DNA from: Synechococcales cyanobacterium VAR_4_metabat_354 | GTDB lineage: Bacteria > Cyanobacteriota > Cyanobacteriia > Cyanobacteriales > Chamaesiphonaceae | Length of the DNA stretch: 64,000 nucleotides | Direction of reading: 5' to 3' | NCBI GenBank assembly: GCA_031414775.1 | Contig: JANOQI010000048.1 | Span: 45,232-109,231, forward strand | Shown here: positions 1-64,000 of the stretch, piece by piece | How positions within the stretch are numbered: position 1 is the first letter of the stretch | Layout of the letters: each line of letters starts with the position of its first letter | Translations under genes and position numbers: made by a program | The notes under the pieces: model-generated | Database searches by the model: none | Seen by the model: only the letters and a program-made list of their open reading frames with translations | What the model was told of the DNA's origin: nothing

Positions 1-57
1 ATTGATCTGATTTTAAAGCAGTTCGAGCGAAACAACCCCATCTACTTTGATGACTAG

Positions 58-326
58 GGATTGGATTGCGCCGCTGGCGTATTTGGCCATCCTTGAGATT
101 ATTTATGATATACTATCGGTGTCGTAAAGTTAACCATTCCTTTGGTTGATCGATTGTTGGTCATAGACGGCACCTTCCTCGGCACCACCAATAAGCGAAA
201 TCCTTTGCCTTTCCGATGGAAAATAATCAGTACAGCGTCACCAATCTCTGTGCACGGATTCGTGCCCGCCAGTCCCAAGGAAAAAATTATTCTTTGATTG
301 TTGTCTCCGAAACGGTAAAGACATAA
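58..326 (+). pseudogene. pfkA: 6-phosphofructokinase remnant (frameshifted, internally deleted)
   Basis: Frame 1 from 121 reads VVKLTIPLVDRLLVIDGTFLGTTNK; a 1-nt shift then gives (F)AFPMEN; 216-326 reads MENNQYSVTNLCARIRARQSQGKNYSLIVVSETVKT*. Both pieces resemble separate parts of cyanobacterial PfkA (GGTxLGTTNKGDPFAFPM and ERQxxGKNYxLIIVSEAV). Upstream sequence has stops; left boundary is approximate. Confidence 0.65.
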
Positions 327-328
327 TA

Positions 329-790
329 ATGACTGAGATCGCATGTGCCATTGGCCTGGGTAGTAACCTGGGTCCTAGTCAGCAAATTTTGGAACAGTCG
401 ATCGCCCAACTCCTTGCTGTTTCTCAAATTAAAAACATCCAGGTTTCTCGCTGGTACCAAACTAAACCAGTGGGGCCGCCCCAACCCGACTACCTAAATG
501 GCTGTGCTACTTTTACAACTAGTTTGAATCCTTGGCAATTGTTGGAGGTCTTGCAATCGATCGAACAACATTTTGGTCGGGAGCGACAGGTGCATTGGGG
601 AGCCAGGACGCTGGATTTGGATTTGTTGCTCTATGGTCGCTGGCAAATTGAGACAGCAAATCTGCAAGTACCTCACCCTTACATGGCGGAGCGTAGTTTT
701 GTGTTGGTGCCGCTGGCGGAAATTGCTGGGGATTGGTTGTGGCATGGCGTGTCTATTAATGATCTGCGATCAAGGTTAGGCTGTGAATAA
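329..790 (+). CDS. folK: 2-amino-4-hydroxy-6-hydroxymethyldihydropteridine diphosphokinase
   Basis: IGLGSNLG, QPDYLN, RERQVHWGARTLDLDLL, PHP motifs. Confidence 0.97.
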   Translation: MTEIACAIGLGSNLGPSQQILEQSIAQLLAVSQIKNIQVSRWYQTKPVGPPQPDYLNGCATFTTSLNPWQLLEVLQSIEQHFGRERQVHWGARTLDLDLLLYGRWQIETANLQVPHPYMAERSFVLVPLAEIAGDWLWHGVSINDLRSRLGCE

Positions 791-852
791 CAACATAATT
801 GGCTTTTTTCTCCTATACTTTTTTGGGATAGAGCCTCTCACACCATAAAATT

Positions 853-1401
853 ATGCCCCTCGGAAACGAAATAGCAGAAGTCATTCAGCCTCAATTTTTC
901 TATCAGTCGCGCAAATTTTCGATTCGGGGCGACAGGTTACGGCTCCCCAACGGTGTCGAAGGAGAATGGACTTGTGTCCAGCATCCCGGCGGTGCCACCG
1001 TAGTACCAGTGACCCCTGATGGCCGATTAATTTTAGTGAAGCAGTATCGGTTTGCCGTGCGGGGTCGGATCTTAGAGTTTCCCGCTGGCACCTTAGAAAT
1101 CGGTGAAAGTCCCGCCGAAACCATCCAGCGTGAGATTGAAGAAGAAACGGGTCATCAGGCCAGCAAATGGACGGACTTGGGTGAATTCTTTTTAGCTCCC
1201 GGCTACTCCGATGAAATTATTTATGCCTTCCTAGCCGAAGGCGCAGTACCAGTCCCCAATCCTCCCGCTCAAGATGATGACGAAGACATGGAAGTAGTGT
1301 TTATGACCCCAGCCGAACTAGAAGCTCAAATTTTTGCCGGAACCGGGATTGATGCCAAGTCGATCGCGGCCTATTTTCTAGCCAAGCGTTTTTTGTCTTA
1401 A
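853..1401 (+). CDS. NUDIX hydrolase (ADP-ribose pyrophosphatase-like)
   Basis: Nudix box GTLEIGESPAETIQREIEEETG; KQYR and LAPGYSDE motifs. Confidence 0.92.
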   Translation: MPLGNEIAEVIQPQFFYQSRKFSIRGDRLRLPNGVEGEWTCVQHPGGATVVPVTPDGRLILVKQYRFAVRGRILEFPAGTLEIGESPAETIQREIEEETGHQASKWTDLGEFFLAPGYSDEIIYAFLAEGAVPVPNPPAQDDDEDMEVVFMTPAELEAQIFAGTGIDAKSIAAYFLAKRFLS

Positions 1402-1402
1402 A

Positions 1403-2011
1403 TCAAACTGGACTCTGACCATAAATAGGTAAAACCGATTCCCAAGACGATCGATCGCCCTTTTCCCATTGATACTTAGCTAACTCCCACACCGCCGACA
1501 CCGTATAACTCACATCCGCACCAGCTGCAATCACTACCCGTTGCGAACCAGCAGTTTTTAGCGCCCATTCCTCGGGAGTTGTTACTTGATCGGCTTGTCG
1601 CACTGATAATTTTTGCTGTGGCCGATCAACCATATAAATGCCGGCATGAATCTGATCGCGCTGGGCAGGAATTTCCACCGCGATCGATCCATCTTGACCC
1701 TGGCTCCAAGCGATCGCCGCCAAACTAGAAATCCCAAACACCGGAATCTGGAGCTGCTGACCAATCGTGCGCGCCGTAACTACAGCGAGTCTAGTTCCCG
1801 TAAATCCCCCCGGTCCGATCGCCACTGCCACCCAGGCCAAATCCGACCAAGACTGAGGCACCATAAATTTTGCTAGATAAGATTGCAGCACGTTAGAAGT
1901 CTCCCGACCCAACGGCCAAGACTGAGATCGACAACTTGCAGCTGCTAAATCTCCGATCGATAGTCCCAATGCAGGGCTACTAGTGTGCAGTGCCAGACCG
2001 TATTTCGCCAT
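1403..2011 (-). CDS. tsaB: tRNA threonylcarbamoyladenosine biosynthesis protein TsaB
   Basis: LALHTS start and VAIGPGGFTGTR motif; start placed at ATG 2011 (MAKYG); overlaps the kinase 3' end by 32 nt. Confidence 0.92.
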   Translation of the reverse strand: MAKYGLALHTSSPALGLSIGDLAAASCRSQSWPLGRETSNVLQSYLAKFMVPQSWSDLAWVAVAIGPGGFTGTRLAVVTARTIGQQLQIPVFGISSLAAIAWSQGQDGSIAVEIPAQRDQIHAGIYMVDRPQQKLSVRQADQVTTPEEWALKTAGSQRVVIAAGADVSYTVSAVWELAKYQWEKGDRSSWESVLPIYGQSPV

Positions 2012-3914
2012 AAATTTTAATTGTTTTATCCCAACTGCCCCCGACCAATTTAGCACTATCCGGGCTAAAAGCCAGGGCTTTGACGGCACTACTAAAGTCG
2101 TCGGTAATGACTTGCGCCAACTCCCCACTAGGCAAATGCCAGAGCCGGATGGTGCGATCGATCGACCCAGAAGCCAACCATTGATTATTGGGACTAATCG
2201 CCACGCTCAAAACTGTGTCACGATGACCCCTCAAAAATTGACTTCGGGAAGTTTGCAGATCTTGCAACTTGACGGTGTGATCAGCGCTGGCACTAGCAAT
2301 ATATCGATCGCTGATCGCCAGTTGATGAATAGTGCCGCTATGGACATCATTCATGATTTTAATAGGGTTTTTTTTGGCAGTATCCCAAAACCGGATACTG
2401 CGATCGGCTCCGGCACTCACCAAAATCTCACTGTTTGGCAAAAATCCCAGACTAGTCACCGACTGATTGTGACCATCAAAGGTATACACTAGCGACCAGT
2501 TATCGCTATTCCACAGCCGGATTTTTTGGTCTGCACTGGCACTCGCCAACAGCTTGCCGTTACCACTAAAGGCCATAGCATAGACTTTGCCTCCATGACT
2601 ATCATCGGTGCTGAGGTCAACCCGCAGGGTACGCACCACCGCGCCAATGTGCGGCATCCGGCGCACCTGGACTTTTTTGTCTTCGCCACTAACCATGATT
2701 TGGCCAGCAGGGTGAATAGCGATCGCCCAAATTTCCCGATTACTGCATATGCAGGCGGCGGGCTTTTGGAAACGGAGATTCCAAATCGCCATATTTCCTA
2801 GCTCATCAGCACTAGCCAAAGATTGGCCATCCGGGAAAAAAGCCAACGCATTGATTGGCCGACTGTGCCAATCCAGAGTATTTTCTAGTCGCCAATATGG
2901 AAATGACTGCTGTTGAGATTCTTGAACAGCTGGCTGATTGACAATAGCCGGTAGCCTCGACTGGTAAGTACTTGTTGCTGTTGTTGCACTAGTCAGCGGC
3001 ATCGTCTGGGGCATGACGGGTGGGATAGACCGCTCAGCCGCTAAATCTTTAAATACCTCTGCTACAGACTGGTAACGTTCGGCTAAAGTATAAGCCACTA
3101 ATTTATTGAGGATGGTGGTGAAGTGGTGGTCGATCGATCGATCGCCCAGCTGCTTTTCCCAGATCCAAACCATTTCGTTCATGTCACTGAGTTGGTCAGG
3201 GGCGATGCCGGTCAATAGATTCAGGCAAGTGACTCCCAGACTATACAGATCGCTGCCAAAGGTGGCAAAACCACGCAGCTGCTCAGGAGCCGTATATTCA
3301 AAAGTGCCGATGCTGGTACCTTGATTGACCACGGTTGTCGCTGATACCGACTTGGCCGCCCCAAAATCTACTAAAAATAGCTTGCGATCGCTAGCCCGGC
3401 GAATGATATTTTCGGGTTTAATATCCCGATGAATCACTTGATTCTCATGGACATACCCCAAAATCTTGAGCAACTCTGGCAAGATTTCTAGAATTTTGGC
3501 TGGAGAAAAAGCGCCTTCTTCGTGCAACTCGTCTGCTAAATTTTGACCACTGATGAATTCTTGAACTAAATACTGCTGACCATCAGCCGTCACAAAGTAG
3601 GCAAACAAATCGGGGATTTGGGGATGGACACCCAGTCTTTCCAGGGTAGCCGCTTCCTGCTTAAATAATTCTCCGGCCTTAGCAATCGAGGCGGTGCCCT
3701 GCACAGTGGGAAAAAACTGTTTAATCACACAGGGCGGCTGGGAAGGTCGGTCTTCATCCACTGCCAGGAAAGTTTTGCCAAATCCACCCTGACCAATCAG
3801 TGCAATAGCTCGATATCGATCGCGCAACAATAAAGGGTCACCACAATTGATGCAAAACTTAGACTGTTCAGCATTTTGAGGCTTGGTGCATTTGGGATTG
3901 AGGCAATAACTCAT
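1980..3914 (-). CDS. Ser/Thr protein kinase with N-terminal 4-Cys prefix and C-terminal WD40 repeats
   Basis: YCLNPKC...FCINCG prefix; GQGGFG, HRDIKPEN, DFG, APE; about 7 WD40 repeats. Confidence 0.95.
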   Translation of the reverse strand: MSYCLNPKCTKPQNAEQSKFCINCGDPLLLRDRYRAIALIGQGGFGKTFLAVDEDRPSQPPCVIKQFFPTVQGTASIAKAGELFKQEAATLERLGVHPQIPDLFAYFVTADGQQYLVQEFISGQNLADELHEEGAFSPAKILEILPELLKILGYVHENQVIHRDIKPENIIRRASDRKLFLVDFGAAKSVSATTVVNQGTSIGTFEYTAPEQLRGFATFGSDLYSLGVTCLNLLTGIAPDQLSDMNEMVWIWEKQLGDRSIDHHFTTILNKLVAYTLAERYQSVAEVFKDLAAERSIPPVMPQTMPLTSATTATSTYQSRLPAIVNQPAVQESQQQSFPYWRLENTLDWHSRPINALAFFPDGQSLASADELGNMAIWNLRFQKPAACICSNREIWAIAIHPAGQIMVSGEDKKVQVRRMPHIGAVVRTLRVDLSTDDSHGGKVYAMAFSGNGKLLASASADQKIRLWNSDNWSLVYTFDGHNQSVTSLGFLPNSEILVSAGADRSIRFWDTAKKNPIKIMNDVHSGTIHQLAISDRYIASASADHTVKLQDLQTSRSQFLRGHRDTVLSVAISPNNQWLASGSIDRTIRLWHLPSGELAQVITDDFSSAVKALAFSPDSAKLVGGSWDKTIKIYGEIRSGTAH

Positions 3915-3970
3915 GATGATTGGAACAGATATTCAATTTTCAGTCCAGCTAGAATCTTCCTAAACCTTTT

Positions 3971-4957
3971 TTACTCAGCAATGCTTACTTCCCCTGGTGC
4001 CGACTGCTTGCTATACATCATGTCTGCGGCCCAGTTATAAGTGGTAAATTTGGGCAAAACTTCTTGGCAAAAAGCAGCAGCAGCTTGCGATCGATAGCGG
4101 TTGGGGTTCACAATCACGGCCAGTATTCTTTGAATCGTCACTCCTTCGATTTGGGCGCGGCAGATTAGCCCCATTTGCAGCTCTTTTTCGATGGCGGATA
4201 AAGAAACAAAAGCAGCGCCCAAACCAGCTTGTACCGCATTCTTGATCGCTTCGATCGAGTTCAACTCCATTTCAATCTTCAGGCGCTTAGGGTCAATATC
4301 GCAGCGGGTCAATACCTGGTCGATTACCTTGCGAATTGTAGACTGGGAATCGAGGGCAATAAATTTTAGCTTGTAAAGATCGTCTTTTTGAATACTACCC
4401 ATTTTGGCAAAAGCATGGCCGCTGGGAATAATCAGAGCTAGCTCGTCTTCGGCATAGGGAATCACTTCCAACGATTCTTGCAGTTCAGCCGGTACCTCAC
4501 CACCAATAATTGCTAAATCTACCTGCCCGTTGGCCACACTCCAAGCAGTGCGGCGGGTGGAATGGACATGTAGCTGTACAGCTACTTCTGGATACTTTTC
4601 CCGAAACACACCAATCATCCGAGGCAGTAGATAAGTACCAGTCGTTTGAGAAGCCCCCACAATCAAGGTACCGCCTTGTAAATTTTGCAAATCTTCGATC
4701 GCACGACAAGTTTCTTGGCATAGGGTCAAAATTTTATCGCCATATTCCAAAAGCAGATGTCCGGCCTCGGTGAGTTGAGCGCGTCTTCCTCCTCGATCGA
4801 ACAGAGGTACGTCTAACTGCCTTTCCAGGTTTTGAACTTGCAAGCTGACAGCCGGTTGAGAGACATATAAACTGTCAGCAGCTCTTTTAAAGCTACCTTC
4901 AGCCGCAATTGCTTTTAAGATTCGCAACTGGTCTAAAGTAAAAGGGAGGTCAGACAT
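3971..4957 (-). CDS. ycf30: LysR-family regulator, Ycf30/RbcR type
   Basis: [38 protein letters not shown], typical of the cyanobacterial/plastid Ycf30 group. Confidence 0.88.
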
Positions 4958-5081
4958 AGCCTAAATCTTTAGCAGATGAATAGGGAGGAGTCACAGGCAC
5001 AGGCCGCAACTCCTCAATTATCTACGAAAGTTGATTTTTTATAATAAAAACTTATGTTACAGGTTTAGCTGCTAAGCCAGA

Positions 5082-5354
5082 CTAGTTGAGAGATTGCAAC
5101 AATAGGGGCACAACAGAACCAATGGCGCTAAGAGCAAAGATAGCCAGCATTGGTGATAAGTCAAAGTTGCCGACGGGTGGAATGATATTACGGAAGATAT
5201 TCAGGTAAGGATCGGTAACTGGACTTAAATACCCAGCAACTTGCTGCATCCATTCCACCGCTGGAAACCAAGTTAATAGTAGACGGACAAAGATCAGGGT
5301 GCTATAAATCGAAATGAAATTCTGAATACTGGTTAATAGTAATAGGGATGTCAT
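5082..5354 (-). CDS. YggT/YlmG (Ycf19) membrane protein
   Basis: RLLLTWFP, TDPYLNIFRNIIPP, DLSP motifs. Confidence 0.92.
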   Translation of the reverse strand: MTSLLLLTSIQNFISIYSTLIFVRLLLTWFPAVEWMQQVAGYLSPVTDPYLNIFRNIIPPVGNFDLSPMLAIFALSAIGSVVPLLLQSLN

Positions 5355-5414
5355 GATTACCGAGAGAATATTTTCAGACTATGTTTGAATTTTAACTGAT
5401 CCAGTAGCCAGCAA

Positions 5415-5747
5415 CTAGACTTCCGGCTGTTTGCTAATAGACAAGTGTTCTTCTGCCAACTGCTCTGATGATGTTTCGCCCATTTGAACGTTACTCAACG
5501 AAGACCGCACCTGTTCGATCGCCCCATTTAAGTCAGCAATCTTATTTTCTAGGCTCTGTTGGGCGGATTCCATCAGGTCATTATTGGGCACACCACTTTG
5601 GGTACGGGCTTTGATCCGACGCAACACCTCTGGCTCTTCGCCGTTGAGTTGGCGACTAGCCAAGACTGCGCCAATCGTTCCGCCGACTAGACCACCGACC
5701 AAGCTACCCAGCAAGAAACCAGCACTAAAACCATCACGTTGACTCAT
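5415..5747 (-). CDS. conserved cyanobacterial protein (Gly-rich N-terminal helix plus coiled coil)
   Basis: MSQRDGFSAGFLLGSLVGG and SLENKIADLNGAIEQVR; lies between upp and yggT. Confidence 0.8.
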   Translation of the reverse strand: MSQRDGFSAGFLLGSLVGGLVGGTIGAVLASRQLNGEEPEVLRRIKARTQSGVPNNDLMESAQQSLENKIADLNGAIEQVRSSLSNVQMGETSSEQLAEEHLSISKQPEV

Positions 5748-5814
5748 AACTCTCTCCAGTAGTTTGATATTGTGATTATTATTTGATAGATTGCCCAGAT
5801 TGATGGCTCAGAGC

Positions 5815-6468
5815 TTAGGTGCCAAACACTCGATCGCCGACATCGCCTAGCCCAGGCACGACAAAACCGCGATCATTGAGGCTTTCATCAATCATAGCGG
5901 CATAAATTTGCAGTGCGGGGTAATCGATCGCCAATTTTTGCAACGCCGGAGCTGCCACCACAACACTAATGATTCTAATCTGGCTCGGATCAGCTCCCCG
6001 CTTGGTTAGTTCAATCAGCACTTGTCTGATCGTCCCGCCAGTGGCTAGCATTGGTTCGGCAATCAAAATATGGGCGCTAGCCGGAATGTGGTGGGGCAGT
6101 TTGTTGAGATAACAAGTAGGTTGCAGAGTTTCTTCATCGCGGGCAAAGCCCAAATGAAAAACACTGGCTTCTAGGGGCAAAACCGACTGAATGCCTTCCA
6201 TGAGGCTCAAACCTGCCCGCAAAATTGGGACGATTACCAGCGGGGTTTGGGGATTAATAAAAGTGGCGATGGTTTCGCCAACCGGTGTGGTGACTGGGAT
6301 ATCGATCGTCGGCAGCCAGTCGCGAATGGCTTCATAAGTCAGCCATTTGCCCAACTCGGCCATTGCTTGTCCAAAGACCTTAGAAGGGGTTTCAGCGCCG
6401 CGAGCAATTCCCAACCAGTGCTTAATCAGGGGATGAGGCGGTACAAAAATACGCAGCTGGTTGGCCAT
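5815..6468 (-). CDS. upp: uracil phosphoribosyltransferase
   Basis: HPLIKHWL, VPILRAG, PMLATGG, VPGLGDVGDRVFGT; GGAG RBS before ATG 6468. Confidence 0.96.
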   Translation of the reverse strand: MANQLRIFVPPHPLIKHWLGIARGAETPSKVFGQAMAELGKWLTYEAIRDWLPTIDIPVTTPVGETIATFINPQTPLVIVPILRAGLSLMEGIQSVLPLEASVFHLGFARDEETLQPTCYLNKLPHHIPASAHILIAEPMLATGGTIRQVLIELTKRGADPSQIRIISVVVAAPALQKLAIDYPALQIYAAMIDESLNDRGFVVPGLGDVGDRVFGT

Positions 6469-6587
6469 AGATACTCCCAAAAACAAATCCTAATTTAGCA
6501 TGGCAGCGGCTTCACTGCTGGCTAGGGATGTTTAGAGCTAGAATAGTGCAGCTGATCTTTAATAAAATTTAAATATTTTAAGTTAAT

Positions 6588-7196
6588 ATGCCGATCACTC
6601 CTGGTGAAAGCGAAGCTATCAAAAAACCGGCGGCTACTACCGGTCGAATTCCACTATTGACCCGGCTGTGGCGCGTCTGGGGTGAAAATATCCAAATCCT
6701 GGTAGTGGCGCTGTTATTAGCTTTTTTAATTCGGACTTTTATCGCGGAACCGCGCTTTATTCCCTCTGCTTCGATGTTACCTACTTTGCAGCTGGGCGAT
6801 CGATTGGTGGTCGAAAAGATTTCTTATCAGTTGCATCCGCCGGAGCGCTTCGATATTGCGGTCTTTAGGGTACCGCCACAATTGCAACAAGATGGCTACC
6901 AATCGGATCAAGCATTTATTAAAAGGGTGATTGGGGTACCTGGCGATCGAATTGCCATCCAAAAAGGATGGGTGTATCTCAATGGTGAGCCGCTCTCGGA
7001 ATCTTATATCGCCGAGACACCTAAATTGGAAGATCTGCCGACGGTAACGGTACCAGCCAACCAACTATTTATGATGGGTGACAATCGCAATAACAGTAAT
7101 GATTCCCGCTATTGGGGTTTTCTGCCGCTGAAAAATGTCATTGGTAAGGCGGTATTTAAGTTCTTTCCGTTCGATCGAATTGGCGGGCTAGGATAA
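6588..7196 (+). CDS. lepB: signal peptidase I
   Basis: IPSASMLPTL (catalytic Ser), FIKRVIG (catalytic Lys), GDNRNNSNDSRYWG. Confidence 0.96.
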   Translation: MPITPGESEAIKKPAATTGRIPLLTRLWRVWGENIQILVVALLLAFLIRTFIAEPRFIPSASMLPTLQLGDRLVVEKISYQLHPPERFDIAVFRVPPQLQQDGYQSDQAFIKRVIGVPGDRIAIQKGWVYLNGEPLSESYIAETPKLEDLPTVTVPANQLFMMGDNRNNSNDSRYWGFLPLKNVIGKAVFKFFPFDRIGGLG

Positions 7197-7340
7197 AGAT
7201 AGCATCTACGATCTGTGTTCACCTCAGGCACTTTGAATTTGATCAACGCTCTTCATCTATTATTTAAAGCACTGTATTTTTTGCTCTGAATACATGAATA
7301 ATCTTCAGCCTTGATTAACCTGTAACGATCGTACAGTTCT

Positions 7341-7898
7341 TCAGGAAGCATTTAAATCTAGCAAACCAGCTGGGGGCGTGATTTCAATCCGCCGTTGCGC
7401 CATATCCACCACCGGTACAATTTCTGGCACAAACGGAATCCAGACTTCTTTAGTCGCTGTTTTGACCACCAACAAATCATGGCCAAGGGAGACCAAATCC
7501 TTCACTATCCCCACTTGTTCACCCGTGGCTTGCAAAAATACCGGCAGATCAATTAAATCAGCCACATGATATTCCCCAGCACCTAAAGCTAACCTGTCGG
7601 CAGCTGGGACTACCAACATTTTGTTCCGCAAAGATTCGGCCTGTTGGCGGTTATCGATCGCCTTCAACTTCACCACATACATATCCTTCCCCGGCAGGCC
7701 ATAACCGCGCTGGAGTTGTACCGACTCCGGCTCCGCTTGGTTGTTGCTATATAACCAGCGCTCGCCAGCCACCTCAAATCGTTCGGGGAAGTCACTGTGC
7801 GGGTACACTCGCACTTCTCCCTTCAAGCCCTGCGGCGCCACAATCGTGCCGATTTCCATCCAGCCCGGTGGCGGTATTAGTTTGTTGATGGAAAGCAT
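7341..7898 (-). CDS. rimM: ribosome maturation factor RimM
   Basis: [32 protein letters not shown]. Confidence 0.95.
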
Positions 7899-7900
7899 AG

Positions 7901-9715
7901 TTAAAAGTTACTGTAGTTATTCAAGGCTTGGAGCAGTCGATCGTGCACCGTGGCGACGGGCATCGCCCCTAGTTCCCCATCAGCACGGGTGCGAATGCTG
8001 ACGGTGCGGTTCTCCACTTCATTAGCACCAATTACGCCGACCACCGGAATCTTGGATTTCTCGGCATTGCGAATCATCTTGCCTAAGCGCTCGTTACTGT
8101 TATCAACTTCAGCCCGCACTCCAACTGCTAGTAGTTGTTGACAAACTTCTTGGGCAAAAGGGGCAAAGTCGTGCGCCACTGGTACCAAACGCACTTGAAC
8201 TGGTGCTAGCCACAGCGGGAAATCGCCAGCATATTCTTCAATCAAAATGCCAATCAGTCGTTCTAAGGAACCAAATGGTGCCCGGTGAATCATTACTGGT
8301 CGCTGGCGGCTGCTGTCTTCAGAAACATATTCCAATTCAAAGCGTTCTGGCAAGTTATAGTCTACCTGAACAGTACCGAGCTGCCATTCCCGCTCTAGGA
8401 CATCTTGGAAAATAAAGTCGAGCTTGGGTCCATAGAATGCCGCCTCGCCAATGCCTTCAAAATGATCCAGACCGAGGGTTTCTACTGCCCGCCGAATGGC
8501 ACCCTGGGCTTTTTCCCAAGCATCATCAGAGCCGATATATTTATCTTTCAGCTCGGGATCGCGGAAGCTCAATCTGGCTTTGAATTTTTTCAAATTCAGG
8601 GCTTTGAATACCTGTAAAATCAAATCCACCACATTCAAGAACTCAGCATCTAATTGCTCAGGCGTGACAAACAAGTGGGAATCATCCACCGTAAAGCCCC
8701 GCACCCGAGTTAGACCACCTAATTCGCCAGACTGTTCATAGCGATAAACCGTGCCAAACTCGGCCAACCGCATTGGTAATTCCCGATAGGAACGTAGCTC
8801 ATTCTTATAGATTTGAATATGAAAAGGACAGTTCATCGGTTTTATCACAAAGCCCTGCTCTGCTGCCTTAGCCGCTTCGTCCTCGGCCATCATCGGAAAC
8901 ATGTCTTCTTGGTACTTTTGCCAGTGCCCAGAAATTTTAAACAGATCGACCTTGGCAATATGTGGCGTGACCACTTGGAGATAGCCGCGTTTCACCTGTT
9001 CTTTTTTTAAGAAATCTTCTAGGGTCGATCGCAAGATCGTGCCCTTTGGAGTCCAGAGCGGCAGCCCCGCCCCCACCGAGTCTGAGAAGATGAACAGACC
9101 AAGCTCTTTACCTAATTTGCGATGATCACGCTTCAGGGCTTCTTCCTTGCGGCGCTTATACTCGGCCAGCTGTTCGGGAGTTTCCCAGGCGGTGCCATAG
9201 ATGCGTTGGAGTTGGGCTTTGGTTTCATCGCCGCGCCAGTAGGCTCCGGCCACGCTTTCTAGTTCGATCGCCTTTGGATTTAACTCACCAGTATTTTCTA
9301 CATGGGGACCAGCACACAGATCCCACCATTTATCGCCCAAATGATAGATGGTAATCGGTTCGGTTTTAATATCAGCCAGTATTTCAGCTTTGTAAGGCTC
9401 ATTAATTTCTTGAATCCGCGCCGCCGCCGCTTCCCGTGTGACTTCTTCTCGGATTACTGGCAGTTTTTGGTTGATGATCTTGATCATTTCCTTTTTGATG
9501 GACTTCAAATCCGCTTCCGTAAAAGCTTCAGGCACGTCAAAATCGTAATAAAAACCGTTATCAATCCAGGGTCCGATTGTCACCTGCGCTTTGGGGAAAA
9601 GCTTTTGCACCGCCATTGCCATTACATGGGAGGTGGTATGTCTAATTTTCTTAAGACTATCGGACTCGTTAGTCTTGGGTAGATAGATTGATTCTGGCTG
9701 GTCAGCAATAGACAT
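7901..9715 (-). CDS. thrS: threonine--tRNA ligase
   Basis: [47 protein letters not shown]; start placed at ATG 9715. Confidence 0.98.
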
Positions 9716-9894
9716 TGGAGCGAGATTCCCTGCAACTTTAAATCCAGTATCTATTCTAACCTCTCTGGCCAGATCTCTAAATCTCTGGTTAGCACTGAAC
9801 CGGTAGATCAAAAGATACTGATCGGCAGCCATCATTTTAAGAATTGTAAAAAAGGTTAGAATATGACCTAATAACAATCGCCATATTAAATGCA

Positions 9895-10227
9895 ATGCCT
9901 CCCTCTCATCCCTCCGAACAAGATTTGCTAAAAACTATACTCCAACCACTCTTGGAAGATTTTAAACATTGGTTTTCTCGATCGATCAGTTTATTAGAAA
10001 GCGAGCGAATTAGTTTTTTAAGTGAATCCGAGCAAAACGAACTACTAGCTGAGGTCAAAAATGCCTGCCAAGAAGTTAGCGTGGCGCAAATGCTCTTTAA
10101 TGCCACCGATAGTCAAGTAGGCATTGAACCTAGTACCATGCTGACATGGCATAAAATAGTAGGAGAATGTTGGCGAGTTGCGACGTTATTTCGCCAGCTC
10201 CAGTCAGCCAAGGCAGATCAAGGTTAG
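9895..10227 (+). CDS. DUF2605-like conserved cyanobacterial protein
   Basis: LLKTILQPLLEDFKHWF and WHKIVGECW motifs. Confidence 0.8.
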   Translation: MPPSHPSEQDLLKTILQPLLEDFKHWFSRSISLLESERISFLSESEQNELLAEVKNACQEVSVAQMLFNATDSQVGIEPSTMLTWHKIVGECWRVATLFRQLQSAKADQG

Positions 10228-10264
10228 ACCAGCTTCACAATTACCAAAATAACTATCTTTAAAT

Positions 10265-10567
10265 ATGCTCCACATCCTTTACCTAATCGCATTTACTATT
10301 TTGGCGTTTTTGGCGATCGGCAATCTGATCAGGAACTTGGTGCAGTTCAGTGTAGATTCTCAGCGCTACTATGCCCCCACCCAGGCCATGCAGCAGCAAT
10401 CAGCCCCTCATCCGGAGCTACTGGACGAGGCTGGTCGTCTGACCAATGAACCATTGCTGGTGATGAAGTCTATTACTGTTGATGAGGCTCGCGCTCGTCT
10501 GGATGCCCTCTATAACGATTTGCCCAGCTACAATAGCTCATCCGATACCGAAGAAAGTGCTAGCTAG
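10265..10567 (+). CDS. DUF2973-like conserved cyanobacterial protein
   Basis: MLHILYLIAFTILAF TM helix and PHPELLDEAG motif. Confidence 0.8.
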   Translation: MLHILYLIAFTILAFLAIGNLIRNLVQFSVDSQRYYAPTQAMQQQSAPHPELLDEAGRLTNEPLLVMKSITVDEARARLDALYNDLPSYNSSSDTEESAS

Positions 10568-11244
10568 GCAGACACATTAGAGGCTGCTAACTTGCTCAAA
10601 ATATCAACCCACTGGTAACCAGCTAAGCTCGGCAGCACTAAATCGGCGAAACTCAGTCTCTCTGGCGGACCAACTCCTACTACCTTCATCCCAGCCGCTA
10701 GTGCGGCCAATACACCAGCAGCAGCATCTTCAAAGACCAAACAATGCGCTGGTTCTACCTGAAGTAGAGCGGCGGCTTTTAGAAAAACATCTGGAGCTGG
10801 TTTAAACTTAGTAACGCTGTGACCATCAGCGACTTGCTCAAATAGGTGCCGAACTTCTAAGCGCTGGAGTACAAATTCGGCATTCTTACTGGAAGAACCT
10901 AAAGCAATCCGAATTTGTTGGGCTTGTAGTTCAGCTAGCAAATCAGCTACTCCGGGCAGAAGTTGACTACTATCTAAGGATTTAACTAGTTCGAGATAAT
11001 AACTATTTTTGCGATCGAGCATGTCCTGCTTCAGCTCAGCACTAATGATCCGATCGCCTAGCAACCGATTTACGCTATCTTCCCGATTCATCCCCAAAAT
11101 TTGTTCGTACTTAGACTTATTAAAGGGAATACCTTGATCATCAGCGACCTGTTGCCAAGAGCGATAATGCAGATCGATCGTATCCGCTAAAACACCATCC
11201 AGGTCAAAAATAACCGCAGCAATCTGGGGCATTGTCTCAGGCAT
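10564..11244 (-). CDS. beta-phosphoglucomutase-like HAD hydrolase
   Basis: FDLDGVLADT, SSSKNA, KPAPDVF, FEDAAAG; ATG at 11244 overlaps the ndhN stop (alternative start 11232). Confidence 0.88.
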   Translation of the reverse strand: MPETMPQIAAVIFDLDGVLADTIDLHYRSWQQVADDQGIPFNKSKYEQILGMNREDSVNRLLGDRIISAELKQDMLDRKNSYYLELVKSLDSSQLLPGVADLLAELQAQQIRIALGSSSKNAEFVLQRLEVRHLFEQVADGHSVTKFKPAPDVFLKAAALLQVEPAHCLVFEDAAAGVLAALAAGMKVVGVGPPERLSFADLVLPSLAGYQWVDILSKLAASNVSA

Positions 11245-11692
11245 AAACCAATTCAGGGGTGAGTTTTTCCCAGCGAAAATAGCGTTCGCCTCCCAATTCC
11301 ACAATCACTTTCACTTGAGGTATCAGCTGCGGCAAAGTAGACAAATATCCCAGCTCTTCCCCTGACAAAATGTGTCCATCCACCAACCATAGAACCAGAC
11401 CTTTGGAAGTAGCTGGCAAATAGTCCAGCTGGGTTTGGATGACTGGTGGCACATGATAAACGCGGATGTCTTTTTTGCCTAGGTGTGCCGGACGCACCGT
11501 ATGAATACCGGTCAAAAATGCTGATAGATCGCCCAGACCCCGAGCCAGCAATCTACTACTATCATAGCCAGTAGCCCTCAGCCGCCGCTGATAGCGACCT
11601 TCATAACCACCTTCTAGAGGGGAGTAGACCCCTAAAGAACCATGCTGTTCTAAGTCGCGGATGAATGATTTACCAGTTGTTAGTAATGGCAC
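11237..11692 (-). CDS. ndhN: NAD(P)H-quinone oxidoreductase subunit N
   Basis: PLEGGYEGRYQRRLRATGY, RPAHLGKK, VELGGERYFRW. Confidence 0.95.
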   Translation of the reverse strand: MPLLTTGKSFIRDLEQHGSLGVYSPLEGGYEGRYQRRLRATGYDSSRLLARGLGDLSAFLTGIHTVRPAHLGKKDIRVYHVPPVIQTQLDYLPATSKGLVLWLVDGHILSGEELGYLSTLPQLIPQVKVIVELGGERYFRWEKLTPELVYA

Positions 11693-11830
11693 GGTTTGAC
11701 CTTTTTTCTCGATGTAGAGCTGACGTAGTAATCTGCAAAATCTTCTAGCCTACATTATGCCATCTGCGCTGGCTCTTGACAGGATCAGGTAGAGATTTTA
11801 TGATGGAAACCTTGGTTAAAGCAACCATTT

Positions 11831-11914
11831 GCAGGACTGGCGGAATTGGTAGACGCGCTAGATTCAGGTTCTAGTGTTCGCAAGGACTTCCGAGTTCGAG
11901 TCTCGGGTTCTGCA
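11831..11914 (+). tRNA. tRNA-Leu(CAG)
   Basis: D-loop GGAATTGGTAGAC, anticodon arm CTAGA-TTCAGGT-TCTAG, long variable arm, T-loop GTTCGAGT, acceptor GCAGGAC/GTTCTGC plus discriminator A. Confidence 0.95.
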
Positions 11915-11929
11915 CTTCATTCAAGCAAC

Positions 11930-11971
11930 AAAATAGGAGGACAGGTACATAACCTGTCCTCCTATTTTTTT
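11930..11971. terminator. bidirectional intrinsic terminator between tRNA-Leu and wzc
   Basis: AAAATAGGAGGACAGGT-ACATA-ACCTGTCCTCCTATTTTTTT: perfect stem with A and T tracts, between convergent genes. Confidence 0.9.
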
Positions 11972-11996
11972 AACTACCCATCAATGAGTGTCTTCA

Positions 11997-14219
11997 TTAA
12001 TTAGTAATATTATTTTTAGTTTCATCCACTAACACCGCAGTGATCGTCGTCGGAGTATGGTCTGTACCGTTAGTACTGTAGTAGTAATCCTTAAAACGTT
12101 TGCCAGGATCTACCTTGACATCATTAAGAACCATGCCCAAAACATTTTGGCCAGACTGAGTCAGAATCTCATTACAGGTATCGATCGAATCCTTATCAGC
12201 CACCCCAGGACGACAGACAAAAACAAGACCATTAGATTGTTTCGAGAGAATTGTGGCATCCGCCGCTACAGTCAATGGTGGCGCATCAATAATCACCACA
12301 TCGAAATCTCTTGACCATTCTGCTATTAAAACGCCCATCTGTGATGAATCGATTAAAGCAACTGGGTTAGGTGGAATGACACCAGCTGTCAACAGATACA
12401 AATTGGGATCTAGTTCAATAACCGCATCCTCAAAACTGATTTGCCCTGTCAGCACACTACTTAAACCAACATTGGGATCTTGGCGCCAAATGCGATGTTG
12501 AGATGGCTTCCGCATATCAGCATCAACCAAAAGCACTCTCCGACCTAGCTCTGATGTGACAATTGCTAGGTTAGCTGCGACCGTGGATTTGCCTTCCCGA
12601 GGCCGAGAACTAGACATCACCAATACTTTGACTTGATTGTCAGCATTGAGGAAACGCAAATTGGTTTGCAGTGAGCGAAATGCTTCTTTTTCCATATCGC
12701 TACCAGCATTCTTGTGAATCGACTTATGCAAGTTAGTCGATTGGCCAAACAGCAATTTGGTAGTAACGATTAGGTCTTTCTGCTCAAATCCAGGAATAAT
12801 ACCCAAAACTGGAAATTCTGGTAACAAATCACGAGCTTCTTGAGCCGTTTTAATTCGTCGATCAAAACTATCCAAGACAAAAGCTGTGGCCGCACCCAAA
12901 ATCAGTCCTAAAAGTACTCCGACACTGATACTTTGCTCCAACTTCGCTGAAATTTTCTCATTCTCGCCCGGCAGAGTCGCTGGTACCACCACCGATACAT
13001 TTCCAGTATTTTGGTTTTCAGCAATTTTAAACTCTTGTAACCGAGCTAAAAGTGTCTTGTAGGTGGTCACCGACACTTCTACACCCCTGCCCAAATCCCG
13101 CATCTGTTGTTCTAGCTGGGGAAGTTTTTGAATTCTGCTGCTATAGCCAGCTGCTACAGACTTTAGTGATTCCAGCTTTTTCTCTAGACTACTCTTCTCT
13201 GCAACCGCTTTTGCATAATCAGAAATCATCGATTCCTGAATCCCTTTGGATTGCAAATCTACGATTTGACTTTGGTTGCGACCGCCAATCAAAGTTCCTT
13301 TGATGCGCTTTTGAAGATCGGCTTTCAGAGCCTGTTCTTTGGCTTGTAGGTCTTGAATATTAGGACTATTATCTGTGAAGCGAGCACGCTCCTCTACCAA
13401 TTTTTTTTGGACTGCTTGTAGGGACACCAGCGAATCTCTGACCCCAGGTGTCTCACTCACTAAACCGATGCGGGTATTAGTTTGAACATCAACGCCCAAA
13501 ACTTCTTGCATTCTTCCCACTCGGGCAGATTCAGCCGATAGCTCACCTTGAGCAGTGGTAATTTCTTTACTAAGTTCAGTAAAGATTTCCACTGACTTGG
13601 TAGCTTCAGCAGTGAGATCCACTACGCCTTCTTTCTCTCTGAATAATCGGAGATTATTCTCAGCTTTTCTTACCTTTGCTTCTACTTCTGGCAATTGTTG
13701 CTCGACAAAAGACCGAGCAGCTCTGGTGTCCGATCGCTGGGCATTTAAGTCTCTTTGCACGTACAAAGATATAACTTTATTTATTACCTGCTGGTTTGTT
13801 TCTCGGTTAGGACCTTGATAAGAGACTTCCAAAATCTCAGTTCCTTTGACATTGGCCACCTTGAAATTAGCAGCGAATTGTTCAGGTGTCATCGGCTCAC
13901 CTTTACGATCCTTCAACTGTAGAGAATTGATCGTATCTTGCATAATTGGCAAGGATTTTACAACTTCTACTTGAGTGCTCATCGGATTATTCAGAGCACT
14001 ATCAGCACCACCGCCAGTCAAATTCTCTATCTTGGATAGTCCTTCCAATAAACCAGACGATTTAGTAGACTTCTTGATCTGTACTTGTGCTTTAGATTGA
14101 TAATTCGGTGGCTGGCGAATAGCATATATGGTCACAAGCAAAGTGGTAAACGCCAGTACCAGAGATGCTGGTAACCAACGTCTTCTCAAGATTAAGCTAT
14201 ATCGTAAGATTTCTTCCAT
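11997..14219 (-). CDS. wzc: Wzc/GumC polysaccharide co-polymerase, tyrosine autokinase
   Basis: Two TM helices flanking a long coiled coil; Walker A PREGKST, VDADMRKP, IIDAPP; C-terminal YYY cluster. Confidence 0.92.
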   Translation of the reverse strand: MEEILRYSLILRRRWLPASLVLAFTTLLVTIYAIRQPPNYQSKAQVQIKKSTKSSGLLEGLSKIENLTGGGADSALNNPMSTQVEVVKSLPIMQDTINSLQLKDRKGEPMTPEQFAANFKVANVKGTEILEVSYQGPNRETNQQVINKVISLYVQRDLNAQRSDTRAARSFVEQQLPEVEAKVRKAENNLRLFREKEGVVDLTAEATKSVEIFTELSKEITTAQGELSAESARVGRMQEVLGVDVQTNTRIGLVSETPGVRDSLVSLQAVQKKLVEERARFTDNSPNIQDLQAKEQALKADLQKRIKGTLIGGRNQSQIVDLQSKGIQESMISDYAKAVAEKSSLEKKLESLKSVAAGYSSRIQKLPQLEQQMRDLGRGVEVSVTTYKTLLARLQEFKIAENQNTGNVSVVVPATLPGENEKISAKLEQSISVGVLLGLILGAATAFVLDSFDRRIKTAQEARDLLPEFPVLGIIPGFEQKDLIVTTKLLFGQSTNLHKSIHKNAGSDMEKEAFRSLQTNLRFLNADNQVKVLVMSSSRPREGKSTVAANLAIVTSELGRRVLLVDADMRKPSQHRIWRQDPNVGLSSVLTGQISFEDAVIELDPNLYLLTAGVIPPNPVALIDSSQMGVLIAEWSRDFDVVIIDAPPLTVAADATILSKQSNGLVFVCRPGVADKDSIDTCNEILTQSGQNVLGMVLNDVKVDPGKRFKDYYYSTNGTDHTPTTITAVLVDETKNNITN

Positions 14220-14526
14220 GAGTAAATTAGAATTGGGGTTAGTTGGAAATTAGTGCTGTTGAAGATTTACTGGAATCCTCATAAAATGAATTCCATGCTA
14301 CTCTCCAACCTTGATTATATCTAAAGACTTTGATGATCTACATCATGTATGTGGCTGATCCCAAAATTTAGTCGGCAAATTAGGGTGAGCCGTCAGCGGC
14401 TTAGCCCAACCGCTTGTAACTGTGTTTTTTTGTTAATTTCTTGCAAAGAAAAAACTCTCAGACTGGATGATGAGCGGAAGATATATTTGACTCAATTCTT
14501 CACACAATTATAAAAAGGCATATCAA

Positions 14527-15582
14527 ATGACTGGTGATAATCAAACTCCTTTGCTTTTACGTGCGGCTCGGGGGGAAACAGTCGAACGTACTCCTGTGTG
14601 GATGATGCGTCAAGCTGGCCGCTACATGAAGGTCTATCGCGATTTGCGAGAAAAGTATCCTTCATTTCGCGATAGGTCAGAAATCCCCGAGGTAGCGATC
14701 GAGGTTTCCCTACAACCATGGAAAGCATTTCAGCCAGATGGCGTGATTCTATTTTCAGATATTGTTACCCCTCTGCCAGGTTTGGGGATTGATATGGACA
14801 TCGCCGAAGGGAAAGGACCGATTATTCACGCACCGCTGCGCACTGCTGCCCAAATCGAGGCTTTGCACCCCCTTGAACCATCGGAGACCATGCCGTTCAT
14901 CCAAACAATTCTGAAATCTTTGCGGCAAGAAGTTGGTAACAAAGCGACGGTGCTAGGCTTTGTTGGCGCACCTTGGACGCTCGCCGCTTATGCAGTGGAA
15001 GGTAAAGGATCGAAGAATTACGAGACGATCAAAGGAATGGCTTTTAGCGAGCCGGCTCTCTTGCACAAGTTACTATCCAAAATTGCCGATGCGATCGCAG
15101 TGTACGTGCGTTATCAAATCGACAGCGGCGCTCAAGTAGTCCAAATGTTCGATTCCTGGGCGGGTTACCTTAGTCCTCAAGACTATGCTGTTTTTGCCTT
15201 GCCCTACCAACAACAGGTATTTAGACAGGTGAAAGAAACTCACCCCGATACACCATTGATTTTACTGGTGACTGGCAGCGGCGGCATCCTAGAAATGATG
15301 GGTGAATCTGGTTGTGATATGGTCAGCCTGGACTGGACTGTAGATATGGCAGTCGGTCGCCAACGCATTGGCGCTCACATTGGCGCTCAAGGCAATATGG
15401 ACCCTTGCGCCCTCTATGCACCACAGAGTTTTATTCAGGAGCGCATTCTAGACACCATGCGGAAGGCCGGTAGCCATAAACATATTATGAATTTGGGTCA
15501 TGGGGTTTTACCAACAACACCCGAAGACAATGTGCGGTTCTTCTTTGAGACTGCCAAAAATGCTAAGGCTTTGATGGGTTAA
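14527..15582 (+). CDS. hemE: uroporphyrinogen decarboxylase
   Basis: [26 protein letters not shown]. Confidence 0.98.
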
Positions 15583-15597
15583 ATCTGCTCAATCAAA

Positions 15598-15647
15598 ATT
15601 TTAAGGGCAGTGGGTTTCGACTACGTTCAACCCACTGCCCTTAAAAT
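15598..15647 (+). terminator. long intergenic hairpin after hemE
   Basis: ATTTTAAGGGCAGTGGGTT / AACCCACTGCCCTTAAAAT 19-bp stem, 12-nt loop, followed by GTTTTT. Confidence 0.7.
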
Positions 15648-15674
15648 GTTTTTACTGTCTTCTTTATTTTTGCT

Positions 15675-16625
15675 ATGCGTATTCTGGTGACTGGGGCAAG
15701 CGGCGGTGTTGGTCATTATGTCAGTGAGACATTTATCAACAACACCGATCATGAGTTGTTTTTGATGATGCGCAGCCCAGCCAAATTTCAGCTAGATCCT
15801 CAAGTCCGAGCCGGGGTGAACATTGTCACTGCCGATATGAAGCAGATTGGCGATCAAGCAGCGCTGTTACAAACGATCGATGTGGCAATCTTGACGGCAG
15901 CTAGTTGGGGTGGCCAAGATGCCTTTGATGTGAATTATACCAAGACCCACGAGTTACTCAGCTTGCTTAATCCCCAGGTTTGTCAGCAGGTCATTTATTT
16001 CTCTACGGCGAGTGTTTTGAATCGCCAGAATCAGCTTCTACCAGAGGCCGGTCAGATTGGCACCGACTATATCAAGTCCAAGTATCAGTGCTTTTCGACT
16101 TTAGGTGAGTTGGCGATCGCCGATCGTATCACTACTGTATTTCCGACGCTGGTGCTGGGCGGCGACGAAAATAAGCCCTATTCTTTCCTCTCCGCCGACT
16201 TACCAGATGTGACCAAATATGCTGGATTGCTACGCTGGATTAAGGCCGAGGGCAGCTTTCACTTTATCCATGGTCAAGATATTGCCGCAGTGGTACGTTA
16301 TTTAGTGGAGCATCCCGAAGTTGCGGATAAGTACGATCGCAAGGTGGTGATGGGTAATCAGCAAGTGATGGTAGAAAAGGGAATTCAAGAAATTTGTGCT
16401 TATTTGGGCAAACCGGTAATTTTCCAAGTGCCTTTATCGATCGCCCTCATTAATTTGGTAATTAAGGTCTTCAGAATTCAAATGGCTGAGTGGGATTATT
16501 TCTGTTTGCAAAACCGCCATGAAATTCATTCACCGATTGTTAGTCCGGCCACCTTCGGTCTGCCGGTTTATGCCGCCACCCTCAGCGAGGTACTGAGTAC
16601 TAGAGGTATTAAGCAAGTAGCCTAG
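15675..16625 (+). CDS. NAD-dependent epimerase/dehydratase family protein
   Basis: ILVTGASGGVG Rossmann motif and YIKSK (YxxxK). Confidence 0.9.
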   Translation: MRILVTGASGGVGHYVSETFINNTDHELFLMMRSPAKFQLDPQVRAGVNIVTADMKQIGDQAALLQTIDVAILTAASWGGQDAFDVNYTKTHELLSLLNPQVCQQVIYFSTASVLNRQNQLLPEAGQIGTDYIKSKYQCFSTLGELAIADRITTVFPTLVLGGDENKPYSFLSADLPDVTKYAGLLRWIKAEGSFHFIHGQDIAAVVRYLVEHPEVADKYDRKVVMGNQQVMVEKGIQEICAYLGKPVIFQVPLSIALINLVIKVFRIQMAEWDYFCLQNRHEIHSPIVSPATFGLPVYAATLSEVLSTRGIKQVA

Positions 16626-19600
16626 CCTTCGCGGATAAGCTGGAGCAGATCGTTGGTAGAAATCTTGCCGCTCATCTCGGTACCCTCTAGCAAACTATTG
16701 GCCAGATCGCGTTTGTGTTGGTGTAAGTCTACGATCTTGTCTTCGATCGTGCCTTTAGCCACCAAGCGGTAAATGGTGACTGGCCGCAGTTGGCCGATCC
16801 GGTGCGCTCGATCGGATGCTTGATCTTCCACCGCTGGATTCCACCAGGGATCCAAATGAATTACATAGTCGGCGGCAGTAAGGTTCAGACCGGTGCCACC
16901 CGCCTTCAGACTAATTAAGAACACATCGCCTTCTCCAGCCTGGAAAGCATCCACCCGCTTTTTGCGTTCCTTGGCTGGAGTCCCACCATCTAAGTATTGA
17001 TAGGAAATCTGGCGTTCTTCCAAATATTTTTTAACAATTTGGAGGTGATCGACAAACTGGCTAAAGACCAGAGCTTTATGGCCGTTATCGAGCAGCTCGG
17101 TCACGGTTTCACCAAATAACTCTAGCTTGGAACTAGCCAGATTTACCCCTGGTTTAACCAACTGGGCATTACAACAGGCGCGGCGCAAGCGCATCAATTC
17201 GGCCAACACCTGCAAATGCTTCTGTCCGGCCTTGGCATCACTATTGGTGATTTTCTCGATCGCTTCCCGGCGCAGGGCTTCATAAAAGAGCTGTTCTTCT
17301 CTGCTGAGCTGGACATGCAGCAGAATTTCGGTGCGGGAGGGCAGCTCGGCTAACACCTGAGTTTTGGTACGACGCAGAATGAACGGCTGAATTAGTTTTT
17401 TGAGCCTAGCTCGGGCTAATTTATCTTGATTACGTTCGATCGCATTGGCAAATTTTTGGTTGAAGTTATCTAGGGAACCCAAAAGGCCGGGATTGATAAA
17501 CTGGAAAAGATTCCACAATTCGCCCAAATGATTCTCGATCGGAGTGCCGGTAGTCAGTAATTTAAACTTACCTTGCAGCCGCATCGCCGCTTGCGATCGC
17601 TTGGTTGCTCCGTTTTTGATCGCTTGGGCTTCATCCAAAACGATGGTCTCCCACTCCACTTCGGCCAACATGTCAGCGACATCTTCCTGTTGCAGTAAGC
17701 CATAACTACAAATCAGCAGGTCTAAAGGTTGGAGATTATCCAGCGTCTGTTGTCGATCGCTAATCCCTAGTTGGATCACATTTAAGGTCGGCGCAAACTT
17801 ATCGACCTCCCCCAACCAATTGGTACAAACCGAAGTAGGAGCTAAAATGAGCGTAGGTCCAGCTGCGGCTCGATTCAAAATCAAGGCCAGCGCCTGTAAA
17901 GTCTTACCCAAACCCATATCATCGGCCAAGCAAGCACCGACTCCCCAGTGCGCCAGCTGAGACAGCCACCGAAAGCCATCTAACTGATAGTCACGCAGTT
18001 CCGCTTGCAGTGTGGAAGGCAACTTTGGTTGAAAAGTCTTGAGATCCTGTAATTTCTGGACTTGGGCTTGCCAATGATGATCAGCTTCCAGATGACCAAC
18101 TTCAGCAAAAACATCCTGCATCGCTAAACCAGCCAGAGGATGAAATTTCAACCCCTTGCCTTGAGGTTGCGAAAAAGCCCGTAGCTCATCTAGCTGTTTA
18201 CGGAAGCTGGCCGTCAAAGCCAAAAATTCGCCATTCCCCAAGGGAATAAAGCGACTATTAGATCCGGCCAGTAAGTCCATTAGTTGGCGCATATCCAGCA
18301 CTTGATCATCGTCTAGTTTCAGCTCGCCACTGGCCTCAAACCAATCGCGCTGCCGCTCAATCCGCATATTGAAAGACTTTAAGTCCGCCCGTTGCTTAAT
18401 TTTGAGCTTTTCGCCCTCTGGCCATTCCACCACCGCCAAGTCTGCCAAAGTTTGCAAATCTAGCAACAACTCCAAACAAGCTTCTGGGTCACTAATCAGC
18501 CACTCGCTATTTTCCGACTCCCATGATTCTAAGGTTGGGCAAGCGGTGACTACCAACTTCGCCAACTGCTTTTCTTCATCTAGCGATCGAACAGTCTGAA
18601 ATTTCTCGCCATCAATCTCAGCAATGACCATCACGCCCCCTTGGCCAGGCTGAAAATAAGGGCCATGCTGGTCAAATGGTCGTACCAGTACTGCTATTTT
18701 TAAACCCGCACCGGCTGGCAATAAGTGGATATGTGGCTGTGAATTAGCAGCGACGGTGTGGGCATTGCCCACGCCTCCACCAATGTCGGAATGCACTGTC
18801 ACCAAACTAGCAATGCTATCGATCGCTGCCAACACCCGATCCTTTGCTTCTTCGGGAACGTTCAGTTGAGAACCCAACAAATCAGCCACCTTTTGATAAT
18901 CGGCTGTTACCTCAATCACCTGAATTCTGGTAGGAGTCTCTTTCACAACTACTAATTTTTGATTTTTAGTGACACTGGGTGATAGTTGTAAAGATATACC
19001 TGTCGAGGTTTTTTGGACAAATAAGGCCGGTTCACCGCGCACGATTTCCACGGCAATGGTGGGGGAGTCAGCCCAAAAAACTAAAGGATGACCAATCAGA
19101 GCAATAATTGATTCATCGCTAAAACTATAGTCCCTGTCCCCACCGTAATAACTACTCACGTAAGTAGTCTCAATACCAGCACAAATCATAGTGTCTTGGG
19201 CGGTTAAATAATCAAAATCGGAGAGTTTAGTGAGGCGACGAATAGCGATCGGACGACCTTTACTCCAATCTCCTTTAGCATTAATTTTTTGCTCGCGCGG
19301 CTCAATAAAATAACTATTGCTGCCATAAAAAGTAATGAACCACACCATCCTTTTGCCAGTAGCAGAAATGGCTTTGGAATTGTTCTGAGGGGCAGCATTC
19401 AGCTGAGTGAGAGCCGTGAGACATAGTTCCCAGGGTTCTTGATAAGGAATCAAATTCACAATCGGCGAGATTTCCAAGTCCTGTTGCAAGATATCGGCAG
19501 CTGATCGATATTTACTGTTAAGTTTCGCTAAAATTTCTGCCGCCTCCAGAGCCATCCATTGATAACCACCCACAATAGCTTGTTTATATAATGGCGCGAT

Positions 19601-20800
19601 TAACTTAGGCAGATTTTTTTTGGCGATTTCTCGATCGACCCAGCTCAGACAGAGAGCGGCCACCAACATTTCAATGCTACTGACATACGAAAATGGTGGA
19701 ATTGACATATTTAAAATCGCTGTCTTTTGGGTCATATCACCCTGCTGAAGACCAACAATACATTTCAGCCGTCCATAGCTATTTTGCAACCAATGGTCTT
19801 TTTGCTTAGACATTTGAGTGGTGTAGTCTTTGGCCTGCTGTAATGAAGTCGCAGAGCCTTCTTTAATGAGTGCAAAAATGAAAAATAAGCCTTCTAAAGT
19901 ATCAAAATAACCATTGCGCTTGCCAGACAATTTGCGAAGTCCGGCTAGAGCCTGGGAAAAGTAGTCGATCGATAGCGCATAGTCACCAGCTAAAAATTTC
20001 GCCCAACCCCAGTAAGTCAGGGTATCAAGGTTTTTCTCGAATTTTTCGAGGCAGCCGATCGCATCAGCTAAGCGCCCCCGCAACAGTAACTGGCTAATCA
20101 ATAACCGTGACCTAAAGTCATTCGATTTACTAGTCAAAGCATACTTCTGCAACCAATTAAATACCTCTGTGGTTGGAGATAGTCGAAATACCGCCTCTGA
20201 AAAAATACTGTTCAGAACCAAGTCCGCTAACTCTCTATCGAACGTCTGAAATAGTTCTAAATTGAAAGGATTGTTACAGACAGAATTAAGGATTCTGGCA
20301 AAAGAAAACTCCTGGTCGTAGTTAAATTGATTATAGTCATCTAGCTGGCGGGCGACAAAAGCAATATCATTGCGATAAATACCAATCCGCAATTCCCGCA
20401 CTAACTCGTTGCGGCTAGCAAATCGCCTGGTTCCACTATAATTATTCTTAACTGGAATATTTTTGCTAATAACATCGACAAATTTTTTAAATTCTTGCTG
20501 CTGCAAGGTATCCCAGGTGACTGTTTCTACCATCAAAGGATGACAACTCAACTCGAACCGCCGATCTTCTACGAGTAAACCATCCTGAAGTAGTCGATCG
20601 AGATGTGGCTTAAGTTTGCCAGGTGTCAATAATTGATCTTTTGATAAGACCTGATTCAGACAAACTAGAATATTAGTACGATTGATGGGGGCATAGATTA
20701 CCGAAAACAGCCGCATCATTTTTTGCTCGATCGATGGTAGCTCTTGGTAAGCATCGATAAGCTGAGCACGCGAGCAGCTGCCAACAGTCGAATCTTTCAT
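16622..20800 (-). CDS. SNF2/SWI2-family helicase (1392 aa)
   Basis: LRDYQ, LADDMGLGKT, DEAQ, TGTPIEN, FILRRTK, LVFSQF, WWNPAVEDQASDRAHRIGQ. Confidence 0.95.
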   Translation of the reverse strand: MKDSTVGSCSRAQLIDAYQELPSIEQKMMRLFSVIYAPINRTNILVCLNQVLSKDQLLTPGKLKPHLDRLLQDGLLVEDRRFELSCHPLMVETVTWDTLQQQEFKKFVDVISKNIPVKNNYSGTRRFASRNELVRELRIGIYRNDIAFVARQLDDYNQFNYDQEFSFARILNSVCNNPFNLELFQTFDRELADLVLNSIFSEAVFRLSPTTEVFNWLQKYALTSKSNDFRSRLLISQLLLRGRLADAIGCLEKFEKNLDTLTYWGWAKFLAGDYALSIDYFSQALAGLRKLSGKRNGYFDTLEGLFFIFALIKEGSATSLQQAKDYTTQMSKQKDHWLQNSYGRLKCIVGLQQGDMTQKTAILNMSIPPFSYVSSIEMLVAALCLSWVDREIAKKNLPKLIAPLYKQAIVGGYQWMALEAAEILAKLNSKYRSAADILQQDLEISPIVNLIPYQEPWELCLTALTQLNAAPQNNSKAISATGKRMVWFITFYGSNSYFIEPREQKINAKGDWSKGRPIAIRRLTKLSDFDYLTAQDTMICAGIETTYVSSYYGGDRDYSFSDESIIALIGHPLVFWADSPTIAVEIVRGEPALFVQKTSTGISLQLSPSVTKNQKLVVVKETPTRIQVIEVTADYQKVADLLGSQLNVPEEAKDRVLAAIDSIASLVTVHSDIGGGVGNAHTVAANSQPHIHLLPAGAGLKIAVLVRPFDQHGPYFQPGQGGVMVIAEIDGEKFQTVRSLDEEKQLAKLVVTACPTLESWESENSEWLISDPEACLELLLDLQTLADLAVVEWPEGEKLKIKQRADLKSFNMRIERQRDWFEASGELKLDDDQVLDMRQLMDLLAGSNSRFIPLGNGEFLALTASFRKQLDELRAFSQPQGKGLKFHPLAGLAMQDVFAEVGHLEADHHWQAQVQKLQDLKTFQPKLPSTLQAELRDYQLDGFRWLSQLAHWGVGACLADDMGLGKTLQALALILNRAAAGPTLILAPTSVCTNWLGEVDKFAPTLNVIQLGISDRQQTLDNLQPLDLLICSYGLLQQEDVADMLAEVEWETIVLDEAQAIKNGATKRSQAAMRLQGKFKLLTTGTPIENHLGELWNLFQFINPGLLGSLDNFNQKFANAIERNQDKLARARLKKLIQPFILRRTKTQVLAELPSRTEILLHVQLSREEQLFYEALRREAIEKITNSDAKAGQKHLQVLAELMRLRRACCNAQLVKPGVNLASSKLELFGETVTELLDNGHKALVFSQFVDHLQIVKKYLEERQISYQYLDGGTPAKERKKRVDAFQAGEGDVFLISLKAGGTGLNLTAADYVIHLDPWWNPAVEDQASDRAHRIGQLRPVTIYRLVAKGTIEDKIVDLHQHKRDLANSLLEGTEMSGKISTNDLLQLIREG

Positions 20801-20884
20801 GAATAGTCTTTAGAGGGTGATCTAAACAATTCTAGTCGATCGAACCAAGGCTGTTCAACCAGATCAGAGTTTGCAAGAAATGTA

Positions 20885-20958
<74 letters not shown>

Positions 20959-21012
20959 AATTTCGTCTTATTATAGCAAGGCTACCGAAATTCTCCCAGC
21001 AAGAGTAATGAC

Positions 21013-22464
21013 ATGAATTCAGAAACAGCGGTAAAAGTAGCTCGGGAGCTATTGTTTCAGCGAGCGATGGTCGATATCAATGGCCAGTGGGGCGGCGCAG
21101 TAGCCGCTATTCCTAGTCAAAGTCAGCAATCTGGGGCAGAATCTAAGCTCAATTACAGCGAGATATTTATTCGTGACAATGTGCCCGTGATGGCCTATTT
21201 GCTGTTGGAGGGCAAGTTTGACGCTGTCAAAAACTTTCTAACTATTTGCTTGCAACTGCAAAGTACCCAATTCCAAACCCGTGGGATTTTCCCTACCAGT
21301 TTTGAAGAAGTTAATGGCAAACTAGTGCCAGACTATGGTCAACGGGCGATCGGACGAGTGGTATCGATCGATGCGACGCTGTGGTGGCCGATTCTTACCT
21401 GGTCTTATGTCCAGCGCTCTCAGGACTTTGAATTTGCCCGCTCTCATGCCGTGCAAGCCGGTCTTAACCGCTTCTTAGATTTAGTGCTCCATCCCGGCTT
21501 TCGCGATGCTCCCACCATCTATGTACCAGATGGAGCATTTATGATCGATCGACCGATGGATGTTTGGGGCGCACCATTAGAAATTCAAAGCTTACTCTAT
21601 GGTGCCATGCTCAGTGCAGCGGGCTTGTTACAGCTCAGTATTAAAAATCAAAAGGGTCGCAGTACTGCGGCTAGTAGCCAAACCGAGCGATTAAAAGCCT
21701 GTTTGACCTGGATCAAACGCCTGCGCCGCTATATGTTAGTGCATTATTGGGTGACCAGTAAGACAGTGCAAGTGCTACGCCGTCGCCCCACCGAACAGTA
21801 TGGCGAATCGATCGAGAATGAATACAATATCCAAACCGAGACAATTCCCCACTGGCTCCAGAAATGGCTAGGCAACCAAGGCGGCTATTTAATTGGCAAT
21901 ATTCGGACCGGCCGTCCCGATTTTCGCTTCTTCACACTAGGAAATTGCCTGGGAGCAATTTTCGATCTAATTACTCCGAACCAGCAACTTTATTTGTTTC
22001 GGATGATTCAGAATAACCGAGCAGATTTGGTGGCCAATATGCCTTTACGGATCTGTCACCCCCCACTAGACGATGCCGATTGGCGCAAAAAGACCGGGTT
22101 CGATCGTAAGAATCTACCATGGTGCTATCACAATGCTGGTCACTGGCCTTGTTTATTATGGTTTTTAGCAGTAGCCATTTTGCGCCATCCACAAGCTGAT
22201 GCTCTAGTTGTACAAGAGGTGCGTAGCCTATTGAATGATTCTTACCAACTAATCTTGAGCCAGCTGCCCCAGCAGCAATGGGCAGAATACTTTGATGGTC
22301 CCACCGGCAACTGGCAAGGACAGCAAGCGCGCATCAATCAAACTTGGACGATCGTGGGCTTCTTATTGGTTCATCATCTATTGCACGAAGACCCGACGGC
22401 AGCCAACTTGTTAGATGTGCCCAATCTCCAAGATTTTCCCGAATTCGACAACATTAAATTATAG
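21013..22464 (+). CDS. alkaline/neutral invertase (GH100)
   Basis: LNYSEIFIRD, DYGQRAIGRV, DGAFMIDR, PLEIQ, YHNAGHWP, WAEYFDG, QTWTI. Confidence 0.94.
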   Translation: MNSETAVKVARELLFQRAMVDINGQWGGAVAAIPSQSQQSGAESKLNYSEIFIRDNVPVMAYLLLEGKFDAVKNFLTICLQLQSTQFQTRGIFPTSFEEVNGKLVPDYGQRAIGRVVSIDATLWWPILTWSYVQRSQDFEFARSHAVQAGLNRFLDLVLHPGFRDAPTIYVPDGAFMIDRPMDVWGAPLEIQSLLYGAMLSAAGLLQLSIKNQKGRSTAASSQTERLKACLTWIKRLRRYMLVHYWVTSKTVQVLRRRPTEQYGESIENEYNIQTETIPHWLQKWLGNQGGYLIGNIRTGRPDFRFFTLGNCLGAIFDLITPNQQLYLFRMIQNNRADLVANMPLRICHPPLDDADWRKKTGFDRKNLPWCYHNAGHWPCLLWFLAVAILRHPQADALVVQEVRSLLNDSYQLILSQLPQQQWAEYFDGPTGNWQGQQARINQTWTIVGFLLVHHLLHEDPTAANLLDVPNLQDFPEFDNIKL

Positions 22465-22518
22465 AAATTTCAGGCTGAATTTCAAGTGCCCGAAGATCTT
22501 TGGGCACTTGCTTTTGAG

Positions 22519-22881
22519 CTAAAACTCGCTGCCGTAATCTGGGCCACTGTTTTCTTGTTGATCGCGCTTAGAACCGAGTAAATCCAATCGATCGACTTTG
22601 ATAATTGGCCGCGATCGATCACTACCAGTAGCACGGTCCGTCCAATTCTCAATTTCCAAGGAGCCTTGAATGCCAATTAATGAACCTTTTTTAACGTAGT
22701 CTGCCGCAATTTTAGCTGTGTTACCCCAAATTTTGAGATTAAACCAGTCTGTTTGCTCATTATTTTTAGAGCGGCGATTAACAGCCATCGTCATCGTGCA
22801 GAGCACGCTCCCAGATTCGTAATACTTAATATCAGGGTCACCACCAACCCGACCGACCAGATGAACTGTATTGAGATTCAT
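22519..22881 (-). CDS. ssb: single-stranded DNA-binding protein
   Basis: LNTVHLVGRVGGDP, TDWF, KKGSLIGIQGSL, acidic tail ending in F. Confidence 0.94.
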   Translation of the reverse strand: MNLNTVHLVGRVGGDPDIKYYESGSVLCTMTMAVNRRSKNNEQTDWFNLKIWGNTAKIAADYVKKGSLIGIQGSLEIENWTDRATGSDRSRPIIKVDRLDLLGSKRDQQENSGPDYGSEF

Positions 22882-23168
22882 AATTATTAGTTTTTTGTAT
22901 TATTGCGATTGCAGCTAGGATTGGATGCAGTGCATTGCTCCAACGCGCTGTAATAAGCTTGGAGTCCAATCTAGGAGGTGCTAATTGCTGAGCTGTAATC
23001 ATAACCAGTACTATCATACCAAATAATTCACTGAATTTATAGCTGGCTAGCTATGAAAGTATTCATTGAAATGACGCAACGTCAGAACACCAAATCCGCC
23101 AGCAATGATTAGAACTGCTGAGGAATGAAACTATAATTAAGAACGCCGCTTAAGTTTAATTACTGCCT

Positions 23169-23789
23169 GTGGATACTCCTCATCATTTGCCTGATTTTCC
23201 GCACATCACGACCATCAGTAGTGCTACCCAGCCACCGGAACAGCCTCAGCCGATAGCCAGGGTTCTAAAAGTTCGACCATTGCAATTAGCAGATTTAGCT
23301 AAAGCCGCAAATGTGATTAGCGATAGTTTTCAGATTGGTGCTGCTTTTGGGGGCTGGCTACGACCATTATTTAAAATTGGTATTTACGAAGATTTGCGCA
23401 ATCGACTAGATGTCCAGCCACCCGATCGGGCGGTTTGTCTGGTGGCCACAATCGGTTCCCAATCAATGGATGTAGTCGGAACGATCGAGATTAGTGCCCG
23501 CTTGCCAATATATAATCCATCGCACCACAAACGATATCTCTATATTTCTAACTTAGCAGTAGATGATGGCTACCGCTGCTTAGGAATTGGCCGAGAATTG
23601 GTCACTCAGTGTGAATCGATCGCCAAAAAGTGGGGATTCACCGACATTTACTTACATGTCATGGCTGATAACCTGGCTGGGAAACATTTATATGCTCGCT
23701 TGGGCTTTGAAATATTAAGCAGCGATCAACCTTGGCATATATTTCCTTGGCACCGCCCACAGAGATTATTTCTACGTAAGCGTTTGTAG
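23169..23789 (+). CDS. GNAT-family N-acetyltransferase
   Basis: YISNLAVDDGYRCLGIG, LHV...N...LYARLGF. Confidence 0.88.
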   Translation: MDTPHHLPDFPHITTISSATQPPEQPQPIARVLKVRPLQLADLAKAANVISDSFQIGAAFGGWLRPLFKIGIYEDLRNRLDVQPPDRAVCLVATIGSQSMDVVGTIEISARLPIYNPSHHKRYLYISNLAVDDGYRCLGIGRELVTQCESIAKKWGFTDIYLHVMADNLAGKHLYARLGFEILSSDQPWHIFPWHRPQRLFLRKRL

Positions 23790-23851
23790 GGTCAGTTTGT
23801 TACAATGGGCACAGACTGCATTTCGGCAATCGTAGGTTCGCTGTAAAGATC

Positions 23852-24439
23852 ATGCAAGATAATTGTCGTTGCTCAGGTTGTGCTGGTATTGACCGGCGTC
23901 AGTTCCTCAAATACTTGGTTGGTACCGCATCTTTAGTTGCCATCACAGCAGTTAATGCTCTACCGGCGCAAGCTGATAAAAAATTGCCCAAAATGCCCAA
24001 AGCATTGGTACTAAGCTGCATCGATTATCGAGTGCTAGAAGCAGAACGATATTTCTTGTCGTTACAAAATTTGGGTAACCTTTATGACATGACGGCTCTA
24101 GCTGGCTCCTCGCTGGCTTTGAGTGGGGTGCCACATCAAGCCGATGCCATGGCTTTTTGGGATCAACTAGATATTTCTTACCGACTGCACCATATTAAGA
24201 AAGTGATTATCTTAGATCATCAAGACTGTGCCGCTTTCGCCTACAAGATCAATCCTCAACTCAGCGACGATCCCAAATTAGAGTTGCAGACCCACCAAGA
24301 ATCCATGAGTCGGGCGTATTGGGCAATTCGGGATAAATATCCAGATCTGAATATCGAACTATATTTTGTCAGCTTAAATGCTGATGTGAAGTCAATAGAA
24401 CCCCTCGCTAAACCATCGGCAGCCACCAATACAGCTTAG
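23852..24439 (+). CDS. Tat-exported beta-class carbonic anhydrase-like protein
   Basis: RRQFLK twin-arginine signal; LSCIDYR and HQDC metal-ligand motifs. Confidence 0.75.
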   Translation: MQDNCRCSGCAGIDRRQFLKYLVGTASLVAITAVNALPAQADKKLPKMPKALVLSCIDYRVLEAERYFLSLQNLGNLYDMTALAGSSLALSGVPHQADAMAFWDQLDISYRLHHIKKVIILDHQDCAAFAYKINPQLSDDPKLELQTHQESMSRAYWAIRDKYPDLNIELYFVSLNADVKSIEPLAKPSAATNTA

Positions 24440-24572
24440 GTTTGATCAAGTTTCCGTCCTTAAGTTTTCGGAAACGCTAAAATTGAAGTTAAGTGTTTCA
24501 ATCAGGGAATGATGTAATTAAAGCATTGCCATCATGCTGATATCTAGGTAAGAGCATCCATTATTAAAAGCT

Positions 24573-26450
24573 ATGAATCAAAGTTCTTCCGTTCGACCAA
24601 CCAGCCGTCAATTAGCCCCTCTATGGCGGGTCGGTGCTGCTTTACTAGTTGCTCAAGGATCTTTATGGGCAAGTCCAGCATTGGCCATCAAAGAAGTTAA
24701 AGCCCAGGCTTACAGCTATGGAGAACTACTCAAAGATATTGATGCTAACCCGACCAAGGTTGACAAAGTCGATATCGAAGATAGCCGCCGCTTGTTGCGA
24801 GTCACCTTGAAAGGAGAAACTGGTAAGCCACGCGAAATAACTTTATTTGATAGCAAGGATGACAACAAACAGTTATTCAATGGCACAAAGTTCTACGAGA
24901 GAATGAGCAAAAGTGGAGTGATATACGATTCTCCGCGTGTGGTAGACAATTCTGGCTGGTACAATCTCCTGCTCAATTTGTTGGTGGCTGGAGTATTGGT
25001 GGTGGCAATATCGCTAATTATCCGGCGTTCGGCTAATTCCTCTGGTCAGGCCATGAGTTTTGGGAAGTCCCGTGCTCGCTTTCAGATGCAAGCTAAGACC
25101 GGTGTGATGTTTGATGATGTGGCTGGTATTGACGAAGCCAAAGAAGAACTGGCTGAAGTTGTGACATTCTTACAACAGCCCGAAAGGTTTACCACATTAG
25201 GAGCAAAGATTCCGAGAGGAGTATTATTAGTTGGTTCTCCAGGTACTGGTAAAACAATGCTGGCGAAGGCTATTGCGGGCGAAGCGGGAGTACCTTTCTT
25301 TAGTATTTCCGGTTCGGAATTTGTGGAAATGTTTGTGGGGGTTGGTGCTTCTCGCGTGCGGGATTTATTTAAAAAGGCCAAGGAAAATGCGCCCTGTATT
25401 ATTTTCATTGATGAAATTGATGCGGTCGGTCGGCAGCGCGGAGTAGGCTTAGGTGGTGGTAGTGATGAGCGGGAACAGACTCTCAATCAGCTGCTGACCG
25501 AAATGGATGGTTTTGAGGGTAATTCTGGTGTTATTGTGATTGCGGCAACTAACCGCCCAGATGTTTTAGATACGGCGTTGCTGCGGCCTGGTCGGTTCGA
25601 TCGACAGGTAACAGTAGATTTGCCAGACCTAAAGGGCCGGCTAGCAATTTTGACAGTCCATGCCCAAACCAAGAAAATGGCTGAAGAAGTATCTTTGCCA
25701 GAAATAGCCCGGCGGACGATCGGATTTAGTGGTGCCGATTTGGCCAATTTACTCAATGAAGCGGCTATTTTCACCGCCCGTCGCCACAAGAGCGAAATTT
25801 CCATATTAGAAATTAATGATGCGATCGATCGGGTGATTGCTGGTATGGAAGGCAAGGCAGTGATGGATGGGAAGTTCAAGCGCCAGACGGCTTATCATGA
25901 AATTGGTCATGCGCTGCTGGCTACACTGATTTCTGATAATGACCCAGTGCAAAAAGTAACAGTAATTCCTCGGGGTGGGGCGATCGGCACTACTTGGTCT
26001 ACCCCGCGTGAGGAAGAAGGTTTAGACAGTAAATCTAGATTAATGGCCAAAATTACGATGATCTTAGGAGGCCGAGCCGCTGAGGAGATTGTTTTTGGCG
26101 ATGATGAAGTCGATACTGGCGCAGGCAGCGATATCCAGAACCTGACTCGCATTGTGCGGGCAATGGTTTCCCAAGTGGGGATGTCCAAACTGGGGCTAGT
26201 AGCTTTAGATACTGATCACAAAGAATACTCCGAAGATATCGCCGCTCAGATCGATCGAGAAATGAGATCGATCATCAAACAGTGTCATCAAAAAGCCCGG
26301 CAAATATTAGAACAGCATCGCTGGCTAATGGATATTTTAGTAGATATACTAATTGAACAGGAATCGATCAATGGTGAAGAGTTTCGGCAAATTGTCGATC
26401 GATCGCTAGCCCAACATTCCCAACCAACTCCTGTGGTCGGGGCGATCTAA
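24573..26450 (+). CDS. ftsH: ATP-dependent zinc metalloprotease FtsH
   Basis: [29 protein letters not shown] zinc site. Confidence 0.97.
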
Positions 26451-26827
26451 TGTTCGAGATTTTCCCCTTTACCTTTGTGATCCACCCCCAGCAAATAGCT
26501 GGCACTGCCCTCTGGTCGGTGGCCTGCTACTGGACTTTCTCGCCATTAAACGACTGGTTTATGTGGCGATTACAGCAGTGGTTTAACTTTGCAGAACGCT
26601 CTCTTTACACCTCAGAAAAAGAGTTTGAGCGCACGCGGGTCGGGAGAGAATCGCAAAATGCTTTTTTTGCCTCCATGTTAAGCATCGTGCCCTTTTTGCT
26701 CATGGGTAGCGTGTTGCATTACCTGATCGAAATTTCTTTGGGAGCCAGCTGGCCAATTAGCCTGGGCATCATGGGCTGTGTCCTAGGAGGAATTTATGAA
26801 CTTGGTAGGCAACAGAGTGCAGAATAG
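26450..26827 (+). CDS. conserved cyanobacterial membrane protein
   Basis: Hydrophobic helices; AERSLYTSEKEFERTR and YELGR motifs; start overlaps ftsH stop. Confidence 0.75.
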   Translation: MFEIFPFTFVIHPQQIAGTALWSVACYWTFSPLNDWFMWRLQQWFNFAERSLYTSEKEFERTRVGRESQNAFFASMLSIVPFLLMGSVLHYLIEISLGASWPISLGIMGCVLGGIYELGRQQSAE

Positions 26828-26857
26828 GATTAGGAAACAAGGATTTATACAATTGCC

Positions 26858-27829
26858 ATGAGCAGTGATTTTAAAGATTATTATTCGATTCTGGGCGTGG
26901 CCAAGAATTCCAACAGCGAGGATCTTAAGAAATCCTATCGGCGTTTAGCTCGTAAATATCACCCTGATATGAATCCTGGTGATAAAAGTGCCGAAAATCG
27001 TTTTAAGGAAATAACCGAAGCCTATGAAGTGTTATCCGATGCCGATAAACGCCGCCGTTATGATCACTTTGGCCAATATGTAAATCAACCCGGTAGCAGC
27101 CGCAGTACCAGTGCATCGGCCAGTAACCGGGGCAGCTATACTCCGACCCCAGACATGGGGGGGTATGATTTTGCCAACTATGGTAGTTTTGATGATTTTT
27201 TGAATGAATTATTGGGGCGAGCGAATAATCCTGGCAGTCGCCCAGCCGCTAATCGCCAAGAAAATACGACCAATGTTTCTACTAGCAGCAATGGCGATCG
27301 AGAAGCGAATATTAGCCTGACTTTGCTAGAAGCATTTAAGGGCGCGGAGAAATCTTTTAATATTGGCAACGAAAATATTAAAATTCGGATTCCTCTAGGC
27401 GCAAAACCGGGCAGTCGAGTGAGAGTACGCGGTAAAGGTGGCATCAACTCTTTTAGTAAGCAGCGCGGCGATCTGTATCTCACTATTGCGATTAAAAATA
27501 ACGATTTTTTTCAATTTGAAAAAGACAATCTAATTTGTGAACTGCCCGTTAGCCCAGAAGAAGCTGTCTTGGGAGCACATATTCAAGTGCCCACTCTCGA
27601 CGGGGTAGTGACGTTGAATGTACCAGCTGGAGTGCAATCAGGGCAGTCTTTACGCCTGCGCGGCAAAGGTTGGTATAACGCCAAAGGCGAACGGGGTGAC
27701 CAGTTGGTAAAAGTGCAAATTGCCACACCCAAAAAAATCACCAATAATGAAAAAGAGCTATACGAAAAATTGCGATCAATGCGCAGCTCTGATCCGCGTC
27801 ATAATTTTAGCCGGGTAAAGTTCCAGTAG
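26858..27829 (+). CDS. DnaJ/CbpA class B co-chaperone
   Basis: DYYSILGV, HPD motif, G/F region and DnaJ_C, no zinc finger. Confidence 0.93.
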   Translation: MSSDFKDYYSILGVAKNSNSEDLKKSYRRLARKYHPDMNPGDKSAENRFKEITEAYEVLSDADKRRRYDHFGQYVNQPGSSRSTSASASNRGSYTPTPDMGGYDFANYGSFDDFLNELLGRANNPGSRPAANRQENTTNVSTSSNGDREANISLTLLEAFKGAEKSFNIGNENIKIRIPLGAKPGSRVRVRGKGGINSFSKQRGDLYLTIAIKNNDFFQFEKDNLICELPVSPEEAVLGAHIQVPTLDGVVTLNVPAGVQSGQSLRLRGKGWYNAKGERGDQLVKVQIATPKKITNNEKELYEKLRSMRSSDPRHNFSRVKFQ

Positions 27830-27920
27830 GGTGCAAGAAGCTCCAGGGGTAAGTGCAGCTTTTCGACAATTGGAGCGCCAGCCAATAAAATAGAGCTAGT
27901 TGTTCAGGGGTCTGTTTCTC

Positions 27921-29069
27921 ATGCCATCACCATCTGCCGATGATCACTCCCCAGCCGCTGGTGGAGCTGCCGGTCAAGAACCTCAGTCCCGCACGGGTAA
28001 GTTTTTACAGGGCATCTTTAAGCGGACAGAGCCGAATGCAGCAGAGCTGCCCACCAATACCCCTGCCTGGGAACCGTCAGTGCCGGAGTTAATTCAGGTG
28101 GTACCGGAGGCTAGTAACTGGGATGATGGAGAAGAGAGCAATTGGGATGATGATGACTCGATCGATCAGCTGATGCCGACAGTACCTCAGCCAATAGTAT
28201 CCGAGCCAGTTGCCGCTGAACCAGTGATCGCCGCAGTGGTCGGAGCACCAACACCAGAAATAATTAGCACCCCGCCACCACCACCTTCAACGTTTTCAAC
28301 ACCCCCACCAGCACCAATAATGACGGAGATGCCTACACCACTGGAGCTGGACAAGGACAATCCCACGATTAGTGTGAACATCCCGCGTCCCAAAAACATT
28401 AAATATAAAACCAAAGATCCGCAGACCAATGCAACAAAAGCATCGGCAGTTGATAAAATTGATAAAGCGGAACCGATCGAATTCAATGTCAAGCGGCCGA
28501 CCACCATCAAATATAAAGCGAAGCCAGTGGAGCAGCCCAGTTGGAGCGAGAAAATACTGACTCCTGGTCGCGAGTTGTGGCGTAAGATGCTGAAGTTGGG
28601 AGATGTGATTCCGACTCAGCTCACGGAGAATCCTAAAAAAATCTTGGGCATCTTAGCAGCGGTTTTACTATCGATCGTCACTTCTTGGGTGGTGGTCAAT
28701 TTTTGGCCGAGTCAGTCTCAAGAAGCAGCGCAATCACCGGCTATTACTAGTGCGGCCACTGTCCCAATTAGTCCAGAAGAAACCTTGATCACTGCCGTTC
28801 GATCGCAGTTCAGTACTTTAGCCAGCCAATATCCCACCGGTTTAATTAGCAATTTGGAGCTAGATAATGAGCGGCAACTGGCGATCGTCACATTAGGAAA
28901 TCTGTGGGCTAGTCTGACAGTTAACCAGCAGCAGCAAGTTGCCCAGAGTTTATGGCAGCAAGCGCGGGTTTATCAGATGGCGAAGGTGGAAATGCGATCA
29001 AGTAATGGCAACCTGTTAGCGCGTAGCCCGGTGGTTGGTTCCGACATGGTGATTGTGTCCAACTGGTAA
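27921..29069 (+). CDS. Pro-rich single-pass membrane protein
   Basis: Low-complexity N-terminus, one TM helix, C-terminal LLARSPVVG motif seen in cyanobacterial hypotheticals. Confidence 0.75.
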   Translation: MPSPSADDHSPAAGGAAGQEPQSRTGKFLQGIFKRTEPNAAELPTNTPAWEPSVPELIQVVPEASNWDDGEESNWDDDDSIDQLMPTVPQPIVSEPVAAEPVIAAVVGAPTPEIISTPPPPPSTFSTPPPAPIMTEMPTPLELDKDNPTISVNIPRPKNIKYKTKDPQTNATKASAVDKIDKAEPIEFNVKRPTTIKYKAKPVEQPSWSEKILTPGRELWRKMLKLGDVIPTQLTENPKKILGILAAVLLSIVTSWVVVNFWPSQSQEAAQSPAITSAATVPISPEETLITAVRSQFSTLASQYPTGLISNLELDNERQLAIVTLGNLWASLTVNQQQQVAQSLWQQARVYQMAKVEMRSSNGNLLARSPVVGSDMVIVSNW

Positions 29070-29195
29070 TTCAATAGAATATAACTACTTTGTCTCTTGG
29101 CCACAAAACTAGGCAAGTGACTTTGTTTTTCTCCCCAGACCCAGGATTTGCATAATACAATGGATCTTGATTTCAGCTAATTTCTAGATATCTTC

Positions 29196-29486
29196 ATGGA
29201 TGACGCATTTAGCCCGACTCCCCCGGCTTGGACTGGAGAAGCCACCCATGCCCATACCTTCGCTTGCCCTCAATGTGCAGCTAGTGAAAAAGAGGCCGAT
29301 CGAGTATGGGTCAATCGCCGTGCCCCAGTCACACTAGAAAGCCGACGGCGCAAGTGGCAAGAGTTTTATCATTGCAGCTGTGGCAAAGTTTGGTGGGCTT
29401 GGAGCGACGATCGAGAACCCAACGAATATGCCGATCGTCAGCCCCCTACCAGCAACGACTTTGACAATTTTTACGGTTATTTTTAA
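29196..29486 (+). CDS. small conserved Zn-ribbon-like protein
   Basis: CPQC...HCSC; RRKWQEFY, WWAWS. Confidence 0.75.
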   Translation: MDDAFSPTPPAWTGEATHAHTFACPQCAASEKEADRVWVNRRAPVTLESRRRKWQEFYHCSCGKVWWAWSDDREPNEYADRQPPTSNDFDNFYGYF

Positions 29487-29503
29487 AGCTGGATATTTTA
29501 CAT

Positions 29504-30256
29504 ATGCTGATGAAATGGCGAGAGATAGCCGGGAATTGGGTTTATCTACCCGATCGACCGCGCGCAATAGTCCACTTCTTGGGTGGTGCCTTTGTGGCTA
29601 CCGCCCCCCAGATAACTTATCGATTTCTGCTAGAAGACTTGGCCGAACAGGGCTATGGCATTATTGCTACCCCCTTTTTCAATACCTTTGACCATTATGA
29701 GATTACCGAGCAGGTCTATCGCAGTTTGGAACGAGTGATCGATCGATTACAACTGCAATCACTACCGATCTATGGTGTTGGCCACAGCATGGGTTGCAAA
29801 GTGCATTTACTGATCTGTAGTCAGTACGATGTTCAAAGAGCCGGTAATATTTTTATCTCCTTCAATAATTTTTCGGCCAAAGATGCGGTACCACTGCTTA
29901 ATCAAATACCTAGCGAATTTGGCGTGGAGTTTACGCCCAGTCCCGAGCAGACCTTGGATTTGGTGGATAAATATTACAATGTCCGCCGCAACCTGATTGT
30001 TAAATTTCGGGATGACAACATCGATCAGTCTTACACTCTAGAACGTACCCTGAAGCCCTTGTTTCCTGGCATGACCACGCTCCAAAACCTTAGCGGTAAT
30101 CATCTAACTCCTTTAGGACAAGATGTCCAATGGCAAGCTGGTTCAATGTTTACACCTTTTGATGCGATCGGACAGTGGTTGAAGCAAGAAGTTTATAAAG
30201 ATTTGCATCAACTAAAGCGCGAAGTAAACCGCTGGCTCAATCCCAGTCTGCTCTAA
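29504..30256 (+). CDS. DUF1350 alpha/beta hydrolase
   Basis: HFLGGAF, GHSMG, GNHLTP. Confidence 0.85.
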   Translation: MLMKWREIAGNWVYLPDRPRAIVHFLGGAFVATAPQITYRFLLEDLAEQGYGIIATPFFNTFDHYEITEQVYRSLERVIDRLQLQSLPIYGVGHSMGCKVHLLICSQYDVQRAGNIFISFNNFSAKDAVPLLNQIPSEFGVEFTPSPEQTLDLVDKYYNVRRNLIVKFRDDNIDQSYTLERTLKPLFPGMTTLQNLSGNHLTPLGQDVQWQAGSMFTPFDAIGQWLKQEVYKDLHQLKREVNRWLNPSLL

Positions 30257-30287
30257 ATTCTGTATAATCAATTCTCACCCAACCATC

Positions 30288-31070
30288 ATGCGTGAACCGC
30301 TTATCCAACTCCGGGGCATCTCCAAAAAATTTGGGGATAATGTCATCCTTGATGGTGTCGATATCGATATTTACAAGGGCGAAGGACTGGGAATCATTGG
30401 TCCTTCCGGTACCGGTAAATCGACGGTATTGCGGGTAATTGCCGGTCTATTGGCTCCCGATGAAGGCTCTGTCTATATTCAAGGTCAAAAACGCCGGGGC
30501 ATGATTGAGGACAGCAATGATCCGATCTACATTGGCATGGTGTTTCAACAAGCCGCACTATTTGACTCCTTGACGGTGGAGGAAAACGTTGGGTTTCGGA
30601 TGCTGCAACAAAGTCGCCTTTCCCGCCGCCAAGTACGAAAGCTGGTTGAAGCCAAGCTAGATCTGGTGGGAATGCATGGGGTGGCTGATCGCTATCCCGA
30701 TCAACTATCAGGGGGCATGAAAAAACGAGTCAGTTTTGCCCGCGCAATTATGTCTAACCCCGATCGACCAGAAGACAACCCCGAAGTCTTGCTCTACGAC
30801 GAACCAACCGCCGGTCTCGATCCGATCGCTTCCACCGTCATCGAAGACCTAGTGCGGAATCTCCAGCAGGTAGAGGGCGGCTGTCAAACCCATGTGATGG
30901 TGACTCATCAAGACAGCACTATTCGGCGGACGACCGATCGAATTATTTTCTTGTACCAAGGCAAAGTGCAATGGACAGGGCGCACCAAAGATATTGATAA
31001 AACCAACGATCCGGTAGTCCGACAATTTTTCAGTGCCAGTACCGAAGGTCCGATTCGAGTAATTGGCTAA
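30288..31070 (+). CDS. mlaF: MlaF/TGD3-type ABC transporter ATPase
   Basis: GPSGTGKS, LSGGMKKR, YDEPTAGLDP; adjacent to mlaD. Confidence 0.9.
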   Translation: MREPLIQLRGISKKFGDNVILDGVDIDIYKGEGLGIIGPSGTGKSTVLRVIAGLLAPDEGSVYIQGQKRRGMIEDSNDPIYIGMVFQQAALFDSLTVEENVGFRMLQQSRLSRRQVRKLVEAKLDLVGMHGVADRYPDQLSGGMKKRVSFARAIMSNPDRPEDNPEVLLYDEPTAGLDPIASTVIEDLVRNLQQVEGGCQTHVMVTHQDSTIRRTTDRIIFLYQGKVQWTGRTKDIDKTNDPVVRQFFSASTEGPIRVIG

Positions 31071-31185
31071 ATGGCTGGGTTAAATGGCGGATGTTTTATC
31101 AAACTAGCAATCAGGCTAAAATAGAAAATAGATACAATGTTTACAGCCGATACAAGTTTTAGCCTCGATCGAGGTGAGGTAGTTA

Positions 31186-32577
31186 ATGCAGTCACGAGCG
31201 GTTAGAGAAGGTTCAGTCGGCCTCATGCTTCTAGCTGGAGTGGGAATCTTTGTCGCCGCCAGCATGTGGCTCAAGGGGCTAGGACCAGGGAGCCAAAAGT
31301 ATAACATCGTGGCCAGCTTTGCTGATGCTGGTGGGATCCAACAGGGTGGACCAGTGCGCTACCGAGGGGTGCGCGTCGGTAAGATTGCGGCCATTGAACC
31401 TGGCGATAATGTAATGAAAGTCACCCTAGAGATTACCGATCCAGACTTGAAGATTCCCCGTAACGTAGTTGCTGAAGCTAATCAAACTGGTCTAATTGGA
31501 GAACCGGTAGTCGAAATCACCCCGCGTGGGGCGGTGAATCTGCCTCAAAATCTGGCCAAAGCACTCGATCTTAACTGTGATGTGAAGATCATTATCTGTA
31601 ACAACGGCCAAATTCCGGGCACGGTGGGTTCTAGCTTCAATGAGTTACTGAAACGGGCGACAGCGCTGGTAAATAGATATGAATCGCCAGAAATTACTGA
31701 TGGCATTAAGCTCACCCTTAAAAATGCTAGTCAGGCAGCTGCGGATATCTCGCTGCTAAGCAGAAGATTTGGAGATTTGCCAGATTCCTTGAAAAAGGAA
31801 TTGGGTTCAATTTCGGTCAGTGCCAACAGTTTGACCAAATCTTTAAATGGAACAGTCAAAAACGTCGATGGTGCAGTTGCCAAAATCGGCAACACTGCCG
31901 AGCAGTTTGGTACCACCGCGACCAAGGTAAACAAAACTGCCGATAATTTGACTGTGACCGTGGGCGAATACGGCAAATTAGCCAAGTCGGTGGATGCCTT
32001 AGTCAGCGAAAATCGTCAAACCTTTGGTAAAACTCTGACGAACTTTAATGCTCTGAGTGTGGATCTGCGCCAAACGGTTAACAAACTCAATCCGACGATC
32101 GACAAACTAAATGGTACCGTGGCCAAGGTGAATTCTGAGTCTTTAGTGAAAGATTTGGAAGGCGTTCTGAGTAATGCCAACAAAACAGCCGCTAATCTGC
32201 GCGATATTTCGGCTAGCTTTAACAATCCCAAATCTTTGGTAAATCTTCAACAAACTCTCGATTCAGCACGGCTAACTTTCCAAAATACTCAGAAAATCAC
32301 AGCAGATTTGGACAAGCTGACCGGCGACCCAGAATTTATTAATAGTGTTAGCAAGTTAGTTAAAGGTCTGGGGCAATTGGTTTCGACGGGGGAAACATTA
32401 GAGCAGCAAATTCAGCTGGGTCAGGAGCTAGAGCCAGTCCATCGCAATATTAGTATGACTACCGCTAATTTGGTGAATAGTGATCCCGAATTGGCGGCAG
32501 CAATCGGTATTGGGGTTGCCGATAACTCCACAGTAGGTATCCCCCCGCAGCGCTTAAGCGATCTCCTTAAAAAGTAA
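31186..32577 (+). CDS. mlaD: MlaD/MCE lipid transport protein (Ycf22-like)
   Basis: REGSVG plus TM helix, VRYRGVRVGKI MCE motif, long helical tail. Confidence 0.9.
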   Translation: MQSRAVREGSVGLMLLAGVGIFVAASMWLKGLGPGSQKYNIVASFADAGGIQQGGPVRYRGVRVGKIAAIEPGDNVMKVTLEITDPDLKIPRNVVAEANQTGLIGEPVVEITPRGAVNLPQNLAKALDLNCDVKIIICNNGQIPGTVGSSFNELLKRATALVNRYESPEITDGIKLTLKNASQAAADISLLSRRFGDLPDSLKKELGSISVSANSLTKSLNGTVKNVDGAVAKIGNTAEQFGTTATKVNKTADNLTVTVGEYGKLAKSVDALVSENRQTFGKTLTNFNALSVDLRQTVNKLNPTIDKLNGTVAKVNSESLVKDLEGVLSNANKTAANLRDISASFNNPKSLVNLQQTLDSARLTFQNTQKITADLDKLTGDPEFINSVSKLVKGLGQLVSTGETLEQQIQLGQELEPVHRNISMTTANLVNSDPELAAAIGIGVADNSTVGIPPQRLSDLLKK

Positions 32578-32603
32578 GTGTTTTATTTTGAGGTGAGATC
32601 CAG

Positions 32604-34022
32604 TTACGATTTCTGATCCATGGGCAAAAAAATCGTCATCGTCTCACCTTGGAGATGATTTTGTTTGACTACCAGTTTCCCACCCAGAATCTGGAATAGA
32701 CTCTTGGTCACCTTTAAACTCAAGCTCAAATTCCCGGTCTCCGGCTGGAAACTCAGGAGCTGACCAATGGCCTCGCTGGCATTACCGCACAAAGATGACA
32801 TCTGGGGAGCAGCAATTTCCGCCACCACCGACTGAAGCTGCAATTTTAGCTGGCCACCCACCGGATTGATCTCCACCTGGATATGACTGCCCGCTGGCAA
32901 GTTGCGGGTAAAGTTTTCCACTAAACCCGTTAACACTCGATCAAGAATCGTGGGGTTACTCACCACCGCTGGCAGCTGCTGGGGCATCGCCACTTCCATA
33001 TTTAAATTACGGCGCTCAGCTTGTTTTTGCCACAGTGGCAAGCTTTGTTCTAACAAATGACTAAAAGACATCGTAGTTAAATCTACGGCTTCGCTGTTAT
33101 TGCCAGCCAATTCCACTGCCTGAAAAATTAACTCCATCCGATTAATTTGCTCGGTACATTCTCGATCGATCGTCTCTAGCCGTTTCATAATCTGTGAATC
33201 GACATCAGGGCGGCGCAGTACCGATCTCGTTAACGTGCGAATAGTAGTCAGTGGTGTCCGAATCTCGTGGGTCAGAGCCTGCAATAACTCCACATCGAGG
33301 GCAGTAGACTTCGACTCAGAGGGGGCAGCCGCTGACGCTTTGACTATTGACAATTCTTGTAATAAAAATTGGCTGAACTTCATTACCCATTGATAGGCCG
33401 GTACCACTGGGGGTAGCTTGCTGACGATCGCATCCAATGGTTCTAGCTGCTGGGGGGCAGTGAGCATAATGCGTCCCCGCAAAGACTGCCAAGCCAAATT
33501 CACATCAGCCGGGTCAAACGAAAACTGAAATTGGGGTGAATCATCCGCAGCTCCCACCGCCAACACCAGACCAAACTGGGCAGTAAGCACCACACAAAAT
33601 TGCTCATTTTGTAGGGGGTCGGCTGGCAGCAAAGAAATATCTGGCGGGGTGGAAAAAATAGCATTGATTTCCGGTGGCGCAGGCAACAATGTCTGGCTAG
33701 GGTGCGCTGGACTGAAAACAACGGTGGGAAATTGACTAATAATTTCAGCAGCATCAAACAGTGGTACGGGTGAACAGAGTAACAGACCAGTCACCTGATT
33801 CGCTGGTGGTTGATGCACCACTGAGTCCATCAACGTGTGCAATAAATAGCCGAGGGCATGAACAGCGCTGTACCACTGCTGCTCAGCCTTGAAAAGCTCT
33901 ACCGATTCACTAGGTTGGGTCGCAGATTTATTGGTGGCCAATAGCGGATCCAGCGCTGTTGGCTCATTTTTAGCTAAGATTTCACTCAATGTTGGTAGTA
34001 GCCACCTTCTAACCACTGTCAC
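32604..34022 (-). CDS. hik2: sensor histidine kinase, Hik2/CSK type
   Basis: WLLPTLSEIL start, HEIRTPLTTIRTL H-box, FQPETGNLSLSL. Confidence 0.85.
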   Translation of the reverse strand: MTVVRRWLLPTLSEILAKNEPTALDPLLATNKSATQPSESVELFKAEQQWYSAVHALGYLLHTLMDSVVHQPPANQVTGLLLCSPVPLFDAAEIISQFPTVVFSPAHPSQTLLPAPPEINAIFSTPPDISLLPADPLQNEQFCVVLTAQFGLVLAVGAADDSPQFQFSFDPADVNLAWQSLRGRIMLTAPQQLEPLDAIVSKLPPVVPAYQWVMKFSQFLLQELSIVKASAAAPSESKSTALDVELLQALTHEIRTPLTTIRTLTRSVLRRPDVDSQIMKRLETIDRECTEQINRMELIFQAVELAGNNSEAVDLTTMSFSHLLEQSLPLWQKQAERRNLNMEVAMPQQLPAVVSNPTILDRVLTGLVENFTRNLPAGSHIQVEINPVGGQLKLQLQSVVAEIAAPQMSSLCGNASEAIGQLLSFQPETGNLSLSLKVTKSLFQILGGKLVVKQNHLQGETMTIFLPMDQKS

Positions 34023-34193
34023 CGCCTAAATTAAGGTCTCATCTATGAGGCTACCCAAGATTGATGCTGAAATGTTAGCCCGAAAACCGAACAGAGTCTC
34101 ACCAAATTAATGCGATCAGCTCAATATCTATGGGTATGTTGATGGAATCAGAACACAAATCAAATCTGGGAAGTGATAGCTGGCTCAAACTTT

Positions 34194-34703
34194 ATGAATA
34201 AAAACATGCCTAAGTTTTATTGTATTGCTATGCTTGCCGTATTTTACGGAGGCTATCACAGCTCGGTAACAGCTAAAACAAAAACACTCCCAGTTGTCGC
34301 TAGCCTGGCAGTCGATACGGTTAAGAGTGTCACGCTATATGCAAAAATCCCAGTCTCATCACCGCTTTTTGTAGTTCGTGCTCAAATAGATGCCTTCAAT
34401 CGCCAAGACTTTAAAGCTTCGATGGACACTATACACCCATCTAGTCCAGGATTTCAGACAACGAGGGACTTTTCAAAGATGCTCCTTGAAAGGTATCAGC
34501 TGCGCTTCAAGCTTCAGAATACTGCGATCGAATCGATAACCGCAGATACAGCTAAGGTTCGATTTACTCAAACCACCAAAAAAATTACCGGACCGGAGTT
34601 TCGGAATAATCGTATCGATGGTATCCACGTACTTAAAAAGTACAAGGGAAAGTGGAAAATCTATGACACAAAAACTATCAAAATAGAGTATTTGGATAAC
34701 TAA
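34194..34703 (+). CDS. secreted NTF2-like hypothetical protein
   Basis: Signal-like N-terminus; DAFNRQD, AKVRFTQ, GKWKI pattern; AT-rich. Confidence 0.65.
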   Translation: MNKNMPKFYCIAMLAVFYGGYHSSVTAKTKTLPVVASLAVDTVKSVTLYAKIPVSSPLFVVRAQIDAFNRQDFKASMDTIHPSSPGFQTTRDFSKMLLERYQLRFKLQNTAIESITADTAKVRFTQTTKKITGPEFRNNRIDGIHVLKKYKGKWKIYDTKTIKIEYLDN

Positions 34704-34786
34704 AGCCATCTAGAAAGCCGCCGGATCTCCTTGAACCCGAAAGCACTCCAAGACATCCTGATCGATCATTTGTGCCGCATCATAGA

Positions 34787-37700
34787 CTACCCAACACCAG
34801 TCAAACCAGCCTGCAATTTACCCAGCGTCCCAATCAACGATTCCACCTGCTCCGTCGCCCTAAACACCCCCAATCCCCGCACCGTCACCTTCCCCGGTCC
34901 ATAGACAAACCGTGCCTTCATATTATCTGGCAGATTCCCGGCCATCAAATTCCAAGCCGGTTCCGCCATCGGCGTTTCTAGCACCACATGCTGCTTCCCC
35001 TCCAGCTTAATGCGACTAAAGCCCAACTGCTTGGCAATCTGCTTCAGCGCCATAATCCGAAACAGCTGTTGCGCCGCCTTCGGAATCTCGCCATAGCGAT
35101 CGATCCACTCTGCCGCAATCCCCGCTAACTCAGCATGACTACTGGCCGCCGCGACTGATCGATAGGCACTAATTTTCTGGTCTAAATCCGGGATGTAGTC
35201 CGCCGGAATCAATGCTGTCACTGCCAAGTCAATCTGGGTATCATCTACCTGCGGAATTTCTTGGCCACGAATCTCTTGAATCGCTGTTTGTAACATTTCC
35301 ATATAGAGGTCAAAACCAATCACTTCCATCTGGCCAGACTGCTCAGCTCCCAGCAAATTTCCTACGCCCCGAATTTCCATATCCCGCGTCGCTAACTGAT
35401 AGCCCGAACCCAATTGGGCAAACTCCTGAATCGCCCGCAACCGCTGCCGCGCCTGATCGGTAAGGCTTTGTTCCTTGGGATAAAACAACCAAGCATGCGC
35501 CTGAATCCCGGCTCGTCCGACCCGACCCCGTAACTGATACAACTGCGACAAGCCAAAGCGTTGGGCATCTTCAATCAAGATCGTATTCACCCGGGGAATA
35601 TCTAGTCCCGACTCGACAATCGTGGTACAGAGCAATAGATCGGCCTCACCGGAACTAAAAGCCAGCATCGTGGACTCCAGTTGCGATTCGTCCATTTGGC
35701 CGTGAGCGATCGCAATCCGACAGCTGGGCACCAATTCTCTCAACTTATCAGCAGTATCCTCGATGCCCATCACCTTGGGCACCACATAAAACACCTGACC
35801 GCCCCGTTCTAGTTCTTGGCGAATAGCGGTGCCGATCGCCTCGGTTTGATAGGGTGACAAATGAGTTTGAATTGGTCGGCGGGAGGGCGGGGGCGTAGTG
35901 ATTAAACTCATTTCCCGTACTCCCGATAGCGACATATAGAGCGTGCGCGGAATCGGGGTAGCGGAAAGGGTTAAGACATCGACCTGGCTTTTAATAGTTT
36001 TGATTTTTTCCTTTTGATTCACCCCAAACCGTTGCTCTTCATCAATTACTAATAGTCCCAAGTTACGGGGCTTGATATCTTTACTCAACACTTGATGGGT
36101 ACCGACCACTACATCTAGTTCGCCCGTCGCTAGCCGTCGCAGAATATCTTTGCGTTCTTCGGCCGTGCGAAAACGGTTCAGTAGCCCCACATTCACCGGA
36201 TAGGGGGCAAACCTTTCTTTGAGGGTGTGATAGTGCTGTTGGGTCAAAATTGTTGTGGGAGCCAGAAGAATCACTTGCTTTTGAGCAGTCGTAACCGCCT
36301 TGAAAATCGCCCGAATGGCCACCTCGGTTTTACCAAATCCTACATCGCCACAAATCAACCGATCCATCGGTCGATCGCTTTCCATATCGTGCTTGACATC
36401 TTGCACGGCTTTGAGCTGATCGGGGGTGGGCTGATAGCGAAAAGAGTCTTCTAATTCCTGTTGCCAAGGTGAATCGATCGGATAAGCAAAACCCTGGCTA
36501 TCGGAGCGTTCAGCGTAGAGTTTCAGCAGATCGAAAGCTAGCTTTTTGATCGACTTCTGCACCTTAGCCTTGGTTTTAGCCCAAGCTTGGCCAGACATTT
36601 TGTTTAGTTCTGGCAACTTCTGGTCGGTATGCCGAAACCGCGATAGCACACCCAGTTGATCAGCAGCTACCCGCAAAATGCCATCCGCATATTTGATGGT
36701 CAAATAATCGCGGCTGTCATTATCGATCGATACATTCTCCAGACCCATAAAGCGTCCCAAGCCGTAGTGACGATGAATTACAAAGTCTCCGGCCTGCATT
36801 TTGTTTGGATCGACCTTCTTCGATACGGCCTGCCGCCGTTTGCGAACATAGTTATAGCTCACCAAAGATTGCTGACCAAAGAACTCTCGATCGGTCAACA
36901 GCAATACTCGGAATGTCGGCAACAGAAACCCTTCTAGTTCGGCCATTCCCGAGTATTTGACAGCGACGGTGACATGTTGAGTTTGCAGCTTGTCAGTAGC
37001 GCCAAAGTCGCGGGGATTGGGCACAAATTGGGTCAAACAGTCATGTTCTTGCAACAATGAGGCTGACCGAGAAGGCTGCGCTGACACAATCCAAGTGGAA
37101 TATTGCTGCTGATGTTGACGCAAGATTTCGGCTAACTTAGCAAACTGATGGGGCAAGGCCGGTACTGGCCGACTGGATAAGTTCAGACCCTCGCCCTCCA
37201 CCGCAATTTCGCTCAGGCGCAAATATTGGAATCTTTCCCGCAGTGTATCGATCGATTCCAGCAACGGAAATTGATAAGTAGCACTGTGCGCTAGGCACCG
37301 CTCCAAATCATCGACGGTCATTAAGGTATTAGCTGGCAAATAATCGGCCAAGCTACAGCTTAGTTCACTAGATTCAAAAGCGCCCCAGCCAGTAGGGGTT
37401 AAGAGTAGATGATCGATCGCATCCAAAGAGCGCTGACTAGAAGGGTCAAATTCCCGCATTTTTTCTAGCTCATCGCCAAACCACTCCAAGCGCACTGGCA
37501 ACTCTGCCGCCACCGGAAAGATATCAATAATGTCGCCGCGCCGACTCCACTGACCTTCAATTTCCACCAACGATACTCGTTCGTAGCCCATCGTTGCCAA
37601 CTGGGTGCTGATGGTTGCCACCTCAAATTCGTTCTTTAGGCGGAGTTCTAAGGCCGTATTTTGAAACTGATGAGGATCGGGTAGGTGGGCAGACAGGGCA

Positions 37701-38065
37701 CGGGCAGTGGAGACGATCGCCACTGGCTGATCGGCAGTACTCAAGGCCGTCAGGGTTTGCATCTGTCCCCAAACCGTTTCAGCTTCGGGATGCACCAAAT
37801 CAGCTGACTCAGCGACCGGATAAAAATAGACCTGCGGCCAGTTCATGACCTCTAGTTGGGCAGTCCAGCGGCTAGCTTCTTCAATCGTCGAAGTAATTAT
37901 CCACAAATGTTGTTGGGTAGCTTGTGCCAGCGTCGAGGCCACCAAGCCCCGAGGGAGCCGCGCCGCTCCCGTTAGGTGCAGATATCTTTGCTGCTGAAGT
38001 TTCCCAGCAAGTTCGTGAGTAAGCTGGGATGAAGTAAGAGTGCGAAGAAGAGCAGAAAGAGACAT
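34787..38065 (-). CDS. mfd: transcription-repair coupling factor
   Basis: [53 protein letters not shown] tail. Confidence 0.98.
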
Positions 38066-38225
38066 ATCCCAAGGGTGGCAGCGCTGTTCGCTACTATGGT
38101 AGTTGAAACCAGGTGGTTCTGGCCAAAACTTCGACTTCTTTTACGCTTATGATGATGTCAGCTTGTTCGGATAGCGCCTTGAGAGAAAGAATCGAACAGT
38201 TACTATCTTTTCATTTACCATTCCT

Positions 38226-39518
38226 ATGTCTCCTGTTGGCGAGTTATCAATAGTCTTAGTTCTGATCTTGATCAATGGCTTGTTCGTAGTGTCAGAAATG
38301 GCCATTATTTCAGCGCGGAAAGTAAGGCTGCAACACTTAGTTAACCAAGGCAACAAGAAAGCCCGGCTCGCTCTAGAACTAGCCAGTAACCCCGGTCGCT
38401 TTTTACCCACAGTTCAAGTGGGGATCACTCTAATGGCAATTTTGTCGGGTGCTCGTGGTGAAAGCGCCATCAGTGGTTTATTACTGCCCATCTTGAATGC
38501 GGTGCCTGCTCTTAATCTTTATGCTCAAACAATTGCCTCGACGGCTGCGATTGCCATCATCACTTACCTCACCATTGTGATTGGAGAATTGGTACCCAAG
38601 CAGTTGGCCTTAAGCAGCCCCGAGCGACTATCGGTATTAGTCGCCAAACCGCTCAACTTACTGGGGTGGCTAGGTAGCCCCCTCAGCCATGTCTTGAGTA
38701 TGTCCACTAATTTTATTGTCAAACTCTTAGGCATTCGACCTTCTAATGAACCAGATATCACTGAGGAAGAAATTCGGGTGATGATCGTTCAGGGCACCGA
38801 AGCGGGCATGTTCGAGGAAGCCGAACAAGACATGATGGAACGGGTGATGAGCTTAGGCGATCGGAGAGTGGGAGCGATGATGACCCCTCGCCCCGATATT
38901 GTCTGGTTAGATATCGAAGACCCTTGGTCAGTTAACTGCGACAAAATCGTGGCTAGCCAATATTCCAGATTTCCAGTTTGCAAAGAAGTTCTAGATAACG
39001 TGGTGGGGGTGATGCACGTCGCCGACATGCTGAGTCAGTCGCTGCTTGGTCAACCAATTAACCTCACGCTATCGCTGATTCAACCTTTACTAGTACCAGA
39101 AAGTACTAAAGGATTGAAGGTACTAGAGCAATTTAAAGAAACCGGTACCCATATTGGCATGGTCGTAGATGAGTACGGGGTGATTCAGGGATTAGTGACA
39201 CTGAATGACCTGCTGGAAGAAATTGTGGGCAATATTCAAGATGTGGAGCAACCAGAACCACCCCAGGCCGTCCAACGTGAGGATGGTTCTTGGTTATTAG
39301 ATGGAATGCTGCCGATCGATGAGTTTTTAGAACTATTCGATCTAGAAGAGGAATCGATCGAACAACGGGGCAGCTACAACACTCTCGGCGGCTTTATTAT
39401 TATGCAGTTGGGTAAAATCCCGAAAGAGACCGATCACTTTGAGTGGGAGCGACTCCAGTTTGAGGTGATGGATATGGATGGTAACCGGGTAGATAAAGTG
39501 ATGGTCAGCAATTTGTAG
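38226..39518 (+). CDS. hemolysin/CNNM-CBS-CorC family transporter
   Basis: SEMAIISARK, GELVPKQ, MTPR, VVDEYG, TLGGF. Confidence 0.93.
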   Translation: MSPVGELSIVLVLILINGLFVVSEMAIISARKVRLQHLVNQGNKKARLALELASNPGRFLPTVQVGITLMAILSGARGESAISGLLLPILNAVPALNLYAQTIASTAAIAIITYLTIVIGELVPKQLALSSPERLSVLVAKPLNLLGWLGSPLSHVLSMSTNFIVKLLGIRPSNEPDITEEEIRVMIVQGTEAGMFEEAEQDMMERVMSLGDRRVGAMMTPRPDIVWLDIEDPWSVNCDKIVASQYSRFPVCKEVLDNVVGVMHVADMLSQSLLGQPINLTLSLIQPLLVPESTKGLKVLEQFKETGTHIGMVVDEYGVIQGLVTLNDLLEEIVGNIQDVEQPEPPQAVQREDGSWLLDGMLPIDEFLELFDLEEESIEQRGSYNTLGGFIIMQLGKIPKETDHFEWERLQFEVMDMDGNRVDKVMVSNL

Positions 39519-39578
39519 AATCCGCAACGCTCTGGGCTTCTCTGTTAATATGTAGGGCAACGTTGCCCCTTTTGTCTT

Positions 39579-40298
39579 ATGTCTAGCGACGAACAACTCA
39601 GTCTTTTTCAAGCAGCCAGCGCACCGCCTAGTCCGCCACCAGCCACCGAACTTGGTGCCGAAATCAGTTTCGAGCAGATTCCAACCAGTGCCGCTATCCC
39701 CATTCCTACTGGGACTTACCAAAATTTAGAGCAACTGGCAACCCACTGCACGGTCTGCCAGCGGTGTGAATTAGGAAAAACTCGTCTTAATGCGGTGGTC
39801 GGTAGAGGTGCTGCTCAAGCGCCGATTATGATTGTGGGCGAAGGTCCTGGCCAAAATGAAGATGAACAAGGACTGCCATTTGTCGGTAGATCCGGCCAGC
39901 TGCTGGAGAGAATTTTAGCTTCTGTCGATTTTTCTACCGATCGAGAAGTCTACATTTGCAATGTGGTGCGCTGCCGTCCGCCTGGTAATCGGGTGCCAAC
40001 GCCAGAGGAGATTGCCGCCTGTAAGCCTTACTTGCTGGAACAAATTCGGTTGGTCGATCCGCTGGTGATTTTGTTAACTGGAGCCACAGCGCTCAAAGCT
40101 GTTACTGGTAGTAAGGCTAGTATTACCAAGGTGCGCGGTGAGTGGCTAGAGTGGGAGGGCCGTCTTTGTATGCCCATTTTTCATCCGGCTTATTTGCTGC
40201 GAAATTCTTCTAAGGAAGAGGGCGCACCAAAATGGTTGACGTGGCAAGATATGAAGAAGGTACGCGCCAAAATTCAAGAGTTGCAAGAAACCAGCTAG
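39579..40298 (+). CDS. udg: uracil-DNA glycosylase family 4
   Basis: CTVCQRC, VGEGPG, PFVG, CRPPGNR, FHPAYLLR. Confidence 0.94.
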   Translation: MSSDEQLSLFQAASAPPSPPPATELGAEISFEQIPTSAAIPIPTGTYQNLEQLATHCTVCQRCELGKTRLNAVVGRGAAQAPIMIVGEGPGQNEDEQGLPFVGRSGQLLERILASVDFSTDREVYICNVVRCRPPGNRVPTPEEIAACKPYLLEQIRLVDPLVILLTGATALKAVTGSKASITKVRGEWLEWEGRLCMPIFHPAYLLRNSSKEEGAPKWLTWQDMKKVRAKIQELQETS

Positions 40299-40407
40299 TA
40301 CATTTCAAATATCTTGATGCTGCCATCCGCTGCTTATCTGGTAACAGCAATAGATTTTTCCGGTTTTGAGCTAGTCTTAGGGAATATATTTATTTGATTT
40401 TAAAAAT

Positions 40408-40893
40408 ATGCGTACTTGGTGGCAGCGACTCATCGCCGGAATTTGTCTAGTAGCCTTGCTCTTAGTGGTTCAACCCAACACCGCCTGGGCGTTAGCCCAC
40501 GATAAACAGACCTTAGTCAAAGCCGACTTTTCCCATCAAGACCTGCGCGACTCCGACTTTAGCCAGAGCAACATGCGCGACAGCACCTTCCGCGACTCTG
40601 ATCTGCGCGGCTCCCGGTTTTTTGGTACCAACCTCACCCGTGCTGACATGACCAATATCGATCTGACGGGCGGCGCTCTCGATACCGCCCGACTAACTAA
40701 GACCGACCTCACCAACGCTATTCTGGTGGGAGTCTTTATGACCAACACTAAATTTGAAGGAGCGATCATTGATGGTGCCGATTTCACCGATGTGATGCTG
40801 CGCCGCGATCAGCAACTCACCCTTTGTAAAGTGGCTAAAGGCACCAACCCCAAAACTGGTCGTAATACCCGCGAAACGCTAGATTGTCCTTAA
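40408..40893 (+). CDS. pentapeptide repeat protein with signal peptide
   Basis: A(D/N)L/F pentapeptides; GADFTD and GTNPKTGRNTRETLDC tail. Confidence 0.92.
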   Translation: MRTWWQRLIAGICLVALLLVVQPNTAWALAHDKQTLVKADFSHQDLRDSDFSQSNMRDSTFRDSDLRGSRFFGTNLTRADMTNIDLTGGALDTARLTKTDLTNAILVGVFMTNTKFEGAIIDGADFTDVMLRRDQQLTLCKVAKGTNPKTGRNTRETLDCP

Positions 40894-40898
40894 TTTAA

Positions 40899-42179
40899 TT
40901 AATCAGCAGACCTGACCGTAACCACGCCATAGGCTGTCGGGGAAAGATGCGTCCGCACTGATTTTTGAATCGCTGGGGCATTGATCGATCGAACATATTT
41001 AGGATAATTGATCCCGGCCTGGTAATCACCAGCTACCGCTTGATAGTAGCCATATAAGCCGCTACGAGCACTAGGCGTTTCATTGGCAAAAATATGGCGA
41101 TTGGCTACCTGACGACGCACTCGATCGATCTCCGCCTCACTAATTTCTTGGTGGTGCAAAGTTGCCACCTGTGCAATAATCCGCTGCTCCACTTCTGCTA
41201 AGTTGGCGGTGGGCAACTGCACGCTAATCGTAAACATCCCTTGCCAAGCATAGCTGCTGTTACTGACCCCAATCCCGGTCACTAGCTGCCGTTCTTCTCG
41301 TAAATCGCGCACTAACCGAGAAATACGCCCTTGACCCAACACCGCTGCCACAATATCCAAAGGATAAGTAGCATCCAAATCGTTCATGCCCGGTACTCGC
41401 CACAACAAAATCAGCCTGGTTTGCTGAATCTCTGGATCGATCGAATCATGCCGCACAATCCTATCAAAAGGAGCTTCGGGTTGAGGCAACTTATTGGCAC
41501 CAGCAAACTGAGGCGAAGAATCATCATGATGGCTATGAGACATAAAGCCATCGGCCACCACATCAATTAATTCTTGCACTGGCAAATTACCCACCGCCAC
41601 CGCCGTCATCGATCGCGGCTGATAATTAGTCGCATGGAAAAAGCGCATTTGTTGATCGGTCAATGTTTCCACTACCGCTGTGGTGCCTAACACTGGTCGC
41701 CGATAGGGCAATCGCTGAAACGCCGCTGCGATCGATTTTTGATAGATGCGGTGTTGAGCATTATCGGCCGATCGATTAATTTCTTCTAAGATCACCGATT
41801 TCTCTTGGTTGAAATCCGCCTCCGTAATACTGGGATTCAGCACCACATCCATTTGCAGTGGTGCCAATTCCGCAAAGTCACGGGGCGCAGTAGTAATATA
41901 GTACTGGGTATAGTCTTGGCTAGTCGCCGCATTAGTCACCGCCCCCCGTTCTTCTACCCGCCGCTCAAATTCACCGATTTGGAGCCGAGGAGTACCCTTA
42001 AACACCATATGCTCCAAAAAATGTGCCATGCCGTTGATGCTATCGGTCTCTAGACGGGAACCAACATTCAGCCATAGACTGAGGTTTACCGCTGCTACTG
42101 GTAATTGCTCAGCAATAATCGTCAGACCATTGGGCAAAGTATAGCAAGTCGGCTCATTGAGAGAAGTAATAGCGGGCAT
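40899..42179 (-). CDS. M16 family zinc peptidase
   Basis: GMAHFLEHMVFKGT (HxxEH), NAATSQDYT. Confidence 0.94.
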   Translation of the reverse strand: MPAITSLNEPTCYTLPNGLTIIAEQLPVAAVNLSLWLNVGSRLETDSINGMAHFLEHMVFKGTPRLQIGEFERRVEERGAVTNAATSQDYTQYYITTAPRDFAELAPLQMDVVLNPSITEADFNQEKSVILEEINRSADNAQHRIYQKSIAAAFQRLPYRRPVLGTTAVVETLTDQQMRFFHATNYQPRSMTAVAVGNLPVQELIDVVADGFMSHSHHDDSSPQFAGANKLPQPEAPFDRIVRHDSIDPEIQQTRLILLWRVPGMNDLDATYPLDIVAAVLGQGRISRLVRDLREERQLVTGIGVSNSSYAWQGMFTISVQLPTANLAEVEQRIIAQVATLHHQEISEAEIDRVRRQVANRHIFANETPSARSGLYGYYQAVAGDYQAGINYPKYVRSINAPAIQKSVRTHLSPTAYGVVTVRSAD

Positions 42180-42182
42180 AGG

Positions 42183-42458
42183 TTAAGTGGTAATGGTTGT
42201 CCAAGCGCCATAACGACGCTCATAATAATTCAAGATTTTGGTAACCTGAGACTGGTTAGCAGTAGTCACGGCTCGACAATCGATCGATAAACCACCCACC
42301 TGACTTTGCAGATAATCGAATTCCGGCGCAGTTTGCGGAAGTAATTCTACTTCAATACCAGCCACCTGTCGCAGATGAGCGACAACTTCCAAATAGACAG
42401 CCAGCGGGAGTTGCGGGCGCTCGATCGAAAAAGTGGTAGCAGCTAAAGTCATCATCAA
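42183..42458 (-). CDS. conserved cyanobacterial small protein
   Basis: LPLAVYLEVVAHLRQV and FDYLQSQVGGL motifs. Confidence 0.75.
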   Translation of the reverse strand: MMMTLAATTFSIERPQLPLAVYLEVVAHLRQVAGIEVELLPQTAPEFDYLQSQVGGLSIDCRAVTTANQSQVTKILNYYERRYGAWTTITT

Positions 42459-42497
42459 GAATCGGAGTGCAGTCTACCCATCATAAACTGCTGCTAT

Positions 42498-42523
42498 AAA
42501 AAAAGACATACCGAAGCATGTCT
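42498..42523 (-). terminator. intrinsic terminator after the lipoprotein gene
   Basis: Minus strand AGACATGC-TTCG-GTATGTCT followed by a T tract. Confidence 0.8.
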
Positions 42524-42551
42524 CATAAGTGGTTGTAATTTTTGGGTGTTT

Positions 42552-43484
42552 TTATTTAGGTGTTTCCAAAGATTCTTTGATAGCGACCATCGGCTTTTCG
42601 CCAACACGGCGCAAAACTTCAATTCCAGCTTCTTCTAGGACCACGATCGGAGCAATTGCTGTCCGATCTTGAACGCGCTTAATCAGCACCTTACCATTCA
42701 GAACCTTTTCACCAACAGAAATATAACGACTAAATGATTCACCAGGTAGCTTCACAATCACTTGGGTTTGACCATTGATCTCAGAAAACCCAGAGACTTG
42801 AATCGCCTGAGCTAATTCCGGCACAATAGCTGGCTTTACTGCGGGCGGGTTCAACAGCGCCGTTTTGACGGGCACCAGGGGAGCTACCGCTGGAATACTA
42901 CTAACCGTTGCTGTAACACCAGGTTTAACCTGGGGATTACTGGCAATAGATTTAGAAGCAATTGCTGATTTCTTAGTCATCATGTCGGCAATACTGGCAA
43001 CGCCTAAATTAGAACCCAACTTACGATTAGTAATACCCAAATTGTTACCGGATCTAACGCTAGGGTCAGATGCCGTTGCTGGCTGAGACGTAATACTATT
43101 TGACCCGGCCGGTCTCACCGATTGCAAGGCAACTCGCTGGACAACAGGCTGGGCAATGACTGCTGCAAAAGGATCAACTCGTCCTTTAGAGACAGCCTTA
43201 GTCACAGTTTCGGTGTCTGATGCTGGAATTAGGCCAGCCGCAATATCAGCACTAAAATTAGGCTGAGAGCCAGTGTTTTTAGTCTCGACAGCTAAAGCCG
43301 TTAACGATACTGGTGGAGGGCTAGCCACGGCTAAGGGGGTGGCGCTAGGAGCCGGGACGACAGCGCTGGCAGTAGGACTGAGAGAAGCACTATTACTAGG
43401 TTTAGGCGCATCACCACCGCAACCCGAAACTAACAATGAAAGACAGCCAAAAGTAATAAAATAAGAGAGAGAGTTGGGTGACAC
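42552..43484 (-). CDS. lipoprotein with PilP/GspC-like C-terminal domain
   Basis: Lipobox LVSGC, low-complexity linker, GRVDPF motif, C-terminal beta-rich SRYISVGEKVLNGKVLIKRV. Confidence 0.7.
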   Translation of the reverse strand: MSPNSLSYFITFGCLSLLVSGCGGDAPKPSNSASLSPTASAVVPAPSATPLAVASPPPVSLTALAVETKNTGSQPNFSADIAAGLIPASDTETVTKAVSKGRVDPFAAVIAQPVVQRVALQSVRPAGSNSITSQPATASDPSVRSGNNLGITNRKLGSNLGVASIADMMTKKSAIASKSIASNPQVKPGVTATVSSIPAVAPLVPVKTALLNPPAVKPAIVPELAQAIQVSGFSEINGQTQVIVKLPGESFSRYISVGEKVLNGKVLIKRVQDRTAIAPIVVLEEAGIEVLRRVGEKPMVAIKESLETPK

Positions 43485-43659
43485 TTGCTACCGCCTGCTA
43501 GTTATAGTTGCTAATCAATGATGAAATTCATCATTGGCAGAGAGTTCGAGAAAAGATTATTTATTTAGAGATAATTCGCATTCTATGGAGCGGCGTTTTA
43601 GATAAAACTAGCCGTTAGAGTTATTATTCCCATCGTGAACGTAACAATTATCATTGCTG

Positions 43660-44535
43660 TTAATTGTTTTCATTGAAAAAAGATTGGAGCAGACCAACAC
43701 CTTTTTTGACATGTCGAGAAACAGTGATTACGCTAATGTCCATCTTCTCAGCCACTTGTTTTTGAGTTAGGTCGTAAAAGAAAACAAATTCAATAATTTG
43801 TCGGGTGTGTTGTTCCAAAGTTACTAACCCTTGCTTCAGGCGCTGCTGGTCATCTTCTGGCAGCTGAAAGCTCCGATATTGTTGATCTGGCAAAATATCC
43901 AGCATACAACAACCTTCTTCATTGCCCACTGGACAGTCCAAACTGACCGGCTGACGGTTTTGTTGAGCCATCCGCACTTCTTGCCATTCTGTTACCGAAA
44001 TTTCTAATGCTTGAGCAATTTCTTGTTCCGAGGGCAGCCGTTGGTGTTGGACTTGAAAACTTTGATTAACGGCACTGGCTTTTTGTAAAAGCTCCGACCA
44101 GCGTCGGGGTACCCGCACGATCGAACTCTTGTCCCGGAGATAATGCTGAATTTCGCCCCGAATATAGGGCATTGCAAAGGTACTAAAAGCATATCCCTTA
44201 GCTAAATCAAACTTGTCGATCGCCGCAATTAGTCCGATCGATCCAACTTGTAGCAAGTCCTCATAACTTTCTTGGCACTGACTAGCCCAGTAGTGCGATT
44301 CCTTCCGCACTAGGCCAAGATTTAGCCGGACAATCTGCTCCCGCAAAGATGAACGACCAGACTGCCGATAAGCCCTCAATAGTTCTAGTGTTTGTTGCTT
44401 AATTTCTCCGGAGGACTCTGCTTTAGATTCTTTGGCTGGTGACCGGTCGAGGCCAGCTGTCGCAAAGCGAGCTGGTTGCTTCTCTAGCAAAGAAGTCGCA
44501 CCAACGGTGTCTGGATACGCCAATGTATTGATCAT
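43660..44535 (-). CDS. sigF: group 3 RNA polymerase sigma factor, SigF type
   Basis: LNLGLVRKE, YEDLLQVGSIGLI, PYIRGEIQHYLRDK, LTQKQVA HTH. Confidence 0.88.
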   Translation of the reverse strand: MINTLAYPDTVGATSLLEKQPARFATAGLDRSPAKESKAESSGEIKQQTLELLRAYRQSGRSSLREQIVRLNLGLVRKESHYWASQCQESYEDLLQVGSIGLIAAIDKFDLAKGYAFSTFAMPYIRGEIQHYLRDKSSIVRVPRRWSELLQKASAVNQSFQVQHQRLPSEQEIAQALEISVTEWQEVRMAQQNRQPVSLDCPVGNEEGCCMLDILPDQQYRSFQLPEDDQQRLKQGLVTLEQHTRQIIEFVFFYDLTQKQVAEKMDISVITVSRHVKKGVGLLQSFFNENN

Positions 44536-44757
44536 TAACTGCTTACAATCCCTAAATTAATTGAGATACTTCGGTATCTCTAAAGTTAAAATTCACGAAA
44601 ATCATCTAAAAAATTCTTGGCCGCACCTTTTTCAAACATTCCCAAGTCATTATTAATAATCAAATATTGATTGATAAAACTGTCATTATTCAGTAGATTT
44701 ACTGATAACTAGGCGACTGGTAATCACCCGGCATTGACCATATTGTCGGGCTTGCAT

Positions 44758-44780
44758 AAAAAAACGGCCGTGATGGCCGT
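44758..44780 (-). terminator. intrinsic terminator after the lipase gene
   Basis: Minus strand ACGGCC-ATCAC-GGCCGT followed by a T tract. Confidence 0.7.
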
Positions 44781-44830
44781 AGAGTGTTTTTGATGATTTT
44801 GATCACTGACTTTTTGATTTGGGGTTATTT

Positions 44831-45424
44831 CTAAGTGTTAATACCCAATGCTGTTAGCACTGCTGTAATACTGCGTTGATCTTTCACCATCCAGGGATGA
44901 ATCGCAACTGGCAGTTGGACTTCTTTTCCTACGCCTAGCTGCGAACTAGCCGGCGGCAGAATAATTAGATCAAAAGGAGTCCAAATTGAGGTGAATTTGA
45001 CTTGAGCCAGTATTTGCACATCCTGCTGGAGATCTTGGATAAAAGCACTATCTGGACGCATCTGGACACAACCAGGTCTTTGGGTGAAGTAAGCCGCTAG
45101 CGTTCCTTGATGGGGAGTGGCAATGGTAACGTAATGTTCGACTCGCTCGACTCCACCCAAGCGCTGCATATAGTATCGTGTCACCAGCCCGCCCATACTA
45201 AAACCAATCAAATCGAATTTTTGGGGAGCTGGAATATGATCATCAATAAATTCTTGCAGCTGGCTAGCCGATACTTCCAGCAGGGCAGTACCATCGTTGG
45301 GCCTTAGATCAATGCTATGGACTGGTCGGCCTAAACTACGCAGGCAGTTAGTGATCGATCGAAGTTTAGCGCTGGTATCATTGATGCCATGCACCAAGAC
45401 AACCGGATTAATAGCGTTAGACAT
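44831..45424 (-). CDS. alpha/beta-hydrolase lipase (Lipase_2 type)
   Basis: PVVLVHGI, GFSMGG nucleophile elbow, TPHQGT, His in IHPWM. Confidence 0.9.
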   Translation of the reverse strand: MSNAINPVVLVHGINDTSAKLRSITNCLRSLGRPVHSIDLRPNDGTALLEVSASQLQEFIDDHIPAPQKFDLIGFSMGGLVTRYYMQRLGGVERVEHYVTIATPHQGTLAAYFTQRPGCVQMRPDSAFIQDLQQDVQILAQVKFTSIWTPFDLIILPPASSQLGVGKEVQLPVAIHPWMVKDQRSITAVLTALGINT

Positions 45425-45615
45425 TGTGCAAAAGCCTAGTCAGTACCTTAAATAAAATCATAAGATCGATCGAACACCATTTTTAAGTAGATCTACTACC
45501 ATTATGAACTTTTGTAAAAGTTTGGGAGGGCAACTTGCCACCCACTCCCAGCGCCACTGATAATTCAGTTGCATAAGGATGACTAGGCCACCTATCTAAA
45601 AATTAATTAATCAAT

Positions 45616-46089
45616 ATGTTTAAAAGATTATTCGGTAAGAAAAACGATGGCTTCTACATGCAAGCTGACGAGTCCAAAGCTCCAGCTTCAGTAGAGAAAG
45701 TAGCAGTAGCTCCCAAAGCGACAGCTCCAGCGGCAGAAAAAAAAGTAGAAAAAGTAGCAGATGAAGCTCCCGTAGAAACGAAAGCGGCACCCGTTGCGGA
45801 AAAGGCTGAAACAGCAGCGGAAGAGTCACCGAAAGCTACCAAAACATCCATTAAAGATAAAAAGAAAGCAAAAGGCGAAAAGAAGGCAAATCCAACTGTC
45901 GAACTAGTCGCGATCGAAACCGTAGCAGCTTCAGAGCCAGCCATTACTAATTTTGCAACCGACTATCTGATCAAGCCCTCCAGCAACAGCAACCGGCGCC
46001 GGCCAGGAGCCAACATGAAACAATTTATGGATATGGCGAGACAGGTTGAAATCAAGAAAAGTCCTGGCCAACGCGCCAAGAATAACTAG
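45616..46089 (+). CDS. Lys/Ala/Glu-rich conserved cyanobacterial protein
   Basis: Low-complexity core; RRRPGANMKQFMDMAR tail. Confidence 0.75.
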   Translation: MFKRLFGKKNDGFYMQADESKAPASVEKVAVAPKATAPAAEKKVEKVADEAPVETKAAPVAEKAETAAEESPKATKTSIKDKKKAKGEKKANPTVELVAIETVAASEPAITNFATDYLIKPSSNSNRRRPGANMKQFMDMARQVEIKKSPGQRAKNN

Positions 46090-46910
46090 TTTAAATTGCT
46101 AAACCTATTATTAATCTGCTCTTTAATAAATACCAAACTACTGTACATCTGAAAAGCTTGATCCCATAAGCTATTGTCCCGCCGCCTTAACGGCACATGT
46201 GCCGTAATTTTTCGCAGCATTTCCGGATAAGCCAGCGCCGTCTCCGCAAAAGGAGTAAAATCACTCCAGATTTTGGCCTGGCTTTTTTTTACGTGAATCT
46301 GGCTCAGTAGATGCTGCCAATTTTCTCGACTAGTAAGAGACACCAGTCTGTCACCTACATTTTTTTGAAAAGAATAGTTTTGGTTGCAGAACCGCAAAAT
46401 TAAATTTTTACCAGGAATGTGTAGATCGCACATTTGGACATAATCTAGAACTTGCGATTTATGGCGAATATTGGTGTGAGTAGTACTAGCACTAACCTCT
46501 GTGATTTCTTCAAAAATTGGGAGTAGACCGGTCACAATTTGATTGACTTCAGACCAGGCAAAACCCATCCGCAATTCTTCACCATGTTCACTCGCACAGT
46601 TGAAAATAGCCTGGGGTCCAAATTCTTCAATTAGTTTGACGCTAACCACTGTCATCTTTTGTAATGAGCTGAGCGCTACACAAAAACTGGGAATGTATGC
46701 CTGTTGTAATTGCTGATGATAAAAATTCAATTCCTCCATATTGCCGAGGCGATACAGTCGCCAGCCGCGACTAGGTAGATGAAGACGGGCGGTATAAGCG
46801 TCTAGCTGCATGATCTGTGCTAGTTGTTTAGCCATTGCTGGTTTTTCTTCGGCACTAACTGGTTCCAAAATCAGCAACCCTGGCTCATCACCACCAGTTT
46901 GTTCAAACAT
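46086..46910 (-). CDS. hypothetical protein
   Basis: 274-aa ORF; YTARLHLPSRGWRLYR and WDQAFQMYSSL resemble a cyanobacterial family. Confidence 0.7.
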   Translation of the reverse strand: MFEQTGGDEPGLLILEPVSAEEKPAMAKQLAQIMQLDAYTARLHLPSRGWRLYRLGNMEELNFYHQQLQQAYIPSFCVALSSLQKMTVVSVKLIEEFGPQAIFNCASEHGEELRMGFAWSEVNQIVTGLLPIFEEITEVSASTTHTNIRHKSQVLDYVQMCDLHIPGKNLILRFCNQNYSFQKNVGDRLVSLTSRENWQHLLSQIHVKKSQAKIWSDFTPFAETALAYPEMLRKITAHVPLRRRDNSLWDQAFQMYSSLVFIKEQINNRFSNLN

Positions 46911-47037
46911 ACATCTACTAAATATATACAGCCTTACAAATCAATACTTCCCAAAAACTATTTGTGACTAACTCTCCTCCAAAAAAACTGTGTTAGCATC
47001 AAGCCAAAGCATCATAATTCAAGGTCACAATCCCTCT

Positions 47038-47535
47038 ATGAGTAAGGTTTTAGTGTTAAATGCTTCATACGAACCATTAAATATTACTAGTTGGCGGCGA
47101 GCAGTAATTTTAATGCTCAAAGATAAAGCCGAAGGATTAGAACATCATGGCAAATATTTGCTGGCGGACTTGCCCCTACCGACAGTCATTAGGCTCCGTC
47201 ACTATGTCAATATCCCATATCAAGAGATTCCGCTGTCTCGCAAAAATGTCCTGAATCGCGATCGACATTGTTGTCAGTACTGCCGCTACAGTGGTGCCGC
47301 CCTAACGATCGATCACATCGTCCCTCGATCGCGCGGCGGCCTAGACAGTTGGGAAAATTTGGCCACTGCTTGCATGCGTTGCAATGTCCGTAAGGGTAAC
47401 CGGACCCCACGGGAAGCGGGAATGGAGCTGCTAACCTCTCCCCGTCAGCCATACAGTAGTTTATATTTTGAACTTACCAAGCAAATCGAAAACGGTAAAC
47501 ACATAGAGTGGCAAAAATATGTGATCGGGGCTTAA
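47038..47535 (+). CDS. HNH endonuclease (McrA-like conserved family)
   Basis: VLVLNASYEPL, RDRHCCQYC, TIDHIVPRSRGG, ACMRCNVRKG. Confidence 0.93.
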   Translation: MSKVLVLNASYEPLNITSWRRAVILMLKDKAEGLEHHGKYLLADLPLPTVIRLRHYVNIPYQEIPLSRKNVLNRDRHCCQYCRYSGAALTIDHIVPRSRGGLDSWENLATACMRCNVRKGNRTPREAGMELLTSPRQPYSSLYFELTKQIENGKHIEWQKYVIGA

Positions 47536-47853
47536 CAAAAAGCTGAAGTATTCAAAATATTTCAGTATGCTTTTCCGTATTTCTGGGGATTGCGAATTGA
47601 GAAACATTTAGGTAGCATGGACGCAGATAAATCAATCACCGTCATGAATAATATTTGACTAATGATAAAGTATTAGATCGTAATGGCCGAACTGTGTTTT
47701 ATAGCAATCCGTTAACAGAATTGATAAAATATCAGTGATGTTGGACGTTGATTGTAAATCACAGCAGAATCTCAAAATTCACTTTGTATTTACTCCTGTT
47801 GCTAAATAATAATGGCTCCAGAGTACTTAACATAGCAAAACACCTTGGATAAA

Positions 47854-49143
47854 ATGTCATTAAACTCAGTTCATTCCACGTATGGTGCATCGGCGATTGC
47901 TGCTCCGCTTCCTCTGGGTAACTTGTCAGAATTACATGAACTAGCTGGTCAAGATCCAACTCCACGCAATCTAGAAACAGCTGACGGCGAAGTTGCCGCA
48001 GTGACAACTCTTAAACACACTGCTGAGCCATCTTTGATCGAAGTAATGGATAGTCGAATTGTGGGCTTCCGAGCTTGTTTGGAAAAGCATCGCGGTGAAC
48101 GACAACTGGTACTGCTCCAAGATTTCCCCGATCCTGATGCTCTGTCTGGGTCTTGGGCTTACCAACTAATTGCTAAGCAATACAATATTCAGTGTGACTT
48201 GGTATACGCTGGAACGCTCAGTCATCAAGAAAATATTGCACTGGTCAAATTAACTGGTTTACCAGCCAAGCGCTGGCCACTCAGTAGCATTAAAGAAAAA
48301 GACCTATCTGTTTATCAAGGCTGTGTCTTGATCGATAATCAGGGCACCACTTGCCAACTGTTGGAACTGATTCAACAAGCGGGCATTCCGATTACGGTGA
48401 TTATCGATCATCACAGTCAGCAAGATGAGTTGTCAGCAGAGTTTACCGATATCCGGCCTTCTACTCGGGCAACGGCTACGATTCTTACCCAGTACATAGA
48501 GGCTGGCTTACTCAAGCTAGACAGCAGTATCAGCGACCATGTGAAGTGTGCTACGGCCTTGATGCATGGGTTGCGATCGGACACTAACCGACTAATGCAA
48601 GCTCAAGAAGAAGACTTTCGAGCGGCTGGTTATTTGAGTCGCTTCTATGATTCCCAGCTACTCAATGCCGTGCTGCAAGTCTATCGTTCCAAACGGGTCA
48701 TGGAAGTCATTCAGAAATCGCTTACTAACCGGGTGCTACTCAATAATTTCTCCATCGCTGGTGTCGGCTACCTACGTTATGACGATCGGGATGCCATTCC
48801 CCAAGCTGCGGACTTTTTGGTCACCGAAGAAAATGTGCACACAGCGGTGGTCTATGGCATTGTTCACGACGATGAAGGTGAAATGGAGATCATCATCGGT
48901 TCCCTCCGCACTTCCAAGCTCACCCTGGATCCAGACGAATTCATTAAAGAAGCCTTTGGTCGCGATTGCCAAGGTCGGTTCTTTGGTGGCGGTCGGTTTA
49001 CCGCCGGCGGCTTTGAAATCCCCGCTGGTTTCTTAGGTGGCTTTAACGAAAACTCAGATTTCGCCAGAATGAAGTGGGAAGTTTTTGACAATCAAGTCAA
49101 GCAAAAATTGGGTAAACTGGTGAATCCCACCGATCATATTTAA
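47854..49143 (+). CDS. DHH-family phosphoesterase (NrnA-like)
   Basis: FPDPDAL, IIDHH, SDT, GGG motifs. Confidence 0.9.
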   Translation: MSLNSVHSTYGASAIAAPLPLGNLSELHELAGQDPTPRNLETADGEVAAVTTLKHTAEPSLIEVMDSRIVGFRACLEKHRGERQLVLLQDFPDPDALSGSWAYQLIAKQYNIQCDLVYAGTLSHQENIALVKLTGLPAKRWPLSSIKEKDLSVYQGCVLIDNQGTTCQLLELIQQAGIPITVIIDHHSQQDELSAEFTDIRPSTRATATILTQYIEAGLLKLDSSISDHVKCATALMHGLRSDTNRLMQAQEEDFRAAGYLSRFYDSQLLNAVLQVYRSKRVMEVIQKSLTNRVLLNNFSIAGVGYLRYDDRDAIPQAADFLVTEENVHTAVVYGIVHDDEGEMEIIIGSLRTSKLTLDPDEFIKEAFGRDCQGRFFGGGRFTAGGFEIPAGFLGGFNENSDFARMKWEVFDNQVKQKLGKLVNPTDHI

Positions 49144-49148
49144 AGATT

Positions 49149-49646
49149 ATGGAAATATATCTGATTCGTCACGGGATTGCCGTCGAAGCGGAAACCACAA
49201 TCAGTGACGACGATCGTTGGTTGACCAAACGAGGTGAAAAAAAAGTTCGGCAAGTTGCAGCTAGTCTGCGTAGTCTAGATTTAGAATTCGACATAATTCT
49301 CTCTAGCCCGTTGGTGCGATCCCAAAAAACAGCTGAGCTGCTAGTCAGTAAAGGCTTAAGCGAAACCTTAGAGCTTTATCCCGACCTATCACCAACTGGC
49401 AACCTAGACCATTGCATCCAGTGGCTCCAAGATTATCAGTTTCGACATCCTCTATCACAAAGTGTTGCCCTAGTTGGTCACGAGCCAAATTTAAGTAATT
49501 TAGCGGAGATGCTTTTATTTGATCAGATCTTTCAGCGCATTAAACTCAAAAAGGCTGGAATAATTGCTCTGCACTGGCCAGGAACAACTTCACCACTTAG
49601 CAACTGTCAGCTCAACTGGCTGATACCGCCCAAACTCTGGCTTTAG
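49149..49646 (+). CDS. sixA: phosphohistidine phosphatase SixA
   Basis: LIRHGIA, SSPLVR, VGHEP. Confidence 0.93.
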   Translation: MEIYLIRHGIAVEAETTISDDDRWLTKRGEKKVRQVAASLRSLDLEFDIILSSPLVRSQKTAELLVSKGLSETLELYPDLSPTGNLDHCIQWLQDYQFRHPLSQSVALVGHEPNLSNLAEMLLFDQIFQRIKLKKAGIIALHWPGTTSPLSNCQLNWLIPPKLWL

Positions 49647-49685
49647 GGATATAATTTTTTCATCGTGGATGTGGAGCGAAAACTT

Positions 49686-50822
49686 ATGGTTGGTAGCGAT
49701 TACAAACCTGGATTAGAAGGGGTAGCAGTTGCACAGTCGAGCATCAGCTATGTCAATGGTCAAGAAGGTATTCTGGAGTATCGCGGCATTCCCATCAGTG
49801 AGCTTGCCCATCGGAGTACTTTTATTGAAACCGCCTACCTATTAATTTGGAATAGGCTACCTAGCTCACTTGAATTAGCCGAGTTTGAGCAAGAAATTTA
49901 TTCGCATCGGCGAATTAAATACCGAATCAGAGACATGATGAAATGTTTCCCAGAAACAGGTCATCCGATGGATGCCTTGCAAGCTTCAGCTGCGGCCTTG
50001 GGTTTATTTTATTCGCGACGCGCCTTGACTGATCCAATTTATATTTGGGAAGCTGTCACCCGCTTACTGGCGAAGATTCCAACGATGGTAGCTGCCTTTC
50101 AATTAATGCGCAAAGGCAATGATCCAGTTTTGCCTCGGGATGACTTTGGTTATGCCGCGAATTTTTTGTACATGCTCACCGAAAAAGAGCCAGACCCATT
50201 GGCGGCTAGAGTTTTGGATATCTGTCTGATTCTTCATGCCGAGCACACCATCAATGCTTCTACATTTTCGGCAATGGTGACGGCTTCCACCTTGACCGAT
50301 CCCTATGCTGTCGTTGCTTCGGCCGTTGGGACATTAGCAGGTCCCTTGCATGGTGGTGCCAACGAGGATGTAATTGCTATGCTCGAAGAAATTGGGACAG
50401 TCGATCGAGTGCGTTCTTATGTGGAAGAATGCGTGGCTCAGAAGAAAAAAATCGTGGGCTTTGGCCACCGGGTTTACAAAGTAAAAGATCCCCGCGCGAT
50501 TATTCTGCAAGACTTAGCTGAGCAACTTTTTGCCAAGTTTGGCCATGACAAGTATTACGATATCGCCGTAGAGCTAGAAAGAGTTGTCGAAGAGTATTAT
50601 GGCCAGAAGGGAATTTATCCCAATGTTGATTTTTATTCGGGTTTGGTCTACCGCAAATTGGGTATTCCCGATGATCTGTTTACACCGGTCTTTGCGATCG
50701 CCAGAGTGGCGGGGTGGCTAGCCCACTGGAAAGAACAGCTGGGCGAGAATCGTATCTTTAGACCGACTCAGATTTATACCGGTGGTCATGGACTGTCTTA
50801 TCAATCGATCGAAGAGCGATAG
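49686..50822 (+). CDS. gltA: citrate synthase
   Basis: PGLEGV, HAEHTINAS, GPLHGGANE, GFGHRVYK, YPNVDFYSG. Confidence 0.98.
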   Translation: MVGSDYKPGLEGVAVAQSSISYVNGQEGILEYRGIPISELAHRSTFIETAYLLIWNRLPSSLELAEFEQEIYSHRRIKYRIRDMMKCFPETGHPMDALQASAAALGLFYSRRALTDPIYIWEAVTRLLAKIPTMVAAFQLMRKGNDPVLPRDDFGYAANFLYMLTEKEPDPLAARVLDICLILHAEHTINASTFSAMVTASTLTDPYAVVASAVGTLAGPLHGGANEDVIAMLEEIGTVDRVRSYVEECVAQKKKIVGFGHRVYKVKDPRAIILQDLAEQLFAKFGHDKYYDIAVELERVVEEYYGQKGIYPNVDFYSGLVYRKLGIPDDLFTPVFAIARVAGWLAHWKEQLGENRIFRPTQIYTGGHGLSYQSIEER

Positions 50823-50892
50823 CTCTTGCCGAGACGCAATAGGTCATGCTATCCTTACAAAGGTGCACTAGGAAATAGTTCATCCCGAGCTT

Positions 50893-50981
50893 GGAGAGGT
50901 GGCTGAGTGGTCGAAAGCGGCCGATTGCTAATCTGTTATACGGTGTAAGCCGTATCGAGGGTTCGAATCCCTCCCTCTCCG
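50893..50981 (+). tRNA. tRNA-Ser(GCT)
   Basis: GGAGAGG/CCTCTCC acceptor, TGAGTGGTCGAAAG D-arm, TTGCTAA anticodon loop, long variable arm, GGTTCGAATCC. Confidence 0.95.
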
Positions 50982-50988
50982 CTTTAAT

Positions 50989-51016
50989 AAAACCCTGGCT
51001 ACGAAGTCAGGGTTTT
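50989..51016 (+). terminator. intrinsic terminator after tRNA-Ser
   Basis: AAAACCCTGGCT-ACGA-AGTCAGGGTTTT. Confidence 0.8.
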
Positions 51017-51148
51017 GTGTTGGCAAGCCAGATTTTTTCAGCGAAATTTGATAAATTTCTACATCAATTCACCACTTTTGAGACAGGTTCGCTTAAATTA
51101 GGATTATATTCCACGGATTTTTAGGCTTCACCCGATCGAGGAAATAAC

Positions 51149-51487
51149 ATGGATCATGAAAACCCGCCCAACCGCTCCTCTAGTAGTGATTTAGTGCCCC
51201 AAGTGCCCATGAAACGCGAAAATGAAGTAGATGAAATCAAGCAAGCTACCAAAAAACTGATGGGTGCCCTGGGTCGGTTGGCTCAGAACAAGGCGCGTTC
51301 CGCCCGCGACCTTTCTCAAGATGCTTACCAAGAAATTGAGCATTCGGTACAAGTAGCCAAGTCAAAGGCTGATCAAAAGCTAAAAACCGTCAAGAAGGAT
51401 GTTGGAACTGCCGACAATCGTTTTACGAAGGCCGCCAAAGCAGCCTGGGACGCTTTGTCTGCGCCCCATTCTAAAGATCAAGATTAA
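51149..51487 (+). CDS. small helical hydrophilic protein
   Basis: GAGG RBS; ends KAAKAAWDAL; convergent 4-nt overlap with the amylase gene. Confidence 0.7.
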   Translation: MDHENPPNRSSSSDLVPQVPMKRENEVDEIKQATKKLMGALGRLAQNKARSARDLSQDAYQEIEHSVQVAKSKADQKLKTVKKDVGTADNRFTKAAKAAWDALSAPHSKDQD

Positions 51488-52959
51488 GTATCTTCGACCC
51501 AGACCGAGACCGACCCACCATTACAACAGAACTCGCCCCAACCATCAGCATTAGTAACTACTGATAGCGAGACGTGGCCAGTAATGTCCTTAAAACTAGT
51601 TAAGGGTTGATCAACTTTCATCCATTTACTGCCACCAGCTCCATCACTTAGTATTACTGCCATTTTTTGGGGATGGTCAGTGTCGCCCATTCTTGTCCAG
51701 CCAATTAGATTGGGGTGGTCAAAGTAATCAAGCTGATCACCATAGGCAAAGTTCTGGCGGGCATACAGTAACTGATCGATGATTTGATGATGAGATTCCA
51801 TCCAAATTTCATGGTCATTACCATCCCGACCTTTATCGACATAGTGGGCACCATAGTAATCGGCATAAAACACGCAAGGATAACCAGCCCGGCGCAGCAA
51901 TATCAAGGCATAGGCCAACGGCTTGAACCAACTTTCTACTACCGATTCTAGTGATTGCAAAGGCTGGGAGTCGTGATTTTCGACAAAGGTGACGGCTAGA
52001 GTGGGCTGTTGTTGAGCTAGAGTACCATCAAAAATCTGACGCATATCATAGTTACTCCCAGCCTTGCTTGCTTCACAAAAGTTGTAGTGCAAGGGGACAT
52101 CAAAAAGCGATGTCTGACCGCCGGTCTGGCTCAGAAATCCATGCAAATCATTAACATCATCAGACCAATATTCACCAACAGTAAATAGTTCTTTGTGGGT
52201 ACGTTGACGGACATAACTCAGCCAGTCGGGGAAAAAGCTGGAGCGAATATGTTTGACAGCATCCATCCGAAAACCATCAATGCCTAGCGTGTTGACAATC
52301 CATTCGCCCCAATTTTTGAGTTCATCAATAACTTCTGGTTCGCTGGTATCTAAATCACAAGCCATCAAGAAATCATAGTTACCATGCTCCAGATTAACGC
52401 CTGTTTCAAAGTGTTTAGCCTTGAAGCGATAGATGGTATTGTCGCCGGGTTTAAATGTATTGTGATTTACCGAGTCGAAGTGCCGCCAGTTCCATTTCAT
52501 TTTGGAATACTGTTCCCCGCGACCAGTGAAGTTAAACTGAGTCCAGACTTTGATGGTTTCGACGGCTCCAGTGTCGTTATTACGATTATCGATCGATACG
52601 GGAATGGCATCGACTAATTCATCAGCATCACCACCATTTTTGTGATTAAAAACAGTATCAACATAAATTTGGATGCCTACCTCGTGAGCAGCTTTAATAG
52701 CGGCTGCTAATTCGATGCGGCTACCATATTTGGTCTTGACGGAGCCTTTTTGATCGAATTCTCCTAAGTCAAATAAATCGTAGGTGCTATACCCAACATC
52801 ATTAGTGCCATTACTGCCTTTATAGACTGGTGGCAACCACATTGCTGTAAACCCCGCCTTGGCTAGGTCGGGAGCATTTTTTTCTAATTGTCGCCAGTGT
52901 CCACCATCATTGGCCGTATACCAATGAAAGTACTGCATCATAGTGCCATTGATAGTCAT
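51484..52959 (-). CDS. amyA: alpha-amylase (GH13)
   Basis: NGTMMQYFHWY, YDLFDLGEF, DGFRMDAVKH, GEYW, FVENHD; start placed at ATG 52959. Confidence 0.95.
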   Translation of the reverse strand: MTINGTMMQYFHWYTANDGGHWRQLEKNAPDLAKAGFTAMWLPPVYKGSNGTNDVGYSTYDLFDLGEFDQKGSVKTKYGSRIELAAAIKAAHEVGIQIYVDTVFNHKNGGDADELVDAIPVSIDNRNNDTGAVETIKVWTQFNFTGRGEQYSKMKWNWRHFDSVNHNTFKPGDNTIYRFKAKHFETGVNLEHGNYDFLMACDLDTSEPEVIDELKNWGEWIVNTLGIDGFRMDAVKHIRSSFFPDWLSYVRQRTHKELFTVGEYWSDDVNDLHGFLSQTGGQTSLFDVPLHYNFCEASKAGSNYDMRQIFDGTLAQQQPTLAVTFVENHDSQPLQSLESVVESWFKPLAYALILLRRAGYPCVFYADYYGAHYVDKGRDGNDHEIWMESHHQIIDQLLYARQNFAYGDQLDYFDHPNLIGWTRMGDTDHPQKMAVILSDGAGGSKWMKVDQPLTSFKDITGHVSLSVVTNADGWGEFCCNGGSVSVWVEDT

Positions 52960-53088
52960 AGTATTATCTATCCATAGGTGTATAATCGCTGACCTCATTC
53001 TAGACGCTAGCCGTACCGAGGCTAAACCCCATGTAAGCAATAATGACGGATATAGTTTAAAACAAAGAAAACAATTCTGACCCTTACT

Positions 53089-54267
53089 ATGTATCAGGTG
53101 AAGTGGATCGATCGATTGTCTGATATCCCACAAATGGCTTGGGATGCTCTGGCCTTACCCCTCAAAACCCCCTTCCTGGAATGGGAATGGCTTCACAACC
53201 TGGAAGCTTCCGGTAGTATTGCTGCTGAAACGGGCTGGTTGCCCAGACACCTGACAGTTTGGCAAGGCAGCGAACTAATTGCGGCGGCTCCGCTCTACCT
53301 AAAAGGTCACAGCTACGGCGAGTTTGTCTTTGACCAACAATGGGCCGACCTATCTCACCGATTAGGAATTCAGTACTATCCCAAGCTGTTGGGGATGACC
53401 CCGGTTACACCCACCGAAGGCTATCGATTCTTGATGGCGGTCGGCATTGACGAGATGGCCATGACCGAACTGATGGTGCAGGAGATCGATAAATTTTGCC
53501 GCAACAATAGAATTTCTAGCTCCCACTTTTTGTACGTAGATCCAGAATGGCAACCCCTAATCGAACAACAGGGCTATAGCCCCTGGATGCATCACAGTTA
53601 TATCTGGCAAAACGCTGACTACCAAAATTTTGACGATTACTTGACCAGTTTCAACGCCAACCAACGCCGCAACATCAAGCGCGAACGTAAGGCTGTCGGC
53701 ACTGCCGGTTTAACCCTGAAGCCGCTCACTGGTGAGTCGATCGATCCCCAAATGCTGCCCTTGATGTACGAGTTCTACGCCGACACCTGCGATAAATTTG
53801 GCGGCTGGGGCAGTAAATACCTGATGCCAGAATTTTTTGAGAACCTCTATCCCAACTATCGACATCGCCTGATGTTAATGGCTGCTTATTTGGAAGGAGT
53901 AACCGAGCCAGTGGGTATGTCTTTTTGTCTTTATAAAGGCGATCGACTGTATGGCCGTTACTGGGGTAGCCGCAAGGATATTGATTGCCTGCATTTTGAT
54001 GCTTGCTACTACTCTCCGATCGAATGGGCAATCGCACAGGGCATTAAGGTTTTCGATCCCGGTGCTGGCGGTCGGCATAAGCAGCGGCGAGGCTTTCCGG
54101 CTACCCCTAACCGCAGTATGCATCGTTTCTATCATCCCCGTTTCGAGCAAATCTTGTGCCAATATCTGCGGGAGGTTAATGAACTAGAGCTGCGGGAAAT
54201 TGAAGCTATCAATCAAGATTTGCCTTTTACGGTGCCTGAGATTGATTTGTCGGTTTATGGCGCGTGA
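53089..54267 (+). CDS. FemAB-like GNAT protein (DUF482)
   Basis: LYLKGHSYGEFVFD, LYGRYWG, LHFDACYY, GAGGRHK. Confidence 0.92.
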   Translation: MYQVKWIDRLSDIPQMAWDALALPLKTPFLEWEWLHNLEASGSIAAETGWLPRHLTVWQGSELIAAAPLYLKGHSYGEFVFDQQWADLSHRLGIQYYPKLLGMTPVTPTEGYRFLMAVGIDEMAMTELMVQEIDKFCRNNRISSSHFLYVDPEWQPLIEQQGYSPWMHHSYIWQNADYQNFDDYLTSFNANQRRNIKRERKAVGTAGLTLKPLTGESIDPQMLPLMYEFYADTCDKFGGWGSKYLMPEFFENLYPNYRHRLMLMAAYLEGVTEPVGMSFCLYKGDRLYGRYWGSRKDIDCLHFDACYYSPIEWAIAQGIKVFDPGAGGRHKQRRGFPATPNRSMHRFYHPRFEQILCQYLREVNELELREIEAINQDLPFTVPEIDLSVYGA

Positions 54268-54582
54268 CAGAATTGAATTGACTAGTGAAACTTGCCAGTG
54301 AGGGGTTCATCAAAGTCTGGCACGGTGGCGAGCATTCTAAACCTCACGGTGACTTCTTTGTCTTCGTACTATCCTAAATCTTGCTGAAAATACATAATAG
54401 ATATAACTAGCTACTATGGTAGCCATAACATTTTATAGAAACCATTTGAGGTCTGTAGCGTAATTTTAGGCATTAAATCGCTTTGAGCAAATCGTAAGTT
54501 TTTGATAATAATAGTATTTGATCTGATGTAAACTGGGGATATTAGGTATCGGCAGTAAAAATACGATCAGGAGAAGAGCATT

Positions 54583-55431
54583 ATGGGGCAGCTATCAAAG
54601 CGCATTAGCCGGGTGGTTCAAGCCGAGATGAACTTCAGTAAAAGTGATTGTGATGAAACTTACCTGAACAAAGGAGCTGCCTTAGTTGCTGGAGGAGCGG
54701 TTACAGGTGCTTCTATTGGCAAGGTTGGAATATTAGCAGGTGGGACAGGCTACGGCCTCGGTGCTGTGCCACTCGCTGCCGCTGGTGCATTAACAGGTGC
54801 CGCCCTTTACGAAGTGCTGCGATCACTCATTGAAGGTGACACTTCCTCTGCAAGCGCTGCGGCGATTGGAGCAGCAGCAGGTGCAGCAACTTCAGCAACG
54901 ATTGGAGGAGTTGGTGTAGCTGTTGGTGGAAGTGCGATTGGGATTGGTATGGCTTCAATGGCAGTAGGTGGAGCCGTAGTTGGGCTGGGTTTAGTTGGCT
55001 TAAATCGTCTGCTTCAGCAAGGCATCGATCCAGAGGAGCTTTTGGATAGTGCGATCGAGCAGATGGAAGCAGACTTACAGAACGCACGAAAAGCAATCGT
55101 CAATGTAATTGCCAGCCAGAAGCGACTTCAACAGCATTACGAACAGGCGCAAGCGGAAGTCAATAAATGGGAACGGCGGGCATGGCTCGCCCTGCAAAAA
55201 GGAGATGAGTATCTGGCGCGGGAAGCTCTGATTTGCAAGGGGACGCACTCTGGAATTCTCAGCAGCCTTAAAGTTCAGCTCAATCAAGAACCAGCTGCGG
55301 TTAAAAAACTTAAACAAAATCTAACTCTTCTAGAAGCCAAGATCTCTGAAGCAAAAACTATGAGAAACAGTCTGAAGGCGCAGATTGCAGCTGCTAAGCT
55401 AAATAGGCAGTTGTCCAGTATTAAAAAGTAA
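54583..55431 (+). CDS. PspA/Vipp1 (IM30)-family protein with glycine-zipper insertion
   Basis: AGGAG RBS; helix0 MGQLSKRISRVVQAEMN, about 110 aa Gly/Ala hydrophobic insert, then DPEELL...WERRAWLALQKGDEYLAREAL...LEAKISEAKT. Confidence 0.88.
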   Translation: MGQLSKRISRVVQAEMNFSKSDCDETYLNKGAALVAGGAVTGASIGKVGILAGGTGYGLGAVPLAAAGALTGAALYEVLRSLIEGDTSSASAAAIGAAAGAATSATIGGVGVAVGGSAIGIGMASMAVGGAVVGLGLVGLNRLLQQGIDPEELLDSAIEQMEADLQNARKAIVNVIASQKRLQQHYEQAQAEVNKWERRAWLALQKGDEYLAREALICKGTHSGILSSLKVQLNQEPAAVKKLKQNLTLLEAKISEAKTMRNSLKAQIAAAKLNRQLSSIKK

Positions 55432-55450
55432 ATTTTTGGAATTATAGAAG

Positions 55451-56608
55451 ATGCGTCAGGAATTTTTGAATCGCTTGCAAGAAATTTTGTATGAAAAAGT
55501 AAGAGGAGGCTGGAGAGATGGATGGGTTTATGATAAGTTAAATCAAGAATTTACGTTACAACAAGATGAATTAGAGGAGATGGCTCGGAGACTAGGATTC
55601 AAAATGGGTTGGAATGCTCCGCTTAAGTCACTTTTAGAAGGGCAATGGCAGCGAGAAAGAGTTCACAGTAAACCAAAAAACATTATGACTGATAACTCTT
55701 GGCATGGCGTTAGTCTTGAAAAAGAATTGCAACGAATGAAAGAGGAGCTAAAGCGATCTGGGAGAAAAATACCAGGTAGCCTAGATAACTCATTTGATGA
55801 TTTAGCTGATGTTTCCGATAAGCTCAGTAACTTAGTAGGAATGCAGAATGTGAAGGACGACATTCACACTCTTATTAACTTTTTGAAGATTCAAAAAATG
55901 CGAGAAGTAGAAAATCTACCCAGTATTTCTGTTACCTTACATTCTGTTTTTTGTGGACCACCTGGCACAGGTAAAACGACAATCGCTCGTTTGATGGGTG
56001 GAATATACAAGCAGTTAGGTGTACTTTCAAAAGGGCATGTTGTTGAAACAGATCGCTCAGGGTTGGTTGCAGGTTATATTGGTCAAACAGCAATTAAGGT
56101 AGATAAAGTAGTCGAGTCAGCTTTAGATGGCGTACTATTTATTGATGAAGCTTACACATTGGCACCTGAGAATGCTTCTTCTAAAGACTTTGGGCAAGAA
56201 GCGATTGATACTTTGCTTAAAAGAATGGAAGACAATAAAGACAGATTAGTGGTTATCGTTGCTGGTTACAGTGAAGAAATGTCGCATTTCATCAATGCTA
56301 ATCCTGGCTTGCAATCACGTTTTAATCGATACTTTAACTTTCAAGACTATAACCCTGATGAATTACTAGTAATTTTTAGAGAAATTTGTGAGAAAAGTCA
56401 TTTTAATTTGGCTGAGCCATCCAGAGATGTTTTACTCAAGAAATTGACGCTTTTGTACGAAAATAGAAATGATAGATTTGGAAATGGTAGATTGGTGAGA
56501 AATATTTTTGACAAAACTGTTGAGAAACAGGCAAATAGATTATCTAAGCTATCTAAAGTTAGTAGAGAAATGCTAATGACAATTTCTCCTGAAGATATTC
56601 CTGAATAA
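55451..56608 (+). CDS. AAA+ ATPase, SpoVK/CbbX/EccA family
   Basis: LVGMQNVK, GPPGTGKTTIAR, LVAGYIGQTA, VLFIDEAY, IVAGY, NPGLQSRF, FGNGRLVRN. Confidence 0.93.
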   Translation: MRQEFLNRLQEILYEKVRGGWRDGWVYDKLNQEFTLQQDELEEMARRLGFKMGWNAPLKSLLEGQWQRERVHSKPKNIMTDNSWHGVSLEKELQRMKEELKRSGRKIPGSLDNSFDDLADVSDKLSNLVGMQNVKDDIHTLINFLKIQKMREVENLPSISVTLHSVFCGPPGTGKTTIARLMGGIYKQLGVLSKGHVVETDRSGLVAGYIGQTAIKVDKVVESALDGVLFIDEAYTLAPENASSKDFGQEAIDTLLKRMEDNKDRLVVIVAGYSEEMSHFINANPGLQSRFNRYFNFQDYNPDELLVIFREICEKSHFNLAEPSRDVLLKKLTLLYENRNDRFGNGRLVRNIFDKTVEKQANRLSKLSKVSREMLMTISPEDIPE

Positions 56609-56735
56609 GATTGACAATTGCATGAAGTTTCTCCGTGCAATATCTGACAATCGTGCATAAGTAGACCAATACCGAATCTATTAACGATCATCAAAATCAA
56701 TAACTGAAATACTTAATGATCATTTGTGAGGAAAT

Positions 56736-56939
56736 ATGCTGAAAACGGTTTGGGCTAGGATTCGTCAAGGAAAAATTGAACTTCTGGAGTCAACAGAGCT
56801 TCCCGAAGGAACAAGGGTGCTAGTAACGCTGCTTCCTGATGATGAAGCTGGTTTTTGGCTAGAAGCGAGTCAAAAATCATTAGATGCCGTATGGGATAAT
56901 ACTGAGGATGATGTATATGCTCAGCTACTCCAAACATGA
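56736..56939 (+). CDS. putative antitoxin (DUF104/AF2212-like)
   Basis: GKIELLE..LPEGTRVLVT core, WDNTEDDVY tail; overlaps the toxin start. Confidence 0.75.
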   Translation: MLKTVWARIRQGKIELLESTELPEGTRVLVTLLPDDEAGFWLEASQKSLDAVWDNTEDDVYAQLLQT

Positions 56940-57246
56940 CATTATTTTAGTTCGCTATCCATTCTCGGACTTGTCGAATTCCAAAGTGAGACCTGCGGTT
57001 GTGATAAGCGCACCACACCCTTCTCAAGATATTCTGATCACGCCATTGACAAGCAAAGTGGGATCGTTGATTGAAGGTGAATTCGCGCTTTCTGAATGGT
57101 CGGCAGCAGGACTAAACGTATCTACGGCAGTCAAGCGAGGTGTGTATACAGTACATGGGAGTTTGGTGATAAAGGTGATTGGTAAGTTAGCTGATGTGGA
57201 TGCAGAACGGCTAGAACAGTCTTTGAAAGGTTGGCTGGGATTGTAA
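56917..57246 (+). CDS. PemK/MazF-family toxin
   Basis: DIILVRYPFSDLSNSKVRPAVV and PLTS motifs. Confidence 0.88.
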   Translation: MLSYSKHDIILVRYPFSDLSNSKVRPAVVISAPHPSQDILITPLTSKVGSLIEGEFALSEWSAAGLNVSTAVKRGVYTVHGSLVIKVIGKLADVDAERLEQSLKGWLGL

Positions 57247-57390
57247 TATGCGCCGACTTTTGGGTGCCCAGCAGAGATTCGGTGGTGGATCGAGCAGCCG
57301 GGATGAATTCTGGGTGAGAGCTGACTTGGCAGATCGACTTGGCCTAAACTTAGGAAACAAATAAAATGATTACGCCAGTCATGTTTTTAC

Positions 57391-58242
57391 ATGAGAGATA
57401 TTTCTGAAACAGCCCACTTGGTAGCGATGTACCGGGCTTTAGCCAGCGAATGCCCTAAAGCTCTATTTCAAGATCCTTTTGCCCGGTTGTTGGCCGGTAG
57501 CCAAGGGGAAATGATGGTGGCAGTCTTGGGCGAACCACAGCGCGGCGTGAATGCCCTGGCAATCCGTACCCAGGCGATCGATCAAATGATCCAACAGCTC
57601 ATCACCACCGAGACAGTGAGCACCGTGCTTAATTTAGGTGCTGGACTGGATACCCGCCCCTATCGCTTGGCTGTACCTGCGACTTTGCGCTGGATTGAGG
57701 TAGATTTGCCGGATATCTTGACCTACAAAGAGCAAAAATTACAAGAATTCAAACCAGTTTGTGAGATCGATCGGATCAAATTAGACCTCACTGATTTTCA
57801 ACTGCGCCACCAACTTTTAACCGAAATCAACGCGGCTCACCAGCCCGTACTCGTAATCACCGAAGGACTTTTGGCTTATCTGACCGAACCGCAGGTCGCG
57901 GCACTAGCCAAAGACTTGCAGCAACAATCCCACCTCCGTTGGTGGCTGTTGGACTTGGCCTCACCATTTCTACTACAGCAATCCCGCCAGCATCCGGAGC
58001 AGCAGATTTTTGATCAATATTTTGCCGATGGCCAACCGACCTTTCTTTTTGCTCCTGCTGCTGGCACTCAATTTTTCCAGCCCTATGGCTGGCAAGTACG
58101 GGAGTTTCGATCGATCTGGTCGGAGTCCCAGCATTTGCAAAAATTCGCTGGACTAAGTGTGATCTTGATGCGCTTATTTGCCAAGCAATATTGGCAAGCG
58201 ATCAGCCAAGATAGTGGATTTGTCTTACTGGAGCAGAGCTAG
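57391..58242 (+). CDS. LCM-type SAM-dependent methyltransferase
   Basis: TAHLVAMYRA, DPFA, LGAGLDTRPYRL, EVDLP, ITEGLL. Confidence 0.92.
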   Translation: MRDISETAHLVAMYRALASECPKALFQDPFARLLAGSQGEMMVAVLGEPQRGVNALAIRTQAIDQMIQQLITTETVSTVLNLGAGLDTRPYRLAVPATLRWIEVDLPDILTYKEQKLQEFKPVCEIDRIKLDLTDFQLRHQLLTEINAAHQPVLVITEGLLAYLTEPQVAALAKDLQQQSHLRWWLLDLASPFLLQQSRQHPEQQIFDQYFADGQPTFLFAPAAGTQFFQPYGWQVREFRSIWSESQHLQKFAGLSVILMRLFAKQYWQAISQDSGFVLLEQS

Positions 58243-58304
58243 CTCCATTTCTTAGGGGGCAACTCCGCTAGAATAGAGGGCGTAGACAACATCATCACTA
58301 GCCC

Positions 58305-59396
58305 ATGTCCATACTGGCCGCGATCGCTGTTTTGGCGGTTCTCATTTTCGTTCATGAATTAGGTCACTTCTTAGCGGCCAGACTCCAAGGAATCTATGCC
58401 AACAAGTTTTCGATCGGGTTTGGTCCCATCCTCTTTAAGTATCAAGGCGAACAGACCGAATATGCCCTACGGGCTTTACCCCTCGGTGGCTTTGTCGGTT
58501 TTCCCGATGACGACCCAGAGAGCGAAATTGCCCCCGATGACCCCAATTTACTACGCAATCGGCCAGTTCTCGATCGAGCGATCGTCATTAGTGCTGGGGT
58601 CATCGCCAATTTAATTTTTGCCTACTTCTTACTTGTTACCCAAGTCGGACTAATTGGCACTCCCGACTTAAGTTACCAACCGGGTGTGGTTGTTAATGAT
58701 ATTGCGACTAGCCTCAGTAGCGCAGCGGCGCAGGCGGGTCTGAAGCCCAATGACATTGTGCTATCGATCGATGGTCAAGAGCTAGGAGCCAAGGAAACGG
58801 CCATCACCGACTTGATGACGGCTATTCAAACCCATCCCAACCAGACCCTGGCCTTTCAGGTACAACGCGGCGGCGAAACTCTCAAATTGAGTGTCAAACC
58901 AGAAAGTGGTGCTGAAGGCAAAGGTCAAATCGGGGTCAAACTTGCTCCCAACGCTAAAGTTGTCCGTCACCGAGCGGCGGGAGTAGTCGATGCCTTCACC
59001 AAAGGCGCTCAGGAATTTGAAAAGGTGATCCTGCTGACGGTCAAAGGACTAACCCAAATTGCGACTAACTTTGGCGAAACAGCTGGTCAGGTGGCTGGGC
59101 CCATCAAAATTGTGGAAATTGGTGCCAACATTGCTAGTTCTGATGCGGGCGGTTTATTTCAGTTCGCGGCTCTCATTAGTATCAATTTGGCTGTGATGAA
59201 CATCTTGCCTTTACCCGCGCTGGATGGTGGTCAGCTGGCTTTCTTGTTGATTGAAGCATTATTGGGCAAACCATTGCCGATGAAGATTCAAGATACAGTA
59301 ATGCAGACGGGCTTGGCGCTACTGCTGAGCTTAGGTGTATTTCTAATTATCAGAGATACCGCCAACCTACCCCCTATTCAGCAATTTTTCAAATAG
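58305..59396 (+). CDS. rseP: RIP metalloprotease RseP
   Basis: HELGH, PDZ domain, NILPLPALDGG. Confidence 0.96.
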   Translation: MSILAAIAVLAVLIFVHELGHFLAARLQGIYANKFSIGFGPILFKYQGEQTEYALRALPLGGFVGFPDDDPESEIAPDDPNLLRNRPVLDRAIVISAGVIANLIFAYFLLVTQVGLIGTPDLSYQPGVVVNDIATSLSSAAAQAGLKPNDIVLSIDGQELGAKETAITDLMTAIQTHPNQTLAFQVQRGGETLKLSVKPESGAEGKGQIGVKLAPNAKVVRHRAAGVVDAFTKGAQEFEKVILLTVKGLTQIATNFGETAGQVAGPIKIVEIGANIASSDAGGLFQFAALISINLAVMNILPLPALDGGQLAFLLIEALLGKPLPMKIQDTVMQTGLALLLSLGVFLIIRDTANLPPIQQFFK

Positions 59397-59400
59397 ATTT

Positions 59401-60090
59401 ATGAGCGTGCGGCAGAAACTTCCCAAGAAACAGCGAGCTTTAGAAATTCTCCGCCGCTTACAAGCCTATTACCCCAATGCCACCTGTAGCCTCGATTACG
59501 AAACTCCAGTTCAGCTACTAGTGGCAACAATTCTGTCGGCGCAATGCACTGATGATCGGGTCAATATCGTCACTCCCAAGTTGTGGCAGCGTTTCCCCGA
59601 TGCTCCCGCTATGGCCGATGCCGAGTTAGAGGAACTAGAGGAATTAGTTCGATCGACTGGTTTCTATCGCAATAAAGCCAAAAATATTCAAGGGGCTTGC
59701 CGCAAAATTGTCGAGGAGTTTGATGGAGTAGTACCCCATGAAATGAATCAGCTCCTGACCTTACCAGGAGTAGCCCGCAAAACAGCCAACGTTACCTTGG
59801 CTCATGCCTACGGCATTATCGTGGGAGTGACAGTAGATACTCATGTCAAACGGCTGAGCTATCTGTGGGGCTTAAGCAAACACACCGACCCAATCAAAGT
59901 AGAGCAAGATCTAATGAGGCTTTTGCCCCAGCCCCATTGGGAGCAATATTCGATCATGAGCATCTATCATGGTCGTGCTGTTTGTAATGCCCGCCAGCCA
60001 GACTGTCCTAATTGCCAGTTTGCTGATATTTGTCCAGCGGCAGACAAGGCGCAGCAAGTCAATGCGCGGCGGAAAGCGCAAGGGGGCTAA
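59401..60090 (+). CDS. nth: endonuclease III
   Basis: LSAQCTD, LPGVARKTAN, VDTHV, C-terminal Cys4 Fe-S motif. Confidence 0.97.
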   Translation: MSVRQKLPKKQRALEILRRLQAYYPNATCSLDYETPVQLLVATILSAQCTDDRVNIVTPKLWQRFPDAPAMADAELEELEELVRSTGFYRNKAKNIQGACRKIVEEFDGVVPHEMNQLLTLPGVARKTANVTLAHAYGIIVGVTVDTHVKRLSYLWGLSKHTDPIKVEQDLMRLLPQPHWEQYSIMSIYHGRAVCNARQPDCPNCQFADICPAADKAQQVNARRKAQGG

Positions 60091-60099
60091 AAAGAGTCG

Positions 60100-60378
60100 T
60101 TAGAGAGAATTGTGGCTGGATAAGAGCTGCTCCACTTTGGCTTCTTCAATTTTGGACATAATTCTTTTCGATTCGTGTAAGTCGCGTTGGGTTTTGGCCA
60201 AGGAAAAACTAGAAGCTACTGAAAAAGTTAAACCCATCCCCATAAATCCTTTCACCCAGGCATCTACAGGCAGATAAATAATTCCAGTGGCAGTGATGCC
60301 GATCGACATCACAAACGATATCCAAGTTTGGGCAATCCAGGCATTACTATCACCTTGACTAGCAGTTGTGCGATTCAT
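60100..60378 (-). CDS. YiaA/YiaB-family inner membrane protein
   Basis: Two TM helices; WVKGF and LAKTQRD motifs. Confidence 0.85.
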   Translation of the reverse strand: MNRTTASQGDSNAWIAQTWISFVMSIGITATGIIYLPVDAWVKGFMGMGLTFSVASSFSLAKTQRDLHESKRIMSKIEEAKVEQLLSSHNSL

Positions 60379-60627
60379 GATTATTTCTCCGATTTCCTTT
60401 TTCTGTTGATATCCTAAATTTTAGGCAAATCTGAAATCATCCTGGGTCGGTAGTGGACAGTTAATTTATTGACCTATGAATTTATTCTCTCAGCGTTACT
60501 GAGGACACTTTAACAATGTGCAGTAGGACAAACAGTCCACAACTGGATGATATGATTCTCGTTGCCTAGTTTGAGCGTTGGCGGTGCTCAAACTATTGAT
60601 TTTATTCTTTAGACCTAGTTCTTACCT

Positions 60628-62256
60628 GTGACCTCAAGTAATCAGCAACCGAAAAAATCTCTGGTCAGTATTGCGCGGGTAGTGGCGATCGCCACGCTCT
60701 TGAGCAAGGTCGCCGGGTTGGTGCGGCAAGTAATTGTCTCTGCTGCTTTTGGATTAGGCACAGTAGCTACGGCCTACGGCTATTCCAACATCATCCCATC
60801 CTTCTTTTTTATTCTGTTGGGCGGCATTAACGGTCCATTTCACAGCTCGGTTACGAGTGTGCTGTCTCGCCAAAAAGACCGCAATAAAATCGCTCCGATC
60901 ATTGAATCTGTGACCACCATTGTGGGCACTGTACTGATTTCACTCTCGATATTACTGATTATTTTTGCCGGTCAGTTTATCGATATTTTTGCCCATGGTC
61001 TCAAGACTGGTTTGGATTTACAGCAGGCTACTACCACCAGAAATGTCGCGATCGAACAGCTGCAAATCATGGCCTTCATGACTTTTTTGGCGGGGCTGAT
61101 TGGCATCGGCTTTGGTACTCTCAACGCTGGCGATATGTATTGGTTGCCCTCAATTAGTCCGTTAATTTCCAGCCTGACAGTGATTATCGGAGTGGGTGTA
61201 TTCATACTACAGTATGGCGACAAAAGTAATCTGATTGAAAATGCGCATCTGGGCGGACAGGTATTAGCCTGGAGCACTTTGGCGGGAGCGATTTTGCAAT
61301 GGGTTGTTCAAGTAATTGTGCAGCGGCAAGCTGGTTTGGGGACACTTCGCCTCCGATTCAATCTTCAGCTCCAAGAAGTGCGAGAGGTGCTGAGAATTAT
61401 GTTGCCAGCAATTCTATCCTCTTCGATGCTATCTATCAATCTAATTACCGACATAACTTTCGCCTCGAATATCCCCAAAGCCGTACCGGGATTTAACGCT
61501 GCTGCTTTGCTAGTGCAGACACCCTTGGGAATTGTCTCTAATTTTATTTTGGTGCCACTAATGCCGGTTCTGTCCCGGTTAACTGAACCTAGCAATTGGC
61601 CAGAACTAAAAGACCGGATTCGGCAGGGTCTGATTTTAACTGGAATAACCATGATGCCGATCAGCGCCTTGATCATTGCCCTGTCCTTACCGCTGGTAAA
61701 GTTGACCCTGGAGCGGGGAGCCTTCAAGGCTGACGACTCTCAGTTTTTAGCCTCAATTCTCATTGCCTCAGCCAGTGGGATGTTTTTCTCTTTGGGACGA
61801 GACATACTAGTACGAGTTTTTTATGCCCTGGGTGATGGCAACACTCCCTTTAAAGTCAGTATTGTTAGTATCTTTGTGAACTTCACTCTGGACTTTTTGC
61901 TGTGGCAACCACTGGGGGCACCCGGAATTTCGTTGGCTACCGTTGGTGTGATGATTACAACTTTTATAATTTTTCTGGTGATTTTGAATAAGCGGTTAAA
62001 TGGTTTGCCCTGGACAGAGTTGGGACCGCCGCTGTTTGGAATTTTTGGGGCTAGTTCGATCGCCGGTTTTATTACTTGGTTACTCGGTTATGCTTGGCAA
62101 CAGTTTGTACCGAGCAATTTTTTTACTTTGATCCTGCAACTCGTGATCTTAGGCAGCATTGGCCTGGGAATTTTTGGCTTGATTGCTACCCAACTGGCCA
62201 TCCCAGAGTTGGATATTTTAGTCGATCGACTAAAACAAAAATTCAAGAAGGCCTAG
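60628..62256 (+). CDS. murJ: lipid II flippase MurJ
   Basis: SKVAGLVRQ, GGINGPFHS, ERGAF, RVFYALGD. Confidence 0.96.
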   Translation: MTSSNQQPKKSLVSIARVVAIATLLSKVAGLVRQVIVSAAFGLGTVATAYGYSNIIPSFFFILLGGINGPFHSSVTSVLSRQKDRNKIAPIIESVTTIVGTVLISLSILLIIFAGQFIDIFAHGLKTGLDLQQATTTRNVAIEQLQIMAFMTFLAGLIGIGFGTLNAGDMYWLPSISPLISSLTVIIGVGVFILQYGDKSNLIENAHLGGQVLAWSTLAGAILQWVVQVIVQRQAGLGTLRLRFNLQLQEVREVLRIMLPAILSSSMLSINLITDITFASNIPKAVPGFNAAALLVQTPLGIVSNFILVPLMPVLSRLTEPSNWPELKDRIRQGLILTGITMMPISALIIALSLPLVKLTLERGAFKADDSQFLASILIASASGMFFSLGRDILVRVFYALGDGNTPFKVSIVSIFVNFTLDFLLWQPLGAPGISLATVGVMITTFIIFLVILNKRLNGLPWTELGPPLFGIFGASSIAGFITWLLGYAWQQFVPSNFFTLILQLVILGSIGLGIFGLIATQLAIPELDILVDRLKQKFKKA

Positions 62257-62642
62257 CACGGATGTATCGACAAACCCCGAATAAAATCATGTAGAGCTTG
62301 GCGGCTTAGCTCCTCTGTCCGGGATATTTCCTTAGATAAAGTCTGGGGCTGATCCCACTGAAATAGTTCAGTCATCAAAGGCAATACTTCGGTATCTAAC
62401 GCCTCCCGAAAAAGACTGGCGGGTAAAATTAATTGGGACGCTTCTCGTAAATCGTGCAGTAATTTCAGTTTGTATTCCTCGACCTGAGCGAGGGCTAAAG
62501 GTCTGGCCCAACAGCGATCGCGCTCCGGCACCATTTGAATAACTTCGGCCAGTAACAGCAAATTGGGAGATCGATCGATGCAGATAATTTGGTTAGGGCG
62601 AAAGGAAATTGAGTCCATAATCTTAGTCTTGCTAGTGACCAT
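62253..62642 (-). CDS. conserved cyanobacterial hypothetical protein
   Basis: AEVIQ...CWARPL and LFREALDTEV motifs. Confidence 0.72.
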   Translation of the reverse strand: MVTSKTKIMDSISFRPNQIICIDRSPNLLLLAEVIQMVPERDRCWARPLALAQVEEYKLKLLHDLREASQLILPASLFREALDTEVLPLMTELFQWDQPQTLSKEISRTEELSRQALHDFIRGLSIHPC

Positions 62643-62732
62643 ATCGTAATTTACACTATCGAAAATTAGGGTAAGATGCTCAAGTTGCGCGAGGAAACGA
62701 TCACCGAATCCTGAGCTATTTATGGTCGGAGT

Positions 62733-63752
62733 ATGAATGCAGTCGAAATCGAAGAAGCTGTTTCTGGGCTGGCAGAGGCACCCTTTGACCCAGAAACTTT
62801 CCCTTTTGCTTTTTTGCGGAGGATACGAATATTTTTCATAGTGAGGGGTTGTTTACGAATACGATCGCGCAGATGAGTGATGGGATGAATACTCATGAGG
62901 TGCTGTCGGAGATGTTTCGATCGATGTGTACGCTGCCTAAGGAGCGGGATGCAGAGGGGATTCGTAATTGGGCTAATGGGTTTCCCTATGTGAATGGGGG
63001 GTTGTTTTCGGGTGGGGTGGAGGTGCCGCGCTTTAGTAAGATTGCCAGGTCTTACCTGATCCATGTGGGGAATCTGGACTGGAAGAAGATCAATCCTGAT
63101 ATTTTCATGATGAGGAGCGCGGGGCGTTGGGGATGCACTATACGAGTGTGCCGAATATTCTCAAGGTGTTGAATCCGCTGTTTTTGGATGAGTTGCGATC
63201 GCAGCTTGAGGCGGCGGGAGATAATGGGCGGAAATTGTTGAATTTGCGATCGCGGATGGCGCGGATTCGGGTGTTTGATCCGGCTTGTGGGTCGGGGAAT
63301 TTTTTGGTGATTGCGTATAAGGAGATGCGGGGGATTGAGGCGGAGGTTAATCGGCGGCGGGGGGAAGCCGATCGCCAGTCGGAGATTCCGCTGACCAATT
63401 TTCGGGGGATTGAGCTACGCCATTTTTCGGCGGAGATTGCCCGGTTGGCATTGGTGATTGCTGAGTATCAATGCAATGTGCTTTACCTCGGACAGCAGGA
63501 GGCTCGATCGATGTTTCTGCCGTTGAAAGAAGATAACTGGATTACTTGTGGGAATGCGTTGCGATTGGATTGGTTGAGTCTTTGTCCACCGACGGGGATG
63601 GGGGTGAAAGTACAGGGTGAGGATTTGTTGAGTTTGTTGGATGACCAAGCGGAGGTTGATTTTGAGAATGAGGGCGGGGAAACGTATATCTGTGGCAATC
63701 CGCCGTATCTTGGATCGACTTGGCAATCTAACGAGCAAAAGGAAGATTTAAC
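62733..63752 (+). pseudogene. MmeI/YeeA-like type IIL restriction-modification methyltransferase, fragmented
   Basis: MNAVEIEEAVS start; FAEDTNIF; FPYVNGGLF; INPDIF; frameshift to LGMHYTSVPNI; DPACGSGNFL (motif I); GNPPYLG (motif IV). Two frame breaks, and truncated before the target-recognition domain. Confidence 0.88.
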
Positions 63753-64000
63753 GGAATCAGCAAAAGTCCCTACGCTCAGCGGAGCGGCGTAGGGATGGAT
63801 AGCGAGTGAGTTGACGATTGTGCCGCTCGCGAGATGCAAAGCACAGCTAGCAGTAGATGAGCGGTGCATGAGGAAACGAACAAATCCCTTGCATTTTCTT
63901 TGCACATCGATGACAATATTATCAACAACCTTAGTTAATGATAATGTATCAAGCTTACAAATTCCGACTAGATCCGACAGCCGAGCAGCAGCAGTATTTT
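63753..64000 (+). mobile_element. IS200/IS605-family element, left end (continues beyond window)
   Basis: Subterminal hairpin TCCCTACGCT/GGCGTAGGGA (63767-63795) with AAAG at its foot, followed by a tnpB start; left boundary approximate. Confidence 0.75.
63944..64000 (+). CDS. tnpB: TnpB N-terminus (partial, runs off the window)
   Basis: MYQAYKFRLDPTAEQQQYF matches the AYKFRLYPTxEQ N-terminal motif of IS605 OrfB; alternative ATG at 63938. Confidence 0.75.
   Translation, partial: MYQAYKFRLDPTAEQQQYF

Follow-up and report, generated by a model that had tools for sequence, protein, structure and literature searches.

For the PspA/Vipp1 family, sections of two reviews state that bacteria apparently do not possess a Vps4-like ATPase and that it is unclear how polymer disassembly is controlled (PMC7619361, PMC13051332). 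A section of the second one describes HSP70B-CDJ2, a pair of DnaK and J-protein, as the known route of Vipp1 polymer remodelling (PMC13051332). Association of PspA-family proteins with AAA+ proteins was reported for PspA/PspF and for PspA adjoining tandem-AAA proteins (PMC11237479). PspF acts as a transcription activator of the NtrC type, and two AAA domains are found in the PspA neighbour reported there (PMC11237479); neither combines an alpha5-like helix with a single CbbX-like ATPase. The locus described here supplies a candidate ATPase of this kind, a 12-residue putative docking helix and a predicted site for it. It also reveals Gly-insert Vipp1 paralogues, hairpin-only forms and GLY-WD40-J proteins, on which no paper was found in our literature searches. 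The reading we prefer, with a chance put slightly below even, is that a CbbX-like ATPase docks by a helix mimicking Vipp1 alpha5C/alpha6 on the hairpins of Vipp1-family proteins and caps or remodels them, mostly in trans. Without hairpin binding by the helix, the locus would be no more than an ordinary patch of accessory genes, one of them shortened.

The window is the whole stretch of DNA analysed, with a length of 64,000 nucleotides. Within it, ORF1 and ORF2 (Table 1) are both real genes on the same strand with a spacing of 19 nt, as stated in the earlier note. They lie in different frames and ORF2 is matched by no homologue of ORF1; thus, a frameshifted single gene is ruled out. The block with both genes is an insertion, because an empty site was found in genome G003, where the FemAB-like/GNAT gene and the methyltransferase gene overlap by 4 nt with nothing in between. 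In genome G007 the same toxin-antitoxin pair adjoins the methyltransferase gene, and the contig stops just upstream of the pair. The block had been described as AT-rich. This holds for ORF2 (GC 0.366), but not for ORF1 (0.497; genome 0.456). Scans for repeats and promoters at the locus gave nothing above chance (7 promoter-like sites vs 6.3).

Table 1 Features of the locus (positions in the window)
Feature	Position	Strand	Basis or remark
Inserted accessory block, between FemAB-like/GNAT gene and SAM methyltransferase gene	54268..57390	.	Empty site in G003
ORF1, truncated Gly-insert Vipp1 paralogue, 282 aa: alpha0, GLY insert, alpha1-3 hairpin; no alpha4-6	54583..55431	+	PF04012, Foldseek
Alpha0-like N-terminal helix	54583..54633	+	AF2 helix 3-15, low confidence; comparison with P0004 and own Vipp1
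GLY insert, 119 aa	54664..55020	+	Gly+Ala 47%, two internal repeats
Alpha1-3 helical hairpin	55021..55428	+	AF2 helices 150-205 and 209-281
Truncation junction and 19-nt spacer	55405..55450	+	End of blastn similarity; bridging contigs
ORF2, CbbX/SpoVK/EccA-like AAA+ ATPase, 385 aa	55451..56608	+	PF00004, PF17866
Rare four-helix N-terminal domain	55451..55666	+	No known family; AF2 pLDDT 82-93
Met79 of ORF2	55685..55687	+	Start in 4 of the 5 closest orthologues (P0121-P0124, 307 aa)
Vipp1 alpha5C/alpha6-like helix, residues 89-100, LEKELQRMKEEL	55715..55750	+	Flanked by two low-confidence linkers
Walker A, residues 169-176	55955..55978	+	Alignment
Pore-loop Tyr209	56075..56077	+	Aligns with tyrosine of CbbX YIG; invariant in 27 rows
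Walker B, residues 228-233	56132..56149	+	Alignment
Arg finger Arg290	56318..56320	+	Invariant in 27 rows; aligns with CbbX Arg194
Passenger toxin-antitoxin pair	56736..57246	+	Weak AF2212-like antitoxin match and PemK/MazF-like toxin

The assignment of ORF1 to the PspA/Vipp1 family was confirmed by 103 bits against PF04012 (cut-off 33.9) over profile positions 14-153 of 220. Vipp1 entries were the top Foldseek matches (E 4e-7), and the identity to the genome's own Vipp1 is 45%. Like the bacterial ESCRT-III proteins Vipp1/IM30 and PspA, ORF1 has the alpha1-3 hairpin and a putative amphipathic alpha0. The hairpin was recognised with PF04012, AF2 and Foldseek, and its pLDDT is mostly 82-98, lower at the ends; alpha0 is present at the level of the sequence with low pLDDT. 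Unlike these proteins, ORF1 carries its Gly/Ala insert between alpha0 and alpha1, lacks alpha4-6 and is a sporadic accessory gene, while canonical Vipp1 is encoded elsewhere in the same genome. Four conserved-looking sites are altered compared to full-length relatives, namely F5S in alpha0 (Ser in place of Phe), Q201W, R218C and K220G, which counts against the preferred reading.

Furthermore, ORF1 is a 3'-truncated copy of a family of roughly 380 aa, a point missed in the earlier note. At least 60 further residues beyond the end of ORF1 were found in 97 of 117 homologues, and the full-length relative P0004 reaches PF04012 position 217. A search of the rest of the genome did not reveal the missing tail with alpha4-6, including the alpha4-alpha5 polymer contact. 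As given in a section of one study, Vipp1 without alpha5/6 forms no rings or filaments, with alpha6 being dispensable for the polymer (PMC8281802). ORF1 lacks alpha5, which is required for Vipp1 polymerisation, and therefore the "glycine-zipper PspA polymer" suggested before is improbable. By analogy to Vipp1, ORF1 alone is unlikely to form rings or filaments or to remodel membranes.

DNA identity (92%) to the full-length genes L021 and L022 ends at about 55409 (blastn). An assembly artefact at this junction is ruled out, because it is spanned by contigs of two other studies (X5, X10; 4 of the 20 listed runs covered). A third contig extends from ORF1 up to the base before ORF2. Only strains with 94-96% identity to the source showed the arrangement. 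In a 94%-identical relative both frames are open, with an in-frame 45-nt deletion in ORF2. Between two truncated ORF1 alleles 15 non-synonymous and 20 synonymous changes were counted, and the resulting omega of 0.24-0.27 (p 6e-5 to 4e-3) indicates purifying selection; the differences are clustered, so that a similar signal could have arisen by recombination with full-length alleles. With omega at about 0.25, a plain pseudogene is disfavoured.

The hydropathy of the GLY insert reaches 1.8 in a span of 19 residues, and no family was matched in Pfam and PHROG. Its AF2 model is unreliable (pLDDT mostly <50), and all Atlas structure matches of a full-length homologue of ORF1 were below 0.5 TM. The insert is a mobile cyanobacterial module with 299 representatives at E<=1e-3; Walker A was found in 0 of 150 representatives. 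Hairpin-only forms occur naturally at 8 of the 27 Gly-insert Vipp1 loci. One family member (L024) is split in two ORFs. At several other loci an HNH nuclease gene is coupled to short GLY-only genes; no HNH gene is present at the locus described here. A link of the coiled-coil N-termini of some ATPases to GLY proteins was dropped, as it consisted of one short match.

The two genes had been proposed as a two-gene module. Of 27 further Gly-insert Vipp1 loci none carries the ATPase, a Vipp1-family gene was detected at none of the 25 other ATPase loci and adjacency of both types in none of the seven genomes with both. Co-occurrence of the ATPase and GLY genes was not enriched (7/33 vs 49/367 genomes, Fisher p 0.20). 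Thus, a conserved operon is ruled out by the neighbourhoods, and the pair is a local arrangement, found only in the source and its close relatives. A search for PspA-AAA fusions gave multi-AAA proteins only, among the Pfam matches listed for the best 120 of 7,988 longer proteins. Both gene types stand alone in neighbourhoods that are unrelated to each other. Beside the ATPase, housekeeping and toxin-antitoxin genes recur, with labels read from sequence and no baseline.

These neighbourhoods are consistent with mere chance neighbours, that is, a solo Gly-insert Vipp1 gene cut by deletion or insertion with an unrelated solo ATPase beside the remnant. The N-terminal helix of ORF2 described below would then stem from domain shuffling and serve self-association or another partner. 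We consider this possible, though rather doubtful. The GC mismatch, the sharp breakpoint, the breakage of the family at other places too (L024) and the same-genus genome G005, with a full-length Gly-insert Vipp1 copy and no ATPase of the clade of ORF2, agree with it. On the other hand, the selection on the truncated ORF1 and the open frames in the 94%-identical relative speak against it.

CbbX is the best match of ORF2 in sequence and fold (3syk: Z 26.2, rmsd 4.5, 271 aligned, 39% identity). Vps4 entries reached Z 14.7-16.0 with 15-17% identity, in line with the previous statement that the ATPase is not Vps4-clade. For the MIT domain of Vps4/CdvC and for Vps4_C no Pfam family was found in ORF2 at E<=0.1. 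The AAA+ core, pore-loop Tyr, Arg finger and AAA_lid_6 are common to ORF2 and CbbX (red-type Rubisco activase), SpoVK and EccA. The AAA+ motifs are intact as claimed, with Arg347 listed beside the Arg finger. Unlike these three proteins, ORF2 has a Vipp1-like N-terminal helix and stays below all three NCBIfam cut-offs, with 223.6 for CbbX TIGR02880 (cut-off 459.25), 276 for SpoVK TIGR02881 (422.95) and 245 for EccA TIGR03922 (466.65). His198 and Arg239 of CbbX, which we take to be RuBP-site residues, both align with Tyr (Tyr294, Tyr336). In the flanks a FemAB-like gene, the toxin-antitoxin pair and a methyltransferase gene are present; Rubisco or type VII secretion genes were not recognised there. 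The four-helix N-terminal domain occurs in two of 300 genomes, both times fused to the same ATPase, and as a separate gene in G034; in the fold comparisons of ORF2 the AAA core occupied the match lists. Of the genomes sampled, about 8% carry an ATPase of the ORF2 clade, which represents one lineage (support 92/91).

The N-termini of this clade were compared with a profile trained only on alpha5C and alpha6 of Vipp1-family proteins. At p<0.05, 30 of 37 clade members and none of 10 more distant ATPases matched; seven clade members failed, and the count reflects one origin, since the clade is a single lineage. Against shuffles 31 of 37 passed. Compared with 225 coiled-coil-like windows, 28/37 lie above the 95th and 24/37 above the 99th percentile. 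The clade reached a median of 14 bits and a maximum of 21, and alpha5C of the genome's own Vipp1 reached 23. With 12.8 bits the ORF2 motif belongs to the weaker ones (proteome as background, p 0.0015), while one hairpin segment scores 13.2. In the AF2 model it forms a helix (85-102) on a flexible tether, and its Glu92 is invariant in 27 rows. Conversely, 24 ATPase motifs were made into a profile, which was searched over 996,597 windows. It ranked the C-terminus of the TIGR04376 protein 2nd, alpha5C of the genome's own Vipp1 3rd and Vipp1 alpha6 9th. The motif has only 12 residues and fits alpha5C and alpha6 equally (12/24 each). The retrieval of Vipp1 alpha5C/alpha6 argues against chance neighbours.

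Co-folding, as proposed in the earlier note, was done with the ORF1 hairpin (146-282) and residues 78-125 of ORF2. The pair passed weakly with 0.46, the best control giving 0.02 (partner pLDDT 61; at least 71% of contacts common to the runs). Scores in this band are wrong in more cases than they are right, except where the guess was likely from the outset. In the calibration 116 of 157 solved pairs reached the mark, as did 2 of 215 mismatched ones; only 18 of the solved pairs, but both mismatches, passed at <=0.60. Resemblance to solved Vipp1/PspA polymers may account for the pass. Docking of the ORF2-clade helix on the Vipp1-family hairpin is thus weakly predicted, and the pass is a further point against chance neighbours. 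A functional link of the ATPase and Vipp1-family proteins, as suggested before, is not founded on adjacency. It is plausible because the clade helix matches alpha5C/alpha6, the hairpin-binding element, and because of the weak co-fold.

With its tethered look-alike of the helix locking the membrane-repair filaments of Vipp1, the ATPase would be expected to hold on to these filaments and probably to remodel them. According to the preferred reading, the tethered helix would bind to the Vipp1-family alpha1-3 hairpin, and ORF2 would form hexamers. The docked ATPase would probably cap, extract or unfold subunits via pore threading. Since the ATPase is solo at all 25 other loci, the gene of its usual client probably lies in trans and codes for canonical Vipp1, a paralogue or the TIGR04376 protein. 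Here, an insertion would have brought the ATPase downstream of a Gly-insert Vipp1 gene from which alpha4-6 had been lost. The remaining hairpin, presumably unable to close the canonical polymer contact alone, was likely kept as a membrane-associated protein that could co-assemble with or cap Vipp1 and offer a free docking site for the ATPase helix. Such a motor, tethered by a short helix to an ESCRT-III-fold protein, would be a functional analogue of Vps4/CdvC. In contrast to Vps4/CdvC, ORF2 is CbbX-like without an MIT match, and the logic would be reversed, with the helix on the ATPase and the helical binding surface on the client.

The extra part of ORF2 is the counterpart of the part absent from ORF1. 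Together with the 19-nt spacing, the selection after truncation and the co-fold of the hairpin with ORF2 78-125, this would suit a young dedicated module, in which GLY-anchored ORF1 (alpha0-3) and the ATPase (alpha5 mimic) act as a split Vipp1 and form a membrane-bound remodelling platform. Hairpin-only genes with GLY-alpha4/5-WD40-J genes at another locus would be comparable: WD40-J class genes lie directly behind Gly-insert Vipp1 genes in L061 and L062 and near hairpin-type genes in L069 and L195-L197. We regard a dedicated module as improbable, as the pair was found only in strains of 94-96% identity to the source, the ATPase is absent beside the other 8 hairpin-only genes and promoter-like sites are at chance level.

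A defence role had also been suggested. In such an anti-phage or abortive response, the ATPase would activate the hydrophobic Gly-zipper insert, with damage to the membrane as the result. The patchy distribution, the insertion site in common with the toxin-antitoxin pair, the hydrophobic and Gly-rich insert and the HNH genes coupled to GLY-only genes elsewhere would fit. However, in PADLOC-DB 2.0.0 ORF1 and full-length P0004 had no match, ORF2 had weak and partial ATPase matches only (at most 41 bits; IetA-type up to 39.6 bits) and the two genes downstream of ORF2 matched 0 families. The IteA score of ORF2 is 32 (cut-off 510). The lack of conservation of the pair and of HNH at this locus, and the housekeeping and toxin-antitoxin neighbours of the ATPase, also argue against this role, which we judge very unlikely.

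In a wider and rather speculative view, cyanobacteria might possess a so far unrecognised accessory ESCRT-III layer based on alpha5 mimicry, consisting of the CbbX-derived clade, with the ATPase as convergent Vps4 counterpart, and the GLY-WD40-J family. The alpha5C copy would be the docking peptide. The ATPase would pull subunits directly, without Hsp70 and thus unlike HSP70B-CDJ2, whereas the GLY-alpha4/5-WD40-J proteins would suit that route by recruiting DnaK. No GLY-WD40-J gene was found in the source genome (tblastn). The present locus would be a snapshot of the ATPase pairing with a hairpin-only, membrane-anchored Vipp1. Among solved structures, a PspA fragment of residues 1-144 was found with Foldseek (4whe).

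Both genes of the earlier note, ORF1 (a truncated Vipp1 paralogue with a Gly/Ala-rich insert, GLY, between alpha0 and alpha1) and ORF2 (a CbbX/SpoVK/EccA-like AAA+ ATPase), are present on one strand as claimed, 19 nt apart and in different reading frames. The PspA/Vipp1-family identity of ORF1 was confirmed by a PF04012 match, limited to profile positions 14-153 of 220, and Vipp1 was the top Foldseek match. The AAA+ core of ORF2 is intact. Its scores for SpoVK (276, cut-off 423), EccA (245, cut-off 467) and CbbX (224, cut-off 459) all remained under the cut-offs. Among solved structures CbbX is the nearest, both in sequence (E 1.5e-53) and in fold (Z 26.2, rmsd 4.5, 271 aligned). In contrast, Vps4 entries reached only Z 14.7-16.0. 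The names of homologues mark the genome as cyanobacterial. A canonical 260-aa Vipp1 is encoded on a different contig of the genome. A second CbbX-like ATPase of this genome (core 51% identical, different N-terminal domain) is surrounded by TA-type genes and falls outside the ATPase clade described below.

Coordinates of the two ORFs and of other features (G000, genome of the window; L, loci; P, proteins)
Feature	Position or locus	Strand	Length
ORF1	54583-55431	+	282 aa
ORF2	55451-56608	+	385 aa
Inserted block	54268-57390		
Four-helix domain of ORF2	window:55451-55666		
Methyltransferase fragments	window:62849-63792		
Second CbbX-like ATPase	G000:C4:39367-40773		468 aa
TIGR04376 protein	L180:2732-3304 (G000:C42:92731-93303)		
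ATPases with coiled-coil N-terminus	L090, L092, L095, L097, L184:3689-4885		
GLY-WD40-J genes	L061:4952-6811, L062:5700-7472, L066:5260-7041, L069:5398-7149, L080:4859-6634, others		
Hairpin-type genes without GLY near WD40-J class	L069, L195-L197		
GLY-only/HNH loci	L192, L194, L195, L206, L207, L208, L064		133-144 aa (GLY-only), 120-125 aa (HNH)
GLY/FrhB-like loci	L061, L062, L063, L065, L074, L193, L195, L199, L200, L201, L204, L205		
Duplicated hairpin segments	P0008, P0032, P0041, L069:4608-5414, L197		
E1-, ubiquitin- and E2-like genes	L029:7807-12344		

The pairing of ORF1 and ORF2 is local. In G003, a genome of the same genus, the genes flanking the block overlap by 4 nt; hence the block is an insertion. 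No strong ATPase match was detected in 11 same-genus genomes, and G005 holds a full-length ORF1 homologue in another gene setting. No ATPase gene lay near any of 27 distinct genes for Gly-insert Vipp1 at other loci (26 with at least 1 kb of downstream DNA, mostly 5-8 kb), and of 25 ATPase loci, each 7-13 kb long, none contained a Vipp1, GLY or TIGR04376 gene. The proposed two-gene module is not conserved. In a 400-genome sample of the order, the ATPase (E<=1e-85) was present in 33 genomes and the GLY domain (E<=1e-13) in 56; the seven with both carried them on separate contigs (Fisher p 0.20, with kin genomes not independent). A 400-genome sample of the phylum gave the same picture. That the genes are chance neighbours is a reading of some weight, less probable than the one preferred below.

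ORF1 is a truncated gene. From 7,995 candidates 117 homologues were obtained, mostly of about 380 aa, and 97 of them extend at least 60 residues past the end of ORF1; contig-end fragments may be among the remaining 20. The nearest full-length genes match its DNA at 92% identity only as far as about position 55409, and no copy of the missing tail turned up in the rest of the genome. AF2 gave a confident model for the alpha1-3 hairpin and a poor one for the insert. Polymerisation by ORF1 alone, as assumed formerly, is unlikely, since the copy ends after this hairpin and Vipp1 without alpha5/6 makes no rings or filaments (PMC8281802). Puncta are still made in Synechocystis by an alpha0-3 fragment (bioRxiv 10.64898/2026.02.28.708693), and membrane binding is described for the hairpin (PMC13051332).

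Nothing clearly marks the truncated gene as dead. The junction was checked in contigs of four of 20 listed sequencing runs, from four other studies (X5, X9, X10, X11). Two contigs bridge it, one of 3,816 nt from X5 (about 94% identical) and one of 300 nt from X10, and an X9 contig spans from ORF1 up to the base preceding ORF2; X11 gave no bridging piece among the matches listed. The window and X5 alleles, both truncated, differ at 37 positions in 818 nt. The 35 differences listed comprise 15 non-synonymous and 20 synonymous ones (omega 0.24-0.27; p = 6e-5 to 4e-3, varying with transition bias), and full-length pairs show a similar omega of 0.36. As these differences between the two alleles fall in clusters, recombination could have a share in them. 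Hairpin-only forms occur naturally at eight of the 27 other loci, full-length paralogues with GLY at 19.

Four of the five closest ORF2 orthologues have 307 aa and start at Met79. Shortly past this residue lies a helix with the pattern (I/V/L)-(D/E)-x-E-L-x-x-(L/M)-K-x-x-L, modelled in ORF2 at 85-102 between low-confidence linkers. A profile was trained solely on segments from full-length homologues of ORF1, 69 from alpha5C and 70 from alpha6. At p<0.05 it recognised 30 N-termini of the 37 in the clade when scored against the proteome, 31 when scored against shuffles, and none of 10 more distant ATPases (one row per group was left out, its N-terminus being too short). Furthermore, 28 of the 37 exceeded the 95th percentile of 225 coiled-coil-like windows. 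The seven members failing the test mostly have different N-termini. With the reverse profile (24 ATPase motifs, 996,597 windows), the C-terminus of a TIGR04376 protein ranked second, Vipp1 alpha5C third and alpha6 ninth; rank one was the window's own helix, which is not independent, as close orthologues were in the training set. Extended by six upstream residues, the motifs, pre-selected with the first profile, fitted alpha5 of a WD40-J class best (median 16.5 bits vs 8.2 and 9.3). The motif-bearing ATPases form one clade (92/91), therefore one origin kept in at least seven families is indicated, not many independent events.

Weak support for hairpin docking came from the co-fold of the ORF1 hairpin with ORF2 78-125, which scored 0.46, compared with 0.02 for the best control; the partner had a pLDDT of 61, and agreement was 71% or higher. 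Of the calibration pairs, 116 of the 157 solved ones reached the mark, as did 2 of the 215 mismatched ones; values up to 0.60 comprised only 18 of the solved pairs and both mismatches. The pass may be owed to resemblance to Vipp1 polymers of solved structure.

CbbX threads its client. The helix, its tether, the motor motifs, the truncation and the local pairing are observed; the ORF2 helix is predicted to dock on a Vipp1-family hairpin. A hexamer bearing several helices would occupy alpha5 sites of Vipp1-family polymers, and the docked ATPase would cap or loosen them and thread subunits through its pore; hexamer and threading are suggested by the CbbX fold, the conserved pore Tyr and CbbX itself. 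Since the ATPase gene usually stands alone, the client is likely supplied in trans. At this locus ORF1 lacks precisely the helix carried by ORF2, a possible reason for the persistence of the junction. We tentatively prefer this reading, at somewhat below even chances. A dedicated split module is improbable. A defence system, considered in the earlier note, is less probable still; this role is unsupported, without any PADLOC system match. The bolder reading of the ATPase as a convergent bacterial counterpart of Vps4 is less likely than not.

The locus deserves attention because it revealed an AAA+ clade with a Vipp1-alpha5-like putative docking helix and a family of Gly-insert Vipp1 relatives, apparently new to the literature. 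Ravi et al. (PMC11237479) described PspA adjoining tandem-AAA proteins; they also noted cyanobacterial PspA repeats as well as NlpC/P60 fusions. Glycine, WD40 and DnaJ are absent from the main text, and CbbX, SpoVK, WD40, DnaJ and HNH from supplement part 2 of 3; the remaining parts or the web app could hold such architectures. Two reviews state that a Vps4-like ATPase is seemingly missing from bacteria (2025, PMC7619361) and name as Vipp1 partners Hsp70/CDJ2, VIA1, FLAP1, a PPR protein and VPL2, no AAA+ (2026, PMC13051332). In literature mostly outside subscription titles, nothing was found on Vipp1 with CbbX/SpoVK, on Vipp1 with WD40 and J domain, or on the glycine zipper, TIGR04376 or CbbX-like membrane remodelling.

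Several observations concern the ATPase and its surroundings. The TIGR04376 protein bears the same alpha5-like motif at its end and is a candidate second partner or motif donor. ORF2 begins with a rare four-helix domain marked by a GFKxGWN motif. Three genomes (G071, G424, G581) have this domain joined to the same ATPase, and in G034 it lies on a separate gene; in ORF2 its residues 37-48 form a second alpha5-like segment (14.0 bits) inside a folded helix. In one sub-clade a long charged coiled-coil N-terminus replaces the short helix, and G683 has both types 3 kb apart. Close to the contig end, adenine DNA methyltransferase fragments lie in two frames, with weak PglX-type matches far under cut-off.

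The GLY insert (119 aa, 47% Gly+Ala, two internal repeats, hydrophobic stretches) is a module. It has no family in Pfam or PHROG; of 1.84 billion screened, 299 representatives matched its profile at E<=1e-3. GLY also occurs in proteins of 525-625 aa that combine it with a segment resembling Vipp1 alpha4/5, a WD40 propeller and, in 22 of 30 distinct proteins, a J domain. This WD40-J class, not an AAA+ protein, is the recurrent neighbour of Gly-insert Vipp1 (3/27 loci). The family, its J domain with HPD, is widespread in cyanobacteria, often 3' of a hairpin-bearing Vipp1 paralogue, also near hairpin-type genes without GLY. Its members are candidate DnaK adaptors for Vipp1 polymers.

Short GLY-only genes are often translationally coupled to an HNH nuclease gene, and this pair may represent a toxin or defence module of its own. 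P0090 joins an HNH domain and a Gly-insert Vipp1 in one protein. An FrhB-like gene (below cut-off), presumably BciB/divinyl reductase by name, repeatedly adjoins GLY-family genes, which suggests an ancestral variable locus. Some Vipp1 paralogues have internally duplicated hairpin segments. At one locus, a Gly-insert Vipp1 is followed 3' by candidate genes that we take to be E1-like, ubiquitin-like and E2-like.

Follow-up and report, generated by a model that had tools for sequence, protein, structure and literature searches.

We found that the open reading frame at 54583..55431 (+) of the 64,000-nucleotide stretch of cyanobacterial DNA analysed here (hereafter the window) encodes a truncated paralog of Vipp1, 282 amino acids long, that consists of helix 0, a twin insert and helices 1-3. 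Judged by its sequence, it derives by shortening from a full-length paralog. The window allele is thus a truncation, and the family that surrounds it is the more interesting result.

The assignment to PspA/Vipp1, proposed in the initial annotation, was borne out by Pfam, which matched PspA_IM30 over the C-terminal half of the protein (residues 140-279 against profile positions 14-153 of 220; 103 bits for a cut-off of 33.9). Using the helix numbering of the Vipp1 and PspA papers cited below, alignment with 14 canonical Vipp1 sequences showed that the window protein spans Vipp1 residues 1-154, which comprise helices 0-3, and ends there. The hairpin of helices 1-3 (residues 149-279; 55027..55419, +), delimited by Pfam and the alignments, matches canonical Vipp1 strongly (hhalign 99.8%) and, on inspection of the alignment, its tip residues seem to be retained. 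The opening stretch of helix 0 (residues 1-17; 54583..54633, +) was recovered by comparing the family profile with canonical Vipp1 (hhalign 97.3%). As residues 1-17 correspond to Vipp1 1-17 and residues 141-149 to Vipp1 15-24, the insert splits helix 0; the earlier proposal of an insert parting helix 0 from helix 1 is upheld for the insert and refined as to its placement, which is within helix 0 itself. Helices 4-5, the polymer interface, are missing from the window protein and are found in its genome solely in the host's ordinary Vipp1, a single copy on contig C57 adjoining a thioredoxin-like ORF. The C-terminal extension (helix 6), which the full-length relatives have, is missing as well. 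Because helices 4-5 are absent here and yet present in 99 of 118 relatives, we file the window copy, on these alignments, as derived from Vipp1 and not as a working Vipp1.

The insert was described earlier as two related hydrophobic repeats after helix 0, a description that our repeat test upheld. Repeat 1 (residues 29-84; 54667..54834, +) and repeat 2 (residues 90-145; 54850..55017, +), the latter being the most hydrophobic part, align with a BLOSUM local score of 96, compared with 44 +/- 7 in shuffled sequences, none of which reached the observed value in 5000 trials; the repeat-to-repeat profile alignment gave hhalign 96.9%. The insert is 50% Gly+Ala, with 7 charged residues in 113 and 10 GxxxG starts in residues 30-142, and the duplicated repeats exceed what this composition gives. 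Charged residues are nearly absent from the module cores, glycines are conserved, and the two repeats are connected by a linker of acidic character. The insert defines a real family.

AlphaFold2, run on the insert with 93 sequences, returned models with pLDDT values of 88.7, 73.6, 72.8, 61.2 and 40.8, only one of the five being above 80 (pTM 0.79), and the insert was poorly predicted (pLDDT <50) in the model of a full-length relative. In the insert model each repeat is a helix, a beta-hairpin and a helix, so that the two motifs, read earlier as a glycine zipper, are predicted to form beta-hairpins flanked by small-residue helices instead of plain zipper helices. The best 19-residue Kyte-Doolittle means (repeat 1, ~1.5; repeat 2, 1.84) are marginal for classical transmembrane helices. 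As hydrophobicity is marginal except in the last helix, membrane insertion is a prediction; the twin module is predicted to anchor the protein in the membrane; alternatively, it may anchor shallowly or as a re-entrant segment, or fold as a soluble domain.

Searches with the insert found no Pfam family at E <= 1, glycine-zipper families included, and a single match among PDB sequences, to an antibody chain (E 0.16). The fold search of the module, solved pore formers included, gave a best Z of 5.5, within noise, and Foldseek gave nothing below E 0.9; this absence of a fold match above noise does not show a new fold. All language-model Atlas neighbours of the insert scored below 0.9. The pore-forming effector suggested earlier therefore received no positive support from Pfam, PDB sequence or fold searches. 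The insert resembles the Gly-zipper_Omp-like families in its GxxxG-rich, small-residue hydrophobic segments, and differs from them in having no Pfam match, a predicted beta-hairpin in each repeat and one weak language-model neighbour (0.78).

A homolog search with the window protein returned 117 proteins, mostly of 370-390 amino acids. We classified 118 sequences with insert and hairpin, of which 106 were the first of the homolog matches, 7 were other proteins and 5 came from locus ORFs; ten lower matches were set aside because they did not have the insert in full. Helices 4-5 are missing in only 19, several of which probably reflect a contig end, a frameshift or an internal deletion. The nearest relatives, at 88-92% identity and 366-382 amino acids, carry helices 4-6; among them are P0003 (92% identity, 381 amino acids) and P0118 (366 amino acids), which belongs to the same 90% cluster as the window protein. 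The best structural match of the full-length relatives is solved Vipp1 (55% identity, E 2e-10), as the structure model of P0003 shows. The initial annotation had correctly noted that the protein lacks the C-terminal helices, but had taken this for a family design; as the nearest relatives and most of the classified sequences carry helices 4-5, homologs run past the stop and a family-wide absence is refuted.

At the DNA level, a full-length allele from the same genus is 92% identical over 54529-55409 (blastn). Homology to full-length alleles breaks at ~55409-55419, with four codons after 55409 matching as amino acids alone, and the rearrangement junction with its new stop codon occupies 55410..55431 (+). 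The lost 3' part of the gene was found neither downstream nor elsewhere in the genome, ruling out a simple frameshift or nonsense change. A quick tree pairs the window protein with P0002 (support 96) and nests the pair among full-length neighbours. The cut sits at the natural hinge between helices 3 and 4, the same end as in a separate hairpin-only clade (L157, L158, L159 and P0158; support 100, quick tree); P0102 and P0114 are likewise hairpin-only, with cluster members equally short. Hairpin-only forms thus recur in the family, which also contains random-looking breaks elsewhere (P0087, P0088, P0106, P0016).

The junction is bridged, at ~95-100% identity, in four runs (X1, X4, X5, X9) from three studies (P1, P2, P3), one of which, X1, may be the source of the window assembly; an assembly artefact is thereby ruled out. 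X4 is identical at the junction, X5, from the second study, is ~95% identical and continues into the adjacent AAA gene, and X9, from the third, reads 41 bases beyond the junction. Relative to two full-length alleles, the window branch, which also spans time before the cut, carries 19 synonymous changes in 208 sites and 14 non-synonymous changes in 617 sites (dN/dS ~0.25, p = 7.6e-5 against neutrality). Both the window allele and P0002, ~5% apart, keep an open reading frame as far as the end of the hairpin; in P0002, helix 3 contains a proline, and a conserved arginine is changed in both short alleles (R218C). Collectively, the short allele is kept across strains and is neither artefact nor plain debris. 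Because the short form is kept and a hairpin-only clade exists, two roles offered earlier, a membrane-inserted hairpin and a modulator of Vipp1, stay plausible.

The gene lies in a 3.1-kb inserted segment (54272..57389, +) with a FemAB-like gene on one side and an LCM-type methyltransferase gene on the other. In another genome of the genus (G003) the flanking genes abut and window 54272-57389 is absent from the site, and GC drops to 0.31-0.40 across the AAA part of the segment. The blastn homology begins with a leader remnant (54529..54582, +) common to the full-length relatives, whose leader begins at an attC-like site that is lost in the window. An attC-like model built from 10 sites, L022 among them, had a match no further than 300 bp upstream in four (L021, L022, L118 and L159) of 21 other non-duplicate loci, the sites in L021 and L022 lying 140-160 bp upstream, and none in window 50000-62000. 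An integron integrase (TIGR02249, above cut-off) is present in the window's genome on contig C35. Contigs C35, C38, C50, C53 and C62 of this genome, G000 (L210, L111-L114), hold this integrase and scattered attC-like sites, some of which adjoin toxin-antitoxin genes. The full-length gene occurs in only 2 of 40 related genomes, and its neighbourhood is a different one at every one of 11 genome loci. As a module, the insert is cyanobacterial and mobile. Within the segment, 56736..57246 (+) carries a 67-aa ORF, by its position a probable antitoxin, and a PemK/MazF-like toxin gene, also found in G007. Among viral contigs no relative was found with P0003, Rfam identified tRNAs only, and promoter and terminator counts were at shuffle level. 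Elsewhere in the window (62849-63792), two overlapping ORF pieces look by eye like a split DNA methyltransferase.

Starting 19 bp past the stop codon on the same strand, the next gene (55451..56608, +) encodes a 385-residue AAA+ ATPase of SpoVK/CbbX/EccA type; the profiles that fit it best, SpoVK, EccA and CbbX, each fall short of their cut-offs, and neither an MIT domain nor a Vps4-clade AAA domain was matched. Residues 83-102 (55697..55756, +) form a motif resembling helices 5 and 6 of Vipp1, a short amphipathic helix conserved in 26 aligned family members. The motif matches the Vipp1 helix 5 and helix 6 profiles with hhalign 89.7% and 93.8%, and 23 of the 26 members beat shuffles. Four close relatives of 307 amino acids begin at the residue matching Met79, just ahead of this helix. 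In a profile search with the motif, a single unrelated ORF came ahead of host Vipp1 helix 5 and of a TIGR04376 protein's C-terminus, the E-values being weak; taken alone, it ranks 4th of 5210 ORFs (E 0.83). The TIGR04376 protein (L178:3732-4304, G000:C42) has weak hairpin similarity and a helix-5-like motif at its C-terminus; it may be distantly related to PspA and be a further partner for docking. The AAA family (window 55451-56608; L181-L209) is solo, patchy, ~300 amino acids long and of SpoVK type, with the helix-5/6-like motif as its main N-terminal element; the window ATPase and two relatives have an extra N-terminal domain, matched as well by a helicase-like ORF (L156). A conserved operon with the AAA gene is unsupported, as an insert or hairpin gene was found within ~1.5 kb of none of 29 other AAA loci, nor in the 3 extended to ~8 kb. 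AAA and module genes co-occur in 18 of 27 genomes, a count that has no matched control.

A profile of the module found it in 58 of 401 genomes of the phylum and, in a further search, in 233 clusters at 50% identity. Surveying the loci together with 150 listed clusters of the 233, we distinguished full paralogs, hairpin-only proteins, proteins in which the module is followed by helices 4-5, WD40 and DnaJ, a permuted form (P0147), and micro-proteins of one or two repeats that often stand ahead of an HNH gene. This last pair, a micro-protein of 67-133 amino acids and then an HNH nuclease gene, recurs in L106, L107, L158, L162, L163, L224 and L226, and one paralog, P0089, ends in an HNH-like fragment. 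The order is helix 0, module, helices 4-5 and hairpin in P0147, and hairpin, module and helices 4-5 in P0192; paralogs P0007, P0031 and P0040 have an internally duplicated hairpin segment.

Among 29 long module proteins, picked by length alone (500 aa or more), the 75 residues after the module align with Vipp1 162-221 (97.0%), and 20 have the HPD motif of a J-domain near the end; WD40 and DnaJ were assigned by Pfam. Examples of this module-helix 4-5-WD40-DnaJ family (hereafter WD40/J) are L157:3700-5472, L160:2952-4811, L171:5398-7149, L101:2401-4269 and P0195, and we consider its members candidate Vipp1-directed co-chaperones. The WD40/J gene is often found near hairpin genes, between a frhB-like gene and a glycoside-hydrolase-like gene, which in family f7 we take to be HCAR and invertase, respectively. 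In the 12 f7 genomes inspected around the WD40/J gene, a hairpin-only or double-hairpin gene stands just upstream in 4 (in one with a small gene between) and a full paralog in 1; in 1 more a hairpin-only gene lies ~2.6 kb from the WD40/J 3' end, and 6 have no such neighbour. G129 has a hairpin-only gene and no second module match. Pairing of hairpin genes with WD40/J genes is therefore frequent, not obligate. Double-hairpin PspA-like proteins (L171:4608-5414, L172:4064-4873, L173:3423-4262) have no helix 0, module or helices 4-5, and their genes immediately precede the WD40/J gene, with an overlap in 2 of 3 cases. The window's own genome has no WD40/J partner.

What might a truncated paralog do? 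The accessible text of PMC8281802 reports that Vipp1 without helices 5-6 forms no rings and that helix 5 attaches to the tip of a neighbour's hairpin, and that of PMC12636044 that an IM30 fragment of helices 0-3 attaches to membranes both in vitro and in cells. A protein that lacks helices 5-6 would therefore not self-polymerise and would have a free tip. We give an even chance to the window protein, a lineage-specific short form of a mobile Vipp1 paralog, forming no rings alone and acting as a membrane-tethered tip, docking helix 5 and so capping or nucleating host Vipp1. By analogy with the published work, the lack of helices 4-6 would prevent rings of its own while the helix 0-3 part would keep membrane binding; the predicted twin module inside helix 0 would tether the protein in the membrane, and the free tip would putatively dock helix 5 of other proteins, most likely host Vipp1, whose polymers would be capped or nucleated at the membrane. 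The neighbouring AAA ATPase may be docked too, via its putative helix-5-like motif. Against this reading count the helix 3 proline of P0002, R218C, the missing WD40/J partner and the marginal hydrophobicity. The allele may also be a side branch of a membrane-anchored ESCRT-III system. A wider proposal, in which cyanobacteria split such a system between tethered hairpin-only paralogs and a polymer-locking helix 5 carried by the WD40/J co-chaperone and the AAA protein, these enzymes engaging hairpin tips by mimicry and polymers being dismantled as by a bacterial counterpart of Vps4, we consider doubtful.

Alternatively, the gene could be a decaying remnant with no selected role, left behind when a rearrangement, importing an unrelated AAA gene, cut into a mobile, full-length cassette gene. 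This is somewhat unlikely: full-length nearest relatives, the concomitant loss of the upstream attC-like site, the patchy insertion with its toxin-antitoxin pair, the possibly damaging changes in P0002 and the random-looking breaks elsewhere all fit it, whereas the frame kept open in two alleles, the synonymous excess on the window branch and a cut at the hinge where a separate clade also ends do not. The adjacency of the two genes raises instead a dedicated two-gene split ESCRT-III, with the hairpin as anchor and the downstream AAA protein giving helix 5 in trans, docking and remodelling as Vps4 does. The short same-strand spacing, the presence of both genes on one contig in the second study, the helix 5/6 profile matches and the parallel layout of hairpin and WD40/J genes speak for such a pair; it is nevertheless improbable, given that the other AAA loci have no insert or hairpin gene nearby, that a short amphipathic helix ranks no better than 4th on its own and that co-occurrence lacks a matched control. 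Most improbable among the alternatives is an effector in conflict or defence whose twin module would insert into and permeabilise the membrane, with the hairpin as trigger or scaffold. Patchy distribution, mobility, unconserved neighbours, nearby attC-like sites and toxin-antitoxin genes, and the single-repeat micro-proteins recurring beside HNH genes are consistent with it, but PADLOC gave no match better than E 0.009, all of them coiled coils, the same module heads chaperone-type proteins, and no immunity gene pattern was seen.

The reading of a membrane-tethered tip has parallels in known systems. The window protein resembles Vipp1/IM30 (PF04012; PDB 6zvr, 7o3w) in the start of helix 0 and the hairpin of helices 1-3, but is accessory and mobile, has a ~120-aa twin hydrophobic module in helix 0 and is without helices 4-6. 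It covers the same fold span as the IM30 helix 0-3 fragment (PMC12636044) and E. coli PspA 1-144 (PDB 4whe); unlike these laboratory fragments, it occurs in nature and carries a predicted membrane module in addition. An AAA+ ATPase beside an ESCRT-III-type gene recalls Vps4/ESCRT-III, but here the ATPase is of SpoVK/CbbX/EccA type, has no MIT-domain match and was seen adjacent in this lineage only. In the chloroplast, the HSP70B-CDJ2 system acts on VIPP1, as summarised in the accessible part of PMC13051332, and ties a J-domain protein to polymer disassembly, as proposed here for the WD40/J relatives; unlike it, the cyanobacterial WD40/J proteins, which this genome lacks, carry Vipp1 helices 4-5 and the module.

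In the text accessible to us, Vipp1/PspA are treated as peripheral membrane proteins whose domain architecture varies little (PMC11237479), a Vps4-like ATPase is apparently absent in bacteria according to a 2025 review (PMC7619361), and the regulation of polymer disassembly is called unclear in a 2026 review (PMC13051332). Titles and abstract openings from the non-subscription literature contained no description of the module family, and 0 papers joined WD40, J-domain, cyanobacteria and Vipp1. Part 2 of 3 of the PMC11237479 supplement has zero occurrences each of WD40, DnaJ and glycine; the web tables of that paper and the supplements of bioRxiv 10.1101/2021.02.15.431232 could list such proteins.

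Taken together, the family has an in-built module, predicted to be a membrane anchor, whose fold matches none recognised; some members occur naturally as the hairpin alone, and two types of enzyme bear a helix 5 like that of Vipp1. It gives named candidates for the anchoring, capping and dismantling of bacterial ESCRT-III polymers, and the relatives of the window gene hint at chaperones and ATPases as possible regulators of Vipp1 polymers.
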